NCBI GenBank assembly: GCA_963825005.1
Contig: CAWGRP010000007.1
Location: forward strand, 104,045 to 168,044
Reading direction: 5' to 3'
Source: an uncultured delta proteobacterium
Lineage (GTDB): Bacteria; Desulfobacterota; Syntrophorhabdia; Syntrophorhabdales; WCHB1-27
DNA length: 64,000 bases
Part shown: piece after piece, positions 1-64,000 of the stretch
How positions within the stretch are numbered: the stretch's first letter is position 1
How the letters are laid out: the number at the start of each line of letters is the position of its first letter
Made by a program: the position numbers and the translations under genes
The notes under the pieces: model-generated
What the model was told of the DNA's origin: nothing
The model's database searches: none
The model's input: the letters and a program-made list of their open reading frames with translations, nothing else

Positions 1-139
1 GTGCCTGTTTTTCAAAAATTCTAACGAGATGGCCGAAAGATTCAAGCCTGATTGGAAAGCGTTCATAGTGTTGACAGCCGGAGCGTATGCCGTGCTGCAT
101 ATGGGCGAGATGAAGGAGTTCGTCTATCGGTTCTTCTGA
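1..139 (+). CDS. partial CDS (3' end only); possibly MBOAT/AlgI/DltB-type membrane O-acyltransferase
   Basis: Frame 2 is open from the window edge to TGA 137-139. The tail ...KAFIVLTAGAYAVLHMGEMKEFVYRFF is hydrophobic and ends like the aromatic C-terminus common in MBOAT proteins. Only ~45 codons are visible, so the family call is tentative. Confidence 0.35.
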   Translation, partial: CLFFKNSNEMAERFKPDWKAFIVLTAGAYAVLHMGEMKEFVYRFF

Positions 140-146
140 GGATCTG

Positions 147-1214
147 ATGAAGCGCTACAGGAAGTGGTTCTTTACCGGTCTGATCATACTGGCAGTGGAG
201 TTCAGTTTAGTCGCGCTTTTGAACTACATTGTCGACCCGAGCGGCTTTTTCAGGTACGCGACCTGGCGGCACGATGTTTCTCATCAGTTTCTGCTGGTGA
301 ACATGAATTTCGTTAAAACCCGCTATATTGCTCAAAATCCGCATAAGTTCGACTGCCTTATCTTCGGCTCCTCAAGGGCCAACGCTATCGATGTGAGAAG
401 GCTCAAGGAAGCTAACTGTTACAACATGTTCATAGGAGCCGGTCTTCCGCGCTATTACCTCGACAATCTACGCTATATACTGGAGAAGGGAGCCAAACCC
501 AAGTTAGTCATGATAGGCCTCGACGAATTCTCTTACAAGAATGACCCGGCAGAGGAGTTCACGGATTACGTTAGATATCCCTATCCCCCGGCGGTGCATC
601 AGAACAGAGTGCTATTCTATCTGAAATATCTTGTTCGTTATTCATCGAGAAGCATGAAGGAATCGTTCGAAGGGTACGAGGGCAAGAAGCCGCCAATTCC
701 GTACGATCATGATACGGGCCTCATGATACCGGACCCCAAGGTAGAGGAAGCGATTGACGCAGACCCGATTACATATGCTAAAGATCCGAGATTTCAGCAA
801 CCCTTCGCGTCAAGCGGGGACAGGATGGATGCGGCGCTGGAGGAGATCAGGGAAACGGTGGATCTCCTGAAAGCGCACGGAATACGGCCGATCGTCTTCA
901 TGGATCCCATCCACAAAACCACCTACCTGGCTACAGGCCTGGAGAGATTCCTCCTGTTCGAAAAAGAATTGAGCAAAATTACGAGTTTCTACGACTTCAG
1001 CGGCTTGAACTCCATTACTACCAACAACGCCTATTACCTTGAAACCTCTCACTTCACGTTCAAGGCCGGCGCGCTAATTCTTGCCCGCATACTCAACATC
1101 GGCGTCAAGGTACCTGCCGACTTCGGTGTGCTGGTAACCAGGGAGAATATTGACGAGCACCTTGCTTACCTGAGGAGCCAGGTCGCAGGCCTCGGATCAC
1201 AAGTCAAATGGTAG
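147..1214 (+). CDS. membrane-anchored hypothetical protein, tandem paralog 1 (tentatively a DltD/SGNH-like partner of the upstream acyltransferase)
   Basis: 355-aa ORF starting 8 nt after the upstream stop. N-terminal TM helix WFFTGLIILAVEFSLVALL; LIFGSSRANAID serine motif. Homologous over its full length to 1531..2601. Confidence 0.8.
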   Translation: MKRYRKWFFTGLIILAVEFSLVALLNYIVDPSGFFRYATWRHDVSHQFLLVNMNFVKTRYIAQNPHKFDCLIFGSSRANAIDVRRLKEANCYNMFIGAGLPRYYLDNLRYILEKGAKPKLVMIGLDEFSYKNDPAEEFTDYVRYPYPPAVHQNRVLFYLKYLVRYSSRSMKESFEGYEGKKPPIPYDHDTGLMIPDPKVEEAIDADPITYAKDPRFQQPFASSGDRMDAALEEIRETVDLLKAHGIRPIVFMDPIHKTTYLATGLERFLLFEKELSKITSFYDFSGLNSITTNNAYYLETSHFTFKAGALILARILNIGVKVPADFGVLVTRENIDEHLAYLRSQVAGLGSQVKW

Positions 1215-1240
1215 AATGGCGGGCTGCTTTTTGCGCTTTA

Positions 1241-1363
1241 TACCGATTCGCAATCAAGATGGAGACCGAGGCGGCAGCAAGGAGCCGACGAAGGCGTACT
1301 ACTAGTACGTCGAGGAAAGCGACGCAGGGACAACGAAGGTATACGATTGATGGCGAATCGGTA
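1241..1363 (+). mobile_element. family-A MITE-like element, copy A1 (short subtype)
   Basis: Ends TACCGATTCGCAATCAAG... and ...TTGATGGCGAATCGGTA are inverted repeats. Flanked by TTA (1238-1240) and TTA (1364-1366). Near-identical to the reverse complement of 28025..28148. Confidence 0.8.
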
Positions 1364-1366
1364 TTA

Positions 1367-1483
1367 CTTCGTTGCCCGTCAGCCTGTTCTGCTCGACGCA
1401 CCCCAAGGTACGCCTACGCAGACCAGCCTTCGGAGCGCCTAGGGCACCCGGCCGAAGGCTGGGTCATGCATCAAAATTGAGCT
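1367..1483 (-). mobile_element. family-A element, copy A2 (long subtype, outer terminus degenerate)
   Basis: The reverse complement carries the blocks GACCCAGCCTTCGGCCGGGTGCCC, GGCGTACCTTGGGGTGCGTCGAG and GGGCAACGAAG, shared with 11898..12042 and 29355..29504. It abuts A1 head-to-head. Confidence 0.6.
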
Positions 1484-1530
1484 CGCCACTATCCGCAGGC
1501 TTGTATATGGGCGACATTCTGGGCATGTTA

Positions 1531-2601
1531 ATGAAGCGGTACAGAAAATGGTTCTTTACCGGTCTGATCATGCTGGCAGTAGAGCTCTGCTTTGTGGCGC
1601 TCTTCAACTATGTTGTCGACCCGAGAGGCTTCTTCAGGTATGGAACCTGGCGGCACGACGTTTTACATCAGTTTATCGAACCGGACAAGAATTTTATCAA
1701 GACCCGTTATGTGGCCCTCAACCCGCAGAGATACAACTGCCTTATCTTCGGCTCCTCAAGGGTGAACGCTATCGATGGAAGGCTGGCGAAGAACGCGGTC
1801 TGCTACAACATGACTTTCGGACAAGGCCTGCCGCGCAATTACCTGGACAGCCTCCGCTATCTGGTGACGAAACAGGTCCGGCCCAAATTAGTCCTGATAG
1901 GCCTTGACGAATTCTCTTACAAGTATGACCCGGCAGAGCATACGGATTTCCTGAGGCACCCCTATCCACCGGCAGTGCATCAGAACAGGGTATTATTCTA
2001 TCTGAAATATCTTGTTCGTTATTCGTCAAGAAGCATGAAGGAACCGCTTGAAGGGTTCGAAGGTAAGAGGCAGCCGATTCGGTATGATCATTACGGTACC
2101 GGACTTGAGATGCCCGATCCCGCGGTAGAAAAAGCGATCGAGGCGGACCCGATTACGTATGCCAAAGATGCAAAGTTTCGGGAGCCCTTCATTACACCAG
2201 GGGACAGGATGGATGCAGCGCTGGAGGAGATCAGGGAGACGGTGGATCTCCTGAACGCGCACGGGATACCGCTGATCGTCTTCATAAACCCTATTCACAA
2301 GGAAACCTACCTGGCCACAGGCCTGGACAAATTATTTCTGTTCGAAAAAGAATTGAGCAAAATTACCAGCTTCTATGATTTCAGCGGCTTGAACTCTATC
2401 ACCACCAACAATTATTACTACTACGAAACTTCGCATTACAGGCAGAAGGCTGGCGCCTTAATGATTGCCCGCATATTCAACGACACGAGCGTCAAGGTGC
2501 CTGACGACTTCGGTGTGCTGGTAACCAGGGAGAATATTGACGAGCATCTTGCTTACCTGAGGAGCCAGGTTGCCCATTTAGGCTCAGCAGTGAAGTGGTA
2601 G
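1531..2601 (+). CDS. membrane-anchored hypothetical protein, tandem paralog 2
   Basis: ATG at 1531 gives MKRYRKWFFTGLIMLAVELCF..., colinear with paralog 1. The 53 upstream codons of track ORF 1372..2601 are a translation of the family-A repeats and are not credible coding sequence. Confidence 0.8.
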   Translation: MKRYRKWFFTGLIMLAVELCFVALFNYVVDPRGFFRYGTWRHDVLHQFIEPDKNFIKTRYVALNPQRYNCLIFGSSRVNAIDGRLAKNAVCYNMTFGQGLPRNYLDSLRYLVTKQVRPKLVLIGLDEFSYKYDPAEHTDFLRHPYPPAVHQNRVLFYLKYLVRYSSRSMKEPLEGFEGKRQPIRYDHYGTGLEMPDPAVEKAIEADPITYAKDAKFREPFITPGDRMDAALEEIRETVDLLNAHGIPLIVFINPIHKETYLATGLDKLFLFEKELSKITSFYDFSGLNSITTNNYYYYETSHYRQKAGALMIARIFNDTSVKVPDDFGVLVTRENIDEHLAYLRSQVAHLGSAVKW

Positions 2602-2612
2602 AATGGCGGGCA

Positions 2613-3917
2613 TCAGGTGCCACTGATTTTCAAGTCGGTAATATACACAGTAGGTGCCCCGTAGGGTCCGTAAAACCTGAGATCATTCCCCACGGCCTTG
2701 ATGTTCTTCAGCAGTTCAAAAACATTTCCTGAAAAGATGACACCTTTGAACGGGCTCTCTTGCCCGTTTTTGCGGATGAGTCCCAGAGCCCCGACTGAGA
2801 AATCGCCGGTGACCGGGTTGGCAGTATGCGTGCCCATCAGCTCTTCGATAATGATGCCATCCTGGAAGGCGCTCGCCACGTCTTCGGCGCCTTTCTCAAT
2901 GTAAAATCCGCGCGGAGAGCACTTCGGCGGCTCTCTGAGTCCAGGTCTGACCCCGTTTCCGGTTGAGGGTTTGGACAGCTTGCGTCCGTAATATACATCG
3001 AACAGGAACCCCTGAAAATAGCCTTCCCGAACCACTACATTTTCCTGCGAAGGCACACCTTCACCATCGAAGGGGAAGCTGCCCATGCCTGCCAATCCCG
3101 AATCCGTAATAGTGAGAATCGGCGAAAAACACTGTTTGCCCTGCTTCTCTTTGAGCCACGTCTTGTCCTTGTCCAGGCTCTCGCCGAGGAAGGAGGGCGC
3201 AATCACGTCCAGCATGTCGCATGTTGCGCCGGGCGTCAACAGGCCCTCGTAGGCACCCGTCTTAAGCACCTTGCCGTCGAGAAAGGAGATTGCCTTCTCG
3301 GCGATCCGCCGTCCCAATGATGCGGGTTCCAGCTCTTCGAGCTTATGGCCCCACGACCAGTCATACCAGGATACCTCTTCACCGTTTGCCGCAACGGCAA
3401 GACCGCCCAACGTGTATATAGTTTTTCGCGCTTCCGCCTGTAACCCGTTTGCGTTGAAAATCGCCGACTCGATCGTCACCTCCTGCAGTTCGCAGTTCCG
3501 AGTCTGCTTTATTCTCCGATCATGATCGAGAATGGCTCGCTCCAGCGTGAGCACGCGCGCTGTTTTCTCGCTGTCATCTGTTTCAACTCCTGCCGTATCA
3601 TACGCCTCGAAGGCGGGATAGGCGCCGTACTTCCCGGGGAATACCGCATGCTCGTCCCGCTCCATGAAAGGAACAAGCGAGGCTGCGTTTTCTATCAGGG
3701 CGGAGGCAGCCTTATCTCCGGTCTCGTGCGTGTATGAAAAGACCAGTCGATGATCCTTTATTGCGCGAAGCGCTATACCTTCTTCTTCTCTGAATACCAG
3801 ACTGTAGAGCTCGCGCTCGAAGCTCTCATATTTTTTCGTCCGCTCTTTCAGAAAGCAGACCTCGTAACTGTCGAAAGCCTTCTTTAACGCGCGAACCAGT
3901 TGCTCTTTTTCGATCAC
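2613..3917 (-). CDS. TldD/PmbA family metalloprotease
   Basis: Family-typical C-terminal region ...HTANPVTGDFSVGALGLIRKNG. GTG at 3917 is preceded by GGAGAG (taGGAGAGcaatcGTG) and is preferred over the track start at 3956, which overlaps the upstream gene. Confidence 0.85.
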   Translation of the reverse strand: MIEKEQLVRALKKAFDSYEVCFLKERTKKYESFERELYSLVFREEEGIALRAIKDHRLVFSYTHETGDKAASALIENAASLVPFMERDEHAVFPGKYGAYPAFEAYDTAGVETDDSEKTARVLTLERAILDHDRRIKQTRNCELQEVTIESAIFNANGLQAEARKTIYTLGGLAVAANGEEVSWYDWSWGHKLEELEPASLGRRIAEKAISFLDGKVLKTGAYEGLLTPGATCDMLDVIAPSFLGESLDKDKTWLKEKQGKQCFSPILTITDSGLAGMGSFPFDGEGVPSQENVVVREGYFQGFLFDVYYGRKLSKPSTGNGVRPGLREPPKCSPRGFYIEKGAEDVASAFQDGIIIEELMGTHTANPVTGDFSVGALGLIRKNGQESPFKGVIFSGNVFELLKNIKAVGNDLRFYGPYGAPTVYITDLKISGT

Positions 3918-3927
3918 GATTGCTCTC

Positions 3928-4377
3928 CTAAAGGTTTCTGACCATCGCCATTTCATCGCACATGGGAAACTTGGCGCATTTGATGCAGTCTGTCCATATC
4001 TTCTGCGGCAGCTTCGTCTTATCTATCATGTCAAAGCCTACTTTGCCGAAAAATTCATTCTGGTAGGTGAGGAGAAAAACCCGTTTAATACTGAATTCCT
4101 CTGCTTCTTTCAGGCATGTATCGACCAACGCTCTTCCTGCGCCTCTTTTCCTGAAATCGGGATTCACGCACAGGGAGCGTATCTCTGCCAGATCTTCCCA
4201 GCAGACGTGGAGAGCGCAGGCGCCCACGACCTCGCCCGCCTCTTCATACACGAAGTAATCCCTTATGTTATCGTACAGCTCGGCAAGCGACCGCGAAAGC
4301 ATCTCCCCTTTGGCGGCGCAGTCATTGACCAAGCGGTGAACCGCTTTTATATCGCTAATGCGTGCTTTCCTGAGCAT
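3928..4377 (-). CDS. GNAT family N-acetyltransferase (short ArgA-like type with C-terminal Cys cluster)
   Basis: 149 aa; acetyl-CoA-binding motif VNPDFRKRGAGRAL; C-terminal CIKCAKFPMCDE. Confidence 0.8.
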   Translation of the reverse strand: MLRKARISDIKAVHRLVNDCAAKGEMLSRSLAELYDNIRDYFVYEEAGEVVGACALHVCWEDLAEIRSLCVNPDFRKRGAGRALVDTCLKEAEEFSIKRVFLLTYQNEFFGKVGFDMIDKTKLPQKIWTDCIKCAKFPMCDEMAMVRNL

Positions 4378-5974
4378 TCTGAAGCATCTCCTCTGCCTGA
4401 TCGACTGTCTTCTCGGTGATCTTCACGCCGCCAAGCATGCGGGCGATTTCAAGTATCCGCTCGTCTTTCGCAAGGCCGCGCACTGCCGTCCTTGTTGATC
4501 CCTCCTCCTGGTATTTCTCCACAAGGTAGTGATGGTCGCCGTATGCGGCAATCTGCGGGAGATGTGTGATACAGATCACCTGACTGTTCCGGGCGAGTTC
4601 GTGCAATCTTCTTCCGACGATCTCTGCCACTTTCCCTCCTATCCCCGCGTCGATCTCATCGAATATCATGGTCATCCCGTGCGTGCCGCCGACAATACGC
4701 TTGATGGCGAGCATTACTCTGGACAGCTCTCCGCCTGATGCGACCTTTCTCAAAGGTCTAAGCGGCTCTCCCGGATTTGCGCTCAGAAGAAACTCGATGT
4801 CATCCTTGCCGTCTTCGTCGATTGAGCCTTTCTCCGAGATTACGATTTTGAAACTCACTCCCTTCATTGAGAGCAGTTCCAGCTCCTTTGCCACCTCATC
4901 TTCAATCTGTTTCGCCCCTTTTTTTCTCTCCGTGGAGATATGCTCTGCCCGTTCTGCCACTTCTTTCTGCAGTATAACCCTTCTGTTCTCCAACTCTTCG
5001 AGGTTAGACGAAAGCGTCGTAAGATAAAGGAGGCTATTCCTGGCCCACTGCTCATACTCTTTGATCTCTCTGTGGGTCTTCCCATACTTTTCCTGGAGGC
5101 GTCTGATCCTGTACAATCTGTCTTCCATTGCCTCCAGTTGGTCCGGATCATACACAAATATTTTCTCGTGCTTCTTTATCTCCTCGAGAATCTCCTCCAA
5201 TTCAAAGAAGAGCGCCTCAATCCGCAGACGCAGTTTTTCAATGGCCTCTATTTTACTCACCGGTTTGAGTGCCGAAGCCGCCGTCTTGAGAATGGCGTGT
5301 GCCGAACCATCATCTTCATACAGCCCCTTACTCACGCTGTCGAGAACAGTTTTAATCCTCTCCGCATCTTTGAGGATCGCCAGTCGCTCCTTGATACTCT
5401 CTTCTTCGCCTTCCTGAACGTTCTCCTCTTCTATTTCTTTTATCTGGAACTGCAGGAGGCTTATTTCCTTCTCCCGCCCCTGCACCTCGTTCCTTTTCTT
5501 GTTGAGGACCGCTACGACCTCTCGCAGGTCCTTTACTCTATCTGAAAGAAGTCTCCGTTCTTTCTCGAGCGAAAGCAGACTGTCCAGTATGACAGCGTAA
5601 TGTTCCTTATCCAGAAGGTCCTTGGACTCACCCTGTCCATAAATGCTCGTCAGTTCCGCGCCAAGGCTTTCGAGTCTCTTGCGGGTAACCGGCTGTTCAT
5701 TGATGAAAGCCCTCGATTTACCCTGGTCTCCAATCACACGTTTCAGGATATACTCATCGTCCTCACGGTAGTAATGGCCGACTATCTCAGCCTTGTCCGC
5801 GTCGCACCTGACGATATCCGTGGGTATCTTTGCATTGACGAGGGCGGAAAGAGCGTTGATGATGATCGATTTGCCTGCGCCGGTCTCTCCGGTAATGACA
5901 TTGAGGCCTTCCTTGAACTCGATCTCCAGCTCGTCGATGATAGCGAAGTTCTTCACCCGCAAGAAGGCAAGCAT
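4355..5974 (-). CDS. recN: DNA repair protein RecN
   Basis: 539 aa; N-terminal Walker A GETGAGKS, long coiled-coil middle, C-terminal SGGELSR signature and MIFDEIDAGIGG Walker B. Confidence 0.95.
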   Translation of the reverse strand: MLAFLRVKNFAIIDELEIEFKEGLNVITGETGAGKSIIINALSALVNAKIPTDIVRCDADKAEIVGHYYREDDEYILKRVIGDQGKSRAFINEQPVTRKRLESLGAELTSIYGQGESKDLLDKEHYAVILDSLLSLEKERRLLSDRVKDLREVVAVLNKKRNEVQGREKEISLLQFQIKEIEEENVQEGEEESIKERLAILKDAERIKTVLDSVSKGLYEDDGSAHAILKTAASALKPVSKIEAIEKLRLRIEALFFELEEILEEIKKHEKIFVYDPDQLEAMEDRLYRIRRLQEKYGKTHREIKEYEQWARNSLLYLTTLSSNLEELENRRVILQKEVAERAEHISTERKKGAKQIEDEVAKELELLSMKGVSFKIVISEKGSIDEDGKDDIEFLLSANPGEPLRPLRKVASGGELSRVMLAIKRIVGGTHGMTMIFDEIDAGIGGKVAEIVGRRLHELARNSQVICITHLPQIAAYGDHHYLVEKYQEEGSTRTAVRGLAKDERILEIARMLGGVKITEKTVDQAEEMLQNAQESTH

Positions 5975-5978
5975 AGAC

Positions 5979-6848
5979 TCACCGCTCTCCCCACTTCAGC
6001 TTGGTGCGCAGCACCTCAAAGTATCCTTTTGACGCGGAGGTGATCAGGTTAACGGCATACGAAGATTTCTTGACCGTGACTTCGTCTCCGAATTCCAGAG
6101 GAAATCCTATCTGGCCGTCGAGAGTGAGAATAACCCTTTCGTCTCTGGAGAGCAGTTTTGCTCTCAGGGCAGCCTCCCCGGGCAAGAGTATCGGCCGGTT
6201 GGTGAGCATGTGCGGGCATATCGGCGTCACCACAATGTGCGTGAGGGACGGGTGGAGAATGGGACCGCCCGCAGCCAGCGAATATCCTGTTGAGCCTGTT
6301 GCAGTCGAGAGAATGAGTCCGTCAGCCCTGTATGTGGTCAGGTACTCATCATCCACGAAGGTTTCTACATCGATTATTCTGGCGAGCGCATCCTTTGTAA
6401 TCACCGCATCATTAAGAACCGACAGATCAAAGACAAGCTCCGTATTGCGCCTGACCGAAACGCTCAGCATACTGCGGCGGGAGAGGCTATAACGGCCTTG
6501 CATAACAGAGAGGAGCATGTCAGGCAGCTCTTCGAGCGATGTCTCGGTCAGAAATCCGAGACCGCCAAGATTCACTCCAAGTATGGGGACTTCTCTTCCC
6601 TTGAGCTGGCGGGCAACTGAAAGCAGCGTGCCGTCGCCTCCCAGGACGATAATGAGGCCGGCCCCTTCTCCCACATGCTCAAGCTCGAATGCTTTCCCAT
6701 GTCCGATCTCCCGAGCCGTTTCCTCATCGAGCAGGACCTCGGTCGTTCCGCTGAATCTCGCTATGATCTCCTGTGCGACAGCTTGAGCATCCTCCTTCTT
6801 GCGTTTACAGACGATGTGTATGTGCTTCATCGGGTCCAATCGGTCCAT
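5979..6848 (-). CDS. nadK: NAD+ kinase
   Basis: 289 aa with GGDGTLL motif and TGSTGYSLAAGGPI. The nadK-recN arrangement is common. GAAGGAGAG lies upstream of ATG 6848. Confidence 0.9.
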   Translation of the reverse strand: MDRLDPMKHIHIVCKRKKEDAQAVAQEIIARFSGTTEVLLDEETAREIGHGKAFELEHVGEGAGLIIVLGGDGTLLSVARQLKGREVPILGVNLGGLGFLTETSLEELPDMLLSVMQGRYSLSRRSMLSVSVRRNTELVFDLSVLNDAVITKDALARIIDVETFVDDEYLTTYRADGLILSTATGSTGYSLAAGGPILHPSLTHIVVTPICPHMLTNRPILLPGEAALRAKLLSRDERVILTLDGQIGFPLEFGDEVTVKKSSYAVNLITSASKGYFEVLRTKLKWGER

Positions 6849-7040
6849 CTATCGTTATCTCTCCTTCAACTACATCGCCGATTCCTCGAACCGACGAAAT
6901 AGATCGCGCTTTTTCACCTACATCCTTACCAGAAGAAGCAACCCATTGTCAAAGTCATCTACGACCTTGTCTAGGCAAAATAGAAATGTCCGGTTCTTAG
7001 CAGTTCGGGACCCCGGACCCCGGCCCCTGGACCCTGTCTT

Positions 7041-7736
7041 CTACATCAGCCCCCTTTCCTTGAAGCTGACAAAGTCTTTGGTTGTCACGATGATATGGTC
7101 CAGCACCTCTATCCCGAGCAGCCTGCCGGCTTCCACCAGCCGCTGCGTGAGCCTCACGTCGTCCTCAGAGGGTTCGGGGTTGCCCGATGGATGGTTATGC
7201 GCCAGCACTACCGAAGAAGCGCTGCGGGCGATCGCACTTTTGAATACCTCTCTCGGATGCACCAGGCTTGCGTTTGCTGTGCCCACGGAGATGGTATAGA
7301 TACCCATCACCCTATTGCGTACGTTAAGCACGACGAGCTTGAAGTGTTCCCTTGCTTTATCCTGAATATCTGCCCTGACAGCTTTCACCACGCTTTGCGG
7401 GCTGGTAAGCTCATATTTGGGCGGCTCGTCCTCGATGTCCTGCCTCCTGCCGAGCTCGAAGCAGGCCTTGAGCTGCGCCGCCTTGGCCGGACCTATGCCG
7501 CTGATTGCAGACAACTCCTCGACGGTCGCCTCGCTGACACCTTTGATATTCTTGAACCGTCTCAGCAGTTCCTGTGCAATAATCAACGCAGATTTTCCTG
7601 CCACGCCCCGGCCGATTACCAGAGCAAGCAGTTCATGACCGGACAGCGCGTGCGCGCCAAATTTTTTGAGGCGTTCCCGCGGCCTTTCCTCGGCGGGTAA
7701 ATCGTGTATGGTGAAAGAATTCTCGATGTCCGACAT
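7041..7736 (-). CDS. radC: RadC-family JAB/MPN domain protein
   Basis: MSDIENSFTIHDLPAEERPRERL... N-terminus, HhH region and C-terminal HNHPSGNPEPSEDD JAMM motif. ATG 7736 is chosen over the longer track start because it matches the family N-terminus. Confidence 0.85.
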   Translation of the reverse strand: MSDIENSFTIHDLPAEERPRERLKKFGAHALSGHELLALVIGRGVAGKSALIIAQELLRRFKNIKGVSEATVEELSAISGIGPAKAAQLKACFELGRRQDIEDEPPKYELTSPQSVVKAVRADIQDKAREHFKLVVLNVRNRVMGIYTISVGTANASLVHPREVFKSAIARSASSVVLAHNHPSGNPEPSEDDVRLTQRLVEAGRLLGIEVLDHIIVTTKDFVSFKERGLM

Positions 7737-7878
7737 GGGCGTGCTTGAACAATTATAGCTGATAACATTGCGATTACAAAGAAATTGTTTAATTGGTTGC
7801 ATTGGTTGGATCGGTTCTATTGTGTCAACTAATGGAACTGCTAAGACGACACCTAAATACCGGAACACCTTTCGCAGC

Positions 7879-7941
7879 CGTCATTCCGGCGGACGCCGGA
7901 ATCCAGTCATCTCTGGATGCCGGATCGAGTCCGGCATGACG
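7879..7941 (+). repeat. family-D REP-like element, copy D1 (perfect cloverleaf palindrome)
   Basis: The 63-nt element is CGTCAT | TCCGGCG GA CGCCGGA | ATCCAG TCATCT CTGGAT | GCCGGA TCGAG TCCGGC | ATGACG. That is an outer stem enclosing three hairpins with no unpaired junction bases. The core GTCATTCCGGCG...CGCCGGAATCCAG recurs inverted at 30360..30425. Confidence 0.8.
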
Positions 7942-7999
7942 AACTATTTAGTCGCCGTCTTAATAATTAAACTAACGAAACCAACAAAACAGACTTGAT

Positions 8000-9767
8000 C
8001 TAAGATGACGAGGTGAGCGCGGTTTTGATCTCTTCGGCGATCTTTCTGTTGAAGCCGGGCAACCGGGCAATTGTTTCCGCATCTGCCTGCCGCATCGCGT
8101 CCAGCGAGGGGAACTCCTTGAGCAGGAGCATCATCCTTTTCTTGCCCACGCCCTTGATGCCCGGGAGCACAGAGGAGAGGTCCTCCCTTCGCTTCCATTT
8201 CTTGTGAGAGCCGATGGCGAAGCGATGGGCTTCATCGCGCATCTTGACGATCTCTTTAAAAACGGGTGACGATTTCGGCAGGAGTAACGGGTTCTTCCGG
8301 AAAGGGAGGTAGAGCACATCTTCCATTCTTTTCCTGCCCTGTCCTTTCGCAATCCCGATGAGATCCGGGCTTACGCCGAGTCCCTTGAAGACGCTGATCG
8401 CAGCCGATAGCTGCCCTTTGCCGCCGTCGAGGATTACAAGGTCGGGTAAAGGACGTATCTTCTCATCCTTCATCCTTCGCGTAAGGACCTCACTCATCAT
8501 TGCTACGTCATCTTCGGGTTGAGCCTCCCGGATATGAAACACCCTGTACGCGTCCTTACGCGCCTTGAACTCCTCAAAGACCACCATGATACCTGAAGGG
8601 TTCGTACCGCCCGTGTGTGAGACATCGTAGACTTCAATCCGCATTCGGCGCCTTATTCAAATGAAGGGTCCTCTTGAAAGCCTCGTCTGTCTTGAGCGGC
8701 TCCACTTCGTGGAGGTTCTCCACGGCCAGCCTGATCATGTCCCCTGCGCCGCGAGACTCGGGCCCGAGCACACGCAGACCGCGCCTCTTCTCTCTCAAGT
8801 GCTGTTCCAAAAGCGGTAGATCTTCGAGCGCTTCGGAGACGATTATCTCATCAGGAATCTGACGGCTCGTGTAGTACTGAAAAACAAACGATGAGAACGC
8901 CTCGTCCGGATTAAGAGAAAAAGGCTCGTGGAACGTTCTCTTTGAAATCAACACGCCCCTGCGAAAGCTGAGAAGCACAATTCTGAGCCTGCGCTCCTCC
9001 CTGAGCACAGCCCAGACATCCCTGTCTTTGCCCAGGTGTTCGTGGACATGCTGTTTCTCGACGAGCCTCTTGAGCATATGGTAGCGCTCCCTTTTCTCCT
9101 GCGCCTTCTCGAAATCCCATTCCTTCGCTGCTTTATCGATCTGCTCTTCGAGACTCTTCAGAAGCTTCTCATCCCTTCCGGAAAGGAAGTCGGTCAGTTC
9201 TTCCACTATTGTCCGGTAGGAGGCTTCGTCGATGTGGCCCACACACGGAGCCGTACACTTTCTGATGTCGTACAGCATGCACGGCCTGGTCCTGCCCTTG
9301 AAGACCGCATCCTTGCACCGCCGAACCGGGTACAACGACTGCACTATCTTCAGAAAGTCCCTGACATCGCGGGCATGCGGATGCGGCCCGAAATAGAGAG
9401 CTCCATCGTCTTTTATATTCCTCGTGGCGGATAGCATGGGAAACTTTTCTTTGACGCTCAACCTCAAGGAGATGTAGGTCTTGTCATCCTTCAGGACCGC
9501 GTTGTATTTCGGCTGATGTTCTTTTATCAGATTGTTTTCGAGAAGAAAGGCCTCCTTCTCATTGCCGGTAAGCACGAACGAGACATTATCAATCAGCGAC
9601 AGGAGGCGCTCCAGGCGCCTCTCTTTAGCCCCTTCGGCGAAATAGCTGCCCACCCGGTCACGGATATTTTTCGCCTTGCCGACATAAATAATCTGGTTGC
9701 TCTTGTCGCGAAAAAGATAGACGCCGGGGCTTTCCGGCAGGTTCACCAATGTCTCGTCAGCGATCAC
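8000..9767 (-). pseudogene. uvrC: excinuclease ABC subunit C, split by a frameshift into 8634..9767 (N-terminal part) and 8000..8644 (C-terminal part)
   Basis: The N-terminal ORF has GIY-YIG (PGVYLF...IYVGKAKN) and the Cys-rich/UVR region. The C-terminal ORF starts MRIEVYDVSHTGG (the conserved RIExFDxSH block) and ends with HhH motifs. Deleting one base near 8642 joins them as ...LNKAPNRIEVYDVSH. Confidence 0.85.
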
Positions 9768-11755
9768 TAGAGGGTGATCTCCATCTTTTCAAGTTTCAGG
9801 AGTCTGTCCCGCAGCTGCGCCGCCCTTTCAAAATCCCACTTCTTCGCAGCATCATCGATCTCTCGCTTCAGTTTCTTCATAACTTTGGTGAGCTTCTTGG
9901 GTTGGATGCCCTGCTCATCGAACTCGTCCAGCGGTATCGTGTAATAATCCTTCTCATAGATCGACGCAAGCACGTCAATGATCTCTTTCTTGATCCCTTC
10001 AGGCGTAATGCCGTGCGCTTCATTATACTCGGTCTGGACTTTCCTTCTTCGCTCCGTCTCTTCGATCGTCCTTCGCATCGATTCGGTCATGTTGTCGGCA
10101 AACATCACCACCCTGCCGTTAAGGTTACGCGCTGCCCTTCCGCACGTCTGGATCAGTGATGTCTTGGAGCGCAGAAATCCTTCCTTGTCGGCATCGAGTA
10201 TTGCAATAAGCGATACTTCGGGCAGGTCGAGCCCTTCCCTCAGCAGGTTTACTCCGACGAGAACATCAAAGTTTCCGAGTCGCAGATCACGGATGATAGC
10301 TACGCGCTCCAGTGTGTCGATCTCGGAATGAAGATACTTTGTCTTGACGCCCGCATTGAGCAGAAAATCGGTGAGGTCTTCCGAAAACCGTTTCGTCAGC
10401 GTTGTCACGAGAACGCGCTCTTTCTTCGCTGTCACGATTTTGATCTCTTCCAGCAGGCTGTCTATCTGATTCTTTGAGGGTCTCACCTCGATCTGCGGAT
10501 CGATCAGGCCTGTCGGCCGCACTATCTGTTCAACAATATGGCTCCCCGCCTTTCCGAGCTCATAGACGGCCGGCGTGGCAGAGATGTAGACAATCTGATG
10601 CACCCGCTCTTTGAATTCCTCGAACGTGAGCGGCCTGTTGTCGATAGCCGAAGGAAGTCTGAAGCCGTACTCGACGAGCGTCTCTTTACGCGACCGGTCG
10701 CCCTTGTACATGCCCATGAGCTGCGGTATGGTAACGTGGCTCTCGTCGATCAGCACCAGCGCATTCTTGGGGAGGTAATCGAGGAGCGTGGGCGGGGGCT
10801 CACCCGGCTTTCTTCCCGTAAGGTGCCGCGAGTAGTTCTCGATGCCCTGGCAATAGCCTATCTCGCTGAGCATCTCCAGGTCGTACTTGGTCCTTGCCTC
10901 CAGCCTCTGCGCCTCTAGCAGCTTGTTCGCGCCGCGCAGCTCTTTTAACCTGTCGGCGAGTTCTGCACGGATGCTGGTTATCGCGGTCTCCACTTTTTCC
11001 TTCGGCGTCACATAATGCGTTGCCGGGTAAATGGTAACCCGGTTGAGCTTCTCACGGCTCTTCCCGCTCAAAGGGTCGATCACATAGATGCCCGATATCC
11101 TGTCACGATCAAGCACGATCCTGTATGCCTTATCCTCCTCGTATGCAGGGTAGACGTCAACCGTCTCGCCGCGGACCCTGAACCTGCCCCGGTAAAAATC
11201 GGTCTCATTCCTCTCGTATTGACACTGAATGAGCTTGTCAAAGAGCGCTCTCCTGTCGACCTCGTCGCCCTCTTCGAGATAGATCAGCATGCCGTAGTAA
11301 GCCTCCGGGGAGCCGAGGCCGTAGATGCAGGAGACACTGGCAACGATGAGCACATCCTCTCTCTCAAAAAGCGCGTTTGTCGCAGACAGACGAAGCTTGT
11401 CGATCTCTTCGTTGATGGAGGAATCTTTCTCGATATACGTATCCGTGGGCGGGACATACGCCTCCGGCTGGTAATAATCGTAGTAGCTGACGAAGAAGTG
11501 GATCGCATTCTCGGGAAAGAGAGTCTTGAACTCCGCATAGAGCTGAGCCGCCAGCGTCTTGTTATGCGATATGACGAGCGTGGGCCGCTGCACGCGTTCG
11601 ACCACGTTCGCCACGGTAAAGGTCTTTCCCGAACCGGTGACGCCGAGCAGCACCTGGTGCTGTAGTCCCTTCTCGACACCTTCCGATAGTTTTTCTATGG
11701 CCTGGGGCTGATCGCCTGCCGGCCTATATTCATTAACCAGCTTGAATTTATTCAT
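9767..11755 (-). CDS. uvrB: excinuclease ABC subunit B
   Basis: 662 aa; GVTGSGKT Walker A, helicase motifs, C-terminal UVR domain. Its stop shares one base with the GTG of uvrC (TAGTG). Confidence 0.97.
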
Positions 11756-11897
11756 GATTCGATAGTTTAATCTCTACAGGACGGGAAGTCAAAGGGGGTC
11801 ACGGCTGCATCGCGCTCGCCACCATGCGCGCAAATGAGGCTGTGATGGTGCTTTCAGCTCAAGCGGGCGGATAACCAAACTGCTCGATCGAATCTTA

Positions 11898-12042
11898 TGC
11901 TAATTTGCAGTCAAGATGGACGACCCAGCCTTCGGCCGGGTACCCCGGGCGGCAGCGAGGAGCTTGCCGGAGGCGTACTATAGTACGTCGAGGAAAAGCG
12001 ACGCAGCGACAACGAAGGTATCCGCTTGAATGCGAATTAGCA
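11898..12042 (+). mobile_element. family-A MITE-like element, copy A3 (long subtype)
   Basis: TIRs TGCTAATTTGCAGTCAAG / CTTGAATGCGAATTAGCA, flanked by TTA 11895-11897 and TTA 12043-12045. Central palindrome GTACTATAGTAC. Confidence 0.8.
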
Positions 12043-12588
12043 TTAGAACCAGTAAGCCGGGTATCGCCTCTTTCCGGAAAGGTTATTGGTAATGAGCCCA
12101 ACCGCAAGGAGGATGGCTACGCCCAGTGCGACAGGCACCAGCACGTACAGGAAGCCCAGATCATGCACGGCCTTACCCCCGATCACGGCGGTCATGGCGC
12201 TGGCGCCGCCCGGAGGGTGTACGGTCCTGGTGAGAAGCATTGCCATCACTGAAAGCGAGACTGCGATCGTAGCAGTCAGCCAGATATCAATACCGAGCAC
12301 TCTATGGCAGGCTGCTCCAATAAACGCCGATATGACGTGGCCGCCCATCACGTTCCTCGGCTGGGAAAAAGGACTTGCCACCACGCCGTAAACCAGCACT
12401 GCAGAAGCGCCGAGAGAGCCCAGCATCAAGCTGAGCGACCGCGGTTCCAGGTAGCATGCGGAAACCAACCCGCACATGCCGGTCCCGACCAAGGCACCGA
12501 GACCCGACCAGAGAATCTCTCTGAGGGGAACCCTGGGTGGGCCCTCGGCGCCGCCTTTCATTTTTGAGAGATATTCCTTGAAATTCAC
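12043..12588 (-). CDS. HPP family membrane protein
   Basis: 181 aa, multi-TM, with the diagnostic HPPGGA motif. GTG start overlaps the upstream CBS stop (GTGA). Confidence 0.85.
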   Translation of the reverse strand: MNFKEYLSKMKGGAEGPPRVPLREILWSGLGALVGTGMCGLVSACYLEPRSLSLMLGSLGASAVLVYGVVASPFSQPRNVMGGHVISAFIGAACHRVLGIDIWLTATIAVSLSVMAMLLTRTVHPPGGASAMTAVIGGKAVHDLGFLYVLVPVALGVAILLAVGLITNNLSGKRRYPAYWF

Positions 12589-13161
12589 AGCCTTGTCATC
12601 ACCTTCACAACATCCGCGCGGGTGATAATCCCTGCGAGTCTGTTTTTCTCGTCAACCACCGGAATCCTTTTTATGCGCTTCTTCTCCAGAAGTTCAGCGG
12701 CTTCCAGCACATCCTGATCCAACCTTATAGTCAGCGCAGGAGATGACATGAAGTCCCTGACAGCTCCCTTCTTTCGGACGCTTGAGGCAGGGGTCTCCCA
12801 TGATGTGCCGTATCAAGTCTTTAAAACCATGGTCCCTCTCAACGCCTACCATGCAGAGCACATCCGCTTCCGTGACAACACCGATGACTTCATTCCTGTC
12901 ATCGACAACAGGAAGGCCCCCTACACCCTTCTCCGAAAGAAGCCTCGCCGCCTCACGTATATCCGCATCCGGGTGCACCGACACAACATCTTTCGTCATC
13001 ACTTCAGCGATGGGGATCTGTTTGGAACGCCTCTCCTGCGCGTACCCGAGAGCTAGTTCGTATATCTTCAAGAGGTCCTCTTCCGTGACATCGATATAGG
13101 TCGCCAGTTCCCTGCGCGCTTTTCTCAGGTCATCAACAATAATCACACACTCGTTGTCCAT
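12585..13161 (-). pseudogene. CBS-domain pair protein with an internal frameshift
   Basis: The first CBS domain is in the frame of ORF 12694..13161. The second (VRDFMSSPALTIRLDQDVLEAAELLEKKRIKRIPVVDEKNRLAGIITRADVVKVMTRL*) is readable only in another frame, from ~12762 down to TGA 12585-12587. Confidence 0.8.
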
Positions 13162-13300
13162 AACATTCTCCGGAGGCTTATACGCTACTACCCTGGTGCC
13201 AATTGCGAACAGTCGCGCCCAAGTACCAGCCGCACCGTCAACGTAACCAGGAGCTCGGCCGGCACATTCACTATGCTATAGTGTAATCGAGGAACGGACG

Positions 13301-14114
13301 GTGGGCAATGAAATTCTTCTCATCCATCTTGGAGGGCTCGGGGATGTCTGTCTGTCGGAATCGGCCTTTCATTCTCTTAACGCACATTTCAAAGGCGGAA
13401 TGCATGCGGTCGGGTATACGAGGTTCCTCGGTCTCTTTGAACACTATTTCGAGCACGTCCTGTCGGTCGAGGAACGTAGCTGGCTCTGGCTTTTTTCCGA
13501 TCTTCCCTGTGACAAACGCTGGGCGCAGGCTGTGATGATTGGAAAGGACAAAGACGGCGAAATGAGAAGACGGCTGGGCAACGTCTGCTCCGGACCCGTC
13601 TTGTTTATCGACATGTACCCGGAGCAAGAGCGGCGCCATGTGGAAGAGTACCAACTCGCGCAACTTCAAAAACATGGCGTGACGCCACTCAAAACGGAAA
13701 TCGAAGAACAGAACGGCCAAAGGATCATTCTCTATCCCGAAACGGGTCATGAAGAAAAGAAAATGGCCCTATGATCATTTCATCACGCTATATCATCGAT
13801 TGAACGATGAGGGAATTGATGTCGTTCTTCTGGAAGCGCCCGACCATGAAACCTCGGTGGCTGATGCTCGAACGTTCGACGATTTGAAGGAGACTGCGAG
13901 CTTCCTGAGCAAAGGAGGAATCTTCTTCTCCAACGACTCTGGTGTGGCGCATCTCGCTGCAGCCTGCGGACTGGCAACCATCACGCTCTTCTGGGATCAT
14001 GATCCGGTGATCTGGCATCCACGCGGACGCAACACAGCGATTGAATGCAGCGCTCGCTCACCGGGCGTTGAAGAGATGCTATCGCTTATTCTGAAAAAGA
14101 GAGAGCCCGGGTAG
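13301..14114 (+). pseudogene. glycosyltransferase family 9 (heptosyltransferase-like), frameshifted
   Basis: N-terminal ILLIHLGGLGDV and C-terminal SNDSGVAHLAAACG are GT9 hallmarks. They lie in two overlapping ORFs (13301..13774 and 13749..14114) that join as ...ILYPETG-MKKRKWPYDHF if one base near 13748 is removed. Confidence 0.75.
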
Positions 14115-14446
14115 ACAACAAGTGCCAGTACTGGGCCGGGAGCACCGTTTCTCCGCTCTCTAGGCGCTCCAGGTCTGACCCGCCGGACGTTCCGGCGAGT
14201 TCGATGCTTTTTGACTGCGAACCGCGCGAGTATTGCAGGTCATCTTGGCAGCTCGCAAACCAGTATTGTTCAGAACTGCGAGGCCTCGGAGTCGGACGCA
14301 TCGTGCCGCACCACCAGATGTGCGGCACCACTCGCCTGCACTTGCGGGTCCCCAGCCCCTCCGCGATGTTCGCTCCGAAAAGGTGCGCCCGGCCCACAAT
14401 TGGTCAATTCGAGTGGTTTATCGAATACGCAGGTTCTGGTCTTACT

Positions 14447-15622
14447 TCACATCACCGTCACGTTTACTTCGTGTACTCCCTTCGCCCCCGACGGGAATGA
14501 TCCCGTGACCTTGCCCAGGAGTGAACCAGATTCCTGCGCCTTGCCGGATCTGTCAATGCCTCGCACCTGTATCGTGTACTGGCCCGCGCGTGACGGCTTC
14601 CAATCATATTCCCACAGAGACCATGCCCACTTCGAAAGCGGCGCTTTCACTGCGGCTTCAGCCCATGTCCTGCCTCCATCGACAGAGACTTGCACCCTGC
14701 TCACCCCGTACCGGCCGCCAAAAGCAACCCCGCCGACCATATAGTTTCCGGCAGGAATCGACTTGCCGCTCATGGGCATCAGGATCTGCGACTTCAGAGG
14801 AATAATAGCTTCGTCCGACCAGCCTTTCTTTTCCCAAAAGCCTTTGAAATTATAGTTGACCAGTTCGATCTTGGAGAGCCATTTGACGTTCTTCATCCCG
14901 TAAATGCCTGGTACGATGGCCCTCAGGGGATAGCCGTGCTCCCGTGGCAACGGCTCACCGTTCATCTTGAAAGCAAGAAACACGTCTTCGGACTCTGCCA
15001 GATTGTAGGGAATACTATCGCTATAGCCGTCCTCTGCGAAGAACGCCGCTTTGGCGATGGACCCCTTCGGTTGCGCCCTGTCGAGAATTTTTTTCAGCGT
15101 CACCCCTTCCCATTGGGCATTTCCAATCGAGTCGCCACCCACAGGATTGCCGATGCACTGGAGGGTCACAAACTCCGTTGTGTCCTTCATGGCCTCCAGT
15201 TCCTTCATGGTGAGCACATAGGGCTTCTCTACAAGGCCCTCGATGCGCAATCTCTGAGCGTCATAATTGACGGCCGGTACCTTGTCCGAATAGGTCGTAA
15301 TATAGAATTCCCTGTTGGGTGTGATCTCCTTTGCCCGGAATCCCATGAAATCGACCGTCCCGATCATCAGCAGCTTATGGTCATCGTCTTCCTTCTTGTC
15401 CGCGCCCACGGCGATTTGAAAGATGGAATCGAAGATGGAGACGCCAAAGCCGAAGCCCAGAGTGCCGAGACCCATCAGCTTAAAAAAGCCTCGACGCCCG
15501 ATCGTACTTCTGATCTGCCGCTCCTTTTCCCGATCCTTTGCGCTGAGCCGTTTTTGTGCGCGTGAATTCTCCGGCTCTTGTTCGCCCATGCGGCAGACTA
15601 TGTTCTGATCTTCCGTTTTCAT
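14447..15622 (-). CDS. sulfite oxidase-like molybdopterin oxidoreductase, Tat-exported
   Basis: Twin-arginine signal GRRGFFKLMGLGTLGFG, YPLRAIVPGIYGMKNVKWLSKIELV Mo-cofactor region, C-terminal Ig-like domain. ATG 15622 is preceded by GGAGGAGGTG. Confidence 0.85.
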   Translation of the reverse strand: MKTEDQNIVCRMGEQEPENSRAQKRLSAKDREKERQIRSTIGRRGFFKLMGLGTLGFGFGVSIFDSIFQIAVGADKKEDDDHKLLMIGTVDFMGFRAKEITPNREFYITTYSDKVPAVNYDAQRLRIEGLVEKPYVLTMKELEAMKDTTEFVTLQCIGNPVGGDSIGNAQWEGVTLKKILDRAQPKGSIAKAAFFAEDGYSDSIPYNLAESEDVFLAFKMNGEPLPREHGYPLRAIVPGIYGMKNVKWLSKIELVNYNFKGFWEKKGWSDEAIIPLKSQILMPMSGKSIPAGNYMVGGVAFGGRYGVSRVQVSVDGGRTWAEAAVKAPLSKWAWSLWEYDWKPSRAGQYTIQVRGIDRSGKAQESGSLLGKVTGSFPSGAKGVHEVNVTVM

Positions 15623-15828
15623 CGTGTCACCTCCTCCGTCAACTTCGGCTTGTCGGTCAACATCTATTCCGGTTGCGATCGCGCAAGCCGGATTAGCGTG
15701 GAACTCTTTTTTAATATGTCGCTCATCGTTGTCTCTGTCAATGGCGCACCCTTTGCGCACCTTCTGCCCGGCGACATCCTTGACTATGGCTGAATGCGAC
15801 CTTACATGATGTAAAGAAGGGGAACGTT

Positions 15829-17292
15829 ATGACAACCTACGATTTTGATATAGGCATTCTGGGCGGAGGCACGGCAGGATTGACAGTCGCGGCAGGCGCG
15901 GCGCAGGCAGGCGCGAAAGCACTCCTCGTAGAAAAAGAGGGTAGGCTCGGAGGCGACTGTCTCTACTACGGTTGCGTTCCAAGCAAGACTCTGATCAGGA
16001 CGGCGCAGGTCTACCACCTGATGAGGAACGCGCGGGAGTTTGGCCTTCCGGAGGTCGCACTCCAGACTCCTGATTATAGAGAGGTTGCCAGGCGGATAGA
16101 GTCAGTAATAAGCACTATTCAGCATCACGATTCCGAAGAGAGGTTTTGCAATCTTGGCGTAAAGGTGATGTACGGGCAGCCTTTCTTCGTTGATGAGCAC
16201 TCGATCAATCTTGACGGCAAGGGGTACTCCGCGAAGCATTGGGTGATAGCAACGGGTTCCTCTCCTGCGATACCGCCTGTTGAAGGCCTCAAAGAGACGC
16301 CTTACATAACCAACAAGGAAATATTTTCCCTGGGAAGACTCCCTGCCTCAATGATCATCATCGGAGGAGGACCGATAGGGATTGAGTTCGCCCATGCGTT
16401 CACGAGGCTCGGCACGAAAGTAACCGTTGTTGAATTTCTCGGTCAGATCCTCAATGCCGATGACAGAGACTTGACCGGCATCATCATGGACATCCTCAAA
16501 AAGGAAGGCGTAGACTTTTACCTCGAATCCGCCGTAAAAAGCACCAGAGTCGTTGGAAGCGAAATAGAGGTCGTCTTCCAGAAAGGCGGCGAGACACAAT
16601 CTGTCCGCGGGGAGACGCTGCTTGTGGCTACGGGCAGAAAGGTGAATCTGGAAGGGCTGGGCCTTGAGAATATCGGCGTTGCATTCGACAGGAAAGGCCT
16701 CAAGCTCGACGAGAAACTACGCACAACGCAGAAACATATCTTCGGTGCCGGCGATGTGACCGGTACCTACCAGTTTACGCATGCAGCAGGCTACGAGGGC
16801 GGTATCGCGCTGAGCAATGCTATTTTTCATTTCCCCCGAAAAGCTGATTATACCTATCTGCCGTGGGTCACCTACACAGACCCGGAGCTTGCCAGTATCG
16901 GCATGAATGAAAAGAGTGCGAAGGCCAAGGGCATCAACTATTCGGTCTGGTCGGACGAGTTTAAGAATAATGACCGGAGCCTCGCTGAAGGGGAACGGAT
17001 CGGAAAAATAAAGATGCTACTCGACGAAAAAGAGAAACCTATCGGTATCCAGATTCTCGGGCCACAGGCCGGGGACTTGCTGAGTGAATGGGTGGCGGTG
17101 ATGAACGGCAACGTGAAACTATCGACCCTGGCCTCCGCCGTACATCCCTATCCGACCCTGGGTGAGATAAACAAACGTGTGGCCGGGAATTTTTTCGCCA
17201 CAAAAATCTTTTCGGAGACGGTGAAGAAAACCCTCAAATTCTTCTTCAGCCTCAAAGGGAGAGCCTGCGGCGAAGAGGCTGCTTCGCCTTAG
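15829..17292 (+). CDS. class I FAD-dependent pyridine nucleotide-disulfide oxidoreductase (Lpd/MerA-like)
   Basis: GILGGGTAG dinucleotide fold, redox-active GGDCLYYGCVPSK, second GGGPIG fold, C-terminal dimerisation domain HPYPTLGE. Confidence 0.9.
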   Translation: MTTYDFDIGILGGGTAGLTVAAGAAQAGAKALLVEKEGRLGGDCLYYGCVPSKTLIRTAQVYHLMRNAREFGLPEVALQTPDYREVARRIESVISTIQHHDSEERFCNLGVKVMYGQPFFVDEHSINLDGKGYSAKHWVIATGSSPAIPPVEGLKETPYITNKEIFSLGRLPASMIIIGGGPIGIEFAHAFTRLGTKVTVVEFLGQILNADDRDLTGIIMDILKKEGVDFYLESAVKSTRVVGSEIEVVFQKGGETQSVRGETLLVATGRKVNLEGLGLENIGVAFDRKGLKLDEKLRTTQKHIFGAGDVTGTYQFTHAAGYEGGIALSNAIFHFPRKADYTYLPWVTYTDPELASIGMNEKSAKAKGINYSVWSDEFKNNDRSLAEGERIGKIKMLLDEKEKPIGIQILGPQAGDLLSEWVAVMNGNVKLSTLASAVHPYPTLGEINKRVAGNFFATKIFSETVKKTLKFFFSLKGRACGEEAASP

Positions 17293-17296
17293 AATG

Positions 17297-18214
17297 CTAC
17301 CGCTTGCTGCCGTGCCTGATGAAGGTACCGTTGCGGTACTCATTGAACGCGATCTCCAGCTCTTCGCGGGTGTTCATCACGATGGGCCCGTACCAGGCGA
17401 CCGGCTCCCCAATGGGTTTACCCGATACCAGTAGAAAGCGCACGCTGTCGGATTCGGTTGCGACGGCTATCCGATCCCCGTCGTCGAAAACAACAAGGCT
17501 GTCGTTGTCGATGAAGGGATTCGTCTCCATGTCAAAATAATTCGCCCCTTCCAGCTCGTGGGTGAATGGATCCTTCTCCTCGCAGAAGTAGCCTTTGCCC
17601 TCAATGACGTAAGCGAATGCGGTGTGGCCGCGCCTGATCGGATGGACAAAGTTCGAATGGGCCTGCATGGACACATCAAGGTACTCGGGGTCGGTGACGA
17701 TATCTCTTACAGGCCCTTTCACGCCTTTGATTTCGCCGCAGATGACTCTGACGTTCACGCCGTCGGCCGCCGAAACCTCCGGTATCTGATCCCTGGTTAA
17801 CCCTCTATAACGCGGCGCCATCATCTTGTGCGATGCGGGCAGATTGGCCCATAGCTGAAAGCCGCCCATATGCCCCAGGTCATTCCCCTTGGGCATTTCC
17901 TGATGGATGATGCCGCTACCCGCGGTCATCCACTGGACGTCACCGACGCCGATGACGCCTTCGTTGCCCATGCTGTCACCATGTTCGACCCGGCCTTCGA
18001 GAACGTAAGTGATGGTTTCAATGCCGCGATGAGGATGCCACGGGAAACCCTCCAGGTAAAGGCGCGGATCGTGCGAGCGAAAATCGTCAAGCAACAGAAA
18101 AGGATCGAACTCAGGAACTTCACTCGAACCGAATGCGCGCCTCAGGTGCACTCCCGCGCCCTCGATGGTGGGCTTGCTCCTGATGACCTTACGGATCTTT
18201 CTATTATTTGCCAT
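17297..18214 (-). CDS. pirin family protein
   Basis: 305 aa; FLLLDDF...GFPWHPHRGIETITYVLEG...H cupin metal site typical of pirins. Confidence 0.9.
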   Translation of the reverse strand: MANNRKIRKVIRSKPTIEGAGVHLRRAFGSSEVPEFDPFLLLDDFRSHDPRLYLEGFPWHPHRGIETITYVLEGRVEHGDSMGNEGVIGVGDVQWMTAGSGIIHQEMPKGNDLGHMGGFQLWANLPASHKMMAPRYRGLTRDQIPEVSAADGVNVRVICGEIKGVKGPVRDIVTDPEYLDVSMQAHSNFVHPIRRGHTAFAYVIEGKGYFCEEKDPFTHELEGANYFDMETNPFIDNDSLVVFDDGDRIAVATESDSVRFLLVSGKPIGEPVAWYGPIVMNTREELEIAFNEYRNGTFIRHGSKR

Positions 18215-18315
18215 AATTGCACCCCCGTATGGTAAACCTAGGCTCCGCGGAAAAGCCTGTCAAGGAGTGGTGGAAGGCGCAAAAGGAAAAAGGTTCACAT
18301 CATTGGCGGCCCGGG

Positions 18316-18774
18316 TCATGGACCTGAGATTTTTAGCGGCGTTCGTGGAGGCAGAAAGCAGCTACGATTTTTGTCCTGCGAGCGGTACCGTTTCAGCTCC
18401 GCTTTGAGCCAGTCACCGCTGAGGACAGGTCCTGCGTCGCCGCATTTGATCTGATACGGCTTGCCGCTCATGCTGCTTACGGATCCCGCGCGCTCGATCA
18501 CATCCTCAGTACAGCTCACCTGTCCTTTCTTGCACAGGTACCGGTACTTCAGTTCGAGATGAGAACGCGCCTGATGGGCGTCATGCCAGCTGCCGTTCCT
18601 GTAGAACTGACAACCGGAATTCTCGACGTAATCGAAGAGGTGAGTAACCTCGGATTGGACCACGGGAGGCGGATCTGCTGCAAAGGCTCCGGAGAAAAAA
18701 AGCACACCCAGCAGCGAACCGAAAACCAGCAATACAGCTTTTGTTGATCGATTGACTCTCATACTATACTCCAT
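18316..18774 (-). CDS. secreted DUF5329-like protein
   Basis: Signal peptide, then LFDYVENSGCQFYRNGSWHDAHQARSHLELKYRYL...SGKPYQIKC, which I recall as the DUF5329 pattern. The C-terminal ~20 aa look atypical. Confidence 0.6.
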   Translation of the reverse strand: MEYSMRVNRSTKAVLLVFGSLLGVLFFSGAFAADPPPVVQSEVTHLFDYVENSGCQFYRNGSWHDAHQARSHLELKYRYLCKKGQVSCTEDVIERAGSVSSMSGKPYQIKCGDAGPVLSGDWLKAELKRYRSQDKNRSCFLPPRTPLKISGP

Positions 18775-18909
18775 ACTGATTTCTTGAAGTAATAGTATAA
18801 ACCGGAAGCCATTCTATAGCAAGCAGGCCGGTTTCCTTCCAGCGTAAATTAGCGTATACTAATCGGGCTGCTAATTTTGGTCCACAGACTATTTTCGAGG
18901 TTTTGCTGT

Positions 18910-19704
18910 ATGAGAATCAAAGTTTTTGTGCTCCTTGTCATTACCTGGCTCTGTGTCTTTCCCCTGGCTGCCAGGGGAGAGTATGAGCCTTTCGCCATCA
19001 TGAGCGACAGTCACGTGGGAATGGCCAATTCAGTCTATGCCACGTTCATTCGTGCGATAGAGGAACAGAATATCCATATCATAATCCACACCGGTGACGC
19101 GATCCACAAGCCGGGAAATGCCGACCTGTGGGCCAGATTCCTGGAGATCACCGGGCCGGGCAAGACGCTCTATCTCGCGCCCGGCAACCACGACATACGC
19201 GGCGAAGAATCGTTCGCGGTCTATCTCACCTTTTTTCCCAAGCCGTATTATTCTGTCAGCGACGGCGACACGCTCTTTCTTTTTCTGAATACGGAACTGC
19301 CGGGTGAGGAACACAGGATAACAGGCGAGCAGGCTTTATGGTTGGAAACCGAGCTGCAGCAGCCCTTCAGGTACAAGTTCGTCTTCATGCATGAACCGCT
19401 CTATCCCGTCGTTCCGTTTCACGGCCTCGACCGGCACAAGAAGGCAAGGGATGCGCTTCACGCTCTTTTTGTCAGAAGCGGCGTCTCTCTCGTTGTTGCC
19501 GGTCACGATCATATCTACAAACGCAGCCAGAAGGACGGTATCACGTATGTGGTCGCGGGCGCGCAGGGAGGCCGGCTTTATTTCCTGGCGAAGAATGGTG
19601 AATTCTTCGATTACACGACTGCAATGAGAATAGATGATCACTACTTCTTCATTGTAAGGGACATCGAAGGGCAGACCAAGGACGAGTTCACTGTAGGCAG
19701 GTGA
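18910..19704 (+). CDS. calcineurin-like metallophosphoesterase, secreted
   Basis: Motifs DSHVG, GDAIHKPGN, GNHD, HEP and GHDH. ATG 18910 (MRIKVFVLL... signal peptide) is preferred over TTG 18877. Confidence 0.85.
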   Translation: MRIKVFVLLVITWLCVFPLAARGEYEPFAIMSDSHVGMANSVYATFIRAIEEQNIHIIIHTGDAIHKPGNADLWARFLEITGPGKTLYLAPGNHDIRGEESFAVYLTFFPKPYYSVSDGDTLFLFLNTELPGEEHRITGEQALWLETELQQPFRYKFVFMHEPLYPVVPFHGLDRHKKARDALHALFVRSGVSLVVAGHDHIYKRSQKDGITYVVAGAQGGRLYFLAKNGEFFDYTTAMRIDDHYFFIVRDIEGQTKDEFTVGR

Positions 19705-19761
19705 ACACACTGTTTTTGTGCTGATTACCGTTCCTACAATTTACTAAAGAAGAGGTGGAAT

Positions 19762-20751
19762 ATGCATCGTGGCAATCCTGGAAGTATGGTATTGAGCATC
19801 TTAGCGCTCGTTCTCGCACTCCTATGCGCGGCTCCGTCAGTGCAGGGCGCCGCAGATCTGATACCGATCTACACGCCGCCGGCAGGAGGCGTGGTGTACG
19901 TGCTCGGCGCCGGCTTTGCAACGGTTGCCAATAAATATCTTCCCGAAGCCAATTACGTTCATGAGGCGACGACCGGCACCATGGAGATGGTCAGACGCCT
20001 GAAACAGAAAGAGGCCCAGAAAAGACCTGCCTTCGCTCTTTTCGCCACGCCGGATGCGCCTCGTGCGTACAAGGGCGAGGGAGAATACGGCGGCAAACCT
20101 TTTACCGCTCTTCGGGAAGTGGCGTACGTCAACAGTTCGGATATCTATTTTGTTGTTCCCGCCAACTCGCCGATCAAATCGTACGCGGACGTGAAGGGTA
20201 AGCGCATCGGCGTCGGCAGTGCGGGCAGCACAATCTCGAACAGCGCTTTCTTCTTTTTCGAACAGCACGGCATTAAGAAAACCGACTTTAAAGTCGGCTT
20301 ATACAATTACAAGGAAGTTGTCGAGGGAATACAGAATGGAAGCCTCGACGGCGGTTTCCTCGGCGGCTCTTACCCTATGCCGGCTTACACGGAGCTCTCA
20401 CTCCAGCATGATGTGCGCATCGTGCCCGTCGATGAAAAAATTCTGCAGAAGGTCACCGCAGCCTATCCTTACTACTATCGCACGGTGATCAAAGCAAAAT
20501 CCTACAAGGGCCTTGAGACCGACACGCCGATCTACGGCTTCACCACAACCTTCTGGACTCACGCCGGTGTCAGTTCGGAACAGGTGTACGCCTTCCTGAA
20601 AAACCTCTACGAGCACAGGGAGGACATCTACAGCATCCACAAAGCCGCGCAGAAAGAGTTCGTACTGGAAAGACTGGCGACGCCTTCTTCCATTCCTTTC
20701 CATCCGGGCGCTGAGAAATATCTGAAAGAGATCGGCGCAATGAAGAAATAG
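19762..20751 (+). CDS. TAXI-family TRAP transporter solute-binding protein
   Basis: Signal peptide; IYTPPAGGVVYVLGAGFATVANKYL resembles the TAXI (immunogenic-protein type) N-terminal signature. Followed by a fused TRAP permease. Confidence 0.8.
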   Translation: MHRGNPGSMVLSILALVLALLCAAPSVQGAADLIPIYTPPAGGVVYVLGAGFATVANKYLPEANYVHEATTGTMEMVRRLKQKEAQKRPAFALFATPDAPRAYKGEGEYGGKPFTALREVAYVNSSDIYFVVPANSPIKSYADVKGKRIGVGSAGSTISNSAFFFFEQHGIKKTDFKVGLYNYKEVVEGIQNGSLDGGFLGGSYPMPAYTELSLQHDVRIVPVDEKILQKVTAAYPYYYRTVIKAKSYKGLETDTPIYGFTTTFWTHAGVSSEQVYAFLKNLYEHREDIYSIHKAAQKEFVLERLATPSSIPFHPGAEKYLKEIGAMKK

Positions 20752-20785
20752 AAACTGCCGTTTCGCCCGGCGCACGAAAGGAAAT

Positions 20786-22711
20786 ATGCAAACCCCATCC
20801 TTAACAACCCGTCGCGTTCTCATTGCGGTATTTGCCGTGGCCATGGCCCTCTTTCATATATTGACCGCGGGCATCAGGCCTTTACCGGGCGTGCAGCAGC
20901 GCACCGTGCACCTTTCCTTCGCCCTTTCACTTATTTTTCTCATGTTCCCGTTCAGAACCAAAACCGACGAATCGCAGGACACAAAAGTCTCAGATGAATA
21001 CCGCCCCCTTTCTCTTGTTGATATCGCTCTCATCGGCCTCTCCATTTTCATCGGGGTGTACGTCTTCATTGAGTATGAAGCGCTGAGCTATCGAGCGGGG
21101 GAGCCGAACTTTCTCGACTCTGCGTGCAGCCTCGTTGCCATCCTGCTTTTGCTCGAAGCGACGCGGCGCGTGATAGGCTGGTCTGTCGTGATCATCTGCA
21201 TGTTCTGCTTCCTGTACCTCGGCATTGGCTCGCATCTGCCAAAAGTCATCGCTCATTCGGGATTCGGTTTTGAAGAGGTGATAAACTACCTATTCTTCAG
21301 TACCGAGGCGATTCTCGGCTCACCCCTGGGTGTCTCTTCCACGGTCATCATCGTCTTTATTATTTTCGGCTCCTTTCTCACCGTATCGGGTGCAGGACCG
21401 CTCTTTATCGACGTAGGGCTCTCGCTTTTCGGAAGGTTTCGCGGAGGACCTGCGAAGGCCGCGATCATGGGGAGCTGCATGTTCGGCATGATTACGGGAA
21501 GTCAGGTGGCAAGCGTCACCGCCGCCGGAGTCGTCACCATACCGCTCATGAAGCGTGCCGGATACCAGCCCATTGTCGCGGCGACCATCGAAGCACTCGC
21601 ATCCACGGGCGGCATGCTCCTGCCGCCGGTCATGGGCGCCACAGCTTTCATCATTCCTGAGATGATCGGCGGCAGTTACTGGGACGTCTGCAGGGCCGCG
21701 CTCATCCCGGGCCTTCTCTTCTATGTCTCGGTATATATGATAATCGAGCTTCAGGCCGCAAAATTCGGGCTGCGAGGGCTCCCCAAAGAGCAGATACCCC
21801 GGTTTTTAGATGTTACGCTTAAACGGGGCTATATGGTCATCCCCATCCTTGTCCTGATTTTCAGTATCGTCCAATTGGGCTTCTCCACATCGAAAGCAGG
21901 CTTCTGGGCGATTATATCCTGCATTGTGATCAGTATGGTGCGTAAAGAGACCATGATGACGCCGAAGAAGATATTCACCGCTATGGAGCGTGGCGCCAAG
22001 GGAAGTCTCATTGTTGCGATCTGCTGCGCCTCGGCCGGGATTATTACCGGCACCATCGATTTTACGGGTATCGGCATGCGCTTTTCGAATGTGCTGCTCA
22101 TGGTTGCCGGCGGCAATGTGCTCCTTCTCCTTTTCCTCACGATGATAGCCTCCCTTATCCTCGGCCTTCCCTTGCCGCCTGTCACCTGCTATCTGATCCT
22201 CGCCGTGCTCGCAGCACCGGCACTGGTAAAAGCGGGTGTTACTCCCATGGCAGCGCATCTTTTCGTTTTCTTCTTCGGGGTGCTCGGAAGTATCAGCCCT
22301 CCGGTTGCACCCGTTTCCTTTGCTGCGGCGGGATTGGCGGGAACGGACCCGGTCAAGACCACGAACCGTACTTTTCTCTATTCGCTGCCTTCTTTTCTCG
22401 TGCCCTACCTCTACGTGTATGCAAATGAACTCTTGCTCATGGGTTCGCCCGTGATGATGGCCTTCAGAATTGCCACGGCCTTTGTGGGTTTAAGCTGCAT
22501 GGCCGTGACGTTCCACGGGTATCTCTTCAGATCGGTAGGCTGGCCCGAGCGCCTGCTTTTTTTGATCGGAGGCTTCGCCCTGGTCTATCCGGGTTACGTT
22601 TCAACGGGTGTCGGCGCGGTGCTTCTGGCTATACTGGTAGCGCGGCAGGTCCTTAAAATGAAAACTGAAGGACCGGCTCAATTCAGGGCAGGGAGCCAGA
22701 CTCCAGCCTGA
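20786..22711 (+). CDS. TRAP transporter fused permease (TAXI-associated DctQM fusion)
   Basis: 641-aa polytopic membrane protein of the size and composition of fused 4TM/12TM TRAP permeases, immediately downstream of the TAXI binding protein. Confidence 0.8.
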   Translation: MQTPSLTTRRVLIAVFAVAMALFHILTAGIRPLPGVQQRTVHLSFALSLIFLMFPFRTKTDESQDTKVSDEYRPLSLVDIALIGLSIFIGVYVFIEYEALSYRAGEPNFLDSACSLVAILLLLEATRRVIGWSVVIICMFCFLYLGIGSHLPKVIAHSGFGFEEVINYLFFSTEAILGSPLGVSSTVIIVFIIFGSFLTVSGAGPLFIDVGLSLFGRFRGGPAKAAIMGSCMFGMITGSQVASVTAAGVVTIPLMKRAGYQPIVAATIEALASTGGMLLPPVMGATAFIIPEMIGGSYWDVCRAALIPGLLFYVSVYMIIELQAAKFGLRGLPKEQIPRFLDVTLKRGYMVIPILVLIFSIVQLGFSTSKAGFWAIISCIVISMVRKETMMTPKKIFTAMERGAKGSLIVAICCASAGIITGTIDFTGIGMRFSNVLLMVAGGNVLLLLFLTMIASLILGLPLPPVTCYLILAVLAAPALVKAGVTPMAAHLFVFFFGVLGSISPPVAPVSFAAAGLAGTDPVKTTNRTFLYSLPSFLVPYLYVYANELLLMGSPVMMAFRIATAFVGLSCMAVTFHGYLFRSVGWPERLLFLIGGFALVYPGYVSTGVGAVLLAILVARQVLKMKTEGPAQFRAGSQTPA

Positions 22712-24090
22712 TGCACCGTTATCTTGTGTTCATCATTTCGGGCTTTGCCCTTCTCATGTACTCGATTGACGGCACGGTCGTGGCCGTGGCTTTTCCCAGC
22801 ATTATTAAAGATCTCCATACGAGTGTTCTCTGGGCAGCGTGGACCATATCGATTTTTTATATTGCGGTCAGTCTGGCCATGCCGCTGGCGGGAAGCCTGT
22901 GCGACAGCTTCGGTCGCAAGAAGGTTTTTGTCATTTCGCTCGTGGTCTTTACGGCCAGTTCCCTCGCCTGCGGCTTTTCGCCCAACATCTATTGCCTGAT
23001 CCTGTTCAGGTTTCTTCAGGGCATTGGAGGAGCGAGCTTTCTCCCGACTGCATCCGGCATCGTGAGCGACTATTTTCCGGAGAACAGGGAAAGGGTCATC
23101 GGTCTCTTCAGCAGCATTTTCCCCATAGGGGCGATTATCGGGCCAAATCTGGGAGGATGGATTGTGAGTCTTTACTCCTGGCGTTATGTCTTCTATATCA
23201 ACCTGCCTATCGGCATCGGCCTGATCGTCCTGAGTCTCGCGCTCCTCAAAGACACCGGGGTCTTCGCGCGCCGGCGCATGGATTTCAAAGGCGTTTCTCT
23301 TTTCAGCGGGACCACGCTTTTTCTCATGTTCGGCCTGAATCTCATCGCAGAAAGAGTTTCTATCGTCTCTTTCTTCTTCGCAGCACTCTTTCTGGCGCTC
23401 AGCGCTGCTTTCGCTTTACTCTTTCTGCGTCAGGAGAAGAAGGAGCCTCATCCCATGCTCGATATCGCCTTGCTCCAATCAAGACCATTTCTCGCAGCGA
23501 ATCTGATGAATCTTGTTATCGGCATGGCGATTATGGGAATTCTCCCCCTCATACCGTTCTACGCAACCTCCGTGCATGGCCTCTCAACATTAATGAGCGG
23601 CGTGATACTGACGCCGCAGGCGGCCGCCGCCAGTGTTGTTTCAGCGATCACCAGTTTCCTGCTCAGGAAGTGGGGCTATCGTCTGCCCATGGTGTGGGGC
23701 TTCGGTATCACCGCCGGAGCAACGGTACTGCTTGCGCCGGGACTCTTTTTTTCGAAGATGATGAGTTTTGGTTTGAGTAGCGCAGCACTCCTCTCATTAC
23801 TGCTTATGTGCTCCGGTATCGGCATGGGCCTGGCATTTCCCGCTGCCAACAACGCCTGCATCGAGTTGATGCCCGGGAGAATAGGAACGATCGTGGGCTT
23901 ACGCAATATGTTTCGAACGGTTGGAGGAGCTATAGGCATATCGATCATTACCGTCATCCTTCACATGAGCGGCACAATCGGCGCAGGCTTCAGGATTATC
24001 TTCATTGCATTCGGGATGATGCTTATCGTGTCGCTTCCGCTTGCCTTTCTGATGCCCGCCGGAAAGGGAGCGTGGGAACGCGAGCAATGA
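22711..24090 (+). CDS. MFS transporter, DHA2/EmrB-like (14 TMS)
   Basis: 459 aa; MFS motif A-like GSLCDSFGRKKVF. ATG shares its A with the upstream TGA (TGATG). Confidence 0.85.
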   Translation: MHRYLVFIISGFALLMYSIDGTVVAVAFPSIIKDLHTSVLWAAWTISIFYIAVSLAMPLAGSLCDSFGRKKVFVISLVVFTASSLACGFSPNIYCLILFRFLQGIGGASFLPTASGIVSDYFPENRERVIGLFSSIFPIGAIIGPNLGGWIVSLYSWRYVFYINLPIGIGLIVLSLALLKDTGVFARRRMDFKGVSLFSGTTLFLMFGLNLIAERVSIVSFFFAALFLALSAAFALLFLRQEKKEPHPMLDIALLQSRPFLAANLMNLVIGMAIMGILPLIPFYATSVHGLSTLMSGVILTPQAAAASVVSAITSFLLRKWGYRLPMVWGFGITAGATVLLAPGLFFSKMMSFGLSSAALLSLLLMCSGIGMGLAFPAANNACIELMPGRIGTIVGLRNMFRTVGGAIGISIITVILHMSGTIGAGFRIIFIAFGMMLIVSLPLAFLMPAGKGAWEREQ

Positions 24091-24111
24091 CCGGCTGAAC
24101 CGTTCGTCCTG

Positions 24112-25086
24112 CTACTTTTTCCGCAAGCCTACTTTCACGGCAATGTCGTAAGCCCTCTTATATTCTTCTTCCTGCAGCTTCATGGTTTCTGCCGGAGTTT
24201 TATACTCTCCGATGGAACCCATCTGGTCTATTCTTGCTTTTGTCGCCTTCACCGCTTTCTCGACCGCAGGGATCAGAACTTTTCTCACATCCTCCGGGAT
24301 GCCTGCAGGGGCGTACATGGCGTACCAGGTACCGGGGAGTGTCTCGTTCTTGTATCCCACCTCGGCTATCGTCGGTATACCGGGAGCGAAGGGCAGTTTT
24401 TTGGAGATGAGCAGGATCTTCAACTTTCCGGCGTCTGTGTGGGGTTTGAACTTGGCGTATCCATCGCAGCAGACTTCCACGTGATTGCCGAGAAGAGCCG
24501 TTATGACTGATTCGCCTCCCTCAAAAGGGACATGGGTAAACTTTGCGCCGGTAATATCCTGGATCATCTCGAGCATGATGTGCGGCGTGGATGAGACACC
24601 GACGGTGCTGACGCGAAGCTTCCCGGGATTCTTCCTGGCATAATCGATGAGCTCGGTGAAACTGTTCCACGGCGCGTCAGACTTCACGGCTATACCCTGA
24701 GGGAACCAATAGTGAAACCCTAGCGGCTCCAGATCCTTGAAAGCATTGTAGTGAACGATGTCGGGGCTGGTGATGGGTGCGTAGATGATCGCTGACGCGC
24801 TTGAATAGAGAAGCGTATAACCGTCCTTCTTCGATCGTACCGCCGCGTCAGTACCTAAGACCGAAGCCGCGCCCGGCTTATTGTTGGGGATGATCTTCAC
24901 GCCGAGGCTCTTCTGCATCTCCTCGATCAGGAGTCGTGCGGTGATATCTCCCGTAGCCCCCGCCACATAAGGAATAATCATCTGGATGTTGTGATCGGGG
25001 TACCCCGCGCAATAGGCAGGCGGGGCAATCACGACCAGACTTACAGCAATGAGTAGAACCAACAAACGTAGCCGAGATATTCTCAT
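24112..25086 (-). CDS. tctC: Bug/TctC-family tripartite tricarboxylate transporter substrate-binding protein
   Basis: Signal peptide MRISRLRLLVLLIAVSLVVIA, NNKPGAASVLGTDAAVRSKKDGYTLL. ATG 25086 is preceded by AAAGGAG. Confidence 0.85.
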   Translation of the reverse strand: MRISRLRLLVLLIAVSLVVIAPPAYCAGYPDHNIQMIIPYVAGATGDITARLLIEEMQKSLGVKIIPNNKPGAASVLGTDAAVRSKKDGYTLLYSSASAIIYAPITSPDIVHYNAFKDLEPLGFHYWFPQGIAVKSDAPWNSFTELIDYARKNPGKLRVSTVGVSSTPHIMLEMIQDITGAKFTHVPFEGGESVITALLGNHVEVCCDGYAKFKPHTDAGKLKILLISKKLPFAPGIPTIAEVGYKNETLPGTWYAMYAPAGIPEDVRKVLIPAVEKAVKATKARIDQMGSIGEYKTPAETMKLQEEEYKRAYDIAVKVGLRKK

Positions 25087-25104
25087 ATGTTTTCTCCTTT
25101 TTCT

Positions 25105-25190
25105 CTCTTCCATCTTCCTAGTCCGCCGCGGCGGACGATCTTCCCTCTTCCTAGCCCTCCAGGTACCCGTACGGGTGGAAGCGGTCTGAG
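25105..25190 (+). repeat. family-C repeat, copy C1 (CTTCCTAG-hairpin module)
   Basis: The sequence is TCTTCCATCTTCCTAG-GTCCGCCGCGGCGGAC-GATCTTCCCTCTTCCTAGC-(ACCCGTACGGGT hairpin)-GGAAGCGGTCTGAG. It matches the reverse complement of 38049..38110 apart from the hairpin sequences. Confidence 0.75.
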
Positions 25191-25194
25191 TTCT

Positions 25195-25635
25195 CTACGC
25201 TTCATCGTCCTCCAGCGCTATTTCCGGCTCGCCTGATTTTATCTGCTTCCAGACGCCGCGCCCGATGGAAAGAAATCCGAGCAGCATGAAGACGAGGGCG
25301 ATAGGCCTCGTAAAGAAGATGAGAGGCGAACCCTGTGAGATGAGCAAAGACTGCTGCAGGGACGTCTCCAGCATCTGGGCAAGCACGCTGGCAAGGACGA
25401 GCGGCGCTATAGGAAAACCGAGTTTGCGCATCACGTACCCGACAACGCCGAATATCAGCGCAACCCAGACGTCGAACATCATGAAGCGTATCGAGTAAGC
25501 GCCGATCACCGAGAAAAGGATGATCAGGGGGCCGAGAATGGGAAAGGGGATCAGAGCAATGCGGGCCCACATGCCGACCAGAGGGAGATTGAGCACCAGC
25601 AGGATCACATTGCCTATGTACATGCTCGCGCTCAC
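25195..25635 (-). pseudogene. tctA: remnant of tctA (C-terminal ~146 codons of a ~500-aa tripartite tricarboxylate permease)
   Basis: The sequence GNVILLVLNLPLVGMWARI...GAYSI...FDVWVALIFGVVGYVMRKLGFPIAPLVLA..LGP-type corresponds to the last TM segments of TctA. There is no N-terminal part and no tctB upstream; 25636-25815 is a promoter region for the opposite gene. Confidence 0.65.
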
Positions 25636-25760
25636 TCATGCTCTCCCTCCTCGCCGCGAATTGCATGAGGCCGCGGATAGTCTCATGCTTTTTTTCCATT
25701 GTAGTATATCCGGAAGAGAAATTGCGAGAAATTAACGCGGTCTCCCTCACTATTTTATTA

Positions 25761-25789
25761 TTGACACGAGATCCCGTGCGCGGCAGAAT
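25761..25789 (+). promoter_or_regulatory. putative sigma70 promoter for 25816..27525
   Basis: TTGACA (25761-25766), 17-nt spacer, CAGAAT (25784-25789). AAGGAGG RBS 8 nt before the ATG. Confidence 0.4.
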
Positions 25790-25815
25790 GTGGTAAAAAG
25801 AAGGAGGCATCACCT

Positions 25816-27525
25816 ATGTTCGGTAAGAACTGGAAGACCTCGGAGCTTAAGTATAAGGTTGTGATAGAGCGCGGTGTGAAGATTCGCATGAGTGACGGCA
25901 CAGAGCTGAATGCCGATATTTTCCGGCCCGACAGCAGTGATACGTTTCCGGCTATTTTCGGATTTCATCCTTACGATCAGGCATCTCAGACAGCCCCGAT
26001 AACCATCAATTCCCTCTCAACGAACTTTTTCAAGCTTCCCGGGCAGGAGAAGGGAAATGCTTTCATCGAAGCAGGCGATCCCAACGCTTACGTGCGGCGA
26101 GGCTACGTTTACGTGATCGCGAGTATTCGGGGAACGGGAAAGTCCGCAGGAGAGTACCCATTCCTTGGCAAGCCGGAGGCCCAGGACGGTTACGACGTTA
26201 TAGAATGGATCGCCCGGCAGCCCTGGTGCACAGGCAACGTTGGCATGTTCGGCGTTTCCTACTTCGGATGGATTCAACAGTACATTGCGGCTTTGAATCC
26301 TCCTCATCTCAAATGCTTCTTCGGGCCGTGGGCAGCGACAGACGCGTACCGTGATTTTGTGTACCGCGGCGGCATCCTGGGACACGGATTCTGCAGGATG
26401 TGGGCTCTGGGCTCGGTTCACAATTGCAGGGTTCCAAAGTCGACGGCGAAACCGGAGGAGATCGGCAAACTGCTTCAAGACGAAGATATCAGAGGCGTGC
26501 CCGAGCTTGTACAGATTTTGAGAAATCCGGACATGTTGACGCATCCTCTCATCATTGACATTCTTAATCACCCGTACGATGGGCCGTACTGGGATGTACG
26601 CAAGGTGAACTATGAAGGCATCAAAGTGCCGGGCTACATCGGCGCATGCTGGGGCATGTACGGTCTCCATTTGAACGGGGCATTTCGCAGCTTTGAGAAT
26701 CTGAACGTGCCGAGGAAAATGATCATCGCGCCTCCGGCATATCTTGACCGGCCGCTCTATCAGCTGCAGTACGAATCGCTGCGGTGGTTTGATCACTGGC
26801 TGAAAGGCATGGATACCGGCATCATGGAGGAGGCGCCGATCAGGCTTTTTGTCATGGGCTCGAATGATTGGAAGGAAGCTAAAGAGTGGCCTTTGCCCGA
26901 GACGCGATGGACGCCCTTCTTCCTGCACGAGAACGGATTGCTGCATGAACATTTACAGCACGATGACGAAGGCTCGGACACGTTTAACGATTCTCCATGG
27001 GGCCGCGGAGCGCTGGAATATACCACGCCGCGACTGGTAGAGAATACGGAAGTGATAGGCCCCATCGTACTCAACCTCTACGCGTCGAGCACGGATACGG
27101 AGGTGCTCTGGTTCATAAGCCTTCGCGAAGTCGATCGAGAGGGCAATGAAAAGATACTGACAAGGGGCTGGCTCAGAGGGTCTCACCGCGAAATCGATCC
27201 CGAAAAGTCGAAACCGTGGGCGCCTTTCCATCCCCACACCAAATCGGATCCATTGGTTCCGGGCAACATCTATGAGTTCAAGATCCCCATTGTGCCCACG
27301 GGGAATCTTTTCAAGGCAGGCTCAAAGATCAAGCTCAAGATCAGCTGCTGCGACGATCAACCGAAAAACCCACTCGAGATGATCGCAAGCGGAAGCCTTG
27401 TGCGCCAAGCTCCGTCACGGCTCAGGGTGTATCACGATGCGGAGCATCCCTCGGTATTACTGCTTCCGGTCACGAAAGGAAACATCATAGAGACATTTAT
27501 TTCGGGCGGCGGACCGTACTGCTAA
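25816..27525 (+). CDS. CocE/NonD family (peptidase S15 / X-Pro dipeptidyl-peptidase-like) hydrolase
   Basis: 569 aa; IRGTGKSAGEY, nucleophile elbow GVSYFGW, and a C-terminal jelly-roll domain typical of the family. Confidence 0.85.
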   Translation: MFGKNWKTSELKYKVVIERGVKIRMSDGTELNADIFRPDSSDTFPAIFGFHPYDQASQTAPITINSLSTNFFKLPGQEKGNAFIEAGDPNAYVRRGYVYVIASIRGTGKSAGEYPFLGKPEAQDGYDVIEWIARQPWCTGNVGMFGVSYFGWIQQYIAALNPPHLKCFFGPWAATDAYRDFVYRGGILGHGFCRMWALGSVHNCRVPKSTAKPEEIGKLLQDEDIRGVPELVQILRNPDMLTHPLIIDILNHPYDGPYWDVRKVNYEGIKVPGYIGACWGMYGLHLNGAFRSFENLNVPRKMIIAPPAYLDRPLYQLQYESLRWFDHWLKGMDTGIMEEAPIRLFVMGSNDWKEAKEWPLPETRWTPFFLHENGLLHEHLQHDDEGSDTFNDSPWGRGALEYTTPRLVENTEVIGPIVLNLYASSTDTEVLWFISLREVDREGNEKILTRGWLRGSHREIDPEKSKPWAPFHPHTKSDPLVPGNIYEFKIPIVPTGNLFKAGSKIKLKISCCDDQPKNPLEMIASGSLVRQAPSRLRVYHDAEHPSVLLLPVTKGNIIETFISGGGPYC

Positions 27526-27733
27526 CCGAGAAGAACAGAGTTTTCAACAACAATGTTTAAAAGGCCTTCAAGAACGGTGGATGGCGGGAGCTAAGCGATT
27601 GATATTTTTAAATCAACACCATTTTGCCCATTGGTGTGGCACCGGGCGATTATGTATTTCCTTCGGTAATTAACTAAACGCTGCGGATGGACGATTATAT
27701 TTATGGAGCAGGCATACCCCCGAAGGTGACAAA

Positions 27734-28024
27734 ATGAATAGAAGGCTTTCAACGCTAAAAATCTTTTCGATTCTCTTTATCAGTCTGTTACTCATGGCTA
27801 TATCCGGGGTCCACTCATCTCTCGTCGCCGAGGACGATATCAGCGTGACCAGGGACGATGACAAGACAGTCTATTCAATTGATGGCGGAGATGACGCCAG
27901 AAGACAACAGGAAAGAGAGAGGGACCAGGCCATCGATATGCTCAAGAACATGCCTGTCATAATCGATGGCAGGAGAGGTCAACCCCTGCCGCCCAGGCCC
28001 GTGCAGCCCACACCGGGCAACTAA
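27734..28024 (+). CDS. small secreted hypothetical protein
   Basis: 96 aa with signal peptide (LKIFSILFISLLLMAISGV), acidic then Pro-rich tail. GAAGGTG RBS. Its TAA is the target duplication of repeat A4. Confidence 0.55.
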   Translation: MNRRLSTLKIFSILFISLLLMAISGVHSSLVAEDDISVTRDDDKTVYSIDGGDDARRQQERERDQAIDMLKNMPVIIDGRRGQPLPPRPVQPTPGN

Positions 28025-28148
28025 TACCGATTTGCCTTCAAGTGTATACCTTCGTTGTCGCTACGTCGCTCTCCTCGACGTACCCCAAGGTACGCCTTCG
28101 TCGGCTCCTCGCTGCCGCCTCGCTCTCCATCTTGAATGCAAATCGGTA
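28025..28148 (-). mobile_element. family-A MITE-like element, copy A4 (short subtype)
   Basis: TIRs TACCGATTTGCCTTCAAG / CTTGAATGCAAATCGGTA, flanked by TAA 28022-28024 and TAA 28149-28151. Confidence 0.85.
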
Positions 28149-28181
28149 TAAGCATAGCTGTTTGAATTCTCTCTGGCCTCC

Positions 28182-28733
28182 TTGATTAATCGAAGCGACA
28201 TCATTTATAGTGAATGCGTGAAATCGAATCTCATTCTTATCGGCATGCCGGGCTCAGGCAAGAGCACAGTCGGCGTGCTTCTCGCAAAGCTCACCTCCCG
28301 CGGCTTTATAGATACGGACGTTCTCATCCAGACGTCGCAGCGTCGCACTCTGCAGGAGATCGTCGATACCGACGGCTACATGGCGCTTCGGAACATTGAA
28401 GAAGAGGTTCTTCTCAATCTCGATTGCCTTGATCACGTTATCGCCACCGGGGGCAGTGCTGTGTACAGCCACAAGGCGATGGAACATCTAAAGCGTGACG
28501 GTCTCACTGTCTTTCTCGATGCAGACATGGTCACACTGGAATCGAGAATCAAAGACTTCAAGACCCGCGGGTTGGCAAAACGGCCCGATCAGACTCTTGT
28601 CGATCTCTTCCAGGAACGTTATCCCCTGTACGTGAAGTATGCCGATATACTTGCACCGTGTGTCGGACTGAACCACGAAGAGCTCTGCAACGAGATCATC
28701 GGTGCCTGTGGGAGATACAGAGTACATGGCTGA
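28182..28733 (+). CDS. aroK: shikimate kinase-like P-loop kinase
   Basis: LIGMPGSGKSTVGVLLAK Walker A, FIDTD, IATGGSAVY and LAKRP match the AroK/AroL layout. The start is uncertain (TTG 28182 or GTG 28218). Confidence 0.75.
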   Translation: MINRSDIIYSECVKSNLILIGMPGSGKSTVGVLLAKLTSRGFIDTDVLIQTSQRRTLQEIVDTDGYMALRNIEEEVLLNLDCLDHVIATGGSAVYSHKAMEHLKRDGLTVFLDADMVTLESRIKDFKTRGLAKRPDQTLVDLFQERYPLYVKYADILAPCVGLNHEELCNEIIGACGRYRVHG

Positions 28734-29340
28734 ACAGGAAAACATCGGGAAGCTTCATCGATTAACCGAGACCGAAGAAAAGATATTCCAACTCGCAAAG
28801 CCTTATCTCTTCGTAAGGGATAACGAGACGCATACTCGCTCTGCAATGACGTTTGCGCTGAGACTGCTCGGGACGGAAGAGGGTGACAGAGATATCGTCA
28901 TCCCTGCGGTGACTCTGCATGACGTTGGGTATCACGCGCTTACCGAGAACCTTATATCGCGCGCCTGGGGTCCACGGAAAGAGAAGGAGATAACTCGAAT
29001 GCATGAGCAGGAAGGGGCCAGGATAGCTGCAACGATACTGAAGGAAGCAGGATATGACGTAAGGAGAACGGCCGAGATCCTGGAGATCATAGACGGCCAC
29101 GATACTAGATCTACTGCTCTCTCAAACAACGATCGTGTCGTGAAAGACGCCGACAAATTGACGCGGTACGCAAAGAGCCTTGAATCCTGGCTGCCAGTGT
29201 TTTGTTCCACAATTGAGGAAGCCGCCGCAAGACTGGAACGATCAATCGACGATTGGTTTTTTCTACCGGTCTCCAAAAAAATTGCAAGAGCAGAATTGAG
29301 ACAGCGCAGAATAGAAGCAGAAAAAGATTCAATTCTATAA
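28726..29340 (+). CDS. HD-domain phosphohydrolase
   Basis: HDVGY and DGHD motifs. ATG 28726 overlaps the kinase stop by 8 nt (ATGGCTGA). Confidence 0.75.
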   Translation: MAEQENIGKLHRLTETEEKIFQLAKPYLFVRDNETHTRSAMTFALRLLGTEEGDRDIVIPAVTLHDVGYHALTENLISRAWGPRKEKEITRMHEQEGARIAATILKEAGYDVRRTAEILEIIDGHDTRSTALSNNDRVVKDADKLTRYAKSLESWLPVFCSTIEEAAARLERSIDDWFFLPVSKKIARAELRQRRIEAEKDSIL

Positions 29341-29354
29341 AGGCATATGACGCC

Positions 29355-29504
29355 CAGCGGTTTGCATTCAAGATGGATGACCCAGCCGCCGGCCGGGTGC
29401 CCCAGGCGCGCCGAGGGCTCACGCAGCGGAGGCGTACCTTGGGGTACGTTGACGCGGAACAGGCCGAAGGGCAACGAAGGTAGGCGCTTGAAGGCAAACG
29501 GCAG
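29355..29504 (+). mobile_element. family-A element, copy A5 (long subtype)
   Basis: CAGCGGTTTGCATTCAAGATGGATGACCCAGCC...GGAGGCGTACCTTGGGGTACGTTGACG...GGGCAACGAAGGTAGGCGCTTGAAGGCAAACGGCAG. Confidence 0.75.
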
Positions 29505-29630
29505 CCGGTTTGGATTCAAGATGATTACCGAGGCGCGCCGAGGGCTGGGCAGCGGAGGCGTACCTTGGTGTACGTTGACGCGGAACAGGCCGAAGGGCAA
29601 CGAAGGTAGGCGCTTGAAGGCAAACCGGTG
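29505..29630 (+). mobile_element. family-A element, copy A6 (tandem to A5, internally shortened)
   Basis: CCGGTTTGGATTCAAGATGA...GGAGGCGTACCTTGGTGTACGTTGACG...CTTGAAGGCAAACCGGTG. It ends one base before the TTA (TAA on the minus strand) stop of 29631..30287. Confidence 0.75.
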
Positions 29631-30287
29631 TTACTTCGCGCTTCGCGGAAGGATTGCTATCTCTCCATAATCCCCGACTGCACGGGAATTGGTATTGTCT
29701 GCATCGGTCAGAATGCCGATCCCGATTGCATTCGGATTTTTCTTTTTCCCAAAGAAGCGCTCATAGTCAGAAAGCACATCGCGTTCTTCCGTGAGCCAGG
29801 TGCCGGCCTGCGCTCTCCCGCTGCGAATGACGATCATCTTTGAGCCGCTTGAAAAAGGAGAATCGAAGGCGGCTCCCACCGGCTGCGTGTCGCTCCATAT
29901 GTACTTGATAGATTTAACGAACGGGAGACCGCTCAGTACCACGTAGAGGCCGAGAACGCTGTCGTTCCCTTTTTTTATCCGCTCGTCTGACCCTTCGGGA
30001 AACGTGACGGCTCTCCACTGCCAACGCAGCATCGGATACTCACTCAGGTCCCATTTCTTCTCGTAACTGATCTGCACCGACAGGCCACGCGCGTCAGCGT
30101 GGAGAAACTTCTTTTCACCCTCGGCCTGCACCGAATAAACCTTTGCGGCCTCTTCCTGATCTTTCGCTCTCCAATTCGACGGAAATTTTCCGACCTCATT
30201 CTGCTCGAACGTCACCTGAATGGGCTGTTGGGCAAAGAGGGTATGTGCCATAAAAACGATAAAAAGAGCAGCAAGTATAGGTTTCAT
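29631..30287 (-). CDS. secreted DUF3047 domain protein
   Basis: Signal peptide MKPILAALFIVFMAHTLFA. The blocks LRWQWRAVTFPEG...GNDSVLGLYVV...YIWS...ILTDADNTNSRAVGDYGEI match my recollection of DUF3047. Confidence 0.7.
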   Translation of the reverse strand: MKPILAALFIVFMAHTLFAQQPIQVTFEQNEVGKFPSNWRAKDQEEAAKVYSVQAEGEKKFLHADARGLSVQISYEKKWDLSEYPMLRWQWRAVTFPEGSDERIKKGNDSVLGLYVVLSGLPFVKSIKYIWSDTQPVGAAFDSPFSSGSKMIVIRSGRAQAGTWLTEERDVLSDYERFFGKKKNPNAIGIGILTDADNTNSRAVGDYGEIAILPRSAK

Positions 30288-30359
30288 GGGTTCCAATCTA
30301 TTGTAATACAGATCGGTGCAAGCGGCAACCGTTTCCAACGTATTGATGATCTGACGTGT

Positions 30360-30425
30360 GGTCTGGTGTCAGACCTGGATTCCGGCGCCTGCCCCGGACT
30401 CCGATCCGGGGTCCGCCGGAATGAC
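30360..30425 (-). repeat. family-D REP-like element, copy D2
   Basis: The sequence is GGTCTG GTGT CAGACC followed by TGGATTCCGGCG-(CCCCGGA CTCCGA TCCGGGG)-CGCCGGAATGAC. It has the same core as D1 in inverse orientation, with a nested hairpin replacing the loop. Confidence 0.7.
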
Positions 30426-30503
30426 AACGCGCCCTCTATCTTCATCACTAAAGTGGACGCCGAGTCCGATAAAAAGGTTTGAATGCATAACCGAATATGG
30501 ACG

Positions 30504-31649
30504 TCAGAGCAATGCGTTTTTGATACGGTCAAGGGCTTGAACCAATCTTTTTCTCTGGCAGGCAAAGTTGAGCCTCAGAAAACCCGCGCCTCCCTTTCCA
30601 TATTCGGCACCGTCATTGAGCGCGACTCTTGCTTCCTTGAGAATATAGTCGAACGGGTCTGCGGCTATCCCCGCATTCCTGCAATCGAGCCAGGCGAGAT
30701 AGGTCGCCTCCATCTTCTTCATCCGTATGCCGGGAAAATATTTTTCCACATATTGCATCAGAAAATCTCTGTTCCCTTCAAGATAGCGAAGCGCCTGATC
30801 GAGCCACTCCTGTCCGTCTCTGTAGGCTGCCAGTGTGGCTACAAGGCCCATGATATTCACGTGCGGTATCAACCCCTCACTTCCAGCAATCCACTTTCTG
30901 CGCAAGGAGTCATTCCTGATGACGGCAAAGGCGCATCCGAGCCCCGGTATATTAAACGTCTTGCTGGGGGCCATGAGTGTAACCGTTTGGGCCTCCACTT
31001 CCGGTGCCAGAGTAGCAATGGGTATGTGACGATATCCGGGATAGATGAGATCGCAATGAATCTCATCCGAGCAGATGATGATATTGTGTCGCAGGCAGAT
31101 CCCGGCAAGCTTCTCCAGCTCTTTTCTCGTAAAGACGCGGCCGACCGGATTGTGCGGGTTGCACAGAATAAAGATCTTTGTTCGATCCGTAATCGCTTTC
31201 TCAAATGCATCAAAGTCGATCTCGTACGTATCCTCTTTCTCTATCAGCTGCGAGCTAATTACGGCCCGGCCGCGACGGAGAGGATCGCGGTGAAAATGAC
31301 CATAAACCGGTGTCTGGACCAGAACTTCGTCGCCCGGTCCGGCGTATACCTGAAAAGCAAGATTGAGTGCTGAAACGACGCCGGGCAGGTAGATTATCTC
31401 TTCTTCTCTTACCTCCCAGCCATAGAGGCTCTTGAGCCGTTTCTGGATAGTAAACCCCAACTCCGGCGAAGGACGGGTGTATCCGAATACGCCATGATCG
31501 ATTCTCTGACGGAGCGCCCGGATAATCGGTTCTGCTGAAACGAAATCCATATCCGCAACCCACAACGGAATAACATCATCACCATACGCCAACCATTTGT
31601 GACTGTCGGTGTCTTTGCGATCTATTTCCTGATCAAAATCATAGGTCAT
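30504..31649 (-). CDS. MalY/PatB-type PLP-dependent C-S lyase (class I/II aminotransferase fold)
   Basis: MTYDFDQEIDRKDTDSHKW N-terminus, SPSKTFNIPGL PLP-lysine region. ATG 31649 is preferred over TTG 31694, which lies inside repeat B1. Confidence 0.85.
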   Translation of the reverse strand: MTYDFDQEIDRKDTDSHKWLAYGDDVIPLWVADMDFVSAEPIIRALRQRIDHGVFGYTRPSPELGFTIQKRLKSLYGWEVREEEIIYLPGVVSALNLAFQVYAGPGDEVLVQTPVYGHFHRDPLRRGRAVISSQLIEKEDTYEIDFDAFEKAITDRTKIFILCNPHNPVGRVFTRKELEKLAGICLRHNIIICSDEIHCDLIYPGYRHIPIATLAPEVEAQTVTLMAPSKTFNIPGLGCAFAVIRNDSLRRKWIAGSEGLIPHVNIMGLVATLAAYRDGQEWLDQALRYLEGNRDFLMQYVEKYFPGIRMKKMEATYLAWLDCRNAGIAADPFDYILKEARVALNDGAEYGKGGAGFLRLNFACQRKRLVQALDRIKNALL

Positions 31650-31688
31650 GCTTCCGTCCTGTTCATCTATATTGTTATTTAAAAGTCC

Positions 31689-31932
31689 AGACAAGGCTTT
31701 TTCATCGCCGATAAAAGCTGATAAGGGCTATGATGAACGCCGATAAGATATTTTGACCGCCTGTGTGATACAGCGCCACAGCCGGTCAACCCCGATCCGC
31801 TTCGCGGACGGTGATACTCTCGCGGGAGCGACGGGGTGTGGACAGCATTGATGTTGTATCAGAATGCTGTCCACCGGCAAACCCATCTGCGTACATCTCT
31901 CTTTGCTCTTATCTGCGTACATCTGCGATAAA
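31689..31932 (-). mobile_element. family-B structured element, copy B1
   Basis: The reverse complement starts TTTATCGCAGATGTACGCAGATAAGAGC and ends TTTATCGGCGATGAAAAAGCCTTGTCT. It contains the hairpin GTGGACAGCATT...AATGCTGTCCAC and the hairpin GACCGGCTGTG...CACAGGCGGTC. Confidence 0.8.
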
Positions 31933-32032
31933 TTCTTCTTTTCAGGCCCTTAATCTTATCACAACCTGCCGATGCTTCTCATATTGATCAGACGGAAGGG
32001 CCGTAAAGCGCACAACCAGCTTTCTCAATTGC

Positions 32033-32071
32033 AGCGCGCTGATGACGAGCAGCGTTATCGGCGCGCTTTTT
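32033..32071 (+). terminator. intrinsic terminator with no annotated gene upstream on its strand
   Basis: An 11-bp stem AGCGCGCTGAT / ATCGGCGCGCT (one G-U), a 13-nt loop, followed by TTTT. The reverse strand has no U-tract. Confidence 0.6.
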
Positions 32072-32210
32072 GCCGTCCGCACTTGACAAGATAAGGTAAG
32101 CATCAATACATTGAGGAAGAGCTTCTTATCCCAAAAGCAGATGAGGACGTGCGCCTATAGTCAGCCCGAAGCCGCTAAAAAGGTATGACATTGCGGAGGA
32201 GGTCTCTCAG

Positions 32211-32555
32211 ATGCTCAAGATCAAGAGAATGTACGACGGCGCTTCTGCGCAGGATGGGGCGAGGATATTGGTCGACAGGCTCTGGCCGAGAGGGATAAAG
32301 AAAGAACAGGCGGCCATCGACGACTGGCTGAAGGAACTCTCTCCCAGCGATTCCTTGAGAAAATGGTTCGGCCACGATCCGTCCAGGTGGGTTGAATTCA
32401 AGAGAAGATACAAGAAGGAGCTGGAAACGAAACAGGAGATTATCGAGCAGCTCAGGAAACACGCGCAGCACGGGACGGTTACCCTGCTCTATGCGGCGAA
32501 GGATACTGACCACAATAACGCGGTTGCTCTCAAAGAGGTCCTCGAGGTCGAATAA
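32211..32555 (+). CDS. DUF488 (YeaO-like) protein
   Basis: MLKIKRMYDGASAQDGARILVDRLWPRGIKKEQAAIDDWLKELSPSDSLRKWFGHDP is the canonical DUF488 N-terminus. Confidence 0.85.
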   Translation: MLKIKRMYDGASAQDGARILVDRLWPRGIKKEQAAIDDWLKELSPSDSLRKWFGHDPSRWVEFKRRYKKELETKQEIIEQLRKHAQHGTVTLLYAAKDTDHNNAVALKEVLEVE

Positions 32556-33571
32556 TGGAATCTTTGTATAAACTTCTCGCTGCCATCGGATATCTACACC
32601 CAATCCATCCCGCAATCACACACCTGCCCGTCGGAATAGTGATCGGCGCCTTCCTGCTGGGCATAGTATCGCTCCTCGTTCACTCTCCGATGGCCGGCCG
32701 GGCTGCGCGTTACTGCATGATCATTGCGTTAATTTCCATATTCCCTACGGTGCTCTTTGGGTACATGGACTGGCAGCACTTTTACTCAGGGGGGTGGCTG
32801 AACCCGATAAAGGTTAAGATGGTATTAGCGGGAGTCCTGCTGGTTGTGGTCACCATATCCCTTGTGGTCGGTAGAGGTAATGAAAGAACTTCATTACCGG
32901 TCGTAGGCATAAACTTTCTCACCCTACTTACCGTGCTGGGACTCGGATTTTTCGGCGGTCAACTCGTTTACTCAGGGAGGGTTCCTGCGGGTCCGGCAGA
33001 ATTCCGGGGTGGCGAAAAGCTGTTCCATGCCAATTGCAGCGGCTGTCACCCATACGGGGGGAACATAGTTGACCCGAAGGCAGAGCTCCGGGGCTCGGAC
33101 GAGTTGAAAGACTTGCAGACGTTCATCCGCTGGATACGAGACCCGAGACTCGACAACGGCGCCAAAGGCGTCATGCCGCCGTTCCTCCAATCCAGGGTTT
33201 CTGACACGCAGGCGAAGGAACTGCTCGGGTACATTATCAAGGTGATGGGACCGGCGAAGCCGGCCCCTGCGTGCGATGTCGCTATTCCCACGATTGCGGT
33301 GAGGACAGAACCGGCAAGCGTTGCGAAAGGGAAGCAGCTCTTTGAGGCAAACTGCATGTACTGCCACAATGTGCTTGGCACCGAGACGCTTGTGGGCCCC
33401 GGCCTCAAGGGAATATTGAAACGGAAAACGTTTCCGTTCGGCGATTGGCCCGCAATTCCGGAGAATATTTTCAAACAGCTCCGGTGCCCGTATGCAGAGA
33501 TGCCCTCATTCAGAGAAAAACTGACGGATGATCAGGTATTCGATCTGATCGCCTTCCTGAACACACAGTGA
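32555..33571 (+). CDS. membrane-anchored dihaem cytochrome c with N-terminal DUF2231-like domain
   Basis: HPIHPAITHLPVG plus about four TM helices, then two CxxCH haem motifs (CSGCH, CMYCH). ATG shares a base with the DUF488 stop (TAATG). Confidence 0.8.
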   Translation: MESLYKLLAAIGYLHPIHPAITHLPVGIVIGAFLLGIVSLLVHSPMAGRAARYCMIIALISIFPTVLFGYMDWQHFYSGGWLNPIKVKMVLAGVLLVVVTISLVVGRGNERTSLPVVGINFLTLLTVLGLGFFGGQLVYSGRVPAGPAEFRGGEKLFHANCSGCHPYGGNIVDPKAELRGSDELKDLQTFIRWIRDPRLDNGAKGVMPPFLQSRVSDTQAKELLGYIIKVMGPAKPAPACDVAIPTIAVRTEPASVAKGKQLFEANCMYCHNVLGTETLVGPGLKGILKRKTFPFGDWPAIPENIFKQLRCPYAEMPSFREKLTDDQVFDLIAFLNTQ

Positions 33572-33871
33572 TGCCAAGTTGGCCTGATCCGCATTCCTTC
33601 CGGGCACCCACTTTTGGGTGTTCCTCCTCGCGCTCCTCCTGCCACCCGTGGCTGAGAGGTTTTCGCCCGATGGAAAGAGCGCTGCCCACAGGTACCCGGC
33701 GAAAGCAGGTCATCGTCGCCTCGGATTGCAGATGAATCCACTTGGCATAATTTGCCAGAGTTTCTGAATGTGCGGAATTTTGACCTCGGAATTCCTTGTA
33801 ACTTCAGAATGTTTTCGATAAAATAGCCGGAGCGACTCTCCATTCAAATCTCCTCCCGAAGAGGCACGACT

Positions 33872-34609
33872 ATGGACCTGAGTGGTCATACTGCGTTAAT
33901 AACCGGAGCGGGTCAGGGCATTGGCAGGGCATGTGCCGAAGCGTTTGCACAGAGAGGAGCCGACCTCGTTCTTCTCGACAAGAATAGACAGACTCTTCCC
34001 GCGGTGGCTCAAACACTTGCCGGCAAAGGCTGCACAGTGATCGCCCATGTGATCGATCTGACCCGCATACGATCTCTTGAGGTCCTCATCGAAAAAATAA
34101 AGCGTAAGACAGCGATTGATATCCTGGTAAACAATGCCGGGTTCGATGAGCCGGGCGTCACGTCGAAGATCGATAAGAGCCGATTCGATGCAGTGCTCGG
34201 GATTCATGTGGGCGTGCCGTTCATGCTGATAAAGCTCTTGCTTCCACAGATGCGGGCGAGAAAATGGGGACGCATCGTCAACATCAGCTCTGTCTACGGA
34301 CTATCCGGAGCAAAAGGTGAAGCTGCCTATTCAGCGGCAAAAGCGGCAGTTATCGGATTGACGAAGACGGCTGCGAGGGAAGGCGGGCCTGACAATGTAA
34401 CCGTGAATGCAGTTGTTCCCGGGCTTATTCGCACGCCGACCATCGAAAAGATGCCGGAGAAATACAGGCTTCCGATAATTGAGCAAACGTTGCTCGGAAG
34501 GATCGGCGAAGCAGAAGAAGTTGCACGCGTTATCGCCTTTCTTGCATCGGAGGATGCGTCTTACATAACCGGGACAAGCATCACCGTCTCCGGCGGTTGG
34601 GGTATTTGA
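33872..34609 (+). CDS. SDR family oxidoreductase (FabG-like)
   Basis: TGAGQGIG, NNAG and YSAAK catalytic motifs; 245 aa. Confidence 0.9.
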   Translation: MDLSGHTALITGAGQGIGRACAEAFAQRGADLVLLDKNRQTLPAVAQTLAGKGCTVIAHVIDLTRIRSLEVLIEKIKRKTAIDILVNNAGFDEPGVTSKIDKSRFDAVLGIHVGVPFMLIKLLLPQMRARKWGRIVNISSVYGLSGAKGEAAYSAAKAAVIGLTKTAAREGGPDNVTVNAVVPGLIRTPTIEKMPEKYRLPIIEQTLLGRIGEAEEVARVIAFLASEDASYITGTSITVSGGWGI

Positions 34610-34622
34610 GAGGAGCATGTAG

Positions 34623-35102
34623 GTGACAAAGCAGAGTGCCGGACTTCTGATGTATCGAAAACGGAAGCAGTCTATTCAGGTCCTGCTGATACACCCGGGA
34701 GGTCCTTTCTGGGCAAAGAAGGATCTTGGCGCCTGGTCTATGCCCAAAGGAGAGTTCGGCCAGGAAGAAGACGGGCTGAAGGCAGCCCGACGCGAGTTTG
34801 AGGAGGAAACAGGTTCTCTGCCGACAGGCCGGTTCTTTCGACTTGGCGCAGTGAAACAGCCCAGCGGTAAGGTAATCCATGCATGGGCTTTCGAAAGTGA
34901 CCTGGACGCCAAGAAGATCAAGAGTAACACCTTCTCTCTGGAGTGGCCTCCTCAGTCAGGCAAGCAACAGGAATTTCCTGAAGCCGATCGGGCGGAATGG
35001 TTCGACATCGATGTTGCCAGGGAGAAGATCATAACAGGACAGCTCGAGTTTATCGACGAATTGCTGCGCGTTCTTGAATCCGACCCTCCGGAAGCAGCAT
35101 AA
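34623..35102 (+). CDS. NUDIX hydrolase
   Basis: Nudix box GEFGQEEDGLKAARREFEEETG; GTG start. Confidence 0.85.
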   Translation: MTKQSAGLLMYRKRKQSIQVLLIHPGGPFWAKKDLGAWSMPKGEFGQEEDGLKAARREFEEETGSLPTGRFFRLGAVKQPSGKVIHAWAFESDLDAKKIKSNTFSLEWPPQSGKQQEFPEADRAEWFDIDVAREKIITGQLEFIDELLRVLESDPPEAA

Positions 35103-35124
35103 TGAGCCGAAGCGACAAAGAATC

Positions 35125-35363
35125 TTTATCGCAGATGTGCGCAGATAGAAGCCAAGAGAGATATACGCAGATGGCGTTTGACCGTGTCCAGCATTGTGAT
35201 ACAACGTCAATGCTGGACACACTCCGTCGCTCCCGCGAGAGTATCACCGTCCGCGAAGCGGATCAGGGTTGACCGGCTGTGCCGCTCTATCGCACAGGCG
35301 GTCAAAGATAAACTATCCGCGCTTATCGTAGTAGCCCTTATCCGTCTTGATCTGCGATGAAAA
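35125..35363 (+). mobile_element. family-B structured element, copy B2
   Basis: Starts TTTATCGCAGATGTGCGCAGATAGAAGCC. Contains the 13-bp hairpin 35184-35220 and the hairpin 35271-35303. Ends CCCTTATCCGTCTTGATCTGCGATGAAAA. Confidence 0.8.
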
Positions 35364-35400
35364 TTCTTTGTTTTGGCGTCTGTAGGAACAGGAGTGAGCA

Positions 35401-37182
35401 GTGAACGGAGCAGAGCTTCTGGTTGGAACCGCCCGCGCACTCGGTATTGACGTCTGTTTTGCGAACGCGGGCACAACCGAAATACCGATCGTAATGGCGC
35501 TTGATACAGTGAAGGGGATCAGGGCTATCCTCGGGATCTTTGAAGGTGTCTGCACAGGCGCTGCAGACGGATACGGACGGATGACCGGCAGACCGGCCAT
35601 GGCACTTCTGCATCTGGGTCCGGGATTTGCGAACGGCATCGCAAACTTGCACGACGCGCGAAGAGCTGCTACGCCTCTCGTCAATGTTATCGGTCAGCAT
35701 GCTACATGGCACCAGAGCGCAGATCCACCACTCGCGATGGACATCGAGAGCCTGGCCCGCACCGTGTCGGGTTGGGTGCGGACGAGCACATCGGTGGAGA
35801 AACTTTCCAGAGATATGAACGATGCGATCAACGCATCTCTTTTTGGACAGGTGTCGAGTCTCATTGTCCCCCATGATCTTCAACTGGCTGACGCCATGGA
35901 CAACGGTATAGACCTCACGCCTTTCTCGTTCGCGCCGGTCAATGCAGATGTGATCGATAAGGCGGCACGACGGATTCGGGCGGCACAAAAATCGGCATTG
36001 CTTCTCGACGGAAGGGCGCTGAGCAAACCCGGCCTGCACGCTGCTTCACGCATAAGAACGAAATGCAAGTGCAACCTTTTTGCACCTTCCTTTTTTTCCT
36101 GCATGGAACGCGGTGTGGGTTTGCCGGACGTGCAGCGCATCCCCTATTTTCCTGAAGAGGCTATATCTCTTTTGTCCGGCTATGATCTTGTAGTGATAGT
36201 CAATGCGCACGAGCCGGTGACCTTTTTTGGTTATCCCGGTGTTCGGGGTCATATCTTGAGTGACCAACAGCAGAAGCTCTATCTGTGTGAAGGAAGAGAA
36301 GATCCGGTTGAGGCACTTGCTGCCCTCGCCGACGCGCTCGATGCTCCGACCTCACCTGTTCCTGAGAGACCTTCGCCCCGCGCAGCGCTTCCTCATGGCG
36401 CGCTCACAGCAGAGAAGGCTTGTCTCACGGTTGCAGCCATCCAGCCGGAACAGGCAATCATTGTGGATGAGGGGATCACCAGCGGTTTTACTTTTTATCC
36501 GCTCACCGCATTCTCTCCCCCGCACACGTTCCTGACTATCGCGGGAGGTTCAATCGGATACGGGATGCCGTGTGCTACAGGTGCTGCCATTGCGTGCCCT
36601 GATCGCCCCGTGATCAATTTTCAGGCAGACGGAAGCGCCCTGTATACAGCCCAGGCCCTCTGGACACAGGCAAGGGAAGGATTGCACGTCATCACTTTAA
36701 TCTGCTCCAACAGGAGCTATAATATTCTCAAGCTGGAGCTTTCCCGTGCAGGCCTTACATCCTTTGGAGATAATGCCAGGAACCTGACAGAGCTGGATGC
36801 TCCCCCCATCGATTGGATCAGCCTTGCGCGGGGCTTTGGTGTGCCTGCCACGTCCGTCGATACTGCGGAGCGACTTGCGCAGGAGCTGGCCGCAGGTGTG
36901 GCAGAGCCCGGCCCGAGGCTCATCGAGATGGTACTGCATGTAAGACGATTTTTATCGCAGATGTACGCAGATAAGGACGAAGAGAGATGTACGCAGATGA
37001 GTTTGACCGTGTCCAGCATCGCGATACTGCGGCAATGCTGGACACAATTCAGTCGCTCCGCGCAAGGGTGTCACCGTCCGCGAAGCGGCTGCGGGTTGAC
37101 CGGCTGTGGCGCTGTATCACACAGGCGGTCAAAAATTGTATCGGCGTTTATCGTAGCCCTTATCAGCTTTTATCGGCGATGA
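35401..37182 (+). CDS. thiamine pyrophosphate-dependent enzyme (acetolactate synthase large-subunit-like), with its 3' end running into repeat B3
   Basis: N-terminal TPP-pyrimidine domain and C-terminal GGSIGYGMP...QADGSALY...N TPP motif. A family-typical end (...PGPRLIEMVL) is reached near 36935, but the frame stays open for ~77 further codons inside B3. Confidence 0.8.
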   Translation: MNGAELLVGTARALGIDVCFANAGTTEIPIVMALDTVKGIRAILGIFEGVCTGAADGYGRMTGRPAMALLHLGPGFANGIANLHDARRAATPLVNVIGQHATWHQSADPPLAMDIESLARTVSGWVRTSTSVEKLSRDMNDAINASLFGQVSSLIVPHDLQLADAMDNGIDLTPFSFAPVNADVIDKAARRIRAAQKSALLLDGRALSKPGLHAASRIRTKCKCNLFAPSFFSCMERGVGLPDVQRIPYFPEEAISLLSGYDLVVIVNAHEPVTFFGYPGVRGHILSDQQQKLYLCEGREDPVEALAALADALDAPTSPVPERPSPRAALPHGALTAEKACLTVAAIQPEQAIIVDEGITSGFTFYPLTAFSPPHTFLTIAGGSIGYGMPCATGAAIACPDRPVINFQADGSALYTAQALWTQAREGLHVITLICSNRSYNILKLELSRAGLTSFGDNARNLTELDAPPIDWISLARGFGVPATSVDTAERLAQELAAGVAEPGPRLIEMVLHVRRFLSQMYADKDEERCTQMSLTVSSIAILRQCWTQFSRSAQGCHRPRSGCGLTGCGAVSHRRSKIVSAFIVALISFYRR

Positions 37183-37195
37183 AAAAGCCTTGTCT
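36951..37195 (+). mobile_element. family-B structured element, copy B3
   Basis: Starts TTTATCGCAGATGTACGCAGATAAGGACG and ends TTTATCGGCGATGAAAAAGCCTTGTCT. Same hairpins as B2. Confidence 0.8.
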
Positions 37196-37264
37196 TGAGA
37201 AGCGGGTGGTGACTGACAGTTGTCGCAAAGTTTACATAACTCCATAGCGACATTGGAGGAGAAG

Positions 37265-38047
37265 ATGAAAGAGATGATCGATCAGGCAGCCGAATGGATC
37301 GCACACGCAAAGGCGGTTGTCGTGTTTGCGGGAGCCGGCCTCAGCACCGAATCGGGAATACCTGACTTCAGGAGCCCCGGAGGCGTATGGGACCGGTACA
37401 ATCCCGAAGATTTCTATTTCCAGAACTTCCTTGCCAGCGAAGCGTCCAGAGAGAAATACTGGCAGATGGCAACCGAGATGTATGAGCCCATGAAGAAAGC
37501 CCAGCCTAACGCGGCCCACCTGGCAATCGCCGAGCTCGAAATTCTGGGCAAACTTGATAGCGTCATCACGCAGAATATAGACGGGCTCCATCACAAGGCC
37601 GGCAATTCGGAAGGAAAGATCATCGAGCTTCACGGCACTGCCACCTATGTCTCCTGTTTGAGCTGCAAGAAAAGATATGACCGCGATGCCATTCAAGAAC
37701 GAGTACGCAAAGGTGAGAAGGCTCCGCGCTGCGACAGTTGCGGCGGTTTACTCAAACCCGCCACGATCTCCTTCGGACAGGCAATGCCGGAGAGGGAAAC
37801 AGAAGAAGCGTACCGACGGTCCGCAGCGTGCGATCTCTTCATTGTAGTCGGTTCGTCGCTCGTGGTTCAGCCGGCAGCGTCAATGCCGCTTATTGCAAAA
37901 CGGAGCGGCTCAAAGCTCGTGATCATAAACCGCGACGAGACGCCGCTGGATGATCTCGCCGATCTTGTGATACGCGGGCAGGCCGGCCCGGTGATGGCGG
38001 CCATTCTCGAGGTAACCAAAAAGAGAATGAGGATAGGCCTCGCGTAG
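37265..38047 (+). CDS. cobB: NAD-dependent protein deacylase, SIR2 family
   Basis: GAGLSTESGIPDFRS, QNIDGLH and HG motifs, and a Zn ribbon CLSC...CDSCGG. ATG 37265 is preceded by GGAGGAG. Confidence 0.88.
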   Translation: MKEMIDQAAEWIAHAKAVVVFAGAGLSTESGIPDFRSPGGVWDRYNPEDFYFQNFLASEASREKYWQMATEMYEPMKKAQPNAAHLAIAELEILGKLDSVITQNIDGLHHKAGNSEGKIIELHGTATYVSCLSCKKRYDRDAIQERVRKGEKAPRCDSCGGLLKPATISFGQAMPERETEEAYRRSAACDLFIVVGSSLVVQPAASMPLIAKRSGSKLVIINRDETPLDDLADLVIRGQAGPVMAAILEVTKKRMRIGLA

Positions 38048-38048
38048 G

Positions 38049-38110
38049 AGTCAGACCGCTCCGCTAGGAAGAGGGAAGATCGCGCTACGCGCTAGGAAGA
38101 TGGAAGAAGG
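38049..38110 (-). repeat. family-C repeat, copy C2
   Basis: The reverse complement is CCTTCTTCCATCTTCCTAG-CGCGTAGCGCG-ATCTTCCCTCTTCCTAGCGGAGCGGTCTGACTC. It starts 2 nt after the sirtuin stop. Confidence 0.75.
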
Positions 38111-38152
38111 AAATCTAAACCTACCAAACGGGATCGTTCGCAGTTTGCAGTG

Positions 38153-38210
38153 GCTTCCTAGTCACGCGGAGGCGTGACGGTCTTCCTAGCGGATGAAATG
38201 AGCGGTCTTC
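38153..38210 (+). repeat. family-C repeat, copy C3 (shorter)
   Basis: GCTTCCTAG-GTCACGC GGAG GCGTGAC-GGTCTTCCTAGCGGA...GAGCGGTCT. Inverted relative to C2, about 40 nt away. Confidence 0.65.
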
Positions 38211-38227
38211 TTAAGAGGGAGCGCGTT

Positions 38228-38797
38228 ATGATTAAAGACCTTATCAAGGCAAACAGGAGTCACAGGAGGTTTCAACAGGACAAGCCAATAGCGCACGAGG
38301 TATTGAGGGAGCTTGTTGGCTTGACTCGCCTCGTAGCCTCGGCGCAAAATCTGCAGCCGCTAAAATACATTCTCTCCAGCACACCCGAAAAGAATAATCT
38401 CATTTTCACTTGTCTGGGGTGGGCAGGATATTTGAAGGACTGGCCCGGGCCGGTACAGGGCGAACGGCCGGTCGCCTACATAATCATCCTGGGCGACAGG
38501 GAGATCACCCGAAACTATTATTGTAATGATGGCATCGCTGCTCAAACCATGCTTCTTGCGGGAGTTGAACTCGGATTGCGAGGATGCATGATCGCCAACA
38601 TTCAGCGAGAAAAGCTACGGGCCGCACTCAGCATCCCGGAAAAGTATGATATCCTGCTTGCCATAGCGTTGGGCTATCCCAATGAAACAGTGGTCATCGA
38701 GGAAGTGAAGGACGGGGACATCAAGTACTGGCGGGACGAGAAGGGCGTGCACCACGTGCCGAAGCGCAGTCTCTCACAAATCATCCTGGATCTTTAA
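38228..38797 (+). CDS. nitroreductase family protein
   Basis: MIKDLIKANRSHRRFQ N-terminus typical of the family; 189 aa from ATG 38228. The track start at 38174 lies in repeat C3. Confidence 0.85.
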   Translation: MIKDLIKANRSHRRFQQDKPIAHEVLRELVGLTRLVASAQNLQPLKYILSSTPEKNNLIFTCLGWAGYLKDWPGPVQGERPVAYIIILGDREITRNYYCNDGIAAQTMLLAGVELGLRGCMIANIQREKLRAALSIPEKYDILLAIALGYPNETVVIEEVKDGDIKYWRDEKGVHHVPKRSLSQIILDL

Positions 38798-39010
38798 CAC
38801 CACTCTCCGGATCTTTCTGCCCACGCTGTACAGCACTGAATCAAAAGATGGCGAGCACTGCCTGCGCGCAGGAACCAAGGCTTCGGCATCCGGCCTCATT
38901 TACAAAGGCACTTTTAATGTTTATGAATATTCCAAGGTGCGATGGAGATAGAAGACAGACAATATTTACGAAAAGGCTGACGGATGGGACGTCCGACTCG
39001 AGAATAAGAT

Positions 39011-39262
39011 CTTATCGCCGATGTACGCAGATAAAGGCCAAGAGAGATATACGCAGATGAGTTTGCCTGTGGACAGCATTGTGATACAGCGTCAATGCTG
39101 TTCATCCACCCGCACGCGGGTACCCGGTCGCTCCCGCGAGACTATCACCGTCCGCGAAGCGGATCGGGGTTGAACGGCTGTGCCGCTCTATCGCACAGGC
39201 GGTCAAAGATAAACTATCCGCTCTTATCGTAGTAGCCCTTATCCGCTTTAATCTGCGATAAA
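39011..39262 (+). mobile_element. family-B structured element, copy B4 (with extra internal hairpin)
   Basis: Starts CTTATCGCCGATGTACGCAGATAAAGGCC and ends CCCTTATCCGCTTTAATCTGCGATAAA. The hairpin-1 3' arm carries a 4-nt bulge, and an inserted ACCCGCACGCGGGT hairpin follows. Confidence 0.8.
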
Positions 39263-39285
39263 GGGGCTCTGAGGCAAGAGGGTAT

Positions 39286-39974
39286 ATGAAAAAGCATGCG
39301 GCACAGATTGTAGTCCTTTGCGTTCTGATCGCATTTATTGTGGCTATCAAGGTGTCCGGCGCCGGCAGCTATCTCACGATTGAGAACCTGCGACTGCATA
39401 AGGAACAGCTGGAACAGTTCATCAGTTCTCACTACAGCTTTTCCGTTCTTATCTACCTTTCAACCTATTTTGTTGTAGTGGCGTTTTCTCTCCCCGGCGC
39501 TACCGTGCTGACGCTGGCAGGTGGTTTTCTCTTTCATCTTTTCCCTGGTGTCATTTATGTGAATATTGGAGCGACAGTCGGGGCCACGTTCGCCTTTCTT
39601 CTATCCCGGTACATATTGGGAAATGCGATCCAGCGCAAATACGGGGCGCAGCTCGCGAGGTTCAACAAGGAACTCAATGAGAACGGCCATTTTTACCTTC
39701 TCTCCGTTCGGTTCATCCCGGCATTTCCTTTCTTTGTCATCAACATCCTTTCAGGACTGACAAACGTCCCGCTCTGGACCTACGTATGGACCACGTGCAT
39801 CGGCATCATGCCGGGATCTCTCGTTTACACGTTCGCCGGCAGCCAACTGGGAGACGATAAACTCAGTACGGATCTGTTTACGGGGGAAGGATCCTGCTCG
39901 CCTTTCTTTTGCTCGCAGCCCTCACGCTCGTTCCGCTGGTAATAAAAAAGGTTCGGGCAAGGTCCGCCCATTAA
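39286..39974 (+). pseudogene. TVP38/TMEM64 (DedA/SNARE-associated) family membrane protein, 3' end frameshifted
   Basis: Colinear with the paralog 39998..40684 up to ...FAGSQL. The remaining ETINSVR / DLFTG / RILLAFLLLAALTLVPLVIKKVRARSAH* can only be read by switching frames between 39848 and 39890. Confidence 0.75.
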
Positions 39975-39997
39975 TTACTCCATTTCCAGGGGCAGCA

Positions 39998-40684
39998 GTG
40001 AGTAGTCCGGTCAAAAAGATTCTACTTGTTTGCATAATCGTGGCCGGGCTGGTTGCGGTGAAGGTTTCGGGGATTTTCGATCACGTGACGCTGGAGGAGC
40101 TGAAGCGGGATGGGCAGGCATTACGCGAGACAGTACACGGTCACTACATTATTTCGGTGCTCATCTATACGGTCGGCTATGCTCTTTCAGTCGCAGCGGC
40201 GATGCCCGGAGACATAGTGCTCAGCATAGCAGGAGGCTACTTTTTCGGCATCCTCTTCGGGGCTCTTTACATAAACATCGGTGCAACGGCCGGCGCATTC
40301 TGCTCGTTTCTCTTTTCGCGCTACGTGGCAGGAGATTGGCTGCAGAGGCGCTACAGCCGACAGCTCGATCGGTTCAACCGGGAAGTCGAGGAACGCGGCT
40401 ATCTCTATCTTCTCATCGTCAGGCTTATACCACTCTTCCCGTTTGTGCTGATCAACCTGCTCTCCGGTCTGACTAAGGTCTCTCTCGGAACCTTTCTCTG
40501 GACAACGTCCCTCGGGATCATACCTGTGTCGCTGCTGTATGCGTACGCCGGCAGCCAGCTGGAAAGCATAAATTCGGTTCGAGATCTGTTCACGTGGCGA
40601 ACCCTTCTTGCATTCCTATTGCTCGCAATTTTAGCCCTTACGCCGTTACTGGCAAAGAAGCTACGCTCCAAACCCACGCGGTAG
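39998..40684 (+). CDS. TVP38/TMEM64 (DedA/SNARE-associated) family membrane protein
   Basis: 228 aa, GTG start; RLIPLFPFVLINLLSGLT family motif. Confidence 0.85.
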   Translation: MSSPVKKILLVCIIVAGLVAVKVSGIFDHVTLEELKRDGQALRETVHGHYIISVLIYTVGYALSVAAAMPGDIVLSIAGGYFFGILFGALYINIGATAGAFCSFLFSRYVAGDWLQRRYSRQLDRFNREVEERGYLYLLIVRLIPLFPFVLINLLSGLTKVSLGTFLWTTSLGIIPVSLLYAYAGSQLESINSVRDLFTWRTLLAFLLLAILALTPLLAKKLRSKPTR

Positions 40685-40909
40685 TTTCCACCTCTCCTGG
40701 TAGGAGACCATTTTGCAGAAAGTGGTTCATGAGTTTCTCGACATTTTTCTTTCTTCCTGAAATCGCGCACGCAGGCTGTCCTCACGCTCTTGCCGGCTTT
40801 GTAATGGTAGTAGCGGCCTTAAGCTCGCGCACAGTGGCATGTCACGGTGCCCATGTTGTAGCATGGTTCCAGGCGTTCTTGGTTTTCACGCTGGTTCCCG
40901 AACATATTG

Positions 40910-42421
40910 CTATTTCCCTTCTTTGGCAATCTTCTGGACGTCCTTCTTGAGCTCTCGCTTCAACGGCTTTCCGGTAGGCGCTTTCGGCAGCTTGTCCAGA
41001 ACGATAAACTCTTTCGGCACCTTATAAGAGGCGAGAGACTTCTTGAGAAACGCCTTCAATTCTTTGACGTCCAGAAGCTTATCCTTCTGTCTCAGCACAA
41101 GACACGCCGTCACCCTTTCCCCATATTCGGGGTCGGGCAGGCCTATAACGGCGCATTCTTCGACTCCGGGCCATTTGTAGAGCACTTCCTCGACCTCGCG
41201 CGGGTACACGTTCTCGCCCCCGGTTATGACCATGTCCTTCAGGCGATCGACGACGAACAGGTATCCCTCATCGTTAAAGATGCCCACATCGCCGCTTCGC
41301 AGCCAGCCACCTTCCCGGAAGAGATTTGCTGTCTCTTCGGGGTTGTTCAGATACCCGTTCATGATGTTCGGCCCTTTGATGCAAATCTCACCTTCCCTAC
41401 CCTCGGGAACAACATTCCCCTCAGGGTCCATGAGCTGAACCTCAACGGTGTTGACCGGCGTCCCAACAGAACCGATTACATGCCTGAAGTAGTGGTTATA
41501 TGTGACCATTGATGCCGTCTCCGTCATACCGTATGCCTCGTGGACATCAAGCCCCGTGAGCCATTTCCATTCCCTTACGAGCTCGGCCGGCATAGCCGAC
41601 GCGGAGACGAAATAGTAGCGAACGGAAGCCAGTCTTTCCCGTATGCCTTCCGTCCTTAGAAGTCGGATGTAGATGGTGGGCACGCCATACAACTTGGTGA
41701 TCCCGTACCGGCCCATGGCATCCAGGACCTTGTCCATGTCAAAGGCGGATTGCACAACCAACGAGCCGCCACAATAGATCATGGACCCCATAATATGTAT
41801 CTGGCCGAACACGTGGTTCATAGGAAGGAAGCACATGGCTCTGTCTTCCTTGAAAGAACGTTCGAAATGAGCAACGTTATGGGCCGAGGAAATCATATTC
41901 TCGTGGCTCAGCATGACCCCCTTGGGCAGCCCGGTCGTGCCTCCGGTATAGAGAATGCTCCCTGTTCGTCTGCGCTCCACGTCGATCGCACGAAAGCTCG
42001 GCGTCCCTTCCTTCAAAAGCCCGTCAAAGGAGTGTTCGGTGTCGGGGGAGATTATCGAAGCGAGATAGTCCCGGACGTTCGGACCGAGGTCACCCAACTT
42101 ATCTTCGGTGGTGAAAAGCACCTTCGGCCGAGCGTCATTTAACAACATGTTCAGATCGTCCTTAGCAAGAGCGCTGGAGAGGGTGACTGCCACGCCTCCC
42201 GTCTTGAGGACACCGAAGTAAAAGGCGATCCATTTGTAGGAATTGGGTGTGCACAGCGCAATGTGATCGCCCGGCCGAACAGACATATCGATCAGTGCGG
42301 TGGCGATACGATTTGCCTCTTCATTGAGACGCGCGTAAGAAAACTCCTCCCCATCGTCCACGACCGCTATGCGATCCGGAAAACAGAGAGCGGACATTTC
42401 AAGGTTCCTCGCGTAATTCAT
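40910..42421 (-). CDS. AMP-dependent acyl-CoA synthetase/ligase
   Basis: YTGGTTGLPKGV AMP-binding motif, GYGMTE, and the GWLRSGD...DRLKDMVITGGENVYP hinge. Paralog of 52348..53865. Confidence 0.92.
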   Translation of the reverse strand: MNYARNLEMSALCFPDRIAVVDDGEEFSYARLNEEANRIATALIDMSVRPGDHIALCTPNSYKWIAFYFGVLKTGGVAVTLSSALAKDDLNMLLNDARPKVLFTTEDKLGDLGPNVRDYLASIISPDTEHSFDGLLKEGTPSFRAIDVERRRTGSILYTGGTTGLPKGVMLSHENMISSAHNVAHFERSFKEDRAMCFLPMNHVFGQIHIMGSMIYCGGSLVVQSAFDMDKVLDAMGRYGITKLYGVPTIYIRLLRTEGIRERLASVRYYFVSASAMPAELVREWKWLTGLDVHEAYGMTETASMVTYNHYFRHVIGSVGTPVNTVEVQLMDPEGNVVPEGREGEICIKGPNIMNGYLNNPEETANLFREGGWLRSGDVGIFNDEGYLFVVDRLKDMVITGGENVYPREVEEVLYKWPGVEECAVIGLPDPEYGERVTACLVLRQKDKLLDVKELKAFLKKSLASYKVPKEFIVLDKLPKAPTGKPLKRELKKDVQKIAKEGK

Positions 42422-42460
42422 TTCATCTGCTCCTTCGCGAACGTTTCTGTATGGAAGTAC

Positions 42461-43261
42461 CTAATGCACTATGTGGTGTCCGCAGTTCACCACCAGGGTC
42501 TGCCCGGTTATTGCGGATGCCTCGTCTGATGCGAAAAACAGCGCCGCAGACGCAACTTCCCTTTCCTCGGCGAATCGGCCAAGTGAATAGTTTGTGCCGG
42601 TCACTTTGCTCAGGAGGTCATCAAAGGTGATGCCCAAGGCCCGTGCCCGGCTGGTAAAGATGTTGCGGATGCGTTCGCCCATGACCCCGGCAGGGCTTAC
42701 GGCGTTCACGCGAATGTCGTACTGGCCGACCTCGACGGACATTGTCTCGGCGAGCCCTATCATGCCGATCTTGGAGCAGGTGTACGGGCTTCGTTTCGGG
42801 AAGCCTGATTTTCCGTCACAGCCCCTGCCCCCCTCCGAGGTGATCATGATTATCGCCCCGCTTTTTTGAGGGATCATATGCTTCAGTACTTCCCTGGAAC
42901 AGAGCATAGCGCCGGTGAGGTTTACTGCGATCGTTTCATTCCAGGCGGCCAGATCCATTTCGACCACCGGGGCGGTGGGACCTGTGATGCCGCTGTTGTT
43001 CACAAGTATGTCAATTTTTCCATACTCGTCAATGGTTCGGGCTACCATTTCCTTTATCTGCTCTTCGTTCGAGACGTCTGCCTGTATAGCAGTCACCCTC
43101 CCGTTCCGCGAACGGATCTCTTCTGCAGTATCCTGCAATTGCGAGAGGGATCGACCCGATATGATCACACTGGCGCCTTCGGCGGCAAAGGCCAGCGATA
43201 TAGCTCTGCCGATCCCTCTTCCTCCGCCTGTTACGATAGCCACCTTATCCTTTAGTCGCAT
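42461..43261 (-). CDS. SDR family oxidoreductase
   Basis: TGGGRGIG, NNSG, YTCSK; paralog of 46749..47532. Confidence 0.9.
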   Translation of the reverse strand: MRLKDKVAIVTGGGRGIGRAISLAFAAEGASVIISGRSLSQLQDTAEEIRSRNGRVTAIQADVSNEEQIKEMVARTIDEYGKIDILVNNSGITGPTAPVVEMDLAAWNETIAVNLTGAMLCSREVLKHMIPQKSGAIIMITSEGGRGCDGKSGFPKRSPYTCSKIGMIGLAETMSVEVGQYDIRVNAVSPAGVMGERIRNIFTSRARALGITFDDLLSKVTGTNYSLGRFAEEREVASAALFFASDEASAITGQTLVVNCGHHIVH

Positions 43262-43314
43262 GCGATACGCTCCTTACCTGTTTTAGCATTGAGTTCCACC
43301 GCAGTTATCACCTA

Positions 43315-44619
43315 TTAACGACCCATGAGCACACCCGGGAGCCATGTTGCGATGCCGGGGAAGATGAAGAGCAGAATGGCACCGACAATCAGGCTGATCA
43401 GGAACGGGTAAACACCCTGGTAGATAACGCCCATCGGGATCTTGGTAATCTGTTTGACTATGAATACGCAGATGGCCACGGGTGGAATAACAACGCCAAT
43501 CATAACGGTGATGGCGATGATCATGCTGAACCATATAGGATCGTACCCCAGCTTGACGATGGCCGGAAAAAAGATCGGGGTTGCCAGGATCATGAATGCA
43601 AGGTCATCGATAAATGAGCCCCCTATGAGGTATATGAAGGAAATCATGATGACAATAATGGTAGGAGGGAAAGGCAGGGAGACGATCCAGTCGGCAGCCA
43701 GCATAGGAATCTTGGTTACGGCGATAAAGTGACCGAGTATAGTGGAACTCATGACGAGCAGCAGAACCATGCAGGCGGTCCTGACAGACTCAATTATAGA
43801 TTTAACATAGCCCTTCAGGTCCAGGTCTCTTTTTAGCAAGGTGAGAAGGAGAACCAGACACGTGCCCACGCTCCCTGCTTCGGTGGGCGTGAAGAACCCC
43901 TTCATGATGCCTCCCACCATCAGAAGAAAGACCACGACCACCCATCCCACGTCGGGAATCACCTTCAGCCGTGCGTTCCAGGAGAAAACAGGACCCTTGG
44001 GACCCACGGCAGGGTTGATCTTACACCATCCATAAATGACGATGACGAAGAATGCGGCGATAATCAGCCCGGGGAAGACCCCTGCGAGAAAGAGCCTCCC
44101 GATCGACTGGTCGGAAATAATACCGAATATAATAAGCGTAACGCTTGGGGGGAGGAGAATACCGAGAGTCCCCACGCTGGCCACGATACCTGACGATAGC
44201 CTTCTGTCATACCCGTAACGCTCCATTTCGGGAACTGCAACGGCCGCGAACGTTGCAGTGGTGGCCGGCGTGGAGCCGCATATGGCCTTAAACGCCGTTG
44301 CGCCGGCTACGGTTGCGATGGCAAGCCCCCCGGGGATGTGGCCGACGTACTTATACGACGCATCGAAGAGCTTCTTGGCTATGCCCGAATTGAATGCGAC
44401 TTGCCCCATCAGTATGAACAGAGGTACAACAGTGAGGCTGTACGATGTAAACACATCGAAAAAATCTTTTGCCAGAAGGTTCAGTGCCGCTTCCCACGAC
44501 ATGAGATAGCCGAACCCCACAAAACCCACCGCAATCATGGCAAACGACATCTCTATGCCCGTCATGAAAAGGGCTAAGACCAATCCCAGACCGATAATGC
44601 CTATAGCCACCTCATTCAT
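43315..44619 (-). CDS. dctM: TRAP transporter large permease
   Basis: Polytopic, about 434 aa, family-typical. ATG 44619 overlaps the dctQ stop by 8 nt. Confidence 0.92.
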   Translation of the reverse strand: MNEVAIGIIGLGLVLALFMTGIEMSFAMIAVGFVGFGYLMSWEAALNLLAKDFFDVFTSYSLTVVPLFILMGQVAFNSGIAKKLFDASYKYVGHIPGGLAIATVAGATAFKAICGSTPATTATFAAVAVPEMERYGYDRRLSSGIVASVGTLGILLPPSVTLIIFGIISDQSIGRLFLAGVFPGLIIAAFFVIVIYGWCKINPAVGPKGPVFSWNARLKVIPDVGWVVVVFLLMVGGIMKGFFTPTEAGSVGTCLVLLLTLLKRDLDLKGYVKSIIESVRTACMVLLLVMSSTILGHFIAVTKIPMLAADWIVSLPFPPTIIVIMISFIYLIGGSFIDDLAFMILATPIFFPAIVKLGYDPIWFSMIIAITVMIGVVIPPVAICVFIVKQITKIPMGVIYQGVYPFLISLIVGAILLFIFPGIATWLPGVLMGR

Positions 44620-45094
44620 ACTTCCCTCCCGCGATCTTGACGATGTCACAGAGAAGAACTATGCACTGTACAAAACAGCAGGCTGCCAATCCGTACGCTA
44701 CAGGGTAGAAAGGGAGATGCCGGGTGAGCGTCACCTCGCCCGCTGTATGTAGTTCGTAGCCGAGTTTGAGCAGATTCCAGCCGATGAGGACGAAGAGCAC
44801 TACGCTGATCAATCTTGTCGCGACATCGAATCCATTCTGAACCGGCTTTGACAGTTTGCGGTAAAATGTATCCACAAATATGTGGCCTCGAAACCAGGAC
44901 GTGACAGGAATGGCAAAGCCAAGCACAACAGCCCCGCCGAGACCAACCAGTTCAAAGGTGCCGATGATGGGATGACCGAAAGTCCTACCGATGACGTCTA
45001 TGGTCGTGAGAAGCATAAGGCACGTCAGTGCAACACACGAGACCGCCTGCATCCATTTGCTCACTTTTTCGACTAATCCGAGTACTGCTTCCAT
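44612..45094 (-). CDS. dctQ: TRAP transporter small permease
   Basis: 4-TM protein of about 160 aa. ATG 45094 is preceded by GGGAGGT. Confidence 0.85.
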   Translation of the reverse strand: MEAVLGLVEKVSKWMQAVSCVALTCLMLLTTIDVIGRTFGHPIIGTFELVGLGGAVVLGFAIPVTSWFRGHIFVDTFYRKLSKPVQNGFDVATRLISVVLFVLIGWNLLKLGYELHTAGEVTLTRHLPFYPVAYGLAACCFVQCIVLLCDIVKIAGGKYE

Positions 45095-45210
45095 GCTACC
45101 TCCCATGAAACCATCAGCGCAGGATTGATTCGCTAACAGACAGGCCTGTAAGCATGCAGCTCCCAAAGCCTGTGTCGCTCAGATGCTAAGGCCGATGGCG
45201 TGTCTTTGTG

Positions 45211-46233
45211 CTAATGGCTCTTTACATAATCCATACAGAATTTAACCGCTTCATTGCCCGGGAGCCCTTTTGAATTCAGCTCTTTTATATAATCATCGAA
45301 CATCGGCTTGAGTGCGGCCTTCCATTTTTCCTGTTCCTGGGCAGGCAACTGGATTATCTTTCCGCCCTTCGAAATGAGCAGGTCGGCGCCTTCTTTGTCA
45401 GCATCGTCCCAGTTCTTCCCCGCCTTTTCTATCCACTCCGTATTGATCTGTTCGATTATTTTTTGATCCGCAGCTGGAATCGAATTCCATTTATTCTTGT
45501 TCATGAAGATATAGGCTGCGTTGACGTGCGAGGCACCATAGTTTGTGGCGAAGCTGAGGACCTCTGCAAGCTTCCACCCCTTCATGACTTCAGTAGGTCC
45601 GACCACGCCATTCACCACGCCTCTGGCCAGCGCATCGTACGCGTCACCCATGGGCATACCCACGGGTGCGCCCCCCAGGTACTCAACTATTTTTGCGCTG
45701 GTGCCCGTCGACCGTATCTTGAGCCCCTTCACCTCTTCCAGTTTTGTTACCTCTTTCTTTGTATCGAGGAATTGCGGGCCAGCCGTGTAAAAGAACATTA
45801 TTTTGACATCATCATATTCCTTCGGCTTGAACTTCTTGTAAAACTCGTTGGCGAGATGGGTACCCATCATTGCGCTCTTATACCCGTAGGGAAGGTCGAT
45901 GGTCTCAGTGAGGGGAAAGCGTCCCTTCGTGTATCCTGCGAAGGTATCACCGAGATCTGCGATGCCCTTCTTCACGCTGTCAAAGACCTGGGTAGTGGGC
46001 GCGAGAATGCCGCCCGGAAAGATGTCAATCTTGACTCTGCCATTTGTTCTTTTGTCGACTTCTTTGCACCAGTCGGCCATGAGCATGGCAAAACGGTGTG
46101 TGGCCGGAAACGTTGATTCGGAGAACTTGAGTGTAACAGGCTTCTGATCGGCGGCATCACTTTTCGGGCATGCCAGACCGAGCAGAAGAGCAAAACCCAT
46201 GACCAGACAGACTGCTGCAAATTTCCTCTTCAT
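45211..46233 (-). CDS. dctP: TRAP transporter substrate-binding protein
   Basis: Signal peptide MKRKFAAVCLVMGFALLLGLA; DctP-family core. GGAGGTG RBS before ATG 46233. Confidence 0.9.
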   Translation of the reverse strand: MKRKFAAVCLVMGFALLLGLACPKSDAADQKPVTLKFSESTFPATHRFAMLMADWCKEVDKRTNGRVKIDIFPGGILAPTTQVFDSVKKGIADLGDTFAGYTKGRFPLTETIDLPYGYKSAMMGTHLANEFYKKFKPKEYDDVKIMFFYTAGPQFLDTKKEVTKLEEVKGLKIRSTGTSAKIVEYLGGAPVGMPMGDAYDALARGVVNGVVGPTEVMKGWKLAEVLSFATNYGASHVNAAYIFMNKNKWNSIPAADQKIIEQINTEWIEKAGKNWDDADKEGADLLISKGGKIIQLPAQEQEKWKAALKPMFDDYIKELNSKGLPGNEAVKFCMDYVKSH

Positions 46234-46300
46234 AGAAACACCTCCATGTTTGTATATTTTGATCGCTCGCCTCATCGTGGGCAGTTCAAGCTCATCGGGA

Positions 46301-46699
46301 TCATTTCTTGTAATCCAGAACATGGATGCCAAACACGTAATTAGGTGAATCACACTTCAGAACGGTAAAGCAATGCTTGACGCCCGGCGGGATAAAGACG
46401 GCAAACGGCGATTCTACCGTGAACCTCTCATCTTCCATCTGGACCTCGATGACAACGTCGCCCCGACCTTGCGTGACCGAGAGATAAATCTCCGGATGGT
46501 CCGTATGAACATGAGGGTCCGCATGCGGGTCGCGTACTCTTCCGCTGACATCCATGCCGTTGATCCTCATATGTACCCCCGGGAAAATATCGGGATAGAT
46601 CCAGGAGGGAGGTGGACTGTGATGTCCTTCCATCTCCTCAAATTGCGGAAGATCGGTGACGACGTACTGCGAGTATTTTGATCCTGTCTTATCTCCCAT
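46301..46699 (-). CDS. cupin domain protein
   Basis: 132 aa from ATG 46699 (GAAGGAGGA RBS). His-rich metal-site region DPHADPHVHTDHPEIY and beta-rich composition. The family call is moderate. Confidence 0.6.
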   Translation of the reverse strand: MGDKTGSKYSQYVVTDLPQFEEMEGHHSPPPSWIYPDIFPGVHMRINGMDVSGRVRDPHADPHVHTDHPEIYLSVTQGRGDVVIEVQMEDERFTVESPFAVFIPPGVKHCFTVLKCDSPNYVFGIHVLDYKK

Positions 46700-46748
46700 C
46701 GCTAACCTTTCCTCCTTCATTCTTTCTCTTAGCCGTAACTCATATGGA

Positions 46749-47532
46749 TCAGTGGAGCATGTGTTTGCCGCAACTCACCGACACTGTCTCTCCGGTTATT
46801 CCACTCGAATCGTCCGAGGCCAGAAAGACCGCGGCCGCTAGCGACTTCAGACGCCTCCACGAACCTGGCGAGTGAACAATCCTGGGTCATACTTGCCATC
46901 ACATCATCGTAGTTAAGGCCCAGCGCTTTGGCTTTATCTCTCGCAACGTTCTCGACGCGCTCTCCCCTCACCCTGCCGGGGCTGATGCAGTTCACGCGGA
47001 TGCAGTATGCTCCAACCTCTATCGCAAGTGTCTCGGTCAGGGCAATGACTCCACGCTTCGATACCGCGTAAGGACTCCTCATAGCGAAGCCGGACCTGCC
47101 GCCTTCCGAGCTGATATTGATGATACTGCCCTTTCGCGCTGCAATCATAGGCTTCAGCACTTCCCTGGCGCACAACATAGGTCCGGTTACGTTTATAGCC
47201 ATCACATCGTTCCAGGCATCAAGATCCAGGTCCGCGACGTTGGTCGTGGGTCCTCCTGTACCGCTGTTATTTACCAATACGTCTATCCGGCCGTGCTTAT
47301 CCAGCGTATATGCAACCATCTTCCTTACCTGATCTTCGTGCCGGACATCGGTGACAAAGGCATCCGCTCTGCCTGCCTGAGATCGGATCTCTTCTATAGC
47401 AGACTCCATGCTCGCGAGGTCACGGGCCGCCATTACGACAATAGCGCCTTCTCTGGCAAAGGCCAGTGAAATTGCTCTACCGATACCCTTCCCGCCGCCC
47501 GTCACTATCGCCACCCGATCTTTCAGTTTCAA
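46749..47532 (-). pseudogene. SDR family oxidoreductase with a frameshift ~30 codons before the end
   Basis: TGGGKGIG, NNSG, YAVSK. After ...FVEASEVAS the paralog-like tail AAVFLASDDSSGITGETVSVSCGKHMLH* is in another frame, ending at TGA 46749-46751. One extra G/C at 46835-46836 explains it. Confidence 0.8.
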
Positions 47533-47569
47533 GGAACCACCTCCGCAAGGGTACTTAGGACCATCTCGT

Positions 47570-48601
47570 TTACTTCGGATTTTTCTTCAGGTAATCAAGG
47601 GCGAATTTCAGCACCTCGTCTCCCGGCAAGCCCTGTGCTTTCGTCGTCTTGACGTAGTCATCCAATACCGGCTGCACTGCTTTCTTCCAGCGCTCCCCCT
47701 CCTCTTTTGACAAGGTAATAGTCTTGTTCCCCCGTTTTAATGAGAAATCCTTCCCTTCCTTGTCGATCTCGTCCCAGACCATAGCAACTTTCTCGACCCA
47801 TTCCTCGTCCAGTTGATCTACCATCTTCTGCAGATCGGGAGGCAAAGACTCCCATGTTTTCTTGTTCATGACTACGAATAAGCCGCTCGACATAGCACTC
47901 GGATATGATTCCGTCGTGTACTTCACCACTTCTCCTAATTTCCAGCCGTCCAGGGCTTCATACGGGAAAAAACCGCCGTCAGCCACGCCCTTCGACAGCG
48001 CATCATAGACATCACTGATAGGCATGCCCACGGGTGAGGCTCCCAGAGCTGTAGTCGGCGCCACTTGGAGTCCGCTCGCGCGAATCTTCATGCCTTTGAG
48101 ATCCTCCAGCTTCGACACAGGTTTCTTTCCCGTGTGGAGCAGGGCGGGTCCGATCCCCTGGAGGTACAGTACCCTTACATCGTCAAGTTCTTTCGGCCTG
48201 AATTTCTTGTAGTATTCGTTGAAGAGCTTCGTCGCAACCCGGGAGTTCGGATAGCCGAGAGGGTGATCGGTAAATTCGCTTAAAGGAAATCTCCCCCTGG
48301 TATAGCCGAGAGTGCCCATGCCGATAGCCGCTATGCCCTTACTCACACTGTCGTAAATCATAGGGGCAGGGGTCAGGGTGGCTCCGTGAAACGGTGTGAC
48401 CTTGATTCTGCCTCCGCTCCTCTTCTCTATCTCCTTGCACCATTGGTCAACGAGGACAGCCTGCTTATGGGTGGCCGGAAAGTAATCGGCGTAATTAAGA
48501 GTGAACACCTTCTGCTGAGCAGCAGACTCGGACGCCACAAAAACGACCGGGAGAAGCGCCAGTGCAACCCAAAGAATCATAAACTTGTATGAACCTTTCA
48601 T
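47570..48601 (-). CDS. dctP: TRAP transporter substrate-binding protein
   Basis: Signal peptide MKGSYKFMILWVALALLPVVFVAS; AGAGGAGG RBS. Homologous to 45211..46233 and 62838..63866. Confidence 0.9.
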   Translation of the reverse strand: MKGSYKFMILWVALALLPVVFVASESAAQQKVFTLNYADYFPATHKQAVLVDQWCKEIEKRSGGRIKVTPFHGATLTPAPMIYDSVSKGIAAIGMGTLGYTRGRFPLSEFTDHPLGYPNSRVATKLFNEYYKKFRPKELDDVRVLYLQGIGPALLHTGKKPVSKLEDLKGMKIRASGLQVAPTTALGASPVGMPISDVYDALSKGVADGGFFPYEALDGWKLGEVVKYTTESYPSAMSSGLFVVMNKKTWESLPPDLQKMVDQLDEEWVEKVAMVWDEIDKEGKDFSLKRGNKTITLSKEEGERWKKAVQPVLDDYVKTTKAQGLPGDEVLKFALDYLKKNPK

Positions 48602-48652
48602 GAGAACCTCCTCTTTATTTTGTTTGATCTGAGCGCTCCATGGTGACAAGAA

Positions 48653-49954
48653 TCACTTATAAAACAAACTTGGTAGAAATGTTGCAATCTGTGGGAAGAT
48701 AAAGAGAAGTATCCCGCAGACCACAAGCGAAGCCAGGAACGGATAGACACCGCTGTAAACAACTCCTATGGGAACCTTCGTGATGTTCTTGACGACGAAC
48801 ACATTTATTGCGACCGGCGGAATGACAACGCCGATCATGACTGTAACGGAGATCATCATGCCGAACCAGAGGGGATCATAGCCAAGCTTCAACACCGCAG
48901 GATAGAAAACGGGCGTGGCCAGAATCATGAAGGCAAGATCATCAATGAAAGATCCTCCAATAAGATAGATGAGGGTAATGAAAAACATAATGAGTGAACG
49001 GTGAACGGGCAATTGCACGACCCAGTCAGATACGAGCATCGGTATTTTCGTTACCGCGAGAAAATGGCCCAGGACTGCGGAGCCCGCCAGGAGCAAAAGG
49101 ACCATGGTGGCCGTGACCAGGCTTTCCATTACGGATTGCGCCGTTTTCGTGATATTGATGTCTCTTTTGGCAAAGGAGAGCACGATAACGGCGAATGTTC
49201 CAACGCTTCCGGCTTCGGTCGGGGTGAAAAAGCCTTCCAGTAGTCCGCCGATAATGATCAGGAAAATGATGATCGGCCAGATGACCTCGGGGAGCGCGGA
49301 GAGCCTGGCTTTCCAGGAAAACCTCTCTCCCACGGGGCCGACTGAAGGATCAATCTTGCACCAGCCTACAATGATAAAAACGAAGAAAAGCGCAATCAGG
49401 AGTCCCGGGGCGATGCCGGCGATGAACAGCTTTCCTATCGACTGTTGGGTGATCACGCCAAAGATAATCAGGACCACGCTCGGCGGTAGCAATATCCCGA
49501 GTGTGCCGACCGTGGCAACGATCCCGGTGGACAATTTTTTGCTATAGCCAAAACGATCCATTTCTGGGACGGCGACGCTGGCAAATGTTACTGCCGTTGC
49601 AACGGTAGAGCCGGAGATTGCCTTAAAAATTGTTGCACCGGCAACAGTGGCGATCGCAAGGCCCCCTGGGATGTGGCCGATGAACTTGTGGGCCGTATCG
49701 TAAAGTCTTCGCGCGATCCCCGCATTGAATGCAACCTGGCCCATCAGAATGAAGAGCGGGACAACGGTGAGACTGTACGATTCAAATGTGTCAAAGACAT
49801 CCTTCGCCATCATATTGAATGCCGCTTCGAAGGAGACGAGATATCCGAAGCCGACGAAGCCGACCAGAATCATCGCAAAAGCTAGTTCGATTCCCGTCAA
49901 AAAAAACGCCAGCAGGACACCGAGACCCAGGATCCCAACGACGACCTCACTCAT
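48653..49954 (-). CDS. dctM: TRAP transporter large permease
   Basis: Colinear with 43315..44619. ATG 49954 overlaps the dctQ stop by 8 nt. Confidence 0.92.
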   Translation of the reverse strand: MSEVVVGILGLGVLLAFFLTGIELAFAMILVGFVGFGYLVSFEAAFNMMAKDVFDTFESYSLTVVPLFILMGQVAFNAGIARRLYDTAHKFIGHIPGGLAIATVAGATIFKAISGSTVATAVTFASVAVPEMDRFGYSKKLSTGIVATVGTLGILLPPSVVLIIFGVITQQSIGKLFIAGIAPGLLIALFFVFIIVGWCKIDPSVGPVGERFSWKARLSALPEVIWPIIIFLIIIGGLLEGFFTPTEAGSVGTFAVIVLSFAKRDINITKTAQSVMESLVTATMVLLLLAGSAVLGHFLAVTKIPMLVSDWVVQLPVHRSLIMFFITLIYLIGGSFIDDLAFMILATPVFYPAVLKLGYDPLWFGMMISVTVMIGVVIPPVAINVFVVKNITKVPIGVVYSGVYPFLASLVVCGILLFIFPQIATFLPSLFYK

Positions 49955-50432
49955 TCTTCTCTCCCAAGAACAGCTGAAAGATCTGGGCAATGTTGGCCAG
50001 ACACTGGACAAAAAATGCTATCGCCAGTCCGAACGCGACGGGATAAAATGAGAGTTGAAGGGTCTGAGAACCTTCGTGCTTATCGTAGTAATCAAGCCCG
50101 AGCCTTACGAGATGCCAGGAAATCATGAAGCAGACCGCAACGCAGATCAAACGGGTACAGACGCTGAGCATCTTTTGTCCCTGTGCGGGAAGAGCCTGGA
50201 TCAATACGTCAACGAAAATATGTCCTTTCTTCATCGTAGCGTAAGGAACAGAAAATCCGATTACCAGGGCACCCCCCAGGGCGACGATATCATAGTTACC
50301 CGACATGGGCCTGCCGATAGCGCGGAGCGAAACATCAAAGACGGTGACGAGCATGAGGAAAACAAGAATAACTCCTCCCGCCCCGCCCATCCATGTACTT
50401 ACCGCCAGGATAGAAGCAACGAATTTTCGCAT
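49947..50432 (-). CDS. dctQ: TRAP transporter small permease
   Basis: 161 aa, 4 TM; AGGAGG RBS. Confidence 0.88.
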   Translation of the reverse strand: MRKFVASILAVSTWMGGAGGVILVFLMLVTVFDVSLRAIGRPMSGNYDIVALGGALVIGFSVPYATMKKGHIFVDVLIQALPAQGQKMLSVCTRLICVAVCFMISWHLVRLGLDYYDKHEGSQTLQLSFYPVAFGLAIAFFVQCLANIAQIFQLFLGEKNE

Positions 50433-50451
50433 CGAGCCTCCTGATGCCTGC

Positions 50452-51150
50452 TCATTTTTTCATTCCGAATTCTTCACTGCCAGCCCAATCAGGGGTAACC
50501 CCTCTGACGTCCCGTTTGAAGTCGTCGAGGTGCGCCCGGATGGCTGCTTTCACAGCGGCCGCATCTCCGGCCTTCAGACACTTTACTATGCGGCGATGTC
50601 CCTTCACCGCCTTCAGCCTGATGCTGACCGAACTCTGAACCTGCATTCTATATAGCTTAAGACGCTGCCGAAGGGTGGCCCAGAGACCAAGGAGAGTTTT
50701 CATGCCGCTCGCTCTGATAATGACCTCATCGAACACTTCATCATAGTGAAAGAAAACATCCAGCCGGTCTTCCCTGCACGCCGCTTCCGATTTCATGATG
50801 GCCTGCTGCAACAAATCTATGTAACTTTGATCGTTATTTTCCATCGCCTTCTTGGCTGCCAGAGGTTCAAGAAGAGCCCTTATCTCGTATATTTCAAGTG
50901 CCTCTTCCCACGTAATCTGCCTCACCCGGTATCCCACCCGTGGAAACGACTCAAGAAAGCCTTCCATTTCCAGAACGTGTAAGGCTTCTCTCACCGGAGT
51001 CCGTGAGACCTTCAGTTCCTTTGCAAGTCTCCCTTCGAGTAGACGTGAGCCGGGAGGTATGCTGCCGGACAGAATATCCCGCTTAATTTCCTTATATACC
51101 CGACCCCGAATAAGAGTCGGATTCTCTACGACAAAACTTTTGGCAGGCAT
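50452..51150 (-). CDS. GntR family transcriptional regulator (FadR/FCD subfamily)
   Basis: wHTH LLEGRLAKELKVSRTPVREAL plus a helical FCD domain. ATG 51150 is chosen to give a family-typical N-terminus. Confidence 0.85.
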   Translation of the reverse strand: MPAKSFVVENPTLIRGRVYKEIKRDILSGSIPPGSRLLEGRLAKELKVSRTPVREALHVLEMEGFLESFPRVGYRVRQITWEEALEIYEIRALLEPLAAKKAMENNDQSYIDLLQQAIMKSEAACREDRLDVFFHYDEVFDEVIIRASGMKTLLGLWATLRQRLKLYRMQVQSSVSIRLKAVKGHRRIVKCLKAGDAAAVKAAIRAHLDDFKRDVRGVTPDWAGSEEFGMKK

Positions 51151-51390
51151 GATTTTCTTGTACCCCAGCGTACCCCATCTGTCAAGAATTATTTTGGGCA
51201 GAATTATTTCCCGGCTTCTCCCATTGCCCGAAACGCACCGCGCCAGGCCTTCAGAACAGAACAAAAAACGAACGTAATGCGTTCAGAAAATTTCCGCAGA
51301 ATGGCATTTGTGTTTCTGATTATATGGAACAGGCTTGCGCTGAAGTATGTGTGTGCATTGGATTGGTAACGGCTAGAACGATTTCTGGTG

Positions 51391-52149
51391 CTACAAAGCG
51401 AAGGGCCTTCCCTTCTTCTTTCTGAAGGTCATCTCCATCTTGACAAGGGTTTTGCCAAAATCAAGGGCGTGTTTCAACATCGCTTCGGATGCAGTCTGAG
51501 GATCACGGGCGAGGACTGCCTCAACGATTGGGCGATGCATACCGGCAGGGTGCATGGTGCGTGGATCAGGCCCTACAGCTTCTACCACCCGTTTGGTCAA
51601 CCCCATGAGGGCCCGGACTATAGCCTCAAAAAGATTGTTTCCGCACATCTCCGCCAGAATGAAATGCACCGTTGTCTTGCGGTCCACATCTTCGAGCAGT
51701 TCGCGGACCGGTAATTTTTCGGCCTCTAGAGCCTCCCGGAGTCGTTTGGCATATGCCGGCGTCACGTTCAGTGCAGCCAGACGTGCCACCTCCGGCTCAA
51801 CAAAGAGCCTCACCTGATGGAGGTCAGGGATGGTGATCTTCTCCGCCATGAAGAGATCCAGAAAAGCATCTACGAGATGTCCAAAAGTAAGGTCGGTGAC
51901 GTGCGGGCCGCCCGTCACGCCCTGACGGGTCATGATAAATCCGAGGGTCTCCAGCGCTCTGAGGGCTTCCCTCATAGTCGCACGGCTCACCTGAAACTGC
52001 GCGGCCAGTTCACGCTCGGCGGGGAGCCTGTCCCCGGCCTTAAACTGGCCCAGCAGAATGGATTGCTTCAACTGCTCTATCACTTCGCTGGAAACCCGTG
52101 ATTGTTTGACCGGACTGAATTTACGCATCTCTCCCCGCTGGGTCAGCAT
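51391..52149 (-). CDS. GntR family transcriptional regulator (FadR/FCD subfamily)
   Basis: LPAERELAAQFQVSRATMREAL wHTH plus FCD domain. The start may be 52149 or 52128. Confidence 0.85.
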   Translation of the reverse strand: MLTQRGEMRKFSPVKQSRVSSEVIEQLKQSILLGQFKAGDRLPAERELAAQFQVSRATMREALRALETLGFIMTRQGVTGGPHVTDLTFGHLVDAFLDLFMAEKITIPDLHQVRLFVEPEVARLAALNVTPAYAKRLREALEAEKLPVRELLEDVDRKTTVHFILAEMCGNNLFEAIVRALMGLTKRVVEAVGPDPRTMHPAGMHRPIVEAVLARDPQTASEAMLKHALDFGKTLVKMEMTFRKKKGRPFAL

Positions 52150-52282
52150 ACATCAGCAAGGGCGTGACCTTCAAGGACTTTCAGATTATTTTCTTGACAC
52201 GCCGAATAAAAAACTATTAAGTGTAAATAGTAGCCCATTTAGATTTATGTTCATATGACTCTTTTGGGGTTATTTGACAGTT

Positions 52283-52302
52283 CCCTGTGATCGATCACAG
52301 GG
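52283..52302. promoter_or_regulatory. perfect 20-bp palindrome, candidate operator in the divergent GntR / acyl-CoA synthetase region
   Basis: CCCTGTGATCGATCACAGGG is self-complementary without mismatch. It starts 3 nt after a TTGACA hexamer (52274-52279) and lies 46 nt upstream of GTG 52348. Confidence 0.6.
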
Positions 52303-52347
52303 TCCCTTACTGTAAACACGGTGAGACTTGCTTAAGGAGGTGGATTT

Positions 52348-53865
52348 GTGAATCTTGCGACTAATCTTGAAAGTTCAGCATTCTTTTTCCCCGAACGTCC
52401 GGCCCTCTGCGAGAATGATCTTGAGGTCAGCTATGCGGCGTTGAATGATAGGGCAAGCCGGATAGCAACCGGGCTTCTGCGATTGGGGGTGAAACCGGGC
52501 GACCATATCGGCCTGTGTGCGCCCAATTCCTCAGACTGGATAGCCTTCTATTTTGGCGTACTCAAAACCGGCGCAATTGCAATAACCCTTTCAAGCCTCC
52601 TCACTCCCGACGAGATGACGCTGCTTGTCAACCACTCCAAGCCTCGGTTCATGTTCACGGTCCCGGAAAAGTTGGGATACCTCGAACCCCTGAAAAGCTC
52701 GCAAGTGTTGGAGAAGATTATTTGCGCCGGAGGTGATCTTGAGTTACGCCACATCCTGGAGAGCGGCTCGGGGTCGTTCAAGGCTGTGCAAAGAGATCGC
52801 AATGACACGGCCGCCGTTCTCTATACAGGCGGGACCACAGGAACGCCGAAAGGTGTGATGCTCACCCACGAGAATATCAATGTGTCAGCTTACAATGTTG
52901 CCCGCAGCGAACGGTCGACAGAAGACGATCGGGCGCTCTGTTTCCTGCCGTTCAATCACGTGTTCGGCCAGGCACACATAATGAACGCGACCATCTTCAG
53001 CGCCGGTTGTCTGGAACTCCTGCCCGGCTTCGACATCGATCGTGTTTTAGGTCTCACCCAAAAAGGCAGAGCTACAAAACTCTTCGCGGTCCCGACTGCC
53101 TATGCCAGAATGCTTACCATTGATGACCTGCAAAAAAAGTTGGGCCGTGTCCGCTATTGTTTTTCGGCGGCAGCCAGCATGGCGGTCGAATTCGTAAAGC
53201 AGTGGAAGGAGTTGACGGGTATCACCATATCCGAAGGTTATGGAATGACGGAGTCAGCTTCGGCGGTCACCTATAACCATTATTACAGGCACGTCGTGGG
53301 CTCAATAGGGACATGCGTCCCCCTGGTCGAGGTGGAGATCAGAGATAAGTCGGGCAATCCGCTGGAACTGGGCCAGGAGGGGGAAATATGTATCCGTGGG
53401 CCCAACATCATGTCGGGCTACCTGGAAAACGAAAAAGAAACAGCCGCGGCTTTTTGGGAAGGTAGGTGGTTTCGCTCCGGCGATGTTGGTCGGTTCGACA
53501 GCGATGGCTATCTGTACATCGTTGATCGCATCAAGGACATGATCATAACCGGAGGAGAAAACGTCTACCCCCGGGAGGTGGAGGAGGTTATCTACAGCTT
53601 CGGCGGGGTAGCTGACTGCGCGGTCGTTGGCGTGCCGGACAGAGAGTGGGGGGAACGCGTTGTTGCTTTCGTTAAACCCGAGGAAGGAAAGGCAATAGTC
53701 TCTGAAGAGCTCAAGCAGTACTTAAAAGCACGTCTTTCTCCCTTCAAGGTCCCCAAAGAATACCTCGTCCTGCAGGAGATGCCGCAGAGTTCTGTCGGCA
53801 AGATACTGAAACGCGAGCTTAAAGAACTGTACAAGGTCCTGACCCCGGGGAGGCTTCACTCCTAA
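52348..53865 (+). CDS. AMP-dependent acyl-CoA synthetase/ligase
   Basis: YTGGTTGTPKGV, GYGMTE, GRWFRSGD...DRIKDMIITGGENVYP. GTG start with AAGGAGG RBS. Confidence 0.92.
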   Translation: MNLATNLESSAFFFPERPALCENDLEVSYAALNDRASRIATGLLRLGVKPGDHIGLCAPNSSDWIAFYFGVLKTGAIAITLSSLLTPDEMTLLVNHSKPRFMFTVPEKLGYLEPLKSSQVLEKIICAGGDLELRHILESGSGSFKAVQRDRNDTAAVLYTGGTTGTPKGVMLTHENINVSAYNVARSERSTEDDRALCFLPFNHVFGQAHIMNATIFSAGCLELLPGFDIDRVLGLTQKGRATKLFAVPTAYARMLTIDDLQKKLGRVRYCFSAAASMAVEFVKQWKELTGITISEGYGMTESASAVTYNHYYRHVVGSIGTCVPLVEVEIRDKSGNPLELGQEGEICIRGPNIMSGYLENEKETAAAFWEGRWFRSGDVGRFDSDGYLYIVDRIKDMIITGGENVYPREVEEVIYSFGGVADCAVVGVPDREWGERVVAFVKPEEGKAIVSEELKQYLKARLSPFKVPKEYLVLQEMPQSSVGKILKRELKELYKVLTPGRLHS

Positions 53866-53931
53866 GCGGAGCCAAGGAAGCCAAAACGTTCGGGGAGTCA
53901 TACGAACAATGAGAACAGTTCGCGTTCGAAG

Positions 53932-54051
53932 ATGAACGCAGCACTGCAGCGATACGCGGCGGATGATTATGTGAAGATGGCGAAGGGCAAGGGGCTCCCC
54001 GGCGACGAAGCATTGAAATTCGCCGAAGAATTCTTGAAGAAAAACCCGTAA
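53932..54051 (+). pseudogene. dctP: remnant of a dctP gene (last ~40 codons only)
   Basis: The translation MNAALQRYAADDYVKMAKGKGLPGDEALKFAEEFLKKNP* aligns with the C-termini of the three intact DctPs (...AAQPLFDSYVKKMKEKNLPGDEVIKFVREYLKANPK). It sits directly upstream of a dctQM pair. Confidence 0.7.
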
Positions 54052-54157
54052 CAGTACTGGTGCTCATTATGGGGGCTGTGGTGTGCAGCCCCCATTGCAT
54101 CACGTAGCTATAGGTCAAGAGATTCTAATTTCGTTCTTTCCAAAGGTGGAGGCAGCT

Positions 54158-54643
54158 ATGAAGCGTTTCATGGCAGGGATCTTTGCTGTTGACAAGGGAT
54201 TATACGTCGTTGCCGGGGTTGTACTGGCGTTTATGATCGCGTTGACCTTCTGTGATGTCATCCTGAGGAATTTCCACCATCCTATTACGGGATCCATGGA
54301 ATTGATACAGTACGGAGGCTCTATCGTATTCGGATTTTCGATTCCTTTTGGTACCCTGCTGGGCGCCCAGATAATTGTAGACATTGCAACGGATAAGCTG
54401 ACCCCCGATGCGAAACGCATCGTAAACATAATCACCAGGATCGTAGGAATTCTCCTCTTTCTGTTTATTGCCTATAATTTCTACCTGTATGGTATTGACG
54501 TGAGGCATTCAGGTGAACGTACGGCCAGCTTTAAAGTGCCGTACTACCCATTCAGCTTCGCTCTCTGCTTCAGCTTTATCTTACAGAGTTTTACAATATT
54601 TTGTGACCTCGTAACAAAAATAAGGGGAACAGACAATGAGTGA
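54158..54643 (+). CDS. dctQ: TRAP transporter small permease
   Basis: MKRFMAGIFAVDKGLYVVAGVVLAF..., 4 TM. GGTGGAGG RBS before ATG 54158. Confidence 0.88.
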   Translation: MKRFMAGIFAVDKGLYVVAGVVLAFMIALTFCDVILRNFHHPITGSMELIQYGGSIVFGFSIPFGTLLGAQIIVDIATDKLTPDAKRIVNIITRIVGILLFLFIAYNFYLYGIDVRHSGERTASFKVPYYPFSFALCFSFILQSFTIFCDLVTKIRGTDNE

Positions 54644-55943
54644 TGTCTCTGCGGGAATATACGGAATCATATTGCTGCTGACGCTCTTCCTGACAGGTCT
54701 CGAAATGGCCTATTGCATGATACTGGTTGGATTTCTCGGATTCACGTTTCTTATGACGTTTTCAGCGGCCTCCAGCCTGGTCATCAAGGATTTTTTTGAT
54801 AATTTCACAACCTACAGTTACACCGTGATTCCGCTCTTTATGGTGATGGGAGAGTTTGCCGCAAATTCGAATATCGCGAAACGGCTCTACATGGGGGCGC
54901 ACCGGTGGTTCGGTCACATCCCGGGCGGCCTGGCAATGACAACCGTCGTAGGGGCGACCCTCTTCAAGGCCATGTGCGGCTCAAGCCTCGCCACCGTGGG
55001 GACCTTTTCAACGCTGGCGATGCCCGAGATGGATCGTTACGGGTACAGCAAGGAACTTTCTGCAGGTACGATAGCCTCCGTCAGCACCATGGGCATGATC
55101 CTGCCTCCCTGCACCGTGCTTATCATCTATGGGCTTCAGGTCGAGCAGTCTATCGGCAGATTATTCCTCGCCGGTATTGTGCCCGCGCTCATGATTGCTT
55201 TTTTCTTTATGGCAGTTATTGCGGGCTGGGTAACCCTGAGGCCTGAGATAGCCCCCAGGGCGGAAAAAGCAGGCTGGAAAGAACGATTCGCGGTAATCCC
55301 CGAAGCATTTGTTGTTGCCATCATTTTCGGAATCGTCATCGGGGGCATGATAACCGGGTTCTTCAGCCCAACAGAGTCAGGCACCATCGGCACCGTTGCC
55401 ATTTTTTTCCTTGCTCTTGTCCGGGGAGAAGTTAACTGGGGTATGATCACAAGATCTTTTAAGGGCGCGTTGAAGACGTCTATCATGACTCTTATGCTTA
55501 TCGCCGGATCTGCTATTTTCGGCCATTTCCTTGCCATAACCGAGATACCGATGATTGCCGCAAAATGGGCCGGGGCGCTTCCTGTGCCGGGCTTCATTGT
55601 CATGATGCTGATTATTGCGATCTACCTGATAGGCGGCTCCATTATGGATGACCTGGCGTTCATGGTACTCGCCACGCCCATCTTCTTCCCGACGGCAATG
55701 CAACTCGGGTATGACCCCATCTGGTTCGGCATCCTGATCTGCGTGACGCTGATGATAGGCGGCCTCATCCCCCCGGTGGCGATTTATGTTTTTATTTTAG
55801 GGAATATCACAGGAATTCCTTTCAAGACGATCTACAAGGGAGTCGTGCCTTTCCTTTCGGCACTTATCCTGGCCCTGATCATACTCTTTGTATTTCCGCA
55901 GATTGCATTATGGCTTCCGAATCTTATGATGGGCAAGGGCTAA
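54636..55943 (+). CDS. dctM: TRAP transporter large permease
   Basis: 435 aa, colinear with the other two DctM proteins; 8-nt overlap with dctQ. Confidence 0.92.
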   Translation: MSDVSAGIYGIILLLTLFLTGLEMAYCMILVGFLGFTFLMTFSAASSLVIKDFFDNFTTYSYTVIPLFMVMGEFAANSNIAKRLYMGAHRWFGHIPGGLAMTTVVGATLFKAMCGSSLATVGTFSTLAMPEMDRYGYSKELSAGTIASVSTMGMILPPCTVLIIYGLQVEQSIGRLFLAGIVPALMIAFFFMAVIAGWVTLRPEIAPRAEKAGWKERFAVIPEAFVVAIIFGIVIGGMITGFFSPTESGTIGTVAIFFLALVRGEVNWGMITRSFKGALKTSIMTLMLIAGSAIFGHFLAITEIPMIAAKWAGALPVPGFIVMMLIIAIYLIGGSIMDDLAFMVLATPIFFPTAMQLGYDPIWFGILICVTLMIGGLIPPVAIYVFILGNITGIPFKTIYKGVVPFLSALILALIILFVFPQIALWLPNLMMGKG

Positions 55944-55964
55944 ACGTATAGTGCGAGATCATGG

Positions 55965-56000
55965 AATGGGCCTGCTGAGCATAATTCCGGCAGGCCCATT
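55965..56000 (+). terminator. stem-loop downstream of dctM (possible terminator, weak U-tract)
   Basis: An 11-bp perfect stem AATGGGCCTGC / GCAGGCCCATT with a 14-nt loop, followed by GCTTATGG. Confidence 0.45.
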
Positions 56001-56023
56001 GCTTATGGTGATACACTGAAGAC

Positions 56024-56347
56024 ATGAATTCAAACAACAGCAAATCGACCGGGGCTGAAACAATCATCTATCATACGAGATGCCATTGGGCTCTTTTTCT
56101 TGGTCCGCTGATTGTAATAATCATTGGCGGGCTTGCTATCCGCGCACAGGGCATGCACGCACTGGCGCTGATGGTTTTTGGTCTGATCTGGGTAGTAGGA
56201 CCAATAAGAACCGGGTTCTCTAACGTTCCTGAATTGAATCTCGTTGTTAGGAGTGCGCGGCTCTGCTGTCGCACGAGGAACCACGCCTGCGCCACCCGCC
56301 GAATTGACAAGAAATATGATTTGACAAACCACTGTCGAATGTTATAA
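56024..56347 (+). CDS. hypothetical small membrane protein; doubtful or truncated
   Basis: The N-terminal half has two TM helices (WALFLGPLIVIIIGGLAI, ALALMVFGLIWVV). The C-terminal half is Cys/Arg-rich and low-plausibility, and overlaps a strong promoter-like sequence. Confidence 0.3.
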   Translation: MNSNNSKSTGAETIIYHTRCHWALFLGPLIVIIIGGLAIRAQGMHALALMVFGLIWVVGPIRTGFSNVPELNLVVRSARLCCRTRNHACATRRIDKKYDLTNHCRML

Positions 56348-56348
56348 A
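56321..56348 (+). promoter_or_regulatory. sigma70-like promoter upstream of the amidohydrolase gene
   Basis: TTGACA (56321-56326), 16-nt spacer, TATAAA (56343-56348). A second TTGACA lies at 56304-56309. About 100 nt upstream of ATG 56452. Confidence 0.55.
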
Positions 56349-56451
56349 CATCTAGAAATCTATTTGTCTGATGTTTCGCGCGGCCATGCGGAAGGCCGAT
56401 GCGGCGCCCGATCGTTGGCGCTGTGTCTGATAACCAATAAGGAGGCGGATC

Positions 56452-57447
56452 ATGAAGATTGATATCTTTACCCACGTTATGCTTCCACGGTACAAGAAAG
56501 AACTCTACAAATACGCTGACAAGTTTCCAACAGAAAAGGCCGTGCAGGACAGGCGACCCGTCCTGTGGGACAAGGAAGCACGGCTCTCAAAGCTCGAGCC
56601 CTATCCCGACCTCGTCCAGGTCCTGTCCGCAACCATGCCTCCTGTAGAGGAGGTTGTGGGCGTCAAAGAAGCGGCTGAACTTGCCAGAGTATGCAATGAC
56701 GAGATAGCTGAGATGGTGGCAGAAAACCCCAAGCGGTACATAGCCGCCATCGCGAATGTTCCCCTCAATAATACGGAGATTGCGCTCAAGGAGGCGGAGC
56801 GGGCTATCAAACAGCTTGGCTTCAAAGGCATCCAGATCCACACCAGAGTGAACGGCCAGCCGCCGAGCGCAGACGCAATGATCCCTCTCTACAAACTCAT
56901 GGTGGATTTCGATCTCCCGATCTGGCTCCACCCCATGCGCAGTTCCGGTCAGCCCGACTGGGCGACAGAAAAGGTTTCATACAACCAGCTCTTCTCGATT
57001 TACGGGTGGCCCTACGATACCACGGCAGCCATGGTCAGGCTCGTGTTTGCGGGCATCTTCGAAAAATTCCCCACCATCAAGTTCATCACCCACCATCTCG
57101 GCGGCATGGTGCCCTATTTCTCTGACCGGGCCATAGCCCACTGGAACAACGGCCTCCAGCGGCTCGGCGCCGATCACTTCCCCGGCCTAACCAAGCACCC
57201 CGTCGAGTATTTGAAGATGTTCTATGCCGATACGGCCCTTGACGGCAACAGCAACTATTCGCTCGAATGCGGTTTGAAGTTCTTCGGGGAAGATCATGTC
57301 CTGTTCGGTACAGACTTGCCCTATGATGTCGAAAACGGCGGCGTCTCGATTCGTGAGACCATAAACGGCATCGAGAAGATGGAACTGTCTGACGCTACCA
57401 AGAAGAAGATTTACGAAGATAACGCGCGCAGGCTGCTTCATCTATAG
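56452..57447 (+). CDS. amidohydrolase_2 family protein (ACMSD/LigW-type non-oxidative decarboxylase-like)
   Basis: MKIDIFTHVM... N-terminus, metal ligands in IQIH / WLHP / HH-LGG, and LFGTDLPYD near the C-terminus. Confidence 0.8.
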   Translation: MKIDIFTHVMLPRYKKELYKYADKFPTEKAVQDRRPVLWDKEARLSKLEPYPDLVQVLSATMPPVEEVVGVKEAAELARVCNDEIAEMVAENPKRYIAAIANVPLNNTEIALKEAERAIKQLGFKGIQIHTRVNGQPPSADAMIPLYKLMVDFDLPIWLHPMRSSGQPDWATEKVSYNQLFSIYGWPYDTTAAMVRLVFAGIFEKFPTIKFITHHLGGMVPYFSDRAIAHWNNGLQRLGADHFPGLTKHPVEYLKMFYADTALDGNSNYSLECGLKFFGEDHVLFGTDLPYDVENGGVSIRETINGIEKMELSDATKKKIYEDNARRLLHL

Positions 57448-57507
57448 AGGGACCGAAGGTCTGAACGAAGAGGCAATTCGCCTCTAGGGCATGCCGGGGA
57501 GAGTGGT

Positions 57508-58305
57508 ATGGCGACCGATTACGAAAGTCTGATTGAGCCGGTGAAAAGCAAGAGAACCTTCGAAGAGGTGTCGGAGAAACTCAAGGAGCTCATTTTCAGC
57601 GGGACCCTCAAGCCCGGGCAGCAGCTTCCCTCCGAGCCCGCGCTGGCCCAGCTCTTCCACGTGGGTCGCCAGTCCGTGCGAGAGGCCCTGCGTGTTCTCG
57701 AGCTCTCCGGTTTCATCACGGTGAGACCCGGAGTTAAGGGTGGCGCGGTGATCCAGAGCACGATGCTGAGCAAACTGGCCAGTCTGTTTTTCGAAACGAT
57801 AAGGCTCCACAAGGTCTCACGAGAGGACTGCATGGTGGCACGCAGGGCGATAGAAACCTGTCTGCTCGATCTCGTCTTCGAGAACGCGGACAAGGAGGAC
57901 ATCGAGGCGCTCAGGAATAACATCATGGCGGCCCGAAAGAAACTGCACGCCGACAGATCAGCGTACGAGGAGAATATTGAGTTTCACCGGCTCCTGGCAA
58001 AGGCATCGAAGAACCACACGTTCACGATCGTGATGGAGTCTATTCTCTCGGTCTTCAGCGATCTGAAGAGCAGGCACGCTGCGGTACAGCTGAAAGAATC
58101 AAGGGCAATCACCGATCTGCACGAGGCGATAACGGACGCCCTGGCGACGAAGCAGCGCTCAACCGCCGCCGACCTGCTGCACGAGGACCTTTTGGTCGCC
58201 GAGGGAATCATGAGGGCTGCGGACGGGCAGCTACGCACGAGAGCAAGCACCGCCGGACAGGAAAAACCTACCCCCATCCGGCAAACGAAGCGAAGCGGTA
58301 CGTGA
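57508..58305 (+). CDS. GntR family transcriptional regulator (FadR/FCD subfamily)
   Basis: LPSEPALAQLFHVGRQSVREAL wHTH plus FCD domain. Confidence 0.85.
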   Translation: MATDYESLIEPVKSKRTFEEVSEKLKELIFSGTLKPGQQLPSEPALAQLFHVGRQSVREALRVLELSGFITVRPGVKGGAVIQSTMLSKLASLFFETIRLHKVSREDCMVARRAIETCLLDLVFENADKEDIEALRNNIMAARKKLHADRSAYEENIEFHRLLAKASKNHTFTIVMESILSVFSDLKSRHAAVQLKESRAITDLHEAITDALATKQRSTAADLLHEDLLVAEGIMRAADGQLRTRASTAGQEKPTPIRQTKRSGT

Positions 58306-58321
58306 AACAAGGAGGCACGGT

Positions 58322-59680
58322 ATGGCTGCACCGAACGTAACCAAGTTTTGCGATGAAATGAAGTTCAATCGTTTCCATTGGAATCTTCTGGTCCTCGGGG
58401 TACTGACGCTTCTGTTCGATGGCTATGATTCGCAGATCCTTGCCTATGTGATGCCGAATGTCATCAAAGAGTGGCACCTCACCCCCGTGGCTGCCGGTTC
58501 GATTGTATCCTACGGTCTCGTAGGCCTTATGATAGGCACGGCGGGACTGGGCATGCTGGCCGACCGCATCGGCAGGAAGGCGCCGCTCATTCTGGGTCTG
58601 CTCATGTTCTCCATATTCAACGGCGGGCTTTACTGGGTGCATGACTTCAAAACCTTCTGCATTCTCCGTTTCCTTGCCGGCATCGGCATGGGCGGCGCCC
58701 TCACGATCAACATCACGCTGGCGTCGGAATTCGCACCCGCGAAGGTCAGGGCGAGGATGGTCGCGACCATGTTCACCGGGTTCATGATCGGTCCGGCTCT
58801 CGCCGGCATAATTTCAATACTCTTCATTCCCTCCTATGGGTGGCGGGTCGTGCTCTTTTTCGCACTTCTTCCTTTACTCTTCATTCCTTTTCTCTATTAT
58901 TTCCTGCCCGAGTCGGTGCGGTTCCTCGCACAGAAGGGACGTCATGACGGGGCTATCAAAGTTTTGCGAAGAATGGAGAAGGCTGCGAAGGTGGAGCCTA
59001 TATCATGGACCAAGGAGAGCTTTGCTCTTCCTGCCATAGAAAGAAAGGCCAGTGTCAGACAGCTCTTCAGTTCTAAGCTCGCCGTGATGACTATCCTCAT
59101 CTGGTTCGTCTACTTCTTCAACCTTCTCGCTGTCTATGGTCTGATCACGTGGCTGCCGACGCTTCTCATGAAGGCGGGCATCCCCCTGGTAAAGAGCTAC
59201 GGCTACACCGTGATGGATCACTTCGGGGGCTTTGTCGGTGCAATCTTCCTCGGCATGATCCTCGACCGCTTCGGCAGAAAATGGGGCCTCGTCTCCGCGT
59301 ATGTGCTCGCAGCAGTCGTGTCCTATGCTTTCGGGCTCGCTACCGGAAGCCCTGTGGCGCTCTACATTCTGAGCTTCGCAACCGGTTTCTTTGTTATCGG
59401 CGGTCAGTCGGCCCAGCACGCGGTCACGGGTGAAGTCTACCCCACCTTCGTCAGGTCCACGGGCGTGGGATGGGCCCTCACGATGGGAAGGTTCGGCGCC
59501 GTGTGCGGCCCCCTGCTTGGAGGTCTTCTCCAATCTGCGGGCTACTCCTTCAGCCAGTACTTTGCCTTCCTCGCGATCCCACCTCTGCTGTGCGCGGTCC
59601 TCGTGCTTTTCTACAGGGTCAATGTGAAAGGTGAAGGGCTGGAGACGGTCGAGGCGGAGCTGACGGGGACGGGAAAGTAA
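58322..59680 (+). CDS. MFS transporter, aromatic acid:H+ symporter (AAHS)-like
   Basis: 12 TM; LFDGYDSQILAYVMP and GMLADRIGRK motifs; AAGGAGG RBS. Confidence 0.8.
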   Translation: MAAPNVTKFCDEMKFNRFHWNLLVLGVLTLLFDGYDSQILAYVMPNVIKEWHLTPVAAGSIVSYGLVGLMIGTAGLGMLADRIGRKAPLILGLLMFSIFNGGLYWVHDFKTFCILRFLAGIGMGGALTINITLASEFAPAKVRARMVATMFTGFMIGPALAGIISILFIPSYGWRVVLFFALLPLLFIPFLYYFLPESVRFLAQKGRHDGAIKVLRRMEKAAKVEPISWTKESFALPAIERKASVRQLFSSKLAVMTILIWFVYFFNLLAVYGLITWLPTLLMKAGIPLVKSYGYTVMDHFGGFVGAIFLGMILDRFGRKWGLVSAYVLAAVVSYAFGLATGSPVALYILSFATGFFVIGGQSAQHAVTGEVYPTFVRSTGVGWALTMGRFGAVCGPLLGGLLQSAGYSFSQYFAFLAIPPLLCAVLVLFYRVNVKGEGLETVEAELTGTGK

Positions 59681-59746
59681 ACGGATCCGAATTCTTCGCA
59701 CAATGATAGTGACAACATCTATTCGCATGGCCTGAAGGGAACCGGT

Positions 59747-60993
59747 ATGAATGCCGAAGAACTGTACGAAGCAAGAGCAAAACGCGTCCGGGACGTTATT
59801 GCGCTCGAGTTGCCCGACCGCATCCCGGTGACGGCCAGCTTCGAGTTTCTTCTCGGCCCGCTATTGCGGCTACACCCAGGAACAGTTGATGTACGAACCC
59901 GACACCCTGTGGGACGCGCACCTCAGGACGACCGTCGATTTCGCGCCGGACCTTGTCCGGAACCCCTTCCCGGGGATGTTGCTCGGGCGTCTGCTCGATG
60001 TCCTCGATTACAGGCAGATGCAATGGCCGGGCCGACAACTGGCGGCGCATCTGCCTTTTCAGTTCGTCGAGGGCGAGTACATGTCGGCTCAAGAGTACGA
60101 CCATTTCCTTTCCGAACCGACGGATTTCATGGTCCGCAACTACTGGCCCAGGATCGCAGGCTCTCTGAAAGGGCTCGGGAAACTCGCTCCCTTTAAGGAC
60201 TTCCTGGACTACATGGACCTCGGTCTCTTCGCCATGTTGGCCGAACCGGAGGTGCAGGACGCCCTCGGGACGCTCGTGAGGGCCGCCCGTGAGGCGGAGC
60301 GGATGGCGGTCTACGGACGGCTCTTCGGAAAAAAACTCAAGGAGGCAGGCTTTCCCTCCCTCGGCGGAGGAAAGAGTTACGCCCCCTTCGACATAGTAGC
60401 TGACTATCTGCGGGGGACGAAAGGCGTCATGCTCGATATGTACAGACGACCCGAACCGCTGATTAAGGCCTGTGAGAAGATACTGCCCCTCACCGTCGAG
60501 AAGGGCGTAAGCTCGGCGAGAAAGACAGGCACGAAGTTCGTCTTTATTCCGCTCCACAAGGGGCTCGACGGCTTCATGTCCCCTGAGCAGTTCAAGCGGT
60601 TCTACTGGCCCACGCTGCGTGATTTGATGATGGGCCTCATCGCATGAGGGGCTGACCCCTTACCCTTTCTGGGAGGGCGACTGTACCTCGCGCCTCCCGC
60701 TCATAGGGGATATCCCTCCGGGCAAGGCCGTCTACCGCTTCGAGGCAACGGACATGATGAAGGCGAAGGATATCCTTGGGGAGCGGATATGCATCTGGGG
60801 CAACGTGCCCGTCTCTATCCTCGCCACAGGCACCCCTGACGACGTCCGGGCCTACTGCAAGAAGCTGATCGACTACGCGGGAAAGGGCGGAGGCCTCATC
60901 GTGGACGCATCAGCGGGCGTCAACGACGCAAAGGTGGAGAACCTGACGGCCATGTTCGACTTCACCAAGGAATACGGGGTCTGCGGGCGGTAA
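59747..60993 (+). pseudogene. uroporphyrinogen decarboxylase (URO-D/MtaA-like) family gene broken into three ORFs by two frameshifts
   Basis: The ORFs 59747.., 59886..60647 and 60754..60993 are colinear pieces. The junctions read ...RIPVTASFE|FFSARYCGYTQEQLMYEPD (extra T in TTT 59846-59848) and ...LMMGLIA|EGLTPYPFWEGDCTSRLP (extra base near 60645). The C-terminal GGGLIVDASAGV...ENLTAMFDFTKEYG is typical of URO-D. Confidence 0.7.
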
Positions 60994-61274
60994 GTTCCTT
61001 TTTCTCTTTAAGCGAAAAGTGCATTCTCAAATAGGGTAAGGGATTGTCCATGGAAATGCAGCAGCGAAGTGGACTGATGATCAAGAAATCAGGTTTGATC
61101 GCAACCGGCGTCGCCATCGCGAATGACCGCGTTGATGTTTGGCACGGCTAAGGCAGACCCAGACGCAAACAAGAAGCTGGTCGAAACGGCGATGACAGAG
61201 CTTTTCGTGGCTTCCGCCTATAAACCATGCAATACAGGTAACAATTGCAAAGGCTCTTTTTTGTCTCTTTTTTC

Positions 61275-61303
61275 TTGACAACTAATCGCCCCAAGTGTAC
61301 CAT
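61275..61303 (+). promoter_or_regulatory. sigma70-like promoter for the acyl-CoA dehydrogenase gene
   Basis: TTGACA (61275-61280), 17-nt spacer, TACCAT (61298-61303). Confidence 0.5.
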
Positions 61304-61311
61304 CACATTTG

Positions 61312-61329
61312 TGACCGAGTGGTCAGTCA
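61312..61329. promoter_or_regulatory. operator-like inverted repeat 1 (TGACCGAGTGGTCAGTCA)
   Basis: TGACC-N4-GGTCA palindrome starting 9 nt after the -10 hexamer. It shares the 19-nt motif TGACCGAnnGGTCAGTCAT with 61395-61413. Confidence 0.6.
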
Positions 61330-61386
61330 TTATCAAGATGCGGTGTTGTGACAGCCCTTGACTCAGTTTGCGAACTTTTTTTGGAC

Positions 61387-61420
61387 GACATAAATGACCG
61401 ACCGGTCAGTCATTTATGTC
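61387..61420. promoter_or_regulatory. operator-like inverted repeat 2 (34-nt near-perfect palindrome)
   Basis: GACATAAATGACCGACCGGTCAGTCATTTATGTC is self-complementary except for one position per arm. It lies 80 nt upstream of ATG 61501. Confidence 0.6.
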
Positions 61421-61500
61421 GGCTCTTGGATCGATGAACGGCTTGCTGAGCCGCTCGTTAGTGCTGTGAATTACGTTTGACACCGCGAGGAGGGTGTAAG

Positions 61501-62649
61501 ATGGTTATTTTTGAGGAGGATCAGGAGCTTAAAGATTTCAGGCAGGTATTCAGAAAATTTGTTGCCCGCGAAATTACCCCCCATGCGGAAGAGTGGGAGC
61601 ACAACCGATCTGTTCCGAGAGAACTATGGAAAAAAATGGGAGCGCAGGGCTTTCTTTGTCCCTGGCTGCCCGAAGAGTACGGTGGCTTGGGTGTCGATAT
61701 CAGGTATTCTCTGCTGGTCATTAATGAAGAGCTCATGCGAGGTAACGGTTTCGGAGTGGGTGTGCCTCTCCACAGCGACGTCGCTACGCCTTATCTCTAT
61801 TCCTACGGCTCAGAGGACCTAAAACGAAGACTACTTCCAAAAACAACGACGGGGGAAGCCATATGCGCGATTGCCCTGACTGAACCCGATGCGGGGTCGG
61901 ACCTTGCCGCGATCAGGACAAGAGCCGTGAAAGACGGTGACCACTATGTAATTAACGGATCGAAGACATTCATTACCAACGGCATGGTGGCAGACATTAT
62001 TATTGTCGCATGTAAAGTGCCGGATGCGATCGGTAACAAGGCGATCAGTCTGTTTGTATTAGAGGGTGACACGCCCGGTTTCATAAGGGGTCGCAAGCTC
62101 GAGAAGATGGGTTATCACATGCAGGATACGGCAGAACTTGCTTTTGAGGACTGCCGGGTACCAGCCGGAAACCTTCTCGGAGAACAAGGGATGGGTTTCA
62201 AATACATGATGGAGAAACTGGGAAGAGAACGATTGGAGGTTGTCGTGAAATGTCAGGCGCTCGCTGAGGAGTGCTTCAAGGAGGGCCTTAACTATGCTAA
62301 AGTCCGTGAGGCCTTCGGAAAGTCCATTGCTGAGCACCAGCACAATGCTTTCAAGCTTGCCGAAATGGCAACGGACGTTGAGATTGGCCGCACGTTTCTG
62401 AACACCCTGATCTATGCGTACATGAATGGAGAAAACATAAACACCAAAGTATCCATGGCGAAAGCGTGGCTAGGCGAGATGGTGAACCGGGTTGCTTATC
62501 AGGCGGTACAGTTGCATGGCGGCTACGGCTATATGGAGGAATACCGTATTTGCCGTTTGTACCGCGACGCGAGGTCGTTGTCGATTTTTGCCGGAACGAC
62601 GGAAATTATGAAGCTCATCATCGCGCGCAGCCTTGGAATTAAGCTATAG
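61501..62649 (+). CDS. acyl-CoA dehydrogenase
   Basis: 382 aa from ATG 61501 (GAGGAGGG RBS). ALTEPDAGSD, FITNG and the C-terminal QLHGGYGYMEEY...IFAGTTEI are ACAD hallmarks. Confidence 0.92.
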   Translation: MVIFEEDQELKDFRQVFRKFVAREITPHAEEWEHNRSVPRELWKKMGAQGFLCPWLPEEYGGLGVDIRYSLLVINEELMRGNGFGVGVPLHSDVATPYLYSYGSEDLKRRLLPKTTTGEAICAIALTEPDAGSDLAAIRTRAVKDGDHYVINGSKTFITNGMVADIIIVACKVPDAIGNKAISLFVLEGDTPGFIRGRKLEKMGYHMQDTAELAFEDCRVPAGNLLGEQGMGFKYMMEKLGRERLEVVVKCQALAEECFKEGLNYAKVREAFGKSIAEHQHNAFKLAEMATDVEIGRTFLNTLIYAYMNGENINTKVSMAKAWLGEMVNRVAYQAVQLHGGYGYMEEYRICRLYRDARSLSIFAGTTEIMKLIIARSLGIKL

Positions 62650-62837
62650 GGAACGAGGATGATGTTGTCTTCGCCCAGGCCCATGGTTGATGACTTCGCC
62701 GGCCAGATAAGGAGCCGCGAGTATTCCAGCCGGTCGGCACGGTCGGCATTCTCCTGGAAAGGCCGTTGCTTTAAGAGTTTCACGGAAGGCAGACGAATAC
62801 AGAGCAGTAACAAACCCAATAAATGAAAGGAGACTTT

Positions 62838-63866
62838 ATGCGACGTTCAAGTTTTTTCTGTCTTGTTGTGCTGTTGGCATTCGTAGTTACCTGTATGTGC
62901 GCAGCGATTGGTTTTGCGCAGGAAAAGGCCGTCCAGTTACGCTATTCGACTTTTTTTCCGCCGAGCCATGAGAACGCCAAAATTACAGAAGCGTGGTGCA
63001 AAGAGGTCGAGAAAAGGACGAACGGCAAGGTGAAGGTCCGCCACTATACCGGCGGCACGCTTACCCCTCCTGCCCAGACGTATGACAGCGTCGCGCAGGG
63101 CGTTTGTGATGTTGGAAATATTGTACTCGGTTATACGATGGGCAAGTTTCCGCTTTCCGAAGGTCTGGACTATCCCCTTGGCTACACGAGCGGGATGCAG
63201 TCAACGAAAGCTGTTAACGCCTACTACGCCAAATTCAAACCAAAGGAGTTTGACGATGTGAAGGTGATGTACTTTCACGCCCAGCCCCCGGGATTGATCC
63301 ATAACAGAACGAAGCCTATCACCAAGCTGGAGGACATCAAGGGTATGAAGATGCGCACCTTCGGTTCCAATGCGGAGTTCATGAAGCTTCTCGGCGGCGC
63401 GCCGGTCGCCATGCCTATGGGTGACGCCTATGATGCAATCAACAAAGGTGTTGCCGACGGTCTGATGTGCGCCTATGAGGCACTGGAAGGCTGGAAGCTG
63501 GGTGAGGTTGTAAAATACACGACGGAAAACTACGGTAGTGCCTATACAGCCACCTTTATCATTGCTATGAACAATGACAAGTGGAAAAGTCTCCCGCCGG
63601 ACGCCCAAAAGACAATCGAGCAGATCAACAAGGAATGGATCGAAAAACAAGGCAAGGTCTGGGACGAGATCGATGCATCAGGAAAGGCCTATGCACAGAA
63701 AAGGGGAATCGCCATTTCGAGGCTCTCTCAAGAAGAGGATGCAAGATTTGCTAAAGCCGCCCAGCCTCTTTTCGATAGTTACGTAAAGAAGATGAAGGAG
63801 AAGAATTTGCCCGGTGATGAAGTGATCAAGTTCGTCCGCGAGTATCTTAAGGCGAACCCTAAGTAG
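62838..63866 (+). CDS. dctP: TRAP transporter substrate-binding protein
   Basis: MRRSSFFCLVVLLAFVVTCMCAAIGFA signal peptide. AAAGGAG lies 5 nt before ATG 62838. Homologous to the other DctPs. Confidence 0.9.
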   Translation: MRRSSFFCLVVLLAFVVTCMCAAIGFAQEKAVQLRYSTFFPPSHENAKITEAWCKEVEKRTNGKVKVRHYTGGTLTPPAQTYDSVAQGVCDVGNIVLGYTMGKFPLSEGLDYPLGYTSGMQSTKAVNAYYAKFKPKEFDDVKVMYFHAQPPGLIHNRTKPITKLEDIKGMKMRTFGSNAEFMKLLGGAPVAMPMGDAYDAINKGVADGLMCAYEALEGWKLGEVVKYTTENYGSAYTATFIIAMNNDKWKSLPPDAQKTIEQINKEWIEKQGKVWDEIDASGKAYAQKRGIAISRLSQEEDARFAKAAQPLFDSYVKKMKEKNLPGDEVIKFVREYLKANPK

Positions 63867-63982
63867 TCTCGTGACGCTCACGCGCGGGTTGCTTTGTATC
63901 AAGAAACGTCAACACCAAGAAAGGTGACTTCATGCCGGGGGCAACTAAGAACTGCCCCCGGCACCGGTAGAGGAGAGGAGTG

Positions 63983-64000
63983 ATGAAAGCCTTCGTCGCT
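63983..64000 (+). CDS. start of a further ORF (probably the cognate dctQ), truncated by the window edge
   Basis: GAGGAGAGGAG RBS then ATGAAAGCCTTCGTCGCT. Only 6 codons are visible, and the family is inferred from position only. Confidence 0.3.

Follow-up and report, generated by a model that had tools for sequence, protein, structure and literature searches.

The six short repeats in the window, which is the whole 64,000-nt stretch of DNA analyzed here, probably represent a non-autonomous mobile element, about 125 nt long, that forms, over its whole length, one imperfect hairpin rod, would be moved by a trans-acting transposase, and settles against stop codons. The family has multiplied to about 290 copies in three classes, makes a 3-bp duplication at its target, and carries paired substitutions in its stems; in most cases the triplet that is duplicated serves as a gene's stop codon, with a fixed polarity; and three purine-rich blocks and two G·U wobble pairs are kept across the class and in other phyla. 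The preliminary description holds in its core, a non-autonomous element that makes a 3-bp duplication, and the better description is that of a mobile, structure-constrained rod that belongs to a cross-phylum family and has a fixed polarity at stop codons.

A profile scan of the 64,000-nt window recovered all six copies first reported, at essentially the same coordinates, and none further. The nhmmer match extents are 1233-1371 (+), 1361-1495 (-), 11890-12050 (+), 28017-28155 (-), 29348-29500 (+), and 29502-29638 (+). The shared central block, GGCGTAC-N(3-8)-GTACGYYGA, occurs five times in the window and in none of 100 shuffles. In the assembly analyzed (6.17 Mb, 34 contigs, 98% complete), a first profile built from the six window copies matched 270 places, and the refined profile, run with nhmmer over the whole genome, yielded 292 matches, 167 of which are full length, which provides the genome-wide scan that the preliminary description had called for. 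The A-type copy at 1241-1363 (+), TACCGATTCGC...GCGAATCGGTA, lies within an older class-C copy, as seen from the HMM match and a gap-free reconstruction of the host, and is flanked by the left and right TTA of its target duplication at 1238-1240 and 1364-1366, which were identified from the sequence and the nested-insertion reconstruction. The stretch at 1367-1483 had been taken for a degenerate copy, which it is not; it belongs to the 5' part of the class-C host, on the minus strand at 1367-1487, where the outer stem GGCGAGCTC is followed by AATTTTGATGCAT, an optional CCCAGCCTTCGGCCGGG module, the core, and CAACGAAG. The 3' part of the host, consisting of AGCGCAAAAAG and the outer stem CAGCCCGCC, was placed by the reconstruction at 1218-1237 (-), and the two parts are separated because copy 1241-1363 inserted between them. 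A second A-type copy, with an extra hairpin module, occupies 11898-12042 (+) between TTA triplets at 11895-11897 and 12043-12045, and a third occupies 28025-28148 (-) between TAA triplets at 28022-28024 and 28149-28151. The flanks of these three clean copies read exactly as first reported, and since the copy at 28025 is on the minus strand, all three duplications are TTA in the orientation of the element. The remaining two copies are a head-to-tail pair of the B type, the first with an extra hairpin module (29355-29504, +) and the second with the outer stem CCGGTTTGG / CAAACCGG (29505-29630, +).

The units are 123 to 150 bp long, and the open reading frames across them are spurious frames only, as is usual for small non-coding elements of the MITE kind. 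The whole unit of about 125 nt is predicted to fold into one long imperfect hairpin, or rod. Elements are oriented here so that GATGGAG...CAACGAAGG reads 5' to 3', and the strand that carries it is 34% G and 27% A. The conserved core blocks are CRAGGCG, GGAGGCGTAC-loop-GTACGYCG, and CAACGAAG, and one core is common to the three classes A, B, and C. Class A has the outer end TACCRATTYGCATTCAAGATGGAG and the inner sequence GGCGGCAGCGAGGAGCCG; class B has outer ends as in class A and the inner sequence GGCGCTCCGAGGCCTGGGC; and class C, with 47 copies, combines a GGCCGAGGCGGATTTYGATG-like outer end with the core of A and B. The outer stems of class C vary between copies, with pairing always kept (CCTGTGGCGGTGCAGG / CCTGCACCGCCACAGG, for example, pairs at 16/16 positions). 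Some copies carry extra hairpin modules, other inner modules, or another apical arm. In addition, the conserved blocks of the G-rich strand contain Shine-Dalgarno-like GGAGG/GAGG.

That insertion generates the 3-bp duplication, as was first proposed, is confirmed at two nested sites, at which the intact host repeat has one TAA/TTA and the filled site has two. In the window, the host of copy 1241-1363, reconstructed by joining 1367-1505 and 1195-1237 with one TAA, can be aligned to 14 class-C copies with no gaps; at the insertion spot, several of these copies read GAAG-TTA-GGCGC. When the genome was searched for paralogous empty sites, a single nested case turned up outside the window, at C13:78836-78958, where an A-type copy lies within a B-type copy (...GTACGTCGAGTAA, element, TAAGAACAGGCCG...) and where intact B copies read GTCGAGTAAGAACAGG at the corresponding spot, with a single TAA. 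Checking the duplication over the full copies, as had been recommended, gave a partial confirmation, in that identical triplets flank 31 of the 107 precisely bounded copies (29%), compared with 13.3 ± 2.9 by shuffled pairing (5,000 shuffles, maximum of 26), and the rest are without identical flanks. The 31 matched triplets are TTA (18), TAA (7), TCA (4), and CTA (2); the 3' flanks of the copies also include CTA (11) and TAG (6), and the target context is roughly palindromic, C-TNA-G. Inverted-complement flank pairs were also observed (TGA...TCA six times and TAG...CTA four times), and class C copies show no clear duplication. Because only 29% of the flanks are identical and some are inverted complements, the boundaries or the insertion mechanism may vary. 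Of the 31 matched triplets, 29 have the form TNA, and the set as a whole is described better as stop codons than simply as the TWA of the original reading, which missed that most of the triplets end adjacent genes, approached with a fixed polarity.

Comparison with relatives also agrees with mobility. Copy 28025 is absent from the syntenic gap of two relatives (L001 and L003), and one relative has a copy directly 5' of the ribosome-binding site of a 569-aa gene, a place at which TTAGAAGGAGG is read in the window and in two further relatives. Congeners differ in which sites are filled or empty, with junctions that cannot be placed to the base at 70 to 85% nucleotide identity, and no exact orthologous empty sites were obtained from L001-L003 and G001-G005 because the intergenic flanks are too diverged (about 70 to 85% identity). 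The view of the copies as non-autonomous, dispersed, and mobile-element-like is borne out.

MITEs of the IS1031 group (IS5 family) and of PIF-Harbinger make 3-bp TNA/TWA duplications and have termini that are conserved sequences. The element also duplicates 3 bp, with the form TNA in most of the matched flanks and with other stop-codon triplets among the 3' flanks, and it may be asked whether it is a plain MITE, that is, a deletion derivative of an IS5-group or PIF/Harbinger element in which the hairpin is a by-product of long terminal inverted repeats and the stop codons result from the TNA target and purifying selection. The 3-bp duplications, TNA in 29 of 31 matched cases, the roughly palindromic target, the two nested insertions, the high copy number, and the intergenic location are all consistent with this explanation, which we nevertheless regard as unlikely, as the termini co-vary instead of being conserved, and the same core is found with quite different outer stems.

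The terminal arms pair over 13 + 6 bp, and their sequence drifts with compensating changes. The terminal inverted repeats of about 18 nt noted in the preliminary description are arms that do pair; their sequence is not conserved, and the stems co-vary. At offsets 2 to 13 outward of the TTCAAG/CTTGAA anchor, positions are paired in 67 to 92% of the copies, and both sides are variable (at offset 8, for example, G57/A44 on the left and C56/T47 on the right). The top of the mutual-information list consists of outer-stem pairs that are at least 95% Watson-Crick. In an alignment of 60 copies (A3; 8 A, 26 B, and 26 C), in which a rod of 41 pairs was scored, 86.3% of the cells are paired, compared with 70.1% after shuffling and 31 to 36% when partners are slid, and both sides are changed in 394 cells, compared with 141 and 53 to 109, respectively. 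The covariation score is 0.414, compared with 0.144 for shuffled and 0.056 to 0.115 for slid partners, and was reached by 0 of 500 shuffles, a control that overstates significance because the copies are related by descent; the slid-partner control is free of that weakness. Compensated changes are also present in the inner helix, 43-49/93-97 (e.g., GGCT..CAAGCC, GGAC..CAGTCC, and CGG..CGGG). The termini of the element are thus co-varying stems, unlike conserved transposase-binding sequences.

The fold also distinguishes the two strands. The G-rich strand is the better-folding one in 98 of 107 copies, with a mean of -60.5 compared with -50.5 kcal/mol, a gap of 10 kcal/mol. In the outer stem, G·T occurs in 97 cases and A·C in 42 (35 and 19 in class C), and in A3 two wobble pairs are near invariant, namely, G63·U81 in 58 of 60 copies and U21·G119 in 54 of 60; at these positions, the opposite strand would have C·A mismatches. 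Wobble pairs conserved on one strand also speak against a plain MITE.

The position of the copies relative to genes is strongly biased. By crude gene calls, only 11% of the matches overlap a called gene by more than 30%. Convergent gaps hold 41% of the matches, though they are 13% of all gaps, and divergent gaps hold 4%. Among A and B copies, the 3' flanking triplet coincides exactly with the stop of a called gene on the opposite strand in 44 of 107 cases, and the 5' flank is the stop codon of a called co-oriented gene in only 2 of 107. A test of polarity independent of gene calls, which used open frames of at least 80 codons ending no more than 12 nt from the element, found such frames at the 3' end of 62 of 107 A and B copies (47 at distance 0), compared with 7 of 107 at the 5' end. 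Class C gave 19 of 47 and 2 of 47, respectively, and 50 model matches from other groups gave 9 and 4, a weak comparison, as element boundaries are less exact there. The stops used are TAA (26), TGA (23), and TAG (13), and genome-wide usage over 5,395 called genes is 1,561 TAA, 2,528 TGA, and 1,306 TAG. The polarity of 47 copies with a stop at the 3' flank to 2 at the 5' side is unexpected of the symmetric insertion of a plain MITE.

Four copies in the window follow the same rule. The ORF at 12043-12588 (-) has as its stop the 3' TTA of copy 11898, and the ORF at 27734-28024 (+) ends in TAA at 28022-28024, the 3' triplet of copy 28025 (-). The ORF at 29631-30338 (-) has its stop, TTA, at 29631-29633, 2 nt from the 3' end of copy 29505, and the ORF at 147-1214 (+) ends in TAG at 1212-1214, 3 nt from the split class-C copy. 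The orientation of copies relative to GC skew is only 131:87, which indicates that the polarity follows the gene rather than replication. As the G-rich strand meets the stop with its 3' end, the transcript of the gene would enter the C-rich complement, and, judging from sequence, it might carry CCUCC-like complements of the GGAGG/GAGG blocks.

This placement raises the question of whether the repeats are primarily a functional structured RNA, a 3'-untranslated-region module or an antisense RNA at gene ends with effects on mRNA stability, termination, or translation, which spread by duplication and for which mobility is secondary. The covariation of all helices together with the conservation of the internal loops and the apex, the constant orientation in which copies sit at stop codons, and the depletion from divergent, promoter-bearing gaps are what such an RNA would lead one to expect. 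The strand that folds better and holds the conserved G·U pairs is, however, antisense to the gene whose stop it adjoins, so that the gene's own mRNA would carry C·A mismatches at the wobble positions, and the 3-bp duplications show transposition. Rfam counts against it as well, since no family in Rfam 15 matched at the gathering score in the whole window and none relevant was found up to an E value of 10 in 27950-29700. We therefore consider a primarily functional RNA to be possible but on the improbable side. A scan for tRNA and tmRNA likewise found nothing.

The mobilizing enzyme was sought in this genome and its congeners. Pairs of element termini 0.33 to 5 kb apart, as expected of an autonomous insertion sequence (IS) with the same ends, which had been proposed as a target for searching, were absent from the element's own genome, in which one pair occurs at 5.8 kb. 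PF13586 is absent from this genome and five congeners (G001-G005), and PF13359 is absent from this genome and four congeners (G001 and G003-G005); in all, no IS1031-, ISL2-, or Harbinger-type transposase gene was found in this genome or in the 4 to 5 congeners searched per family. The original statement that no transposase is present in the window is correct for the four families searched, which gave 0 matches inside it, the nearest PF01609 match being at C7:171893, past the end of the window, which spans C7:104045-168044. The PF01609 and NF033581 matches are IS4-like or IS5_4-type elements, and the single IS5_4-type IS, with four copies, was considered as a partner and rejected, as its ends, when read, were unrelated to the element. 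The link to IS5-group or PIF/Harbinger transposases suggested by the preliminary description could thus not be upheld: there is no IS with these termini among pairs spaced at 0.33 to 5 kb, no DDE_Tnp_1_2 or DDE_Tnp_4 gene in this genome or the congeners searched, and no relation to the IS5_4 ends. The lack of a partner IS and of an IS1031- or Harbinger-type gene in these searches, together with the co-varying stems, separates the element from the MITEs of those groups.

Four Y1_Tnp genes were found in the genome, and their open frames span 241 to 344 aa (331 aa for the one translated). Their presence raises a further alternative, that of a REPIN-like single-stranded-DNA hairpin mobilized by the RAYT/IS200-like Y1 (HUH) transposases of the genome. 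REPINs of Pseudomonas and Enterobacteria have no target duplication, and their linked RAYT gene is flanked by REPINs. The element is like them in being a hairpin repeat whose arms change together, with long evolutionary persistence, and the retention of structure over sequence, the strand-specific fold, and the polar orientation would suit this mode of transposition. HUH transposition makes no target duplication, yet both nested sites have one, and no family copies flank the Y1 genes of this genome. Across 96 genomes of the class, Y1 genes and the element do not co-occur: the congeners G001, G003, and G004 have at least 36 copies each and no Y1 match, and the genomes G035, G041, G073, and G074 have a Y1 gene and no copy of the element. 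The weak orientation bias relative to GC skew also tells against single-stranded-DNA mobility of this kind, an explanation that is already weakened and that we hold to be very improbable.

Several other kinds of small repeat were compared with the element. Hammerhead and other self-cleaving ribozyme cores were rejected on account of core motifs that do not match and of the negative Rfam search; integron attC sites were rejected because the conserved blocks lie centrally and the ends lack R''/R' boxes; and an intrinsic terminator was rejected because the rod has no following T-run on either strand in the copies read. ERIC/IRU of Enterobacteriaceae and Correia elements of Neisseria are intergenic imperfect palindromes of about 100 to 150 bp, some with optional internal modules; they duplicate TA, have termini of conserved sequence, and are each found within one family or genus. 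The element is like them in size, imperfect palindromy, intergenic site, short duplication, and optional modules and differs from them in its 3-bp duplication, its co-varying termini, and a core common to several phyla. PMC3184786, which summarizes Klevan et al. (2007) and work by Kristoffersen et al. (2011), describes the bcr1 repeat of the Bacillus cereus group as non-coding, about 155 bp long, and flanked by short direct repeats; bcr1 is transcribed, has a strain distribution that is not conserved, and shows compensatory changes that keep the fold. As a transposon-like non-coding repeat with compensatory changes and a patchy distribution, bcr1 as summarized there resembles the present element, and its transcription provides a precedent for a functional RNA; it differs in its 5-bp duplication, its phylum, and the lack of sequence similarity, and that summary mentions no stop-codon polarity.

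The nearest relatives were found in Geobacter. By its sequence, the element appears to match the unnamed group 1 of predicted short RNAs of Geobacter metallireducens, published in 2009 as "24 predicted short RNA elements, group 1," Gmet_R1001-R1024 (Aklujkar et al. 2009, BMC Microbiol 9:109, PMC2700814, Additional file 4). Group 1 has a counterpart in G. sulfurreducens, GSU0160.1, one copy sits inside the dapAB-dapL operon, and related elements were reported in other Desulfobacterota too (PMC2700814). They were published as BLAST-matched sequences with function unassigned, and no fold, covariation, duplication, polarity, or wider distribution was given (PMC2700814). Like the present element, they are multicopy intergenic units, of about 110 to 115 nt, with a central palindrome, GRCGTAGC...GCTACGCC; unlike it, they have the apical stem GTAGC (GTAC here) and number 24 copies (about 290 here). 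Two published Geobacter copies can be aligned to copies found in this genome and in four further Desulfobacterota through the blocks CTKCGTTG (the complement of CAACGMAG), CGTAS...STACGCCTC, and GCCTTGA (the complement of TCAAGGC), and these two copies share with the family CRAGGCG, GGAGGCGTAS-loop-STACGYC, and CAACGMAG, in the same order, in a rod of about 115 to 125 nt. The annotation of the Geobacter copies as predicted short RNAs, one of them within an operon, accords with an RNA function.

The distribution extends beyond the class. A covariance model built from A3 (R1) matches 69 of 96 genomes of the class, including all 21 in the family to which the window belongs and 47 of the 69 in a second family, and the genomes of the class without a match are mostly small. 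In other classes of the phylum, R1 matches 30 of 147 sampled genomes, with CRAGGCG, AGGCGTA...TACG, and CAAC(G/A)AAG kept. An exact-pattern scan of species-representative genomes found at least 110 stretches; by our own estimate, up to about 20 chance matches would be possible in the whole collection. The matches listed include Smithella, Desulfobacteraceae, Desulfobulbaceae, Bdellovibrio, Oligoflexia, Rokubacteria/Methylomirabilota, Bryobacterales, and Gemmatimonadota. For 70 loci from other groups among the matches listed, R1 gives 55 matches, nearly all full length, and the groups represented include Methylomirabilota, Bdellovibrionota, Acidobacteriota, and Gemmatimonadota. Contigs labeled Nitrosocosmicus, Enterobacteriaceae, and Clostridiales may be misbinned, as suggested by their G+C content. 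The R1-matched loci of other groups have the same rod with entirely different stems. The element thus belongs to a cross-phylum structured family in which the core is better conserved than the ends, which speaks against a plain MITE.

For the probable reading, a structured mobile element moved in trans, our best guess at the transposase would be a DDE enzyme cutting at TNA with a 3-nt stagger, as in the IS1031 group of IS5 and in PIF/Harbinger. The action of such an enzyme on double-stranded ends does not account for the co-varying termini, the strand-specific wobbles, or the polarity. The enzyme or the host may read a folded single strand, either the G-rich DNA strand or RNA, which could explain the retention of pairing, internal loops, and wobble pairs over terminal sequence. 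The stop-codon position might survive insertion because the duplication regenerates the stop, and the polarity could arise from an asymmetric, gene-tied insertion step or from the loss of copies in the opposite orientation. More speculatively, and with low confidence, the family could represent an uncharacterized class of mobile structured elements in several phyla, distinct from DDE MITEs, IS200/IS605, REPINs, and attC, whose machinery reads a folded single strand and inserts beside stops in one polarity, and which could act at the 3' ends of genes.

Short repeats between genes are commonly classed as junk-like MITEs or REPs. The combination found here is unusual, consisting of a proven target duplication, freely drifting paired termini, a purine-rich core and wobbles common to several phyla, and a near-absolute orientation at stop codons. 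A covariance model of the family would clear many spurious ORFs and over-extended gene ends in Desulfobacterota, Methylomirabilota, and others. If it is the mobilizing enzyme that reads the fold, the family would point to an undescribed transposition chemistry; if it is the host, about 290 gene ends in this genome would carry a common 3' module. Both possibilities could be examined in Geobacter metallireducens, a cultivable and genetically tractable species with 24 related copies.

The element, a noncoding repeat that folds as a rod, carries an optional hairpin module, GACCCAGCCTTCGGCCGGGTRCCCC, of approximately 26 to 29 nt, which occupies the same insertion place in copies of different classes and is found in the window at positions 11921 to 11948, 29380 to 29407, and, on the minus strand, 1440 to 1467. 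Other optional modules contain a recurrent GGGTACCCG motif that is related to the GACCCAGCCTTCGGCCGGGTRCCCC module.

Class C copies, which differ in their outer stems, form head-to-tail arrays of two or three copies in the source genome (C13:508386-508738 and C22:59058-59285), with a spacing of approximately 131 to 135 bp, and successive units abut, the outer stem of one directly following that of its neighbor. Six further class C copies, with approximately 0.1 to 3 kb between neighbors, are clustered at C8:815806-822086. Approximately 3.5 kb of this cluster, including five of the copies, is duplicated almost exactly at C30:1422-4941 and is therefore a repeated multikilobase region. In a Bryobacterales chromosome (OZ242366.1), three near-identical rod copies lie inside 3 kb (positions 3682 to 6698 of locus L178), and each is preceded by the identical flank GGCGAGGCG, which suggests that the triplicate is a tandemly duplicated gene-plus-element unit.

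Comparison of window positions 28702 to 29633 with positions 5520 to 5628 of L001, the syntenic stretch of a congener, revealed approximately 944 bp in the window versus approximately 108 bp in the relative. The L001 stretch lacks both the 212-amino-acid ORF (28702 to 29340) and the two tandem copies (29355 to 29630), indicating that this gene-and-repeat segment varies among congeners.

An IS5_4-type insertion sequence of 1,783 bp is present in the source genome in at least four copies with 99% identity (C14:9703-11485, C4:122446-124226, and the contig ends of C17 and C22), and neither terminal inverted repeats nor a target duplication was obvious at its BLAST-defined ends. The genome also encodes a Y1 (IS200/RAYT-like) transposase of approximately 331 amino acids at four loci, namely, C27:29570-30562, C19:352574-353566, C15:71088-72062, and, split in two pieces, C6:128231-133229. 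Homologs of this transposase occur in 60 of the 96 genomes surveyed in the class, and the Y1 transposases may be partnered with one of the other repeat families in the source genome.

Follow-up and report, generated by a model that had tools for sequence, protein, structure and literature searches.

Family B repeats in the window and in the genome

The window analysed here is a 64,000-nucleotide stretch of DNA from an uncultured delta proteobacterium and is part of contig 7 of an assembly of 6.17 Mb in 34 contigs (G000). Among its genes, which include an aminotransferase, a NUDIX and a TPP-enzyme gene, are four copies (B1 to B4) of a dispersed intergenic repeat, here termed family B (Table 1). 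The four copies align over ~250 bp with a mean column identity of 82%, B1 being inverted. When a profile of these copies was run against the genome, 90 full-length copies and about 30 fragments were found, a count that is inflated by at least one, as C22:82666-82922 and C23:11909-12167 are one locus with the same flanks assembled twice. Full copies measure 240-345 bp. Within the genus, four of five genomes contain family B, with fewer copies than in G000, and outside it the repeat is rare; the named records that contain the hairpin described below are metagenome-assembled genomes labelled Syntrophobacterales and Syntrophorhabdales.

The conserved ~240-bp core of family B contains four local stem-loops, one of which is hairpin 1, and is an old inverted duplication. 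Each half consists of three CGCAGAT-type repeats and, after them, a stem-loop whose loop is TGATA (TGTGATA), and two small hairpins occupy the middle. Because the core is an inverted duplication, hairpins 1 and 2 are homologous in mirror orientation, with stems that are now entirely different. A survey of the copies revealed no consistent open frame, since copy lengths modulo 3 take all three values and, of 80 copies, only 39 have the best sense frame open; a coding reading of the core was thereby ruled out, and the variable stem positions would alter codon positions 1-2. Within the window, the TPP-enzyme frame (35401-37182) lacks a stop at ~36945, the end typical of its family, and reads through for ~77 codons into B3, in a sense frame that is open in about half of all family B copies. 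Another repeat, family A, brackets a two-gene unit at 28019-28152 and 29355-29636 of the window.

A preliminary description of this DNA had given stem sequences and coordinates for hairpin 1 in the four copies, and these were borne out at every position. Stem pairs 4 and 5 are G:C and A:T in B1 and B4 versus T:A and C:G in B2 and B3. The swap of these two pairs does involve both arms, as had been proposed, but the stem does not stay perfect throughout, as position 12 of the B3 stem is a C.A mismatch. Similarly, the extra bases of a 4-nt bulge reported for B4 are present, but they are the start of a nested ~19-nt mini-insert (39107-39125). Taken without the bulge, the right arm of B4 reads AATGCTGTTCAT, which gives two G.T pairs.

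Table 1. Features of the four family B copies, in positions of the window
Feature	Position	Strand	Description
B1 core	31698..31932	-	reverse orientation; directly upstream of minus-strand aminotransferase gene
B1 hairpin 1	31838..31874	-	GTGGACAGCATT / AATGCTGTCCAC; haplotype GA; 12 perfect pairs
B2 core	35125..35363	+	between NUDIX gene stop and TPP-enzyme gene start
B2 hairpin 1	35184..35220	+	GTGTCCAGCAT / ATGCTGGACAC; haplotype TC; perfect 13-bp stem
B2 hairpin 2	35269..35305	+	TTGACCGGCTGTG / CACAGGCGGTCAA; central G.G; mirror-orientation homologue of hairpin 1; covaries too
B3 core	36950..37186	+	TPP-enzyme frame continues into B3
B3 hairpin 1	37009..37045	+	GTGTCCAGCAT / ATGCTGGACAC; haplotype TC; C.A mismatch at position 12
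B4 core	39011..39262	+	
B4 hairpin 1	39069..39109	+	GTGGACAGCATT / AATGCTGT[TCAT]CCAC; left arm GA, right arm disturbed
Mini-insert CACCCGCACGCGGGTACCC	39107-39125	+	directly 3' of B4 hairpin 1; ~19 nt; causes apparent 4-nt bulge

Outer ends and target duplications

Family B is a new family and is a MITE, as shown by the outer inverted repeats (GGTAYTGTCAAA) and the target duplications of 8 bp in its young subfamilies. These subfamilies extend past both sides of the core by ~40 nt, as far as GGTA(C/T)TGTCAAAAG ... TTTGACAATACC. Duplications of 8 bp were observed at 6-7 of the nine copies that keep both outer ends (e.g. AAACAAGA, GCAACGAA, and ATGCGAAT), whereas most copies are without a detectable duplication and none was found at the core borders at any offset. 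The duplications belong to the outer ends. A recognisable outer end is retained in about 18 of 80 copies, while the inner ATCGCAGAT-type mirrored ends are present in all of them. Decayed outer ends were sought in old copies; the left side gave a weak signal (p=0.002), the right side none. It is likely that the outer ends decayed in old copies while the core was kept, although copies without recognisable outer ends could also never have had them.

Comparison with sister genomes identified both filled and empty sites. A copy with outer ends in G004 fills a site that is empty in G000 (C8:868959-869020), and at the B2 site all five sister genomes are without the element, having instead 40-110 bp of unrelated sequence or, in one of them, an unrelated ~230-bp palindromic repeat. 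The B3 site (window 36945-37265) is occupied in four sister genomes (L062-L065) by a different palindromic repeat composed of GGTCTAT.../GACCAGATAGAC iterations, and in G004 (L066) by a 32-bp remnant, TTTGTCGCAGATGTAATTATCTGTGATGAAGA, which is two family B ends fused. The G004 orthologue of C30:118841 is a similar ends-only derivative. A search of this assembly for an autonomous partner found no pair of outer ends 0.4-3 kb apart; many accepted MITE families likewise have no known autonomous partner. Additionally, other MITEs in G000 (C13:64908-65165, C18:12994-13231, and C18:62192-62496) have the outer ends of family B (GGTATTGTCAAA...TTTGACAATACC) and 8-bp duplications around unrelated, strongly palindromic cores. 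Judged by these ends, the elements look like a superfamily with one common set of transposase ends.

Covariation in the internal hairpins

The paired base swaps had been interpreted in the preliminary description as a signature of selection on secondary structure, to be checked by collecting and aligning the copies and computing covariation statistics. This analysis was run on 84 genomic hairpins, and it supports that interpretation, with pairing far above chance. Perfect 13-bp stems were found in 35 of the 84 hairpins versus 6.5 expected with arms shuffled among copies (maximum of 14 in 2000 shuffles). For the 63 distinct hairpins, with a shuffle control that takes no account of kinship among copies, 95.4% of cells are paired versus 87.4% in shuffles, and 51 cells are changed on both sides versus 10.3 in shuffles, with 0/500 shuffles as high in each case; such two-sided changes affect nine of the 13 stem pairs. 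When the partner was moved by 1-3 columns (slide control), pairing was only 24-51%.

Ten of the 13 stem pairs of hairpin 1 and its TGATA loop are nearly invariant, and positions 4, 5, and 7 vary yet stay paired. Pair 4 occurs as G:C, U:A, A:U, and C:G, pair 5 as A:U, C:G, U:A, and G:C, and pair 7 as A:U, U:A, and rarely G:C. The variability of positions 4 and 5 is about equal to that of the flanks outside the element, whereas the remaining stem positions have near-zero entropy. Positions 4, 5, and 7 carry no sequence information and need only pair, drifting through all four types of Watson-Crick pair by compensation. In the consensus fold of the copies, hairpin 2 and the two small central hairpins covary likewise (local hairpins, z 5-11), while end-to-end pairing of the terminal repeats (an 'outer stem') shows no covariation. 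Pairing in the internal hairpins is maintained, with compensatory changes falling at positions that are neutral in sequence.

Not all stems are intact. At least one mismatch is present in 49 of the 84 (58%), and only 42% are perfect. Uncompensated intermediates, which the preliminary description had considered might be equally common, are nevertheless outnumbered at both of the swapped pairs, with compensated non-consensus cells numbering 14 and 20 versus 8 and 13 unpaired cells; it is among whole stems that mismatches are frequent. The non-Watson-Crick cells of hairpin 1 comprise 13-14 G.U versus 13-16 A.C, with no wobble excess, and its mismatches are mostly pyrimidine-pyrimidine or purine-purine (transversion-type). 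Pair switches are predominantly of the transversion type as well. On the sense strand of hairpin 2, G.U outnumbers A.C by 12 to 1. A wobble excess is expected of a classic RNA helix. Stem pairing quality did not differ between sense-operon and other contexts in the small samples compared.

Descent of the stem haplotypes

If the swapped pairs reflected subfamily descent, as the preliminary description had put against its own reading, only two stem haplotypes would be expected. Instead, at least 12 perfectly paired haplotypes occur at positions 4-5(-7): GA, TC, TT, GC, AC, GG, AA, TG, CC, AG, CG..T, and GT..T. These are dispersed on a copy tree that was built from the element without the hairpin and in which only 7 of 81 branches are well supported, with TC appearing at five separate points, TT at three, and GC at three. 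For instance, B1 (GA) is the sister of B3 (TC), with a support of 94. The GTCT haplotype largely corresponds to a recent clade of near-identical copies, and hybrid stems, with a TC left arm and a GA-type right arm, are present in 3-4 copies. In tree-controlled contrasts, the partner changed the same way about 3.3, 3.1, and 4.8 times at positions 4, 5, and 7, respectively, and in the opposite way essentially 0 times; with ~11 contrasts in total these are underpowered, and p<0.05 is out of reach for any single position.

Compensated changes are also observed between species. Eight positional orthologues of family B copies were found, and their hairpins 1 show six fully compensated pair differences alongside about ten single uncompensated changes. 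For instance, position 5 is C:G versus A:T among the orthologues of C19:363598 and G:C versus A:T among those of C19:40638. Similarly, in hairpin 1 of C29:401487, position 12 changes from T:A to G:C in G003 and positions 3-5 change from GGA/TCC to TCC/GGA in G001, and hairpin 2 of this copy has four more compensated pairs between orthologues. Column identity between orthologues is 95% for low-entropy (paralogue-invariant) columns and 50% for high-entropy columns, and the share of core columns conserved across positional orthologues is ~45%. At variable columns, the identity of random paralogues is 0.45 versus 0.50 for positional orthologues. Since orthologues are thus no more alike than paralogues at these columns, in-place divergence rests on saturation and a few shared copy-specific motifs, and repeated insertion or gene conversion could also be a source of the orthologue differences.

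Orientation and gene context

Between co-directional genes, 62 copies are in sense orientation versus 3 in antisense, a bias that suggests co-transcription of the element. Orientation tracks the genes on both replication strands (lagging, 14:1; leading, 32:2), and the bias of the element relative to GC skew is no greater than that of genes. A replication-strand cause was therefore ruled out; as orientation follows the genes whichever replication strand they are on, the bias is tied to transcription. The right end of the element lies a median of 53 nt upstream of the next start codon, and the left end a median of 30 nt downstream of the previous stop codon.

Neither a sigma-70 promoter nor an intrinsic terminator was found in the copies. 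Interpreting TGGACAGCATTG as a sigma-54 site was ruled out by eye, the spacing being off by two and the 'GG' lying on the variable pair. Searches against Rfam 15 gave no match at gathering thresholds in the whole window, and copy B2 (E up to 10) gave only chance-level matches with E>1.

Two further candidates were considered and rejected. An integron attC reading was prompted by the co-oriented arrays and by a toxin-antitoxin cassette region with fragments: at a G000 contig end (C29:449000-459653), family B fragments lie between small co-oriented toxin-antitoxin-type genes (PIN, DUF433/DUF5615, nucleotidyltransferase/HEPN, and bAvd-like). The core sites of attC are RYYYAAC / GTTRRRY, a consensus that GTTGACC and GGTCAAA do not fit, and the placement of family B copies between housekeeping genes also counts against this reading. 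The sole integron-integrase-like gene (TIGR02249; C19:360246-361164) is split over two frames (201 + 205 bits) and has no family B array beside it. The second candidate, a RAYT/IS200 partner, was rejected in that none of four PF01797 (Y1) genes has family B motifs nearby; three of the four are IS-like copies that are 97-99% identical.

Possible functions of the conserved hairpin

The explanation favoured here, for which the chances appear about even, is that hairpin 1 is a structure-constrained recognition hairpin in a MITE core that probably acts in co-transcribed RNA. The ten nearly invariant pairs and the loop point to sequence-specific recognition, and the invariant stem pairs and TGATA loop could be read by some trans-acting factor. 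The core would then be an intergenic structured module that may affect processing, stability, or translation of neighbouring cistrons. RNA is the most likely site of action because of the sense orientation, the position near start codons, the 95% core-column identity, and the outer ends that are mostly unrecognisable. Against this stand the lack of a wobble excess in hairpin 1, the lack of an Rfam, promoter, or terminator match, the figure of only 42% perfect stems, and pairing that, in small samples, is no better in sense operons than in other contexts. Pairing may be selected in RNA or in single-stranded DNA, or may result from templated correction of one arm from the other; single-stranded DNA use and templated arm correction jointly account for about a third of the probability. 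A more specific proposal can be made tentatively, and with considerably less confidence than the general one: the core may be an exapted cis-acting module, with a trans factor that recognises, at ~90 loci, the CGCAGAT repeats as well as those bases of the hairpin stems and loops that do not vary, either in the transcript or in the DNA being transcribed. If this is true, the module would have remained at its loci from a time before the species of this genus diverged, and it would represent, in a lineage of uncultured syntrophs, a post-transcriptional regulon spread by a transposon.

It is possible, although rather unlikely, that the hairpins act instead in single-stranded or cruciform DNA, where they would be recognised by the mobilising or copying enzyme or by another DNA enzyme. 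Pairing would then be selected only in source copies, and copies would be born perfect and decay thereafter. Such birth and decay is consistent with a MITE that has target duplications, with the perfect stems of the GTCT-stem subfamily, which is the youngest (five loci, near-identical, with one assembled twice), with the missing wobble excess in hairpin 1, and with the share of intact pairs at positions 4-5 (74-84%), which is close to neutral decay along terminal branches of ~0.17. The combination of repeats and a hairpin with a conserved loop also resembles the substrates of HUH enzymes. However, mobility is associated with the outer inverted repeats and their 8-bp duplications; this is a DDE-type signature, for which internal hairpins are not required, and the same outer ends are found around unrelated cores. 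The four Y1 (IS200/RAYT-type) genes have no link to the element, orientation tracks transcription and not replication, and the 95% identity of invariant core columns between orthologues is not predicted by birth and decay.

Pairing could also arise with no structural selection, through intrastrand template switching at quasi-palindromes or through gene conversion that imports ready-paired hairpins. Most of the changes are of the transversion type and many span several bases (GA to TC, GGA to TCC), a pattern that stepwise point mutation would not usually give, and the haplotypes are decoupled from the tree of the remaining element; the hybrid stems in 3-4 copies and the lack of a strand-specific wobble signal in hairpin 1 agree with this as well. 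This origin is nonetheless considered unlikely. Templated correction would have to be inefficient, with 58% of stems mismatched and the G.G of hairpin 2 persisting in 37 of 88 copies, and the near-invariance of the other ten pairs and the loop is a real constraint on hairpin 1. Template switching also leaves the sense-orientation bias unexplained.

An inverted repeat may alternatively serve as a double-stranded operator with two identical half-sites for a dimeric DNA-binding protein, and 10 of 13 positions per arm are indeed sequence-conserved and symmetric. Half-sites predict conserved bases or independent drift, however, whereas positions 4, 5, and 7 change in step, and an orientation relative to transcription is unexpected of a symmetric site, which makes this very improbable. 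Chance or the simple descent of two or a few stem haplotypes by subfamily can practically be dismissed: some haplotypes are clearly inherited (the GTCT clade) and the shuffle control ignores relatedness, but the paired haplotypes number at least 12 and several recur in separate parts of the tree, pairing collapses in the slide control, orthologues show compensated changes, and the independent contrasts all point one way.

Comparison with known repeat families

Structured MITEs with compensatory changes are a class that is already known, and family B is new in it. The bcr1 repeats of the Bacillus cereus group are described as transcribed, with a structure kept by compensatory changes (PMC3184786). 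As they are presented there, family B is like them in being a non-autonomous MITE-like repeat (150-250 bp) with target duplications (Klevan 2007; Kristoffersen 2011, in PMC3184786), and in having local stem-loops that are kept by compensatory changes and differ in stability among copies. The two are unlike in sequence, which is unrelated, in host phylum, and in the duplications, which are 5 bp in bcr1 and 8 bp in family B. Moreover, transcription of bcr1 is reported there as experimentally shown, whereas for family B it is the orientation that points to transcription.

Chunjie, of Geobacter uraniireducens Rf4 (Chen 2008, via PMC3184786 and PMC10969869), is similar to family B in its host, a former deltaproteobacterium, and in being an intergenic repeat (178-235 bp). 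According to the same two sources, it is also alike in having dozens of full and partial copies, in occurring in operons without breaking them, and in its very stable predicted fold. In contrast, its terminal repeats are given as 21 bp and its duplications as 9 bp, versus outer repeats of ~13 bp and duplications of 8 bp in family B. This separation is based on published descriptions, and those in PMC3184786 and PMC10969869 report no covariation analysis of Chunjie.

Correia elements (Neisseria) and ERIC (Enterobacteriaceae) are MITEs co-transcribed with neighbouring genes, and their effect on the processing or stability of mRNA (RNase III, RNase E) is partly orientation-dependent (PMC10969869). 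Family B is likewise an intergenic palindromic MITE, but the functional duplex of Correia and ERIC is formed by end-to-end pairing of terminal repeats, whereas family B covaries in internal hairpins only. The proposed action of family B in RNA draws on the analogy to Correia, ERIC, and bcr1 (PMC10969869, PMC3184786). With REP/REPIN-RAYT systems, family B shares two mirror-image hairpin units per element, a high copy number, an intergenic location, and covarying stems. Unlike them, it has no GTAG-type head, its units measure ~110 bp versus ~35 bp, target duplications are present, and no RAYT adjoins any family B copy.

New here are covariation both genome-wide and among orthologues, the 8-bp duplications together with the outer ends, and the link of orientation to transcription. 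The paired hairpins and the ~45% of core columns fixed per locus between species suggest that the repeat is more than selfish filler. Given its orientation with transcription and its place just upstream of start codons, it is a candidate genome-wide cis-regulatory module. Additionally, with positions 4, 5, and 7 varying and the rest fixed, the copies form a natural mutagenesis series that suits the design of structure-function tests.

Mini-inserts nested in the repeats

The ~19-nt mini-insert has the form CACCCGCA(A/C)GCGGGTACCC, which is a small GC hairpin, and occupies 88 sites in G000. It is nested in family B copies, where it lies immediately 3' of hairpin 1, and also in several further repeat families. 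Another mini-insert, of 20-21 nt, reads GTGCGCAGCCTCCTGTAAGGG (variant AGCGAAGCATCCTGTAAGGA) and occurs genome-wide in G000, in none of B1 to B4; examples are found in the copies C9:54126-54417, C29:401487-401785, and C19:40638-40898. It is found exactly at GCAGA^T within the repeats or, in the hairpin 1 loop, at GTGA^TAC, always in one orientation with respect to the motif and with no duplication of the target. Family B copies contain 36 of its 52 genomic sites. The GTGCGCAGCCTCCTGTAAGGG mini-insert is missing from positional orthologues in sister genomes and was therefore gained in place. Insertion of ~20-nt mini-inserts at GCAGA^T without target duplication may represent an undescribed mechanism, in a layer separate from the function of the core. 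In sister genomes, family A hosts both mini-inserts, and in the relatives G002 and G005 the GTGCGCAGCCTCCTGTAAGGG mini-insert has about 190-205 copies each, versus 0 for a reversed control pattern.

Follow-up and report, generated by a model that had tools for sequence, protein, structure and literature searches.

Within the window analysed here (the whole stretch of 64,000 nt, from an uncultured delta proteobacterium of the Syntrophorhabdales), four copies of a repeat, which we call family B, each lie a short distance 5' of a gene on the same strand. This arrangement raises the question of whether the repeat serves the genes that follow it or is a mobile sequence whose orientation has some other origin.

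Four copies of family B in the window

The copies, the parts of B2 and the adjacent genes are as follows.

30504-31649, minus strand: class I/II aminotransferase gene, downstream of B1 (Pfam PF00155, E = 9e-44)
31687-31936, minus strand: copy B1, from an nhmmer match at C7:135731-135980 (-), score 290.9, and the alignment; in a divergent spacer, with the aminotransferase start (31649) 39 nt downstream and the start of a divergent DUF488 gene at 32211
35115-35377, plus strand: copy B2, in the gap that separates the NUDIX stop (35102) from the TPP-enzyme start (35401), with a terminal inverted repeat that reaches ACAAAGAATCTTTATCGCAGAT / ATCTGCGATGAAAATTCTTTGT
35125-35174, plus strand: 5' arm of B2, with three direct CGCAGAT words, ATCGCAGATG, TGCGCAGATA and TACGCAGATG
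35184-35220, plus strand: hairpin H1 of B2, a 13-bp stem with a conserved UGUGAUAC loop, followed by a linker and hairpin H2
35268-35304, plus strand: hairpin H4 of B2, TTGACCGGCTGTG...CACAGGCGGTCAA
35401-37182, plus strand: TPP-dependent enzyme gene, with B2 and B3 on either side (Pfam PF02776, PF02775)
36948-37199, plus strand: copy B3, separating the TPP-enzyme gene from the SIR2 gene, which starts at 37265
37265-38047, plus strand: SIR2-family deacetylase gene, downstream of B3 (Pfam PF02146, E = 3e-51)
39007-39274, plus strand: copy B4, with the first VTT/TVP38 gene (39286) 23 nt downstream
39286-39942, plus strand: VTT/TVP38-domain membrane protein gene, downstream of B4 (Pfam PF09335)

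The preliminary description placed the four copies 39, 37, 69 and 23 nt 5' of co-oriented start codons, and with the copy ends used there we reproduced these distances exactly. The gene after B1, there called a PatB-like lyase, is by Pfam a class I/II aminotransferase. The stop codon of a nitroreductase gene (38797) lies 213 nt before B4, and B4 has an additional small palindromic insert at 39107-39135.

The TPP-enzyme ORF, which starts with GTG at 35401, runs through B3 as far as a TGA at 37180-37182, the Pfam domains PF02776/PF02775 stop at residue 509 of 593, and comparison with orthologues identifies the C-terminal ~80 codons as translated element sequence. The TPP ORFs of congeners, which are without B3, terminate at about window position 36935.

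Architecture, folding and coding capacity

Family B is ~235-255 nt long with ~52% G+C. Three CGCAGAT words at ~10-nt spacing, about one helical turn, make up the arm at each end. The arms are inverted relative to each other, and the core between them has four hairpins, H1-H4; in B2 the words of the 5' arm pair with three inverted words of the 3' arm (35318-35362). The terminal inverted repeat is imperfect, 26-30 nt (TTTTATCGCAGATGTACGCAGATAAAAGC / GCTTTTATCCGCTCTTATCTGCGATGAAAA). The consensus folds at -121 kcal/mol and B2 at -110.6 kcal/mol (z = -6.8), with a closing stem of ~33 predicted pairs interrupted by bulges. Covarying pairs occur in H1 (77/107, 78/106, 80/104), H2 and H4 (167/187, CG 49 and AU 37; 168/186, UA 63 and GC 22; 169/185), and the loop sequences of H1 and H4 are conserved.

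Both strands of B2 fold equally well (-110.6 vs -116.5 kcal/mol), and there is no significant sense-antisense difference over the 87 full copies found in the genome (means of -110.8 vs -109.3 kcal/mol, p = 0.07-0.11). Nor is there a significant excess of G.U over A.C, either by positions (21 vs 18) or among changes between orthologues (19 vs 11). The sequence therefore gives no sign that RNA rather than DNA has been selected, and it does not explain the missing antisense copies described below. The sister family C folds slightly better in sense (19/22 copies, p = 0.003).

Family B is non-coding: its length modulo 3 is random, and the consensus frame is kept in only 16/83 copies.

Genome-wide distribution and polarity

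The 6.17-Mb genome (G000) contains 87 full copies of 233-297 nt and 34 partial ones, scattered over more than 20 contigs and occupying 85 unrelated flank contexts. The preliminary description cautioned that four cases could be chance, and rightly so, as 4/4 alone is not significant (about 0.06); the genome-wide census of orientation and distance that it proposed is decisive. A co-oriented gene lies downstream of 75/85 full copies (p = 1.9e-13), and seven copies are without any such gene. In tandem gene contexts, 62 copies are sense and 3 antisense (p = 2.5e-15), and where both neighbours are within 120 nt the counts are 45 and 0. The partial copies in tandem contexts have the same bias (14 sense vs 1 antisense).

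A co-oriented gene also precedes the element in 69/85 cases. The suggestion of a mobile 5'-leader therefore holds in that the module is mobile and dispersed, but not in that it is specifically 5'. Among closely flanked copies, most upstream stops lie 5-52 nt before the 5' anchor, and downstream starts lie 21-91 nt past the 3' anchor, individual distances being approximate because genes outside the window were called with a crude codon-usage caller (75% coding density). Since the copies are as close or closer to the co-oriented upstream stop, they are fillers of operon-internal spacers. The flanking proteins are mostly singletons (114 of ~170), in agreement with the earlier remark that the downstream genes are functionally unrelated.

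The polarity of family B follows genes, not replication. The leading strand as defined by GC skew holds 61% of genes and 61% of family-B elements, and the strand switches between neighbouring copies in 30/67 cases.

Insertion history and constraint

The gene order SDR-NUDIX-TPP-SIR2-nitroreductase-VTT is kept in five congeners. B2 and B3 are missing from the orthologous sites of four of them (G001, G002, G003 and G005), and in G005 the spacers at these sites measure 58-94 nt. As the operon without B2 and B3 is fully syntenic in four congeners, the two copies are insertions into an operon that existed before them. In relatives 15 copies could be mapped, 8 of them at sites that are also occupied in G000 and 7 at sites with no family-B copy there. 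Some copies are common to several species at orthologous loci; on these comparisons, most are lineage-specific.

Where copies are shared, their stems have been kept. Across five pairs of orthologous copies the difference is 8-26% at paired columns and 24-50% at unpaired ones, with 13 double compensatory changes, and third codon positions in the genes flanking two of the five pairs differ by 31-53%. Compared with unpaired positions, or with third codon positions in flanking genes, the stem positions of shared copies thus change 2-4 times more slowly, and these figures show long-term stem conservation at orthologous family-B loci.

We rejected a riboswitch or other gene-specific leader. The preliminary description had argued against a metabolite riboswitch, and we agree: the neighbours are unrelated, congeners have the same operon without the element, and a search of Rfam gave no match at gathering score and, at E <= 10, only two sub-threshold, chance-level matches to snoRNA models (E = 1.7 and 5).

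Mobility and a probable link to GxxExxY cassettes

Like MITEs, family B is small (<600 bp), non-coding and present in dispersed copies, has terminal inverted repeats, and is polymorphic for insertion, with filled and empty orthologous sites (B2, B3 and 7/15 of the relatives' copies). Target-site duplications, sought around 85 copies as 3-9 nt k-mers at offsets of 0-24 nt on each side, were not above shuffled pairings, a weak negative in that old copies may have lost short duplications. We found no longer unit with family-B ends and no transposase partner; the sole gene-bearing relative is a cassette with a GxxExxY gene (TIGR04256 / PF13366). We take GxxExxY to be an uncharacterised, nuclease-like small gene of PD-(D/E)XK-like type, and to our knowledge it is not a known transposase.

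The single GxxExxY gene in G000 (TIGR04256, E = 1e-45) lies inside a dyad of family C, and the cassette appears antisense to its called neighbours. The cassette and family C have the arm, H1 and H2 in common, with clear homology across ~115 nt. The cassette leader and family B share 21 identical bases (CACACTCCAGCGCTCCGCGCA) and an equivalent H1 hairpin, and the H1-H2 module is probably common to family B, family C and the leader; the family-B HMM, run genome-wide, gives the cassette site no better than E = 0.9 over 34 nt. The congener G001 has a truncated GxxExxY gene, likewise within a word dyad. A four-helix-bundle gene in G000 also lies within a dyad, of GACGGATGA words; 23S rRNA intervening sequences can bear an ORF for the four-helix-bundle protein S23p.

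The same words with the same 10-nt period are found in several phyla. CGCAGAT decamer arrays occur in five distant genomes (0-1 with the reversed control), and GxxExxY genes are present in all five. One GxxExxY gene of the betaproteobacterium GR16-43 has 3+3 CGCAGATGAA words around it and its start codon within the last of them, and the cassette sits in sense between two co-directional genes. Other cassettes have CGCAGAG or CGCAGAA words. Altogether, inverted arms of CGCAGA/CACAGA type surround the cassettes of G000, G001, GR16-43 and Mongoliibacter. The arms of family B are inverted arrays of the same type around a payload, which differs in being gene-less and consisting of the four-hairpin core. 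This sequence association suggests a link between family B and the cassettes. Copy number does not follow the presence of GxxExxY: the gene is missing from G004, with its 19 copies of family B, and present in G001, with 6.

Since CGCAGAT words recur as cassette arms in other phyla, they look like candidate element-end recognition sites rather than operators of a regulator of downstream genes. In this altered form we retain the binding platform proposed in the preliminary description. Our literature search found no published work on mobility or function of GxxExxY cassettes, and the word-armed palindromic elements associated with them are not a published family.

Comparison with known repeat families

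The closest description is that of Chunjie, a MITE of Geobacter uraniireducens Rf4 represented by NC_009483:2632106-2632324. As summarised in later papers, it is 178-235 bp long and A+T-rich, with terminal inverted repeats of ~21 bp, 9-bp direct repeats and folding energies of ~-98 to -130 kcal/mol, has dozens of intergenic and partial copies, and can insert into an operon without breaking it (Chen et al. 2008; PMC3184786, PMC10969869). Compared by description only, family B is alike in size, terminal inverted repeats, folding energy (mean of -111), intergenic and partial copies and insertion into operons that stay unbroken, and both hosts belong to anaerobic lineages formerly classed as deltaproteobacteria. 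Family B differs in its ~52% G+C and in having no direct repeats, and the accounts of Chunjie mention neither strict sense polarity nor arms built of words nor a link to GxxExxY.

REP, BIME and REPIN elements are mobilised by RAYT, with REP units of 20-40 nt tied to the RAYT gene. Like these and the MITEs of Correia and ERIC type, family B is a dispersed, hairpin-forming, non-coding intergenic repeat that is probably co-transcribed with flanking genes. We know of no description of Correia or ERIC elements as polarity-locked. A REP/REPIN-RAYT system was rejected, since matches to the Y1 transposase (PF01797) do not track family B across genomes: G000 has 4 weak matches, G004 none despite its 19 copies, and G005 five with no copies.

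MIRUs are direct repeats of 40-100 bp. They are described as small mobile repeats that lie between operon genes in one fixed orientation with respect to transcription, apparently have little effect on neighbouring-gene expression, and work via a short internal ORF translationally coupled to the downstream gene (PMC12548453). Family B likewise lies in operon spacers, nearly always in one orientation, but it is a 240-nt palindrome without a conserved reading frame. With no conserved frame, and with stop and start distances that vary over 5-52 nt and 21-91 nt, a MIRU-like coupled repeat was rejected.

Arrays of short intergenic words are also known. The GGGAATC/GGGGAYT repeats of Xanthomonas and Nostoc often form convergent inverted pairs, and those of Xanthomonas have no sense bias (30% same strand, 35% opposite) (PMC4692102); the TAACTGA repeats of Beggiatoaceae are described as intergenic arrays as well (PMC4679880). 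Such heptamers are reported to lie 28 nt from the upstream ORF but 160 nt from the downstream one (PMC4692102, PMC4679880). Family B resembles them in its intergenic word arrays, inverted pairs and closeness to the upstream ORF; they consist purely of tandem heptamers and lack a conserved structured core, whereas family B has a core and a sense bias.

Interpretation

Family B does not regulate a particular gene downstream. It is best read as a palindromic element of MITE/REP-like kind that carries no gene and is tolerated solely when it has one polarity with respect to transcription. Taking all parts jointly, we consider it fairly probable that family B is a palindromic insertion, non-coding and non-autonomous, that belongs to a word-armed superfamily, persists almost only in sense and does not regulate the downstream gene. 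Family B would be a gene-less member of this superfamily, whose gene-bearing members would enclose the GxxExxY gene. Copies would have inserted into short spacers of existing operons and into 5' or 3' untranslated regions, and would persist almost only where the RNA polymerase of the operon reads the 'sense' strand. Given the near-exclusive sense polarity, the copies are most likely co-transcribed with the flanking genes. The paired arms may loop the insert out of the mRNA, with the operon left undisturbed, in which case stem conservation may reflect selection on the host against inserts that do not fold. Family B might be mobilised by the GxxExxY protein or by some other word-recognising factor. 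The sense polarity could come either from selection or from a polar insertion mechanism.

A domesticated RNA module, in which the sense transcript is a functional intercistronic RNA, is possible, but we would not bet on it. Such a module might be a site for RNase III or other processing or for stabilisation, cutting the operon mRNA into parts with stabilities of their own, in analogy to 23S rRNA intervening sequences, or it might release a ~170-nt structured RNA that acts in trans. It would fit the strict sense polarity, the conservation of orthologous stems across species far beyond the neutral proxy, the conserved H1 and H4 loops, the better sense folding of family C, and the long bulged closing stem, which is the type of substrate that RNase III cuts. 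It fits poorly with the lack of a significant strand difference in folding or G.U excess in family B and of any Rfam match, and congeners run the same operons without the mostly lineage-specific copies.

It is improbable that family B is a DNA-level platform, with the CGCAGAT words as iterons for a regulator or nucleoid protein controlling adjacent genes. The three direct and three inverted words at ~10-nt spacing, identical in word and period in several phyla, are what such a platform might look like, but a duplex site has no reason to track the direction of transcription at 62:3, the adjacent genes are functionally unrelated, and words at the ends of mobile units and GxxExxY cassettes fit end recognition better than operators.

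We give very little credence to an outward promoter or terminator module, also proposed in the preliminary description, which would give each downstream gene its own transcription start or insulate it from upstream transcription. The short distance from each copy to a start codon would suit it, but a consensus scan, for promoters of sigma-70 type only, found neither sigma-70-like nor intrinsic-terminator-like sites within the four copies, with region-wide counts near shuffle expectation. No U-tract follows any hairpin of the consensus, as read directly, and orthologous operons have the element-free spacers of 58-94 nt. An integron-like system, with the repeats as attC-type sites and the genes between them as mobile cassettes, is scarcely credible: co-oriented repeat-gene-repeat arrays (B2-TPP-B3; four copies in C9:49.7-54.4 kb), an IntI-like gene at C19:360246-361164 and an island of small-gene pairs, toxin-antitoxin-like by sequence appearance only, that is rich in family-B fragments speak for it, but the genes in between are syntenic in the five congeners, four of which lack B2 and B3, so that the repeat alone varies, more than 20 contigs carry copies, the element's ~240 nt exceeds the usual attC size of 57-141 nt, the ends (...TTTTATCGCAG and CTGCGATGAAAAG, read directly) have no RYYYAAC/GTTRRRY and no AAC/GTT cores, and the IntI-like gene is interrupted by a TGA and has no array of copies next to it.

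Beyond the preferred reading of a tolerated insertion, there is an outside chance that the element is active in its transcribed form, and that this is why there is strict sense polarity and stem conservation across species, either as an RNA-level mobile or self-insulating element or as an excised RNA. In the latter form, a structured RNA would be excised from ~100 operon transcripts and work with the nuclease-like GxxExxY protein, for instance as its cofactor or target. If this were true, word-armed cassettes would form a class of transcription-dependent selfish elements that spans phyla and is as yet undescribed.

Copies of family B in the window

Four copies of family B, a dispersed non-coding palindromic element, were located by repeat searches and alignment, each ~235-265 nt long.

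Positions of the four family-B copies
~31687-31936, minus strand, copy B1
~35115-35377, plus strand, copy B2
~36948-37199, plus strand, copy B3
~39007-39274, plus strand, copy B4

Each copy is built on the same plan: a 5' arm of three direct CGCAGAT repeats, which we call words, at a spacing of ~10 nt, four core hairpins (H1, 13 bp with a conserved UGUGAUAC loop; H2 and H3, both short; H4, 12 bp), and a 3' arm of three inverted words, the arms together forming an imperfect terminal inverted repeat of 26-30 nt. Based on Pfam, the genes around the copies encode a class I/II aminotransferase, a DUF488 protein, a cytochrome c protein, an SDR protein, a NUDIX protein, a TPP enzyme, a SIR2 protein (sirtuin), a nitroreductase, and two VTT/TVP38 proteins. 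With the element ends used in the preliminary description, the gaps that it gave to the next co-oriented start codon (39, 37, 69, and 23 nt) were reproduced exactly.

We noted several further features in this region. At window 36930-37182, the TPP-enzyme ORF lacks the stop codon used by its orthologues (~36935) and runs through B3 to a TGA within the element's terminal GCGATGA, so that either the protein is truly longer at its C terminus or the assembly has a single-base error. For annotation, this is an example of how family-B-like elements produce false ORF extensions, here ~80 codons of translated repeat on the TPP enzyme. The SIR2-nitroreductase spacer (window 38048-38227) holds a different dispersed repeat with ~17 more matches in the host genome (G000) and many in its congeners. 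B4 carries a 29-nt insert (window 39107-39135) with a small palindrome, ACCCGCACGCGGGT; this insert occurs ~10 times in the host genome, 4 of them inside family-B copies, and each of the five congeners has it on many contigs (97% identity).

Orientation across the genome

The chance probability of four-of-four co-orientation is ~0.06, so we carried out the genome-wide orientation census that the preliminary description had proposed. In the host genome (6.17 Mb, 34 contigs, 53.6% G+C), of which the window is C7:104045-168044, an nhmmer profile found 87 full and 34 partial copies. Past 15 nt the flanks are unrelated across 85 contexts, so the copies can be treated as independent sites. With genes outside the window called by a simple, crude codon-usage caller that we wrote for this analysis (75% coding density), the downstream gene is co-oriented in 75/85 copies (p = 1.9e-13) and the upstream gene in 69/85. 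In tandem spacers, those between two same-direction genes, 62 copies are in sense, that is, matching the transcription of their neighbours, versus 3 in antisense (p = 2.5e-15). When both neighbours lie within 120 nt the counts are 45 versus 0, and for partial copies 14 versus 1. Such strictness (62:3) is unusual among bacterial palindromic repeats. The polarity alone is special, as the types of spacer occupied match the genome background.

Spacer types, family-B copies versus genome
Tandem, 76% versus 79%
Divergent, 15% versus 11%
Convergent, 8% versus 11%

Where copies are closely flanked, 5-52 nt separate most upstream stop codons from the 5' anchor, and the downstream start is 21-91 nt from the 3' anchor. 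The thirteen copies in divergent spacers are mostly closer to the gene that they point at, and seven copies have a gene upstream and a convergent gene ahead. These seven, together with the co-orientation of upstream genes, show that the element is not specifically the 5' leader suggested earlier; the rule is that family B sits where its sense strand gets transcribed, not in front of a gene. IS200/IS605-like, replication-coupled single-stranded DNA transposition was also considered as a cause of the polarity and rejected, since the elements track genes and not GC skew: the GC-skew leading strand holds 61% of genes and 61% of the elements, and over 67 neighbouring copies the strand changes 30 times.

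Insertion into an existing operon

The order SDR-NUDIX-TPP-SIR2-nitroreductase-VTT is kept in five congeners (G001-G005) at 74-83% DNA identity. At the B2 and B3 sites no family-B copy is present in G001, G002, G003, and G005, the spacers in G005 being 58 and 94 nt, so that B2 and B3 are insertions into an existing operon. The intergenic DNA is too diverged for alignments of filled and empty sites to fix the exact insertion points. The B3 site (window 36930-37265) carries a different short word dyad of GTCTATTTAGTCT words in four relatives, and at the B2 site (window 35100-35400) G004 has another element, 226 nt long and built from GGAAGAT words. Different dialects, as we call elements built from different words, therefore reuse the same spacers.

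Family B itself is found in the relatives in ~6 (G001), ~6 (G002), ~4 (G003), and ~19 (G004) copies. Among copies with mappable flanks, 8/15 are at sites that are occupied in the host genome too, and orthologous copies carry common derived variants, such as TATCACAGATG in G004 and in the host genome at C9:54130. In five orthologous pairs, paired columns differ by 8-26% and unpaired columns by 24-50%, with 13 double changes that preserve pairing; for two of the five pairs, the flanking genes diverge by 31-53% at third codon positions. Family-B copies within the host genome have a median pairwise identity of 76%, and nine of them are ≥95% identical to a neighbour. Given the shared orthologues, the stem conservation, and this spread of identities, family B is old with some recent activity, and its stems are constrained at fixed loci.

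An optional 21-nt module, GTGCGCAGCCTCCTGTAAGGG, is present in ~35 copies (e.g., G000:C9:54149-54169 and 54344-54364) at three preferred offsets, ~+50 and ~+77 in sense and ~+245 in antisense. Three copies have it in both arms, which gives a longer closing stem. At C9:54130 the host-genome copy contains both inserts, which are missing from the orthologous copy in G004.

Family C and the GxxExxY cassettes

A more sensitive profile gave core-only matches in the host genome that define a sister family, C, with 22 full copies (e.g., C13:591339-591596 and C19:281002-281230). Family C follows the family-B plan with CACAGAG words in its arms and H3 in one to three tandem copies, and it too is biased to sense, with 14 to 7 over all copies and 11 to 2 among those with close neighbours.

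The sole GxxExxY gene of the host genome (TIGR04256, E = 1e-45; C13:592743-593108, minus strand), a small nuclease-like gene, lies inside a family-C-armed dyad. This cassette matches family C over ~115 nt, covering the arm, H1, and H2, and in its linker, CACACTCCAGCGCTCCGCGCA, it agrees at every base with the family-B consensus. G001 has a truncated GxxExxY gene that likewise sits within a word dyad. A complete GxxExxY cassette is present in Betaproteobacteria bacterium GR16-43 (CP019169:3757900-3758950), with 3+3 CGCAGATGAA words around the gene and arms consisting of AAGGCGAAAGGCGTTTTGTC plus the three words and the inverse; the cassette is in sense between two co-directional genes, with the GxxExxY start codon within the last word. 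Other GxxExxY cassettes use CGCAGAG or CGCAGAA words.

The 22-nt end pattern of family B was found at 18 loci in about six phyla, with <1 expected by chance. No GxxExxY gene lies within the 8-kb loci around these matches, and the link is visible only by whole-genome search: five of the distant genomes with such loci hold 3-36 CGCAGAT decamer arrays each, versus 0-1 for a reversed control, and GxxExxY genes are present in 5/5 of them. To our knowledge, GxxExxY genes are small, very common, annotated as "hypothetical", and not known to have a particular function; our literature search found no published study of their function and no matches to the word sequences.

Another word dyad in the host genome encloses a four-helix-bundle gene of the 23S IVS type. 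We also noted an 11-kb island at a contig end (C29:448500-459653) with small paired genes and at least 10 interleaved family-B fragments. By eye the pairs are toxin-antitoxin-like (HicAB-, VapBC-, AbrB/PIN-, DUF433-, and nucleotidyltransferase/HEPN-like), and the island includes a four-helix-bundle gene (Pfam and NCBIfam).

The nature of family B and alternative explanations

Family B is a MITE/REP-like repeat that is strictly sense-locked, lacks a target duplication, has word-built arms, and is linked to GxxExxY cassettes. We found no target-site duplication flanking the copies and no longer, autonomous element with family-B ends. A RAYT partner was rejected, as RAYT genes are not correlated with family B. 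So was a hidden small ORF: the consensus has a frame that starts at the ATG of word 1 and stops at the TGA of GCGATGA, but only 16/83 copies keep it, and element length modulo 3 is random. Rho-type compositional asymmetry was likewise rejected, with GC and AT skew of about zero. Searching Rfam gave no match at the gathering score and, at E <= 10, only two sub-threshold matches at chance level.

The polarity argues, short of proof from sequence, for an RNA-level or transcription-linked cause. Among the rivals to the mechanism proposed below, a domesticated RNA-processing or stability module carries the most weight, followed by a DNA-level binding platform. The consensus has a predicted fold of -121 kcal/mol. 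For B2 the sense fold has z = -6.8, and the antisense fold is equally strong (-116.5 kcal/mol, z = -8.6); the means over the 87 copies, -110.8 kcal/mol in sense and -109.3 kcal/mol in antisense, do not differ significantly. G.U pairs versus A.C mismatches are suggestive when counted by cells (195 vs 97) and not significant by positions (21 vs 18) or by orthologue changes (19 vs 11).

Third is the outward promoter or terminator module suggested in the preliminary description, against which a consensus scan found no sigma-70-like promoter or intrinsic terminator inside the four window copies. Integron attC sites come last. The integron-cassette reading fails because genes stay while repeats come and go, the flanking genes being syntenic in the congeners. 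An IntI-like gene is present at C19:360246-361164, but it is split by an internal TGA or frameshift into parts that score 201 and 205 bits against TIGR02249, and it has no array of family-B copies beside it.

The earlier interpretation is supported in part: family B is a mobile module, and it is not a regulator of downstream genes. This removes a false lead, in that the repeats do not regulate the aminotransferase, TPP-enzyme, sirtuin, or TVP38 genes.

Proposed mechanism and significance

We propose that family B is a gene-less member of a GxxExxY cassette superfamily that inserted into operon spacers and is probably co-transcribed with the surrounding genes. The two word arms would pair, closing the four-hairpin core and folding the insert out of the mRNA. 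Stem-opening mutations would be purged, and this would account for the conservation seen at fixed loci. The one surviving polarity may reflect a harmful feature on the opposite strand, or insertion itself may depend on the direction of transcription. Among candidates for a word-recognising factor, GxxExxY ranks first. Its presence does not track family-B copy number across the compared genomes, so many copies may be immobile relics.

The earlier observation is thus confirmed and much strengthened: what four copies hinted at holds across the genome, where the transcribed sense orientation prevails by 62 to 3. Stem conservation at orthologous loci, well past the neutral proxy, makes family B more than routine repeat annotation, and shared modules and words tie it to the GxxExxY cassettes. 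Together, the stem conservation and the GxxExxY link give a concrete, testable handle on the origin of the short word-repeat hairpins found across many phyla in the spacers of operons, and they point to what GxxExxY proteins may act on.

Follow-up and report, generated by a model that had tools for sequence, protein, structure and literature searches.

Family-B copies in the window

The window, the whole 64,000-nt stretch analysed here, is an ordinary chromosomal region with uvrB, a uvrC-like gene, recN, NAD kinase, radC, pmbA, transporters and metabolic enzymes. The gene order at the locus is aminotransferase, cytochrome c, SDR, NUDIX, TPP, SIR2, nitroreductase and DedA. Four copies of a palindromic repeat, Family-B, were located among these genes by repeat search, MAFFT alignment and an nhmmer profile, with their limits set by extension of the inverted ends:

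31685-31945, minus strand: Family-B copy c1
35114-35371, plus strand: Family-B copy c2, the copy originally noted
36940-37198, plus strand: Family-B copy c3
39000-39271, plus strand: Family-B copy c4

Each copy was matched by the profile built from c1-c4 with an E-value of 1e-90 to 1e-95, and the same profile found no fifth copy in the 64 kb window. All four copies described in the earlier note were recovered at their places and on their strands. The copies are real, but their extents of ~240 nt were too short, because the outer inverted ends (GACAAAGAATC...ATTCTTTGT) run ~11 nt beyond the noted boundaries on each side, which gives units of 258-272 nt with a G+C content of 49-53%. The pairwise identity of c1-c4 is 81-90%, the mean column identity is 81% (MAFFT) and the flanks are unrelated. 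The chance expectation of the 25-mer at the 5' end is 0.00. No conserved ORF was found in the element, as all six frames are broken by stops at differing places among the copies, consistent with the lack of coding capacity reported before.

Four copies lie inside 7.6 kb versus none in the remaining 56 kb of the window, which indicates a local process. The MAFFT alignment also revealed mosaic relations, in that c2 and c3 share one variant of hairpin 1, and c2 and c4 share one variant of the 3' half. These relationships suggest that recombination took place among the Family-B copies.

The six known copies, including two outside the window, are all intergenic and all oriented as their flanking genes. 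In the window, the downstream genes start at the following positions:

31649, minus strand: ATG of the aminotransferase, 35 nt from the 3' end of c1, in a divergent spacer
35401, plus strand: GTG of the TPP enzyme, 29 nt from c2, which begins 11 nt after the NUDIX stop
37265, plus strand: ATG of SIR2, 66 nt from the 3' end of c3
39286, plus strand: ATG of the DedA/VTT gene, 14 nt from the 3' end of c4

The aminotransferase start was taken from a 385-aa orthologue in contig L120 together with the local sequence. Neither a sigma-70-like promoter nor an intrinsic terminator was predicted inside any copy, and a promoter or terminator function of the element was dropped for this reason.

Architecture of the repeat

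Each Family-B copy has two inverted arms of ~60 nt around three hairpins, including an invariant GCGAAGC mini-hairpin. The whole unit is a quasi-palindrome, and its own reverse complement matches it end to end with an E-value of 1e-17 to 1e-20 (nhmmer). The parts of c2 are as follows:

35114-35175, plus strand: 5' arm, with the outer inverted repeat GACAAAGAATC and four boxes
35184-35220, plus strand: hairpin 1, with the stem GTGTCCAGCATTG/CAATGCTGGACAC
35227-35268, plus strand: central small hairpins, TCGC-TCCC-GCGA (4 bp) and a hairpin around GCGAAGC (35252-35258)
35269-35305, plus strand: hairpin 3, TTGACCGGCTGTG...CACAGGCGGTCAA, 12-13 bp
35306-35371, plus strand: 3' arm, the inverted image of the 5' arm, with the outer repeat ATTCTTTGT

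In the 5' arm of c2, CGCAGAT was found three times near the 5' end as previously described (35130, 35140 and 35166), and GAGAGAT is the fourth box (35156). The GAT triplets of these boxes are at 35134, 35144, 35160 and 35170 with a spacing of 10/16/10, and the ATC triplets of the 3' arm are at 35315, 35325, 35340 and 35350 with a spacing of 10/15/10. All eight triplets are invariant in 6/6 known copies. In the consensus fold the two arms pair with each other as helices 1-4, with 90-100% of cells paired. The core terminal inverted repeat (TIR) has 18/25 matching positions and extends outward to GACAAAG/CTTTGTC. It was therefore right that the 3' end inverts the 5' end (CCCTTATC...ATCTGCGATG at 35335-35359), but the arms exceed the 25-nt TIR and carry four boxes each.

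The hairpins proposed for c2 are also present. Hairpin 1, for which a stem of 12-13 bp was expected, has a 13-bp stem (35184-35196/35208-35220), the TCCGC-GAA-GCGGA hairpin is at 35250-35262, and hairpin 3 is formed by 35269-35281 and 35293-35305 with one internal G.G mismatch. The heptamer GCGAAGC exists in 6/6 copies; as DNA, it forms an extraordinarily stable mini-hairpin (PMC13037366).

Copy c4 contains a private insert of 16 nt (39105-39120), which forms the hairpin ACCCGC-AC-GCGGGT. The 22-mer CCACCCGCACGCGGGTACCCGG at 39105-39127 is alike at 21/22 positions to L119:1460-1481, which sits in an unrelated, repeat-rich NUDIX-TPP spacer (GGACGAY boxes) of a relative. The two 22-mers may represent a tiny shared hairpin module.

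Copies outside the window

The search of metagenomes that the earlier note had called for was carried out with a conserved 20-mer, and two further copies were found, one at L124:782-1042 and one at L128:1980-2308. The identity between these two, and of each to the window copies, is 69-80%. Their contexts are unrelated, as the L124 copy follows a UbiD gene and the L128 copy lies between two FAD-linked oxidase genes, and both share the orientation of the flanking genes. The neighbouring proteins are labelled Syntrophorhabdales or Syntrophorhabdaceae in the source records, which places Family-B in that lineage.

The L128 copy is ~65 nt longer, because the motif CCTGTAAGGATAA occurs three times within L128:1995-2300, directly in the 5' arm and the hairpin-1 loop and inverted in the 3' arm. 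The family therefore accepts symmetric internal additions.

Other searches gave no copy. When genome contigs were scanned with the invariant 18-mer TCACCGTCCGCGAAGCGG, at least 118 loci were hit, and all of those listed were chance matches in G+C-rich genomes according to nhmmer. A composite query of the six frames of the four copies against a set of 5.8 billion proteins found no called protein lying over other copies. Neither viral contigs scanned with two arm patterns nor plasmid and phage collections searched by blastn had a match. No further copy was present in ~110 kb of relatives' DNA, or in ~44 kb of DNA from relatives of L128 (L132-L134).

Insertion at orthologous sites

Relatives of the window were found by a protein search with the TPP enzyme, namely contig L119 (93% identity) and contigs L120 and L121 (81%). 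All three have the same gene order as the window and no Family-B copy. The NUDIX-TPP spacer is 298 nt in the window, versus 70-129 nt of unrelated sequence in L119, L120 and L121. A second filled and empty pair was provided by L128 and L131, whose proteins are 96% identical and whose spacers are 390 nt and 13 nt, respectively. Because the orthologous spacers of relatives contain no copy, Family-B is an insertion rather than a conserved regulatory region. It is inserted between genes, and in two independent comparisons the orthologous sites differ in whether they contain it. The spacers of the relatives are not cleanly empty but carry other sequence, so the exact insertion junctions are unreadable.

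The divergence among the window copies is 10-19%. For neutral comparison, 4-fold degenerate sites of the window and L119 are 88-92% identical. Since the mutual divergence of c1-c4 is equal to or larger than the neutral divergence from L119, these copies are not the product of a recent burst.

Copy c3 entered the TPP-enzyme gene at its extreme end and removed the native stop codon. The reading frame continues into the element:

36940-37182, plus strand: extension of the TPP-enzyme ORF by ~80 codons, read from c3 and closed by a TGA in the c3 3' arm

The TPP ORF of the window (35401-37182) encodes 593 aa. Among the 120 matches listed, the homologues are 457-540 aa long, most of them 514-524 aa, and cover 86% of the window ORF. 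The last stretch homologous to L119 is ...GTACTGC, directly ahead of the native stop.

Two other differences between the window and its relatives were observed nearby. In the relatives, the TPP-SIR2 spacer contains a conserved palindrome (L119:3070-3204, L120:11546-11655 and L121:11546-11644), in which ~4 tandem 9-mers (RGTCTRTYT) are followed by a short hairpin at the centre and then by the 9-mers in inverted form, which extend into the ribosome-binding site of SIR2. The window has c3 and 66 nt of other sequence in its place. This palindrome and Family-B are alike in having box arrays in inverted arms, and their boxes are different. A DUF3047 gene is located between nitroreductase and DedA in L120 and L121, where the window has ~200 nt of non-coding sequence (38798-38999) followed by c4; this gene was therefore lost at or near the insertion site.

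Family-B is probably a MITE-like mobile repeat

The flanks of the six copies were compared for target-site duplication. No direct repeat was found at consistent offsets, and the local alignments of left versus right flank gave p >= 0.08 for every copy, in line with the earlier statement that no clear target duplication is visible. Apparent similarities between the L128 flanks (left and right) and the L131 target, and between the left and right flanks of c3, were not significant after shuffling. An extension shared by c3 and L128 beyond the 3' arm (local alignment, p = 0.002) was not counted in the element, because the alignment includes a generic ribosome-binding site and start codon. Given the age of the copies, which have diverged by 10-19%, a short duplication could have decayed.

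The 9-mer GAAGCGACA is located at the outer 5' edge of c2 (35114-35124), where it shares four bases with the start of the outer inverted repeat, and recurs at the empty target site L131:1310-1330. The related strings GACGAAAAGCAAGG and GACGAAGGGCAGG precede the L124 and L128 copies. Strings of this type at copy edges may point to a weak preference for certain targets, or may be due to chance.

Among the 37 window ORFs scanned, no transposase or integrase was found, and the TnpA, TnpB, RAYT-like and Y1-transposase families had no match. The recommended search for a protein-coding relative with the same ends was performed in the window, ~110 kb of relatives' DNA, the plasmid and phage collections and the viral contigs, and no transposase-bearing element with Family-B ends was found there.

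With regard to the features that define MITEs, Family-B is non-coding and, at 258-272 nt, well within the usual size (under ~600 bp). It has terminal inverted repeats, as the arms pair in the consensus fold. It is dispersed and polymorphic, with copies in L124 and L128 and sites without the element in L119, L120, L121 and L131. No target-site duplication was detected at any of the six copies. Because the duplication and the cognate IS were not found, Family-B is called MITE-like rather than a proven MITE. The MITE option of the earlier note is thus strengthened by the empty spacers, the L128/L131 pair, the stop-codon loss and the unrelated contexts, while the duplication and a transposase with the same ends did not appear. 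Taken together, Family-B is probably a mobile palindromic repeat of MITE-like type, non-autonomous and carried by a Syntrophorhabdales-like bacterium (probability of roughly 60%), a reading based on six known copies.

According to this reading, the eight boxes would be putative sites at which a trans-acting transposase or recombinase binds. This hypothetical enzyme would pair both arms and move the unit. The 7.6-kb cluster could have arisen by local hopping, and subsequent recombination among the copies would have produced the mosaic relationships. The insertions that survived would be those lying sense to the host transcription unit and sparing coding regions and ribosome-binding sites. The unit would be co-transcribed in operon mRNAs and fold into a large multi-hairpin structure, which may alter mRNA processing or stability in the manner of ERIC and Correia elements.

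As a family, Family-B had not been described before; the kind of repeat to which it belongs is well known, and it is no new class of RNA or system. Its box-array arms, covarying three-hairpin core and uniform orientation are slightly unusual and still within known categories. If the MITE-like reading is correct, a repeat family is added for the poorly sampled, uncultured syntrophic lineage Syntrophorhabdales. The spacers in a conserved operon-like gene string would then turn over fast via small palindromic elements, one of which lengthened an enzyme by ~80 residues. The over-long TPP-enzyme ORF and several long intergenic gaps in the annotation would be explained by Family-B. The four phased boxes per arm and the covarying hairpins provide handles toward the mobilising enzyme and toward tests of operon mRNA processing.

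Folding, covariation and a possible role as RNA

The compensatory changes in the three hairpins and the sense orientation of 6/6 copies count against the MITE-like reading, in that a purely selfish DNA element would not require them. They hint at selection on the folded single strand. In the consensus structure of the six copies, 93.5% of cells are paired. Changes on both sides were found for 11 pairs, compared with 4.2 ± 1.5 in column shuffles (0/500 reached 11) and 2-4 in slid controls. They are mainly in hairpin 1 (helix 5, three stem pairs with compensatory changes among copies), the central hairpins (helices 7 and 8, four pairs with double changes) and hairpin 3 (helix 9, two compensatory pairs in L124). 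Judged by these compensatory changes, single-strand hairpin formation seems to be maintained in Family-B.

An alternative explanation, already considered in the earlier note as a cis-acting or small RNA, is that Family-B is a structured cis-acting RNA module of intercistronic or 5'-leader type, selected for the fold of its sense strand, with dispersal being secondary. Such a module would control the processing, stability or translation of the downstream gene, and this explanation overlaps with the MITE-like one. It is consistent with the covariation described above, with the fold of c2 (-105.1 kcal/mol, z = -6.7) and with the arrangement of all six copies, which are sense to the flanking genes with their 3' ends 14-66 nt before a start codon. 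However, the antisense strand folds at least as well, both for c2 (-111.8 kcal/mol, z = -7.7) and for the six-sequence alignment (-76 versus -72 kcal/mol for sense). Over the union of the structures of both strands, 39 G.U cells versus 30 A.C cells were counted, which is no strand signature, and the assignment of a strand by these counts was dropped. The occurrence of 6/6 copies in one orientation has a p value of only ~0.03. The covariation set consists of six sequences, two of which were picked through a conserved 20-mer, and template-switch mutation in quasi-palindromes can mimic compensatory change without selection.

The genomic context also argues against this alternative, since the downstream genes are functionally unrelated and the relatives (L119, L120 and L121) manage the same genes without the element. 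In the Rfam search, no family reached the gathering score in the window, and only three chance-level matches, to eukaryotic snoRNA and lncRNA models, appeared at E<=10, in agreement with the earlier report of no recognisable RNA family. The cis-acting RNA explanation is therefore considered possible but unlikely: the covarying hairpins and uniform orientation stand in its favour, and the equal folding of the two strands and the lack of an Rfam match stand against it.

A decidedly unlikely variant is that Family-B is no passive MITE but either the paired end-module of a transposition system that is so far undescribed and makes no duplication, or a mobile, orientation-constrained RNA module. In the former case, the enzyme may read the four phased CGCAGAT boxes of each arm and use folded single-stranded DNA as its substrate, with GCGAAGC as the nucleus of the fold. 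In the latter case, the module may rewire the post-transcriptional control of any operon that it enters.

Other alternative explanations

Compared with the MITE-like reading, a regulatory cassette made of DNA is very unlikely. The eight phased CGCAGAT-type boxes would then be operators for a factor such as a winged-helix response regulator binding direct repeats spaced by 10 bp, and the downstream genes would form one regulon. The 10-nt-phased direct repeats in both arms, invariant in six copies, fit this picture, as do the location of every copy just upstream of a gene start and the clustering of four copies in one 7.6 kb locus. However, the unit is missing from the same spacers in relatives of conserved gene order, it interrupts the end of a coding region (the TPP gene), no sigma-70-like promoter is predicted in any copy and the genes served are unrelated. 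The ~130 nt of internal hairpins with compensatory changes would also not be accounted for.

The earlier note also proposed a remnant of an IS200/IS605-like element. More generally, Family-B could derive from a hairpin-using single-stranded DNA transposon (an IS200/IS605-like PATE or an IS91-like end) that inserts without target duplication. The lack of a detected duplication and the stable hairpins, including the invariant GCGAAGC DNA mini-hairpin, agree with this origin. However, IS200/IS605 elements end in asymmetric subterminal hairpins and lack terminal inverted repeats, whereas Family-B has long inverted arms built from repeated boxes at its ends. No conserved short target motif, which would be 4-5 nt for an IS200/IS605 PATE, was seen beside either end. 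The orientation of the copies follows transcription rather than one direction of replication, as c1 is inverted 3.2 kb from c2, and the 37 window ORFs scanned include no TnpA, TnpB or RAYT-like gene. This derivation is not favoured and is regarded as most unlikely.

It is extremely improbable that the units are recombination sites bounding gene cassettes (integron attC-like or similar): four similar palindromic units do separate blocks of 1-3 unrelated genes in 7.6 kb, but the window genes are not cassettes because three relatives keep the same genes in the same order without the units, c1 lies in the opposite orientation to the other three units, attC sites are only about half as long and no integrase is among the 37 window ORFs scanned. 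Retron, HEARO/omega-RNA and bridge-RNA-like readings were rejected, as the downstream genes are ordinary metabolic genes and there was no Rfam match.

Comparison with known repeat elements

Known bacterial MITEs share with the MITE-like Family-B the same size range, a position between genes or in operons, and RNA folds of very high stability (PMC3184786; PMC10969869). Among described elements, the MITE Chunjie from Geobacter uraniireducens Rf4 (Chen et al. 2008, summarised in PMC3184786 and PMC10969869) is the closest in host group, size, fold energy and location in operons. In these summaries, Chunjie is 178-235 bp long with a delta-G of -98 to -130 kcal/mol (PMC3184786; PMC10969869), similar in size class to the 258-272 nt of Family-B and in fold energy to c2 (-105 kcal/mol). 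As summarised, both have terminal inverted repeats and lie in intergenic spacers and inside operons, which they leave unbroken, and the host of Chunjie also belongs to the former Deltaproteobacteria. Compared by description only, they differ in composition and ends, as Chunjie is A+T rich with 21-bp TIRs and 9-bp direct repeats (PMC3184786), whereas Family-B has ~49-53% G+C, four-box arms of ~60 nt and no detected duplication.

ERIC and Correia/NEMIS elements are likewise imperfect palindromes, restricted to transcribed intergenic regions, often just upstream of genes, with insertion polymorphism between related genomes and occasional in-frame extension of neighbouring ORFs. They are shorter (~127 bp for ERIC and ~100-200 bp for Correia) and form simple hairpins, whereas Family-B has a three-hairpin core and boxed arms. 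ERIC and Correia elements have TA duplications, number in the tens to hundreds and are found in both orientations, in contrast to the six known copies of Family-B in a single orientation without target duplication. They are co-transcribed, and the fate of the mRNA can be altered through RNase III or RNase E cleavage (PMC10969869).

The arms of Family-B have an architectural likeness, and only that, to the ends of larger transposons. The ends of Tn7, Mu and IS21 each contain several direct repeats of one transposase-binding box. Both types of end have a repeated short box, inverted between the two ends and helically phased. In contrast to the Tn7, Mu and IS21 ends, Family-B is without 5'-TG...CA-3' termini, its boxes are 7-9 nt rather than ~20 nt, it is without a 5-bp or other duplication and no cognate transposase was found.

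REP, BIME and REPIN sequences, mobilised by RAYT, resemble Family-B as intergenic palindromes without target duplication; they are co-transcribed and can stabilise mRNA, as Family-B may be and do. REP units are numerous, RAYT-associated single hairpins of 20-40 nt, whereas the 260-nt composite unit of Family-B combines repeated boxes with three internal hairpins, which sets it apart from REPIN-RAYT systems. It is also set apart from IS200/IS605 PATEs by its long inverted arms with no conserved flanking motif, and from integron attC sites by the conserved gene order, the inverted c1 and the lack of an integrase among the 37 ORFs scanned.

Other repeats and paralogues in the window

A second, unrelated repeat family, presumably the one named Family-A earlier, is present in the window, with inverted ends of the type TATACCGATTCGCAATCAAG...CGATTGATGGCGAATCGGTATTA:

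1238-1472: Family-A
11995-12046: Family-A
28019-28151: Family-A
29372-29633: Family-A, with a 126-nt tandem duplication at 29423-29625 (99% identical)

The presence of Family-A beside Family-B indicates that the genome contains more than one MITE-like family. The adjacent ORFs 147-1214 and 1372-2601 (355 and 409 aa) are paralogous, with 76-88% DNA identity over ~1.1 kb, and have no Pfam match at E<=1e-5. An inverted repeat at 48780-48970 and 55620-55810 is 71% complementary over 191 nt. It lies in two opposite-strand DctM (TRAP transporter) genes, and is paralogous coding sequence rather than a mobile element.
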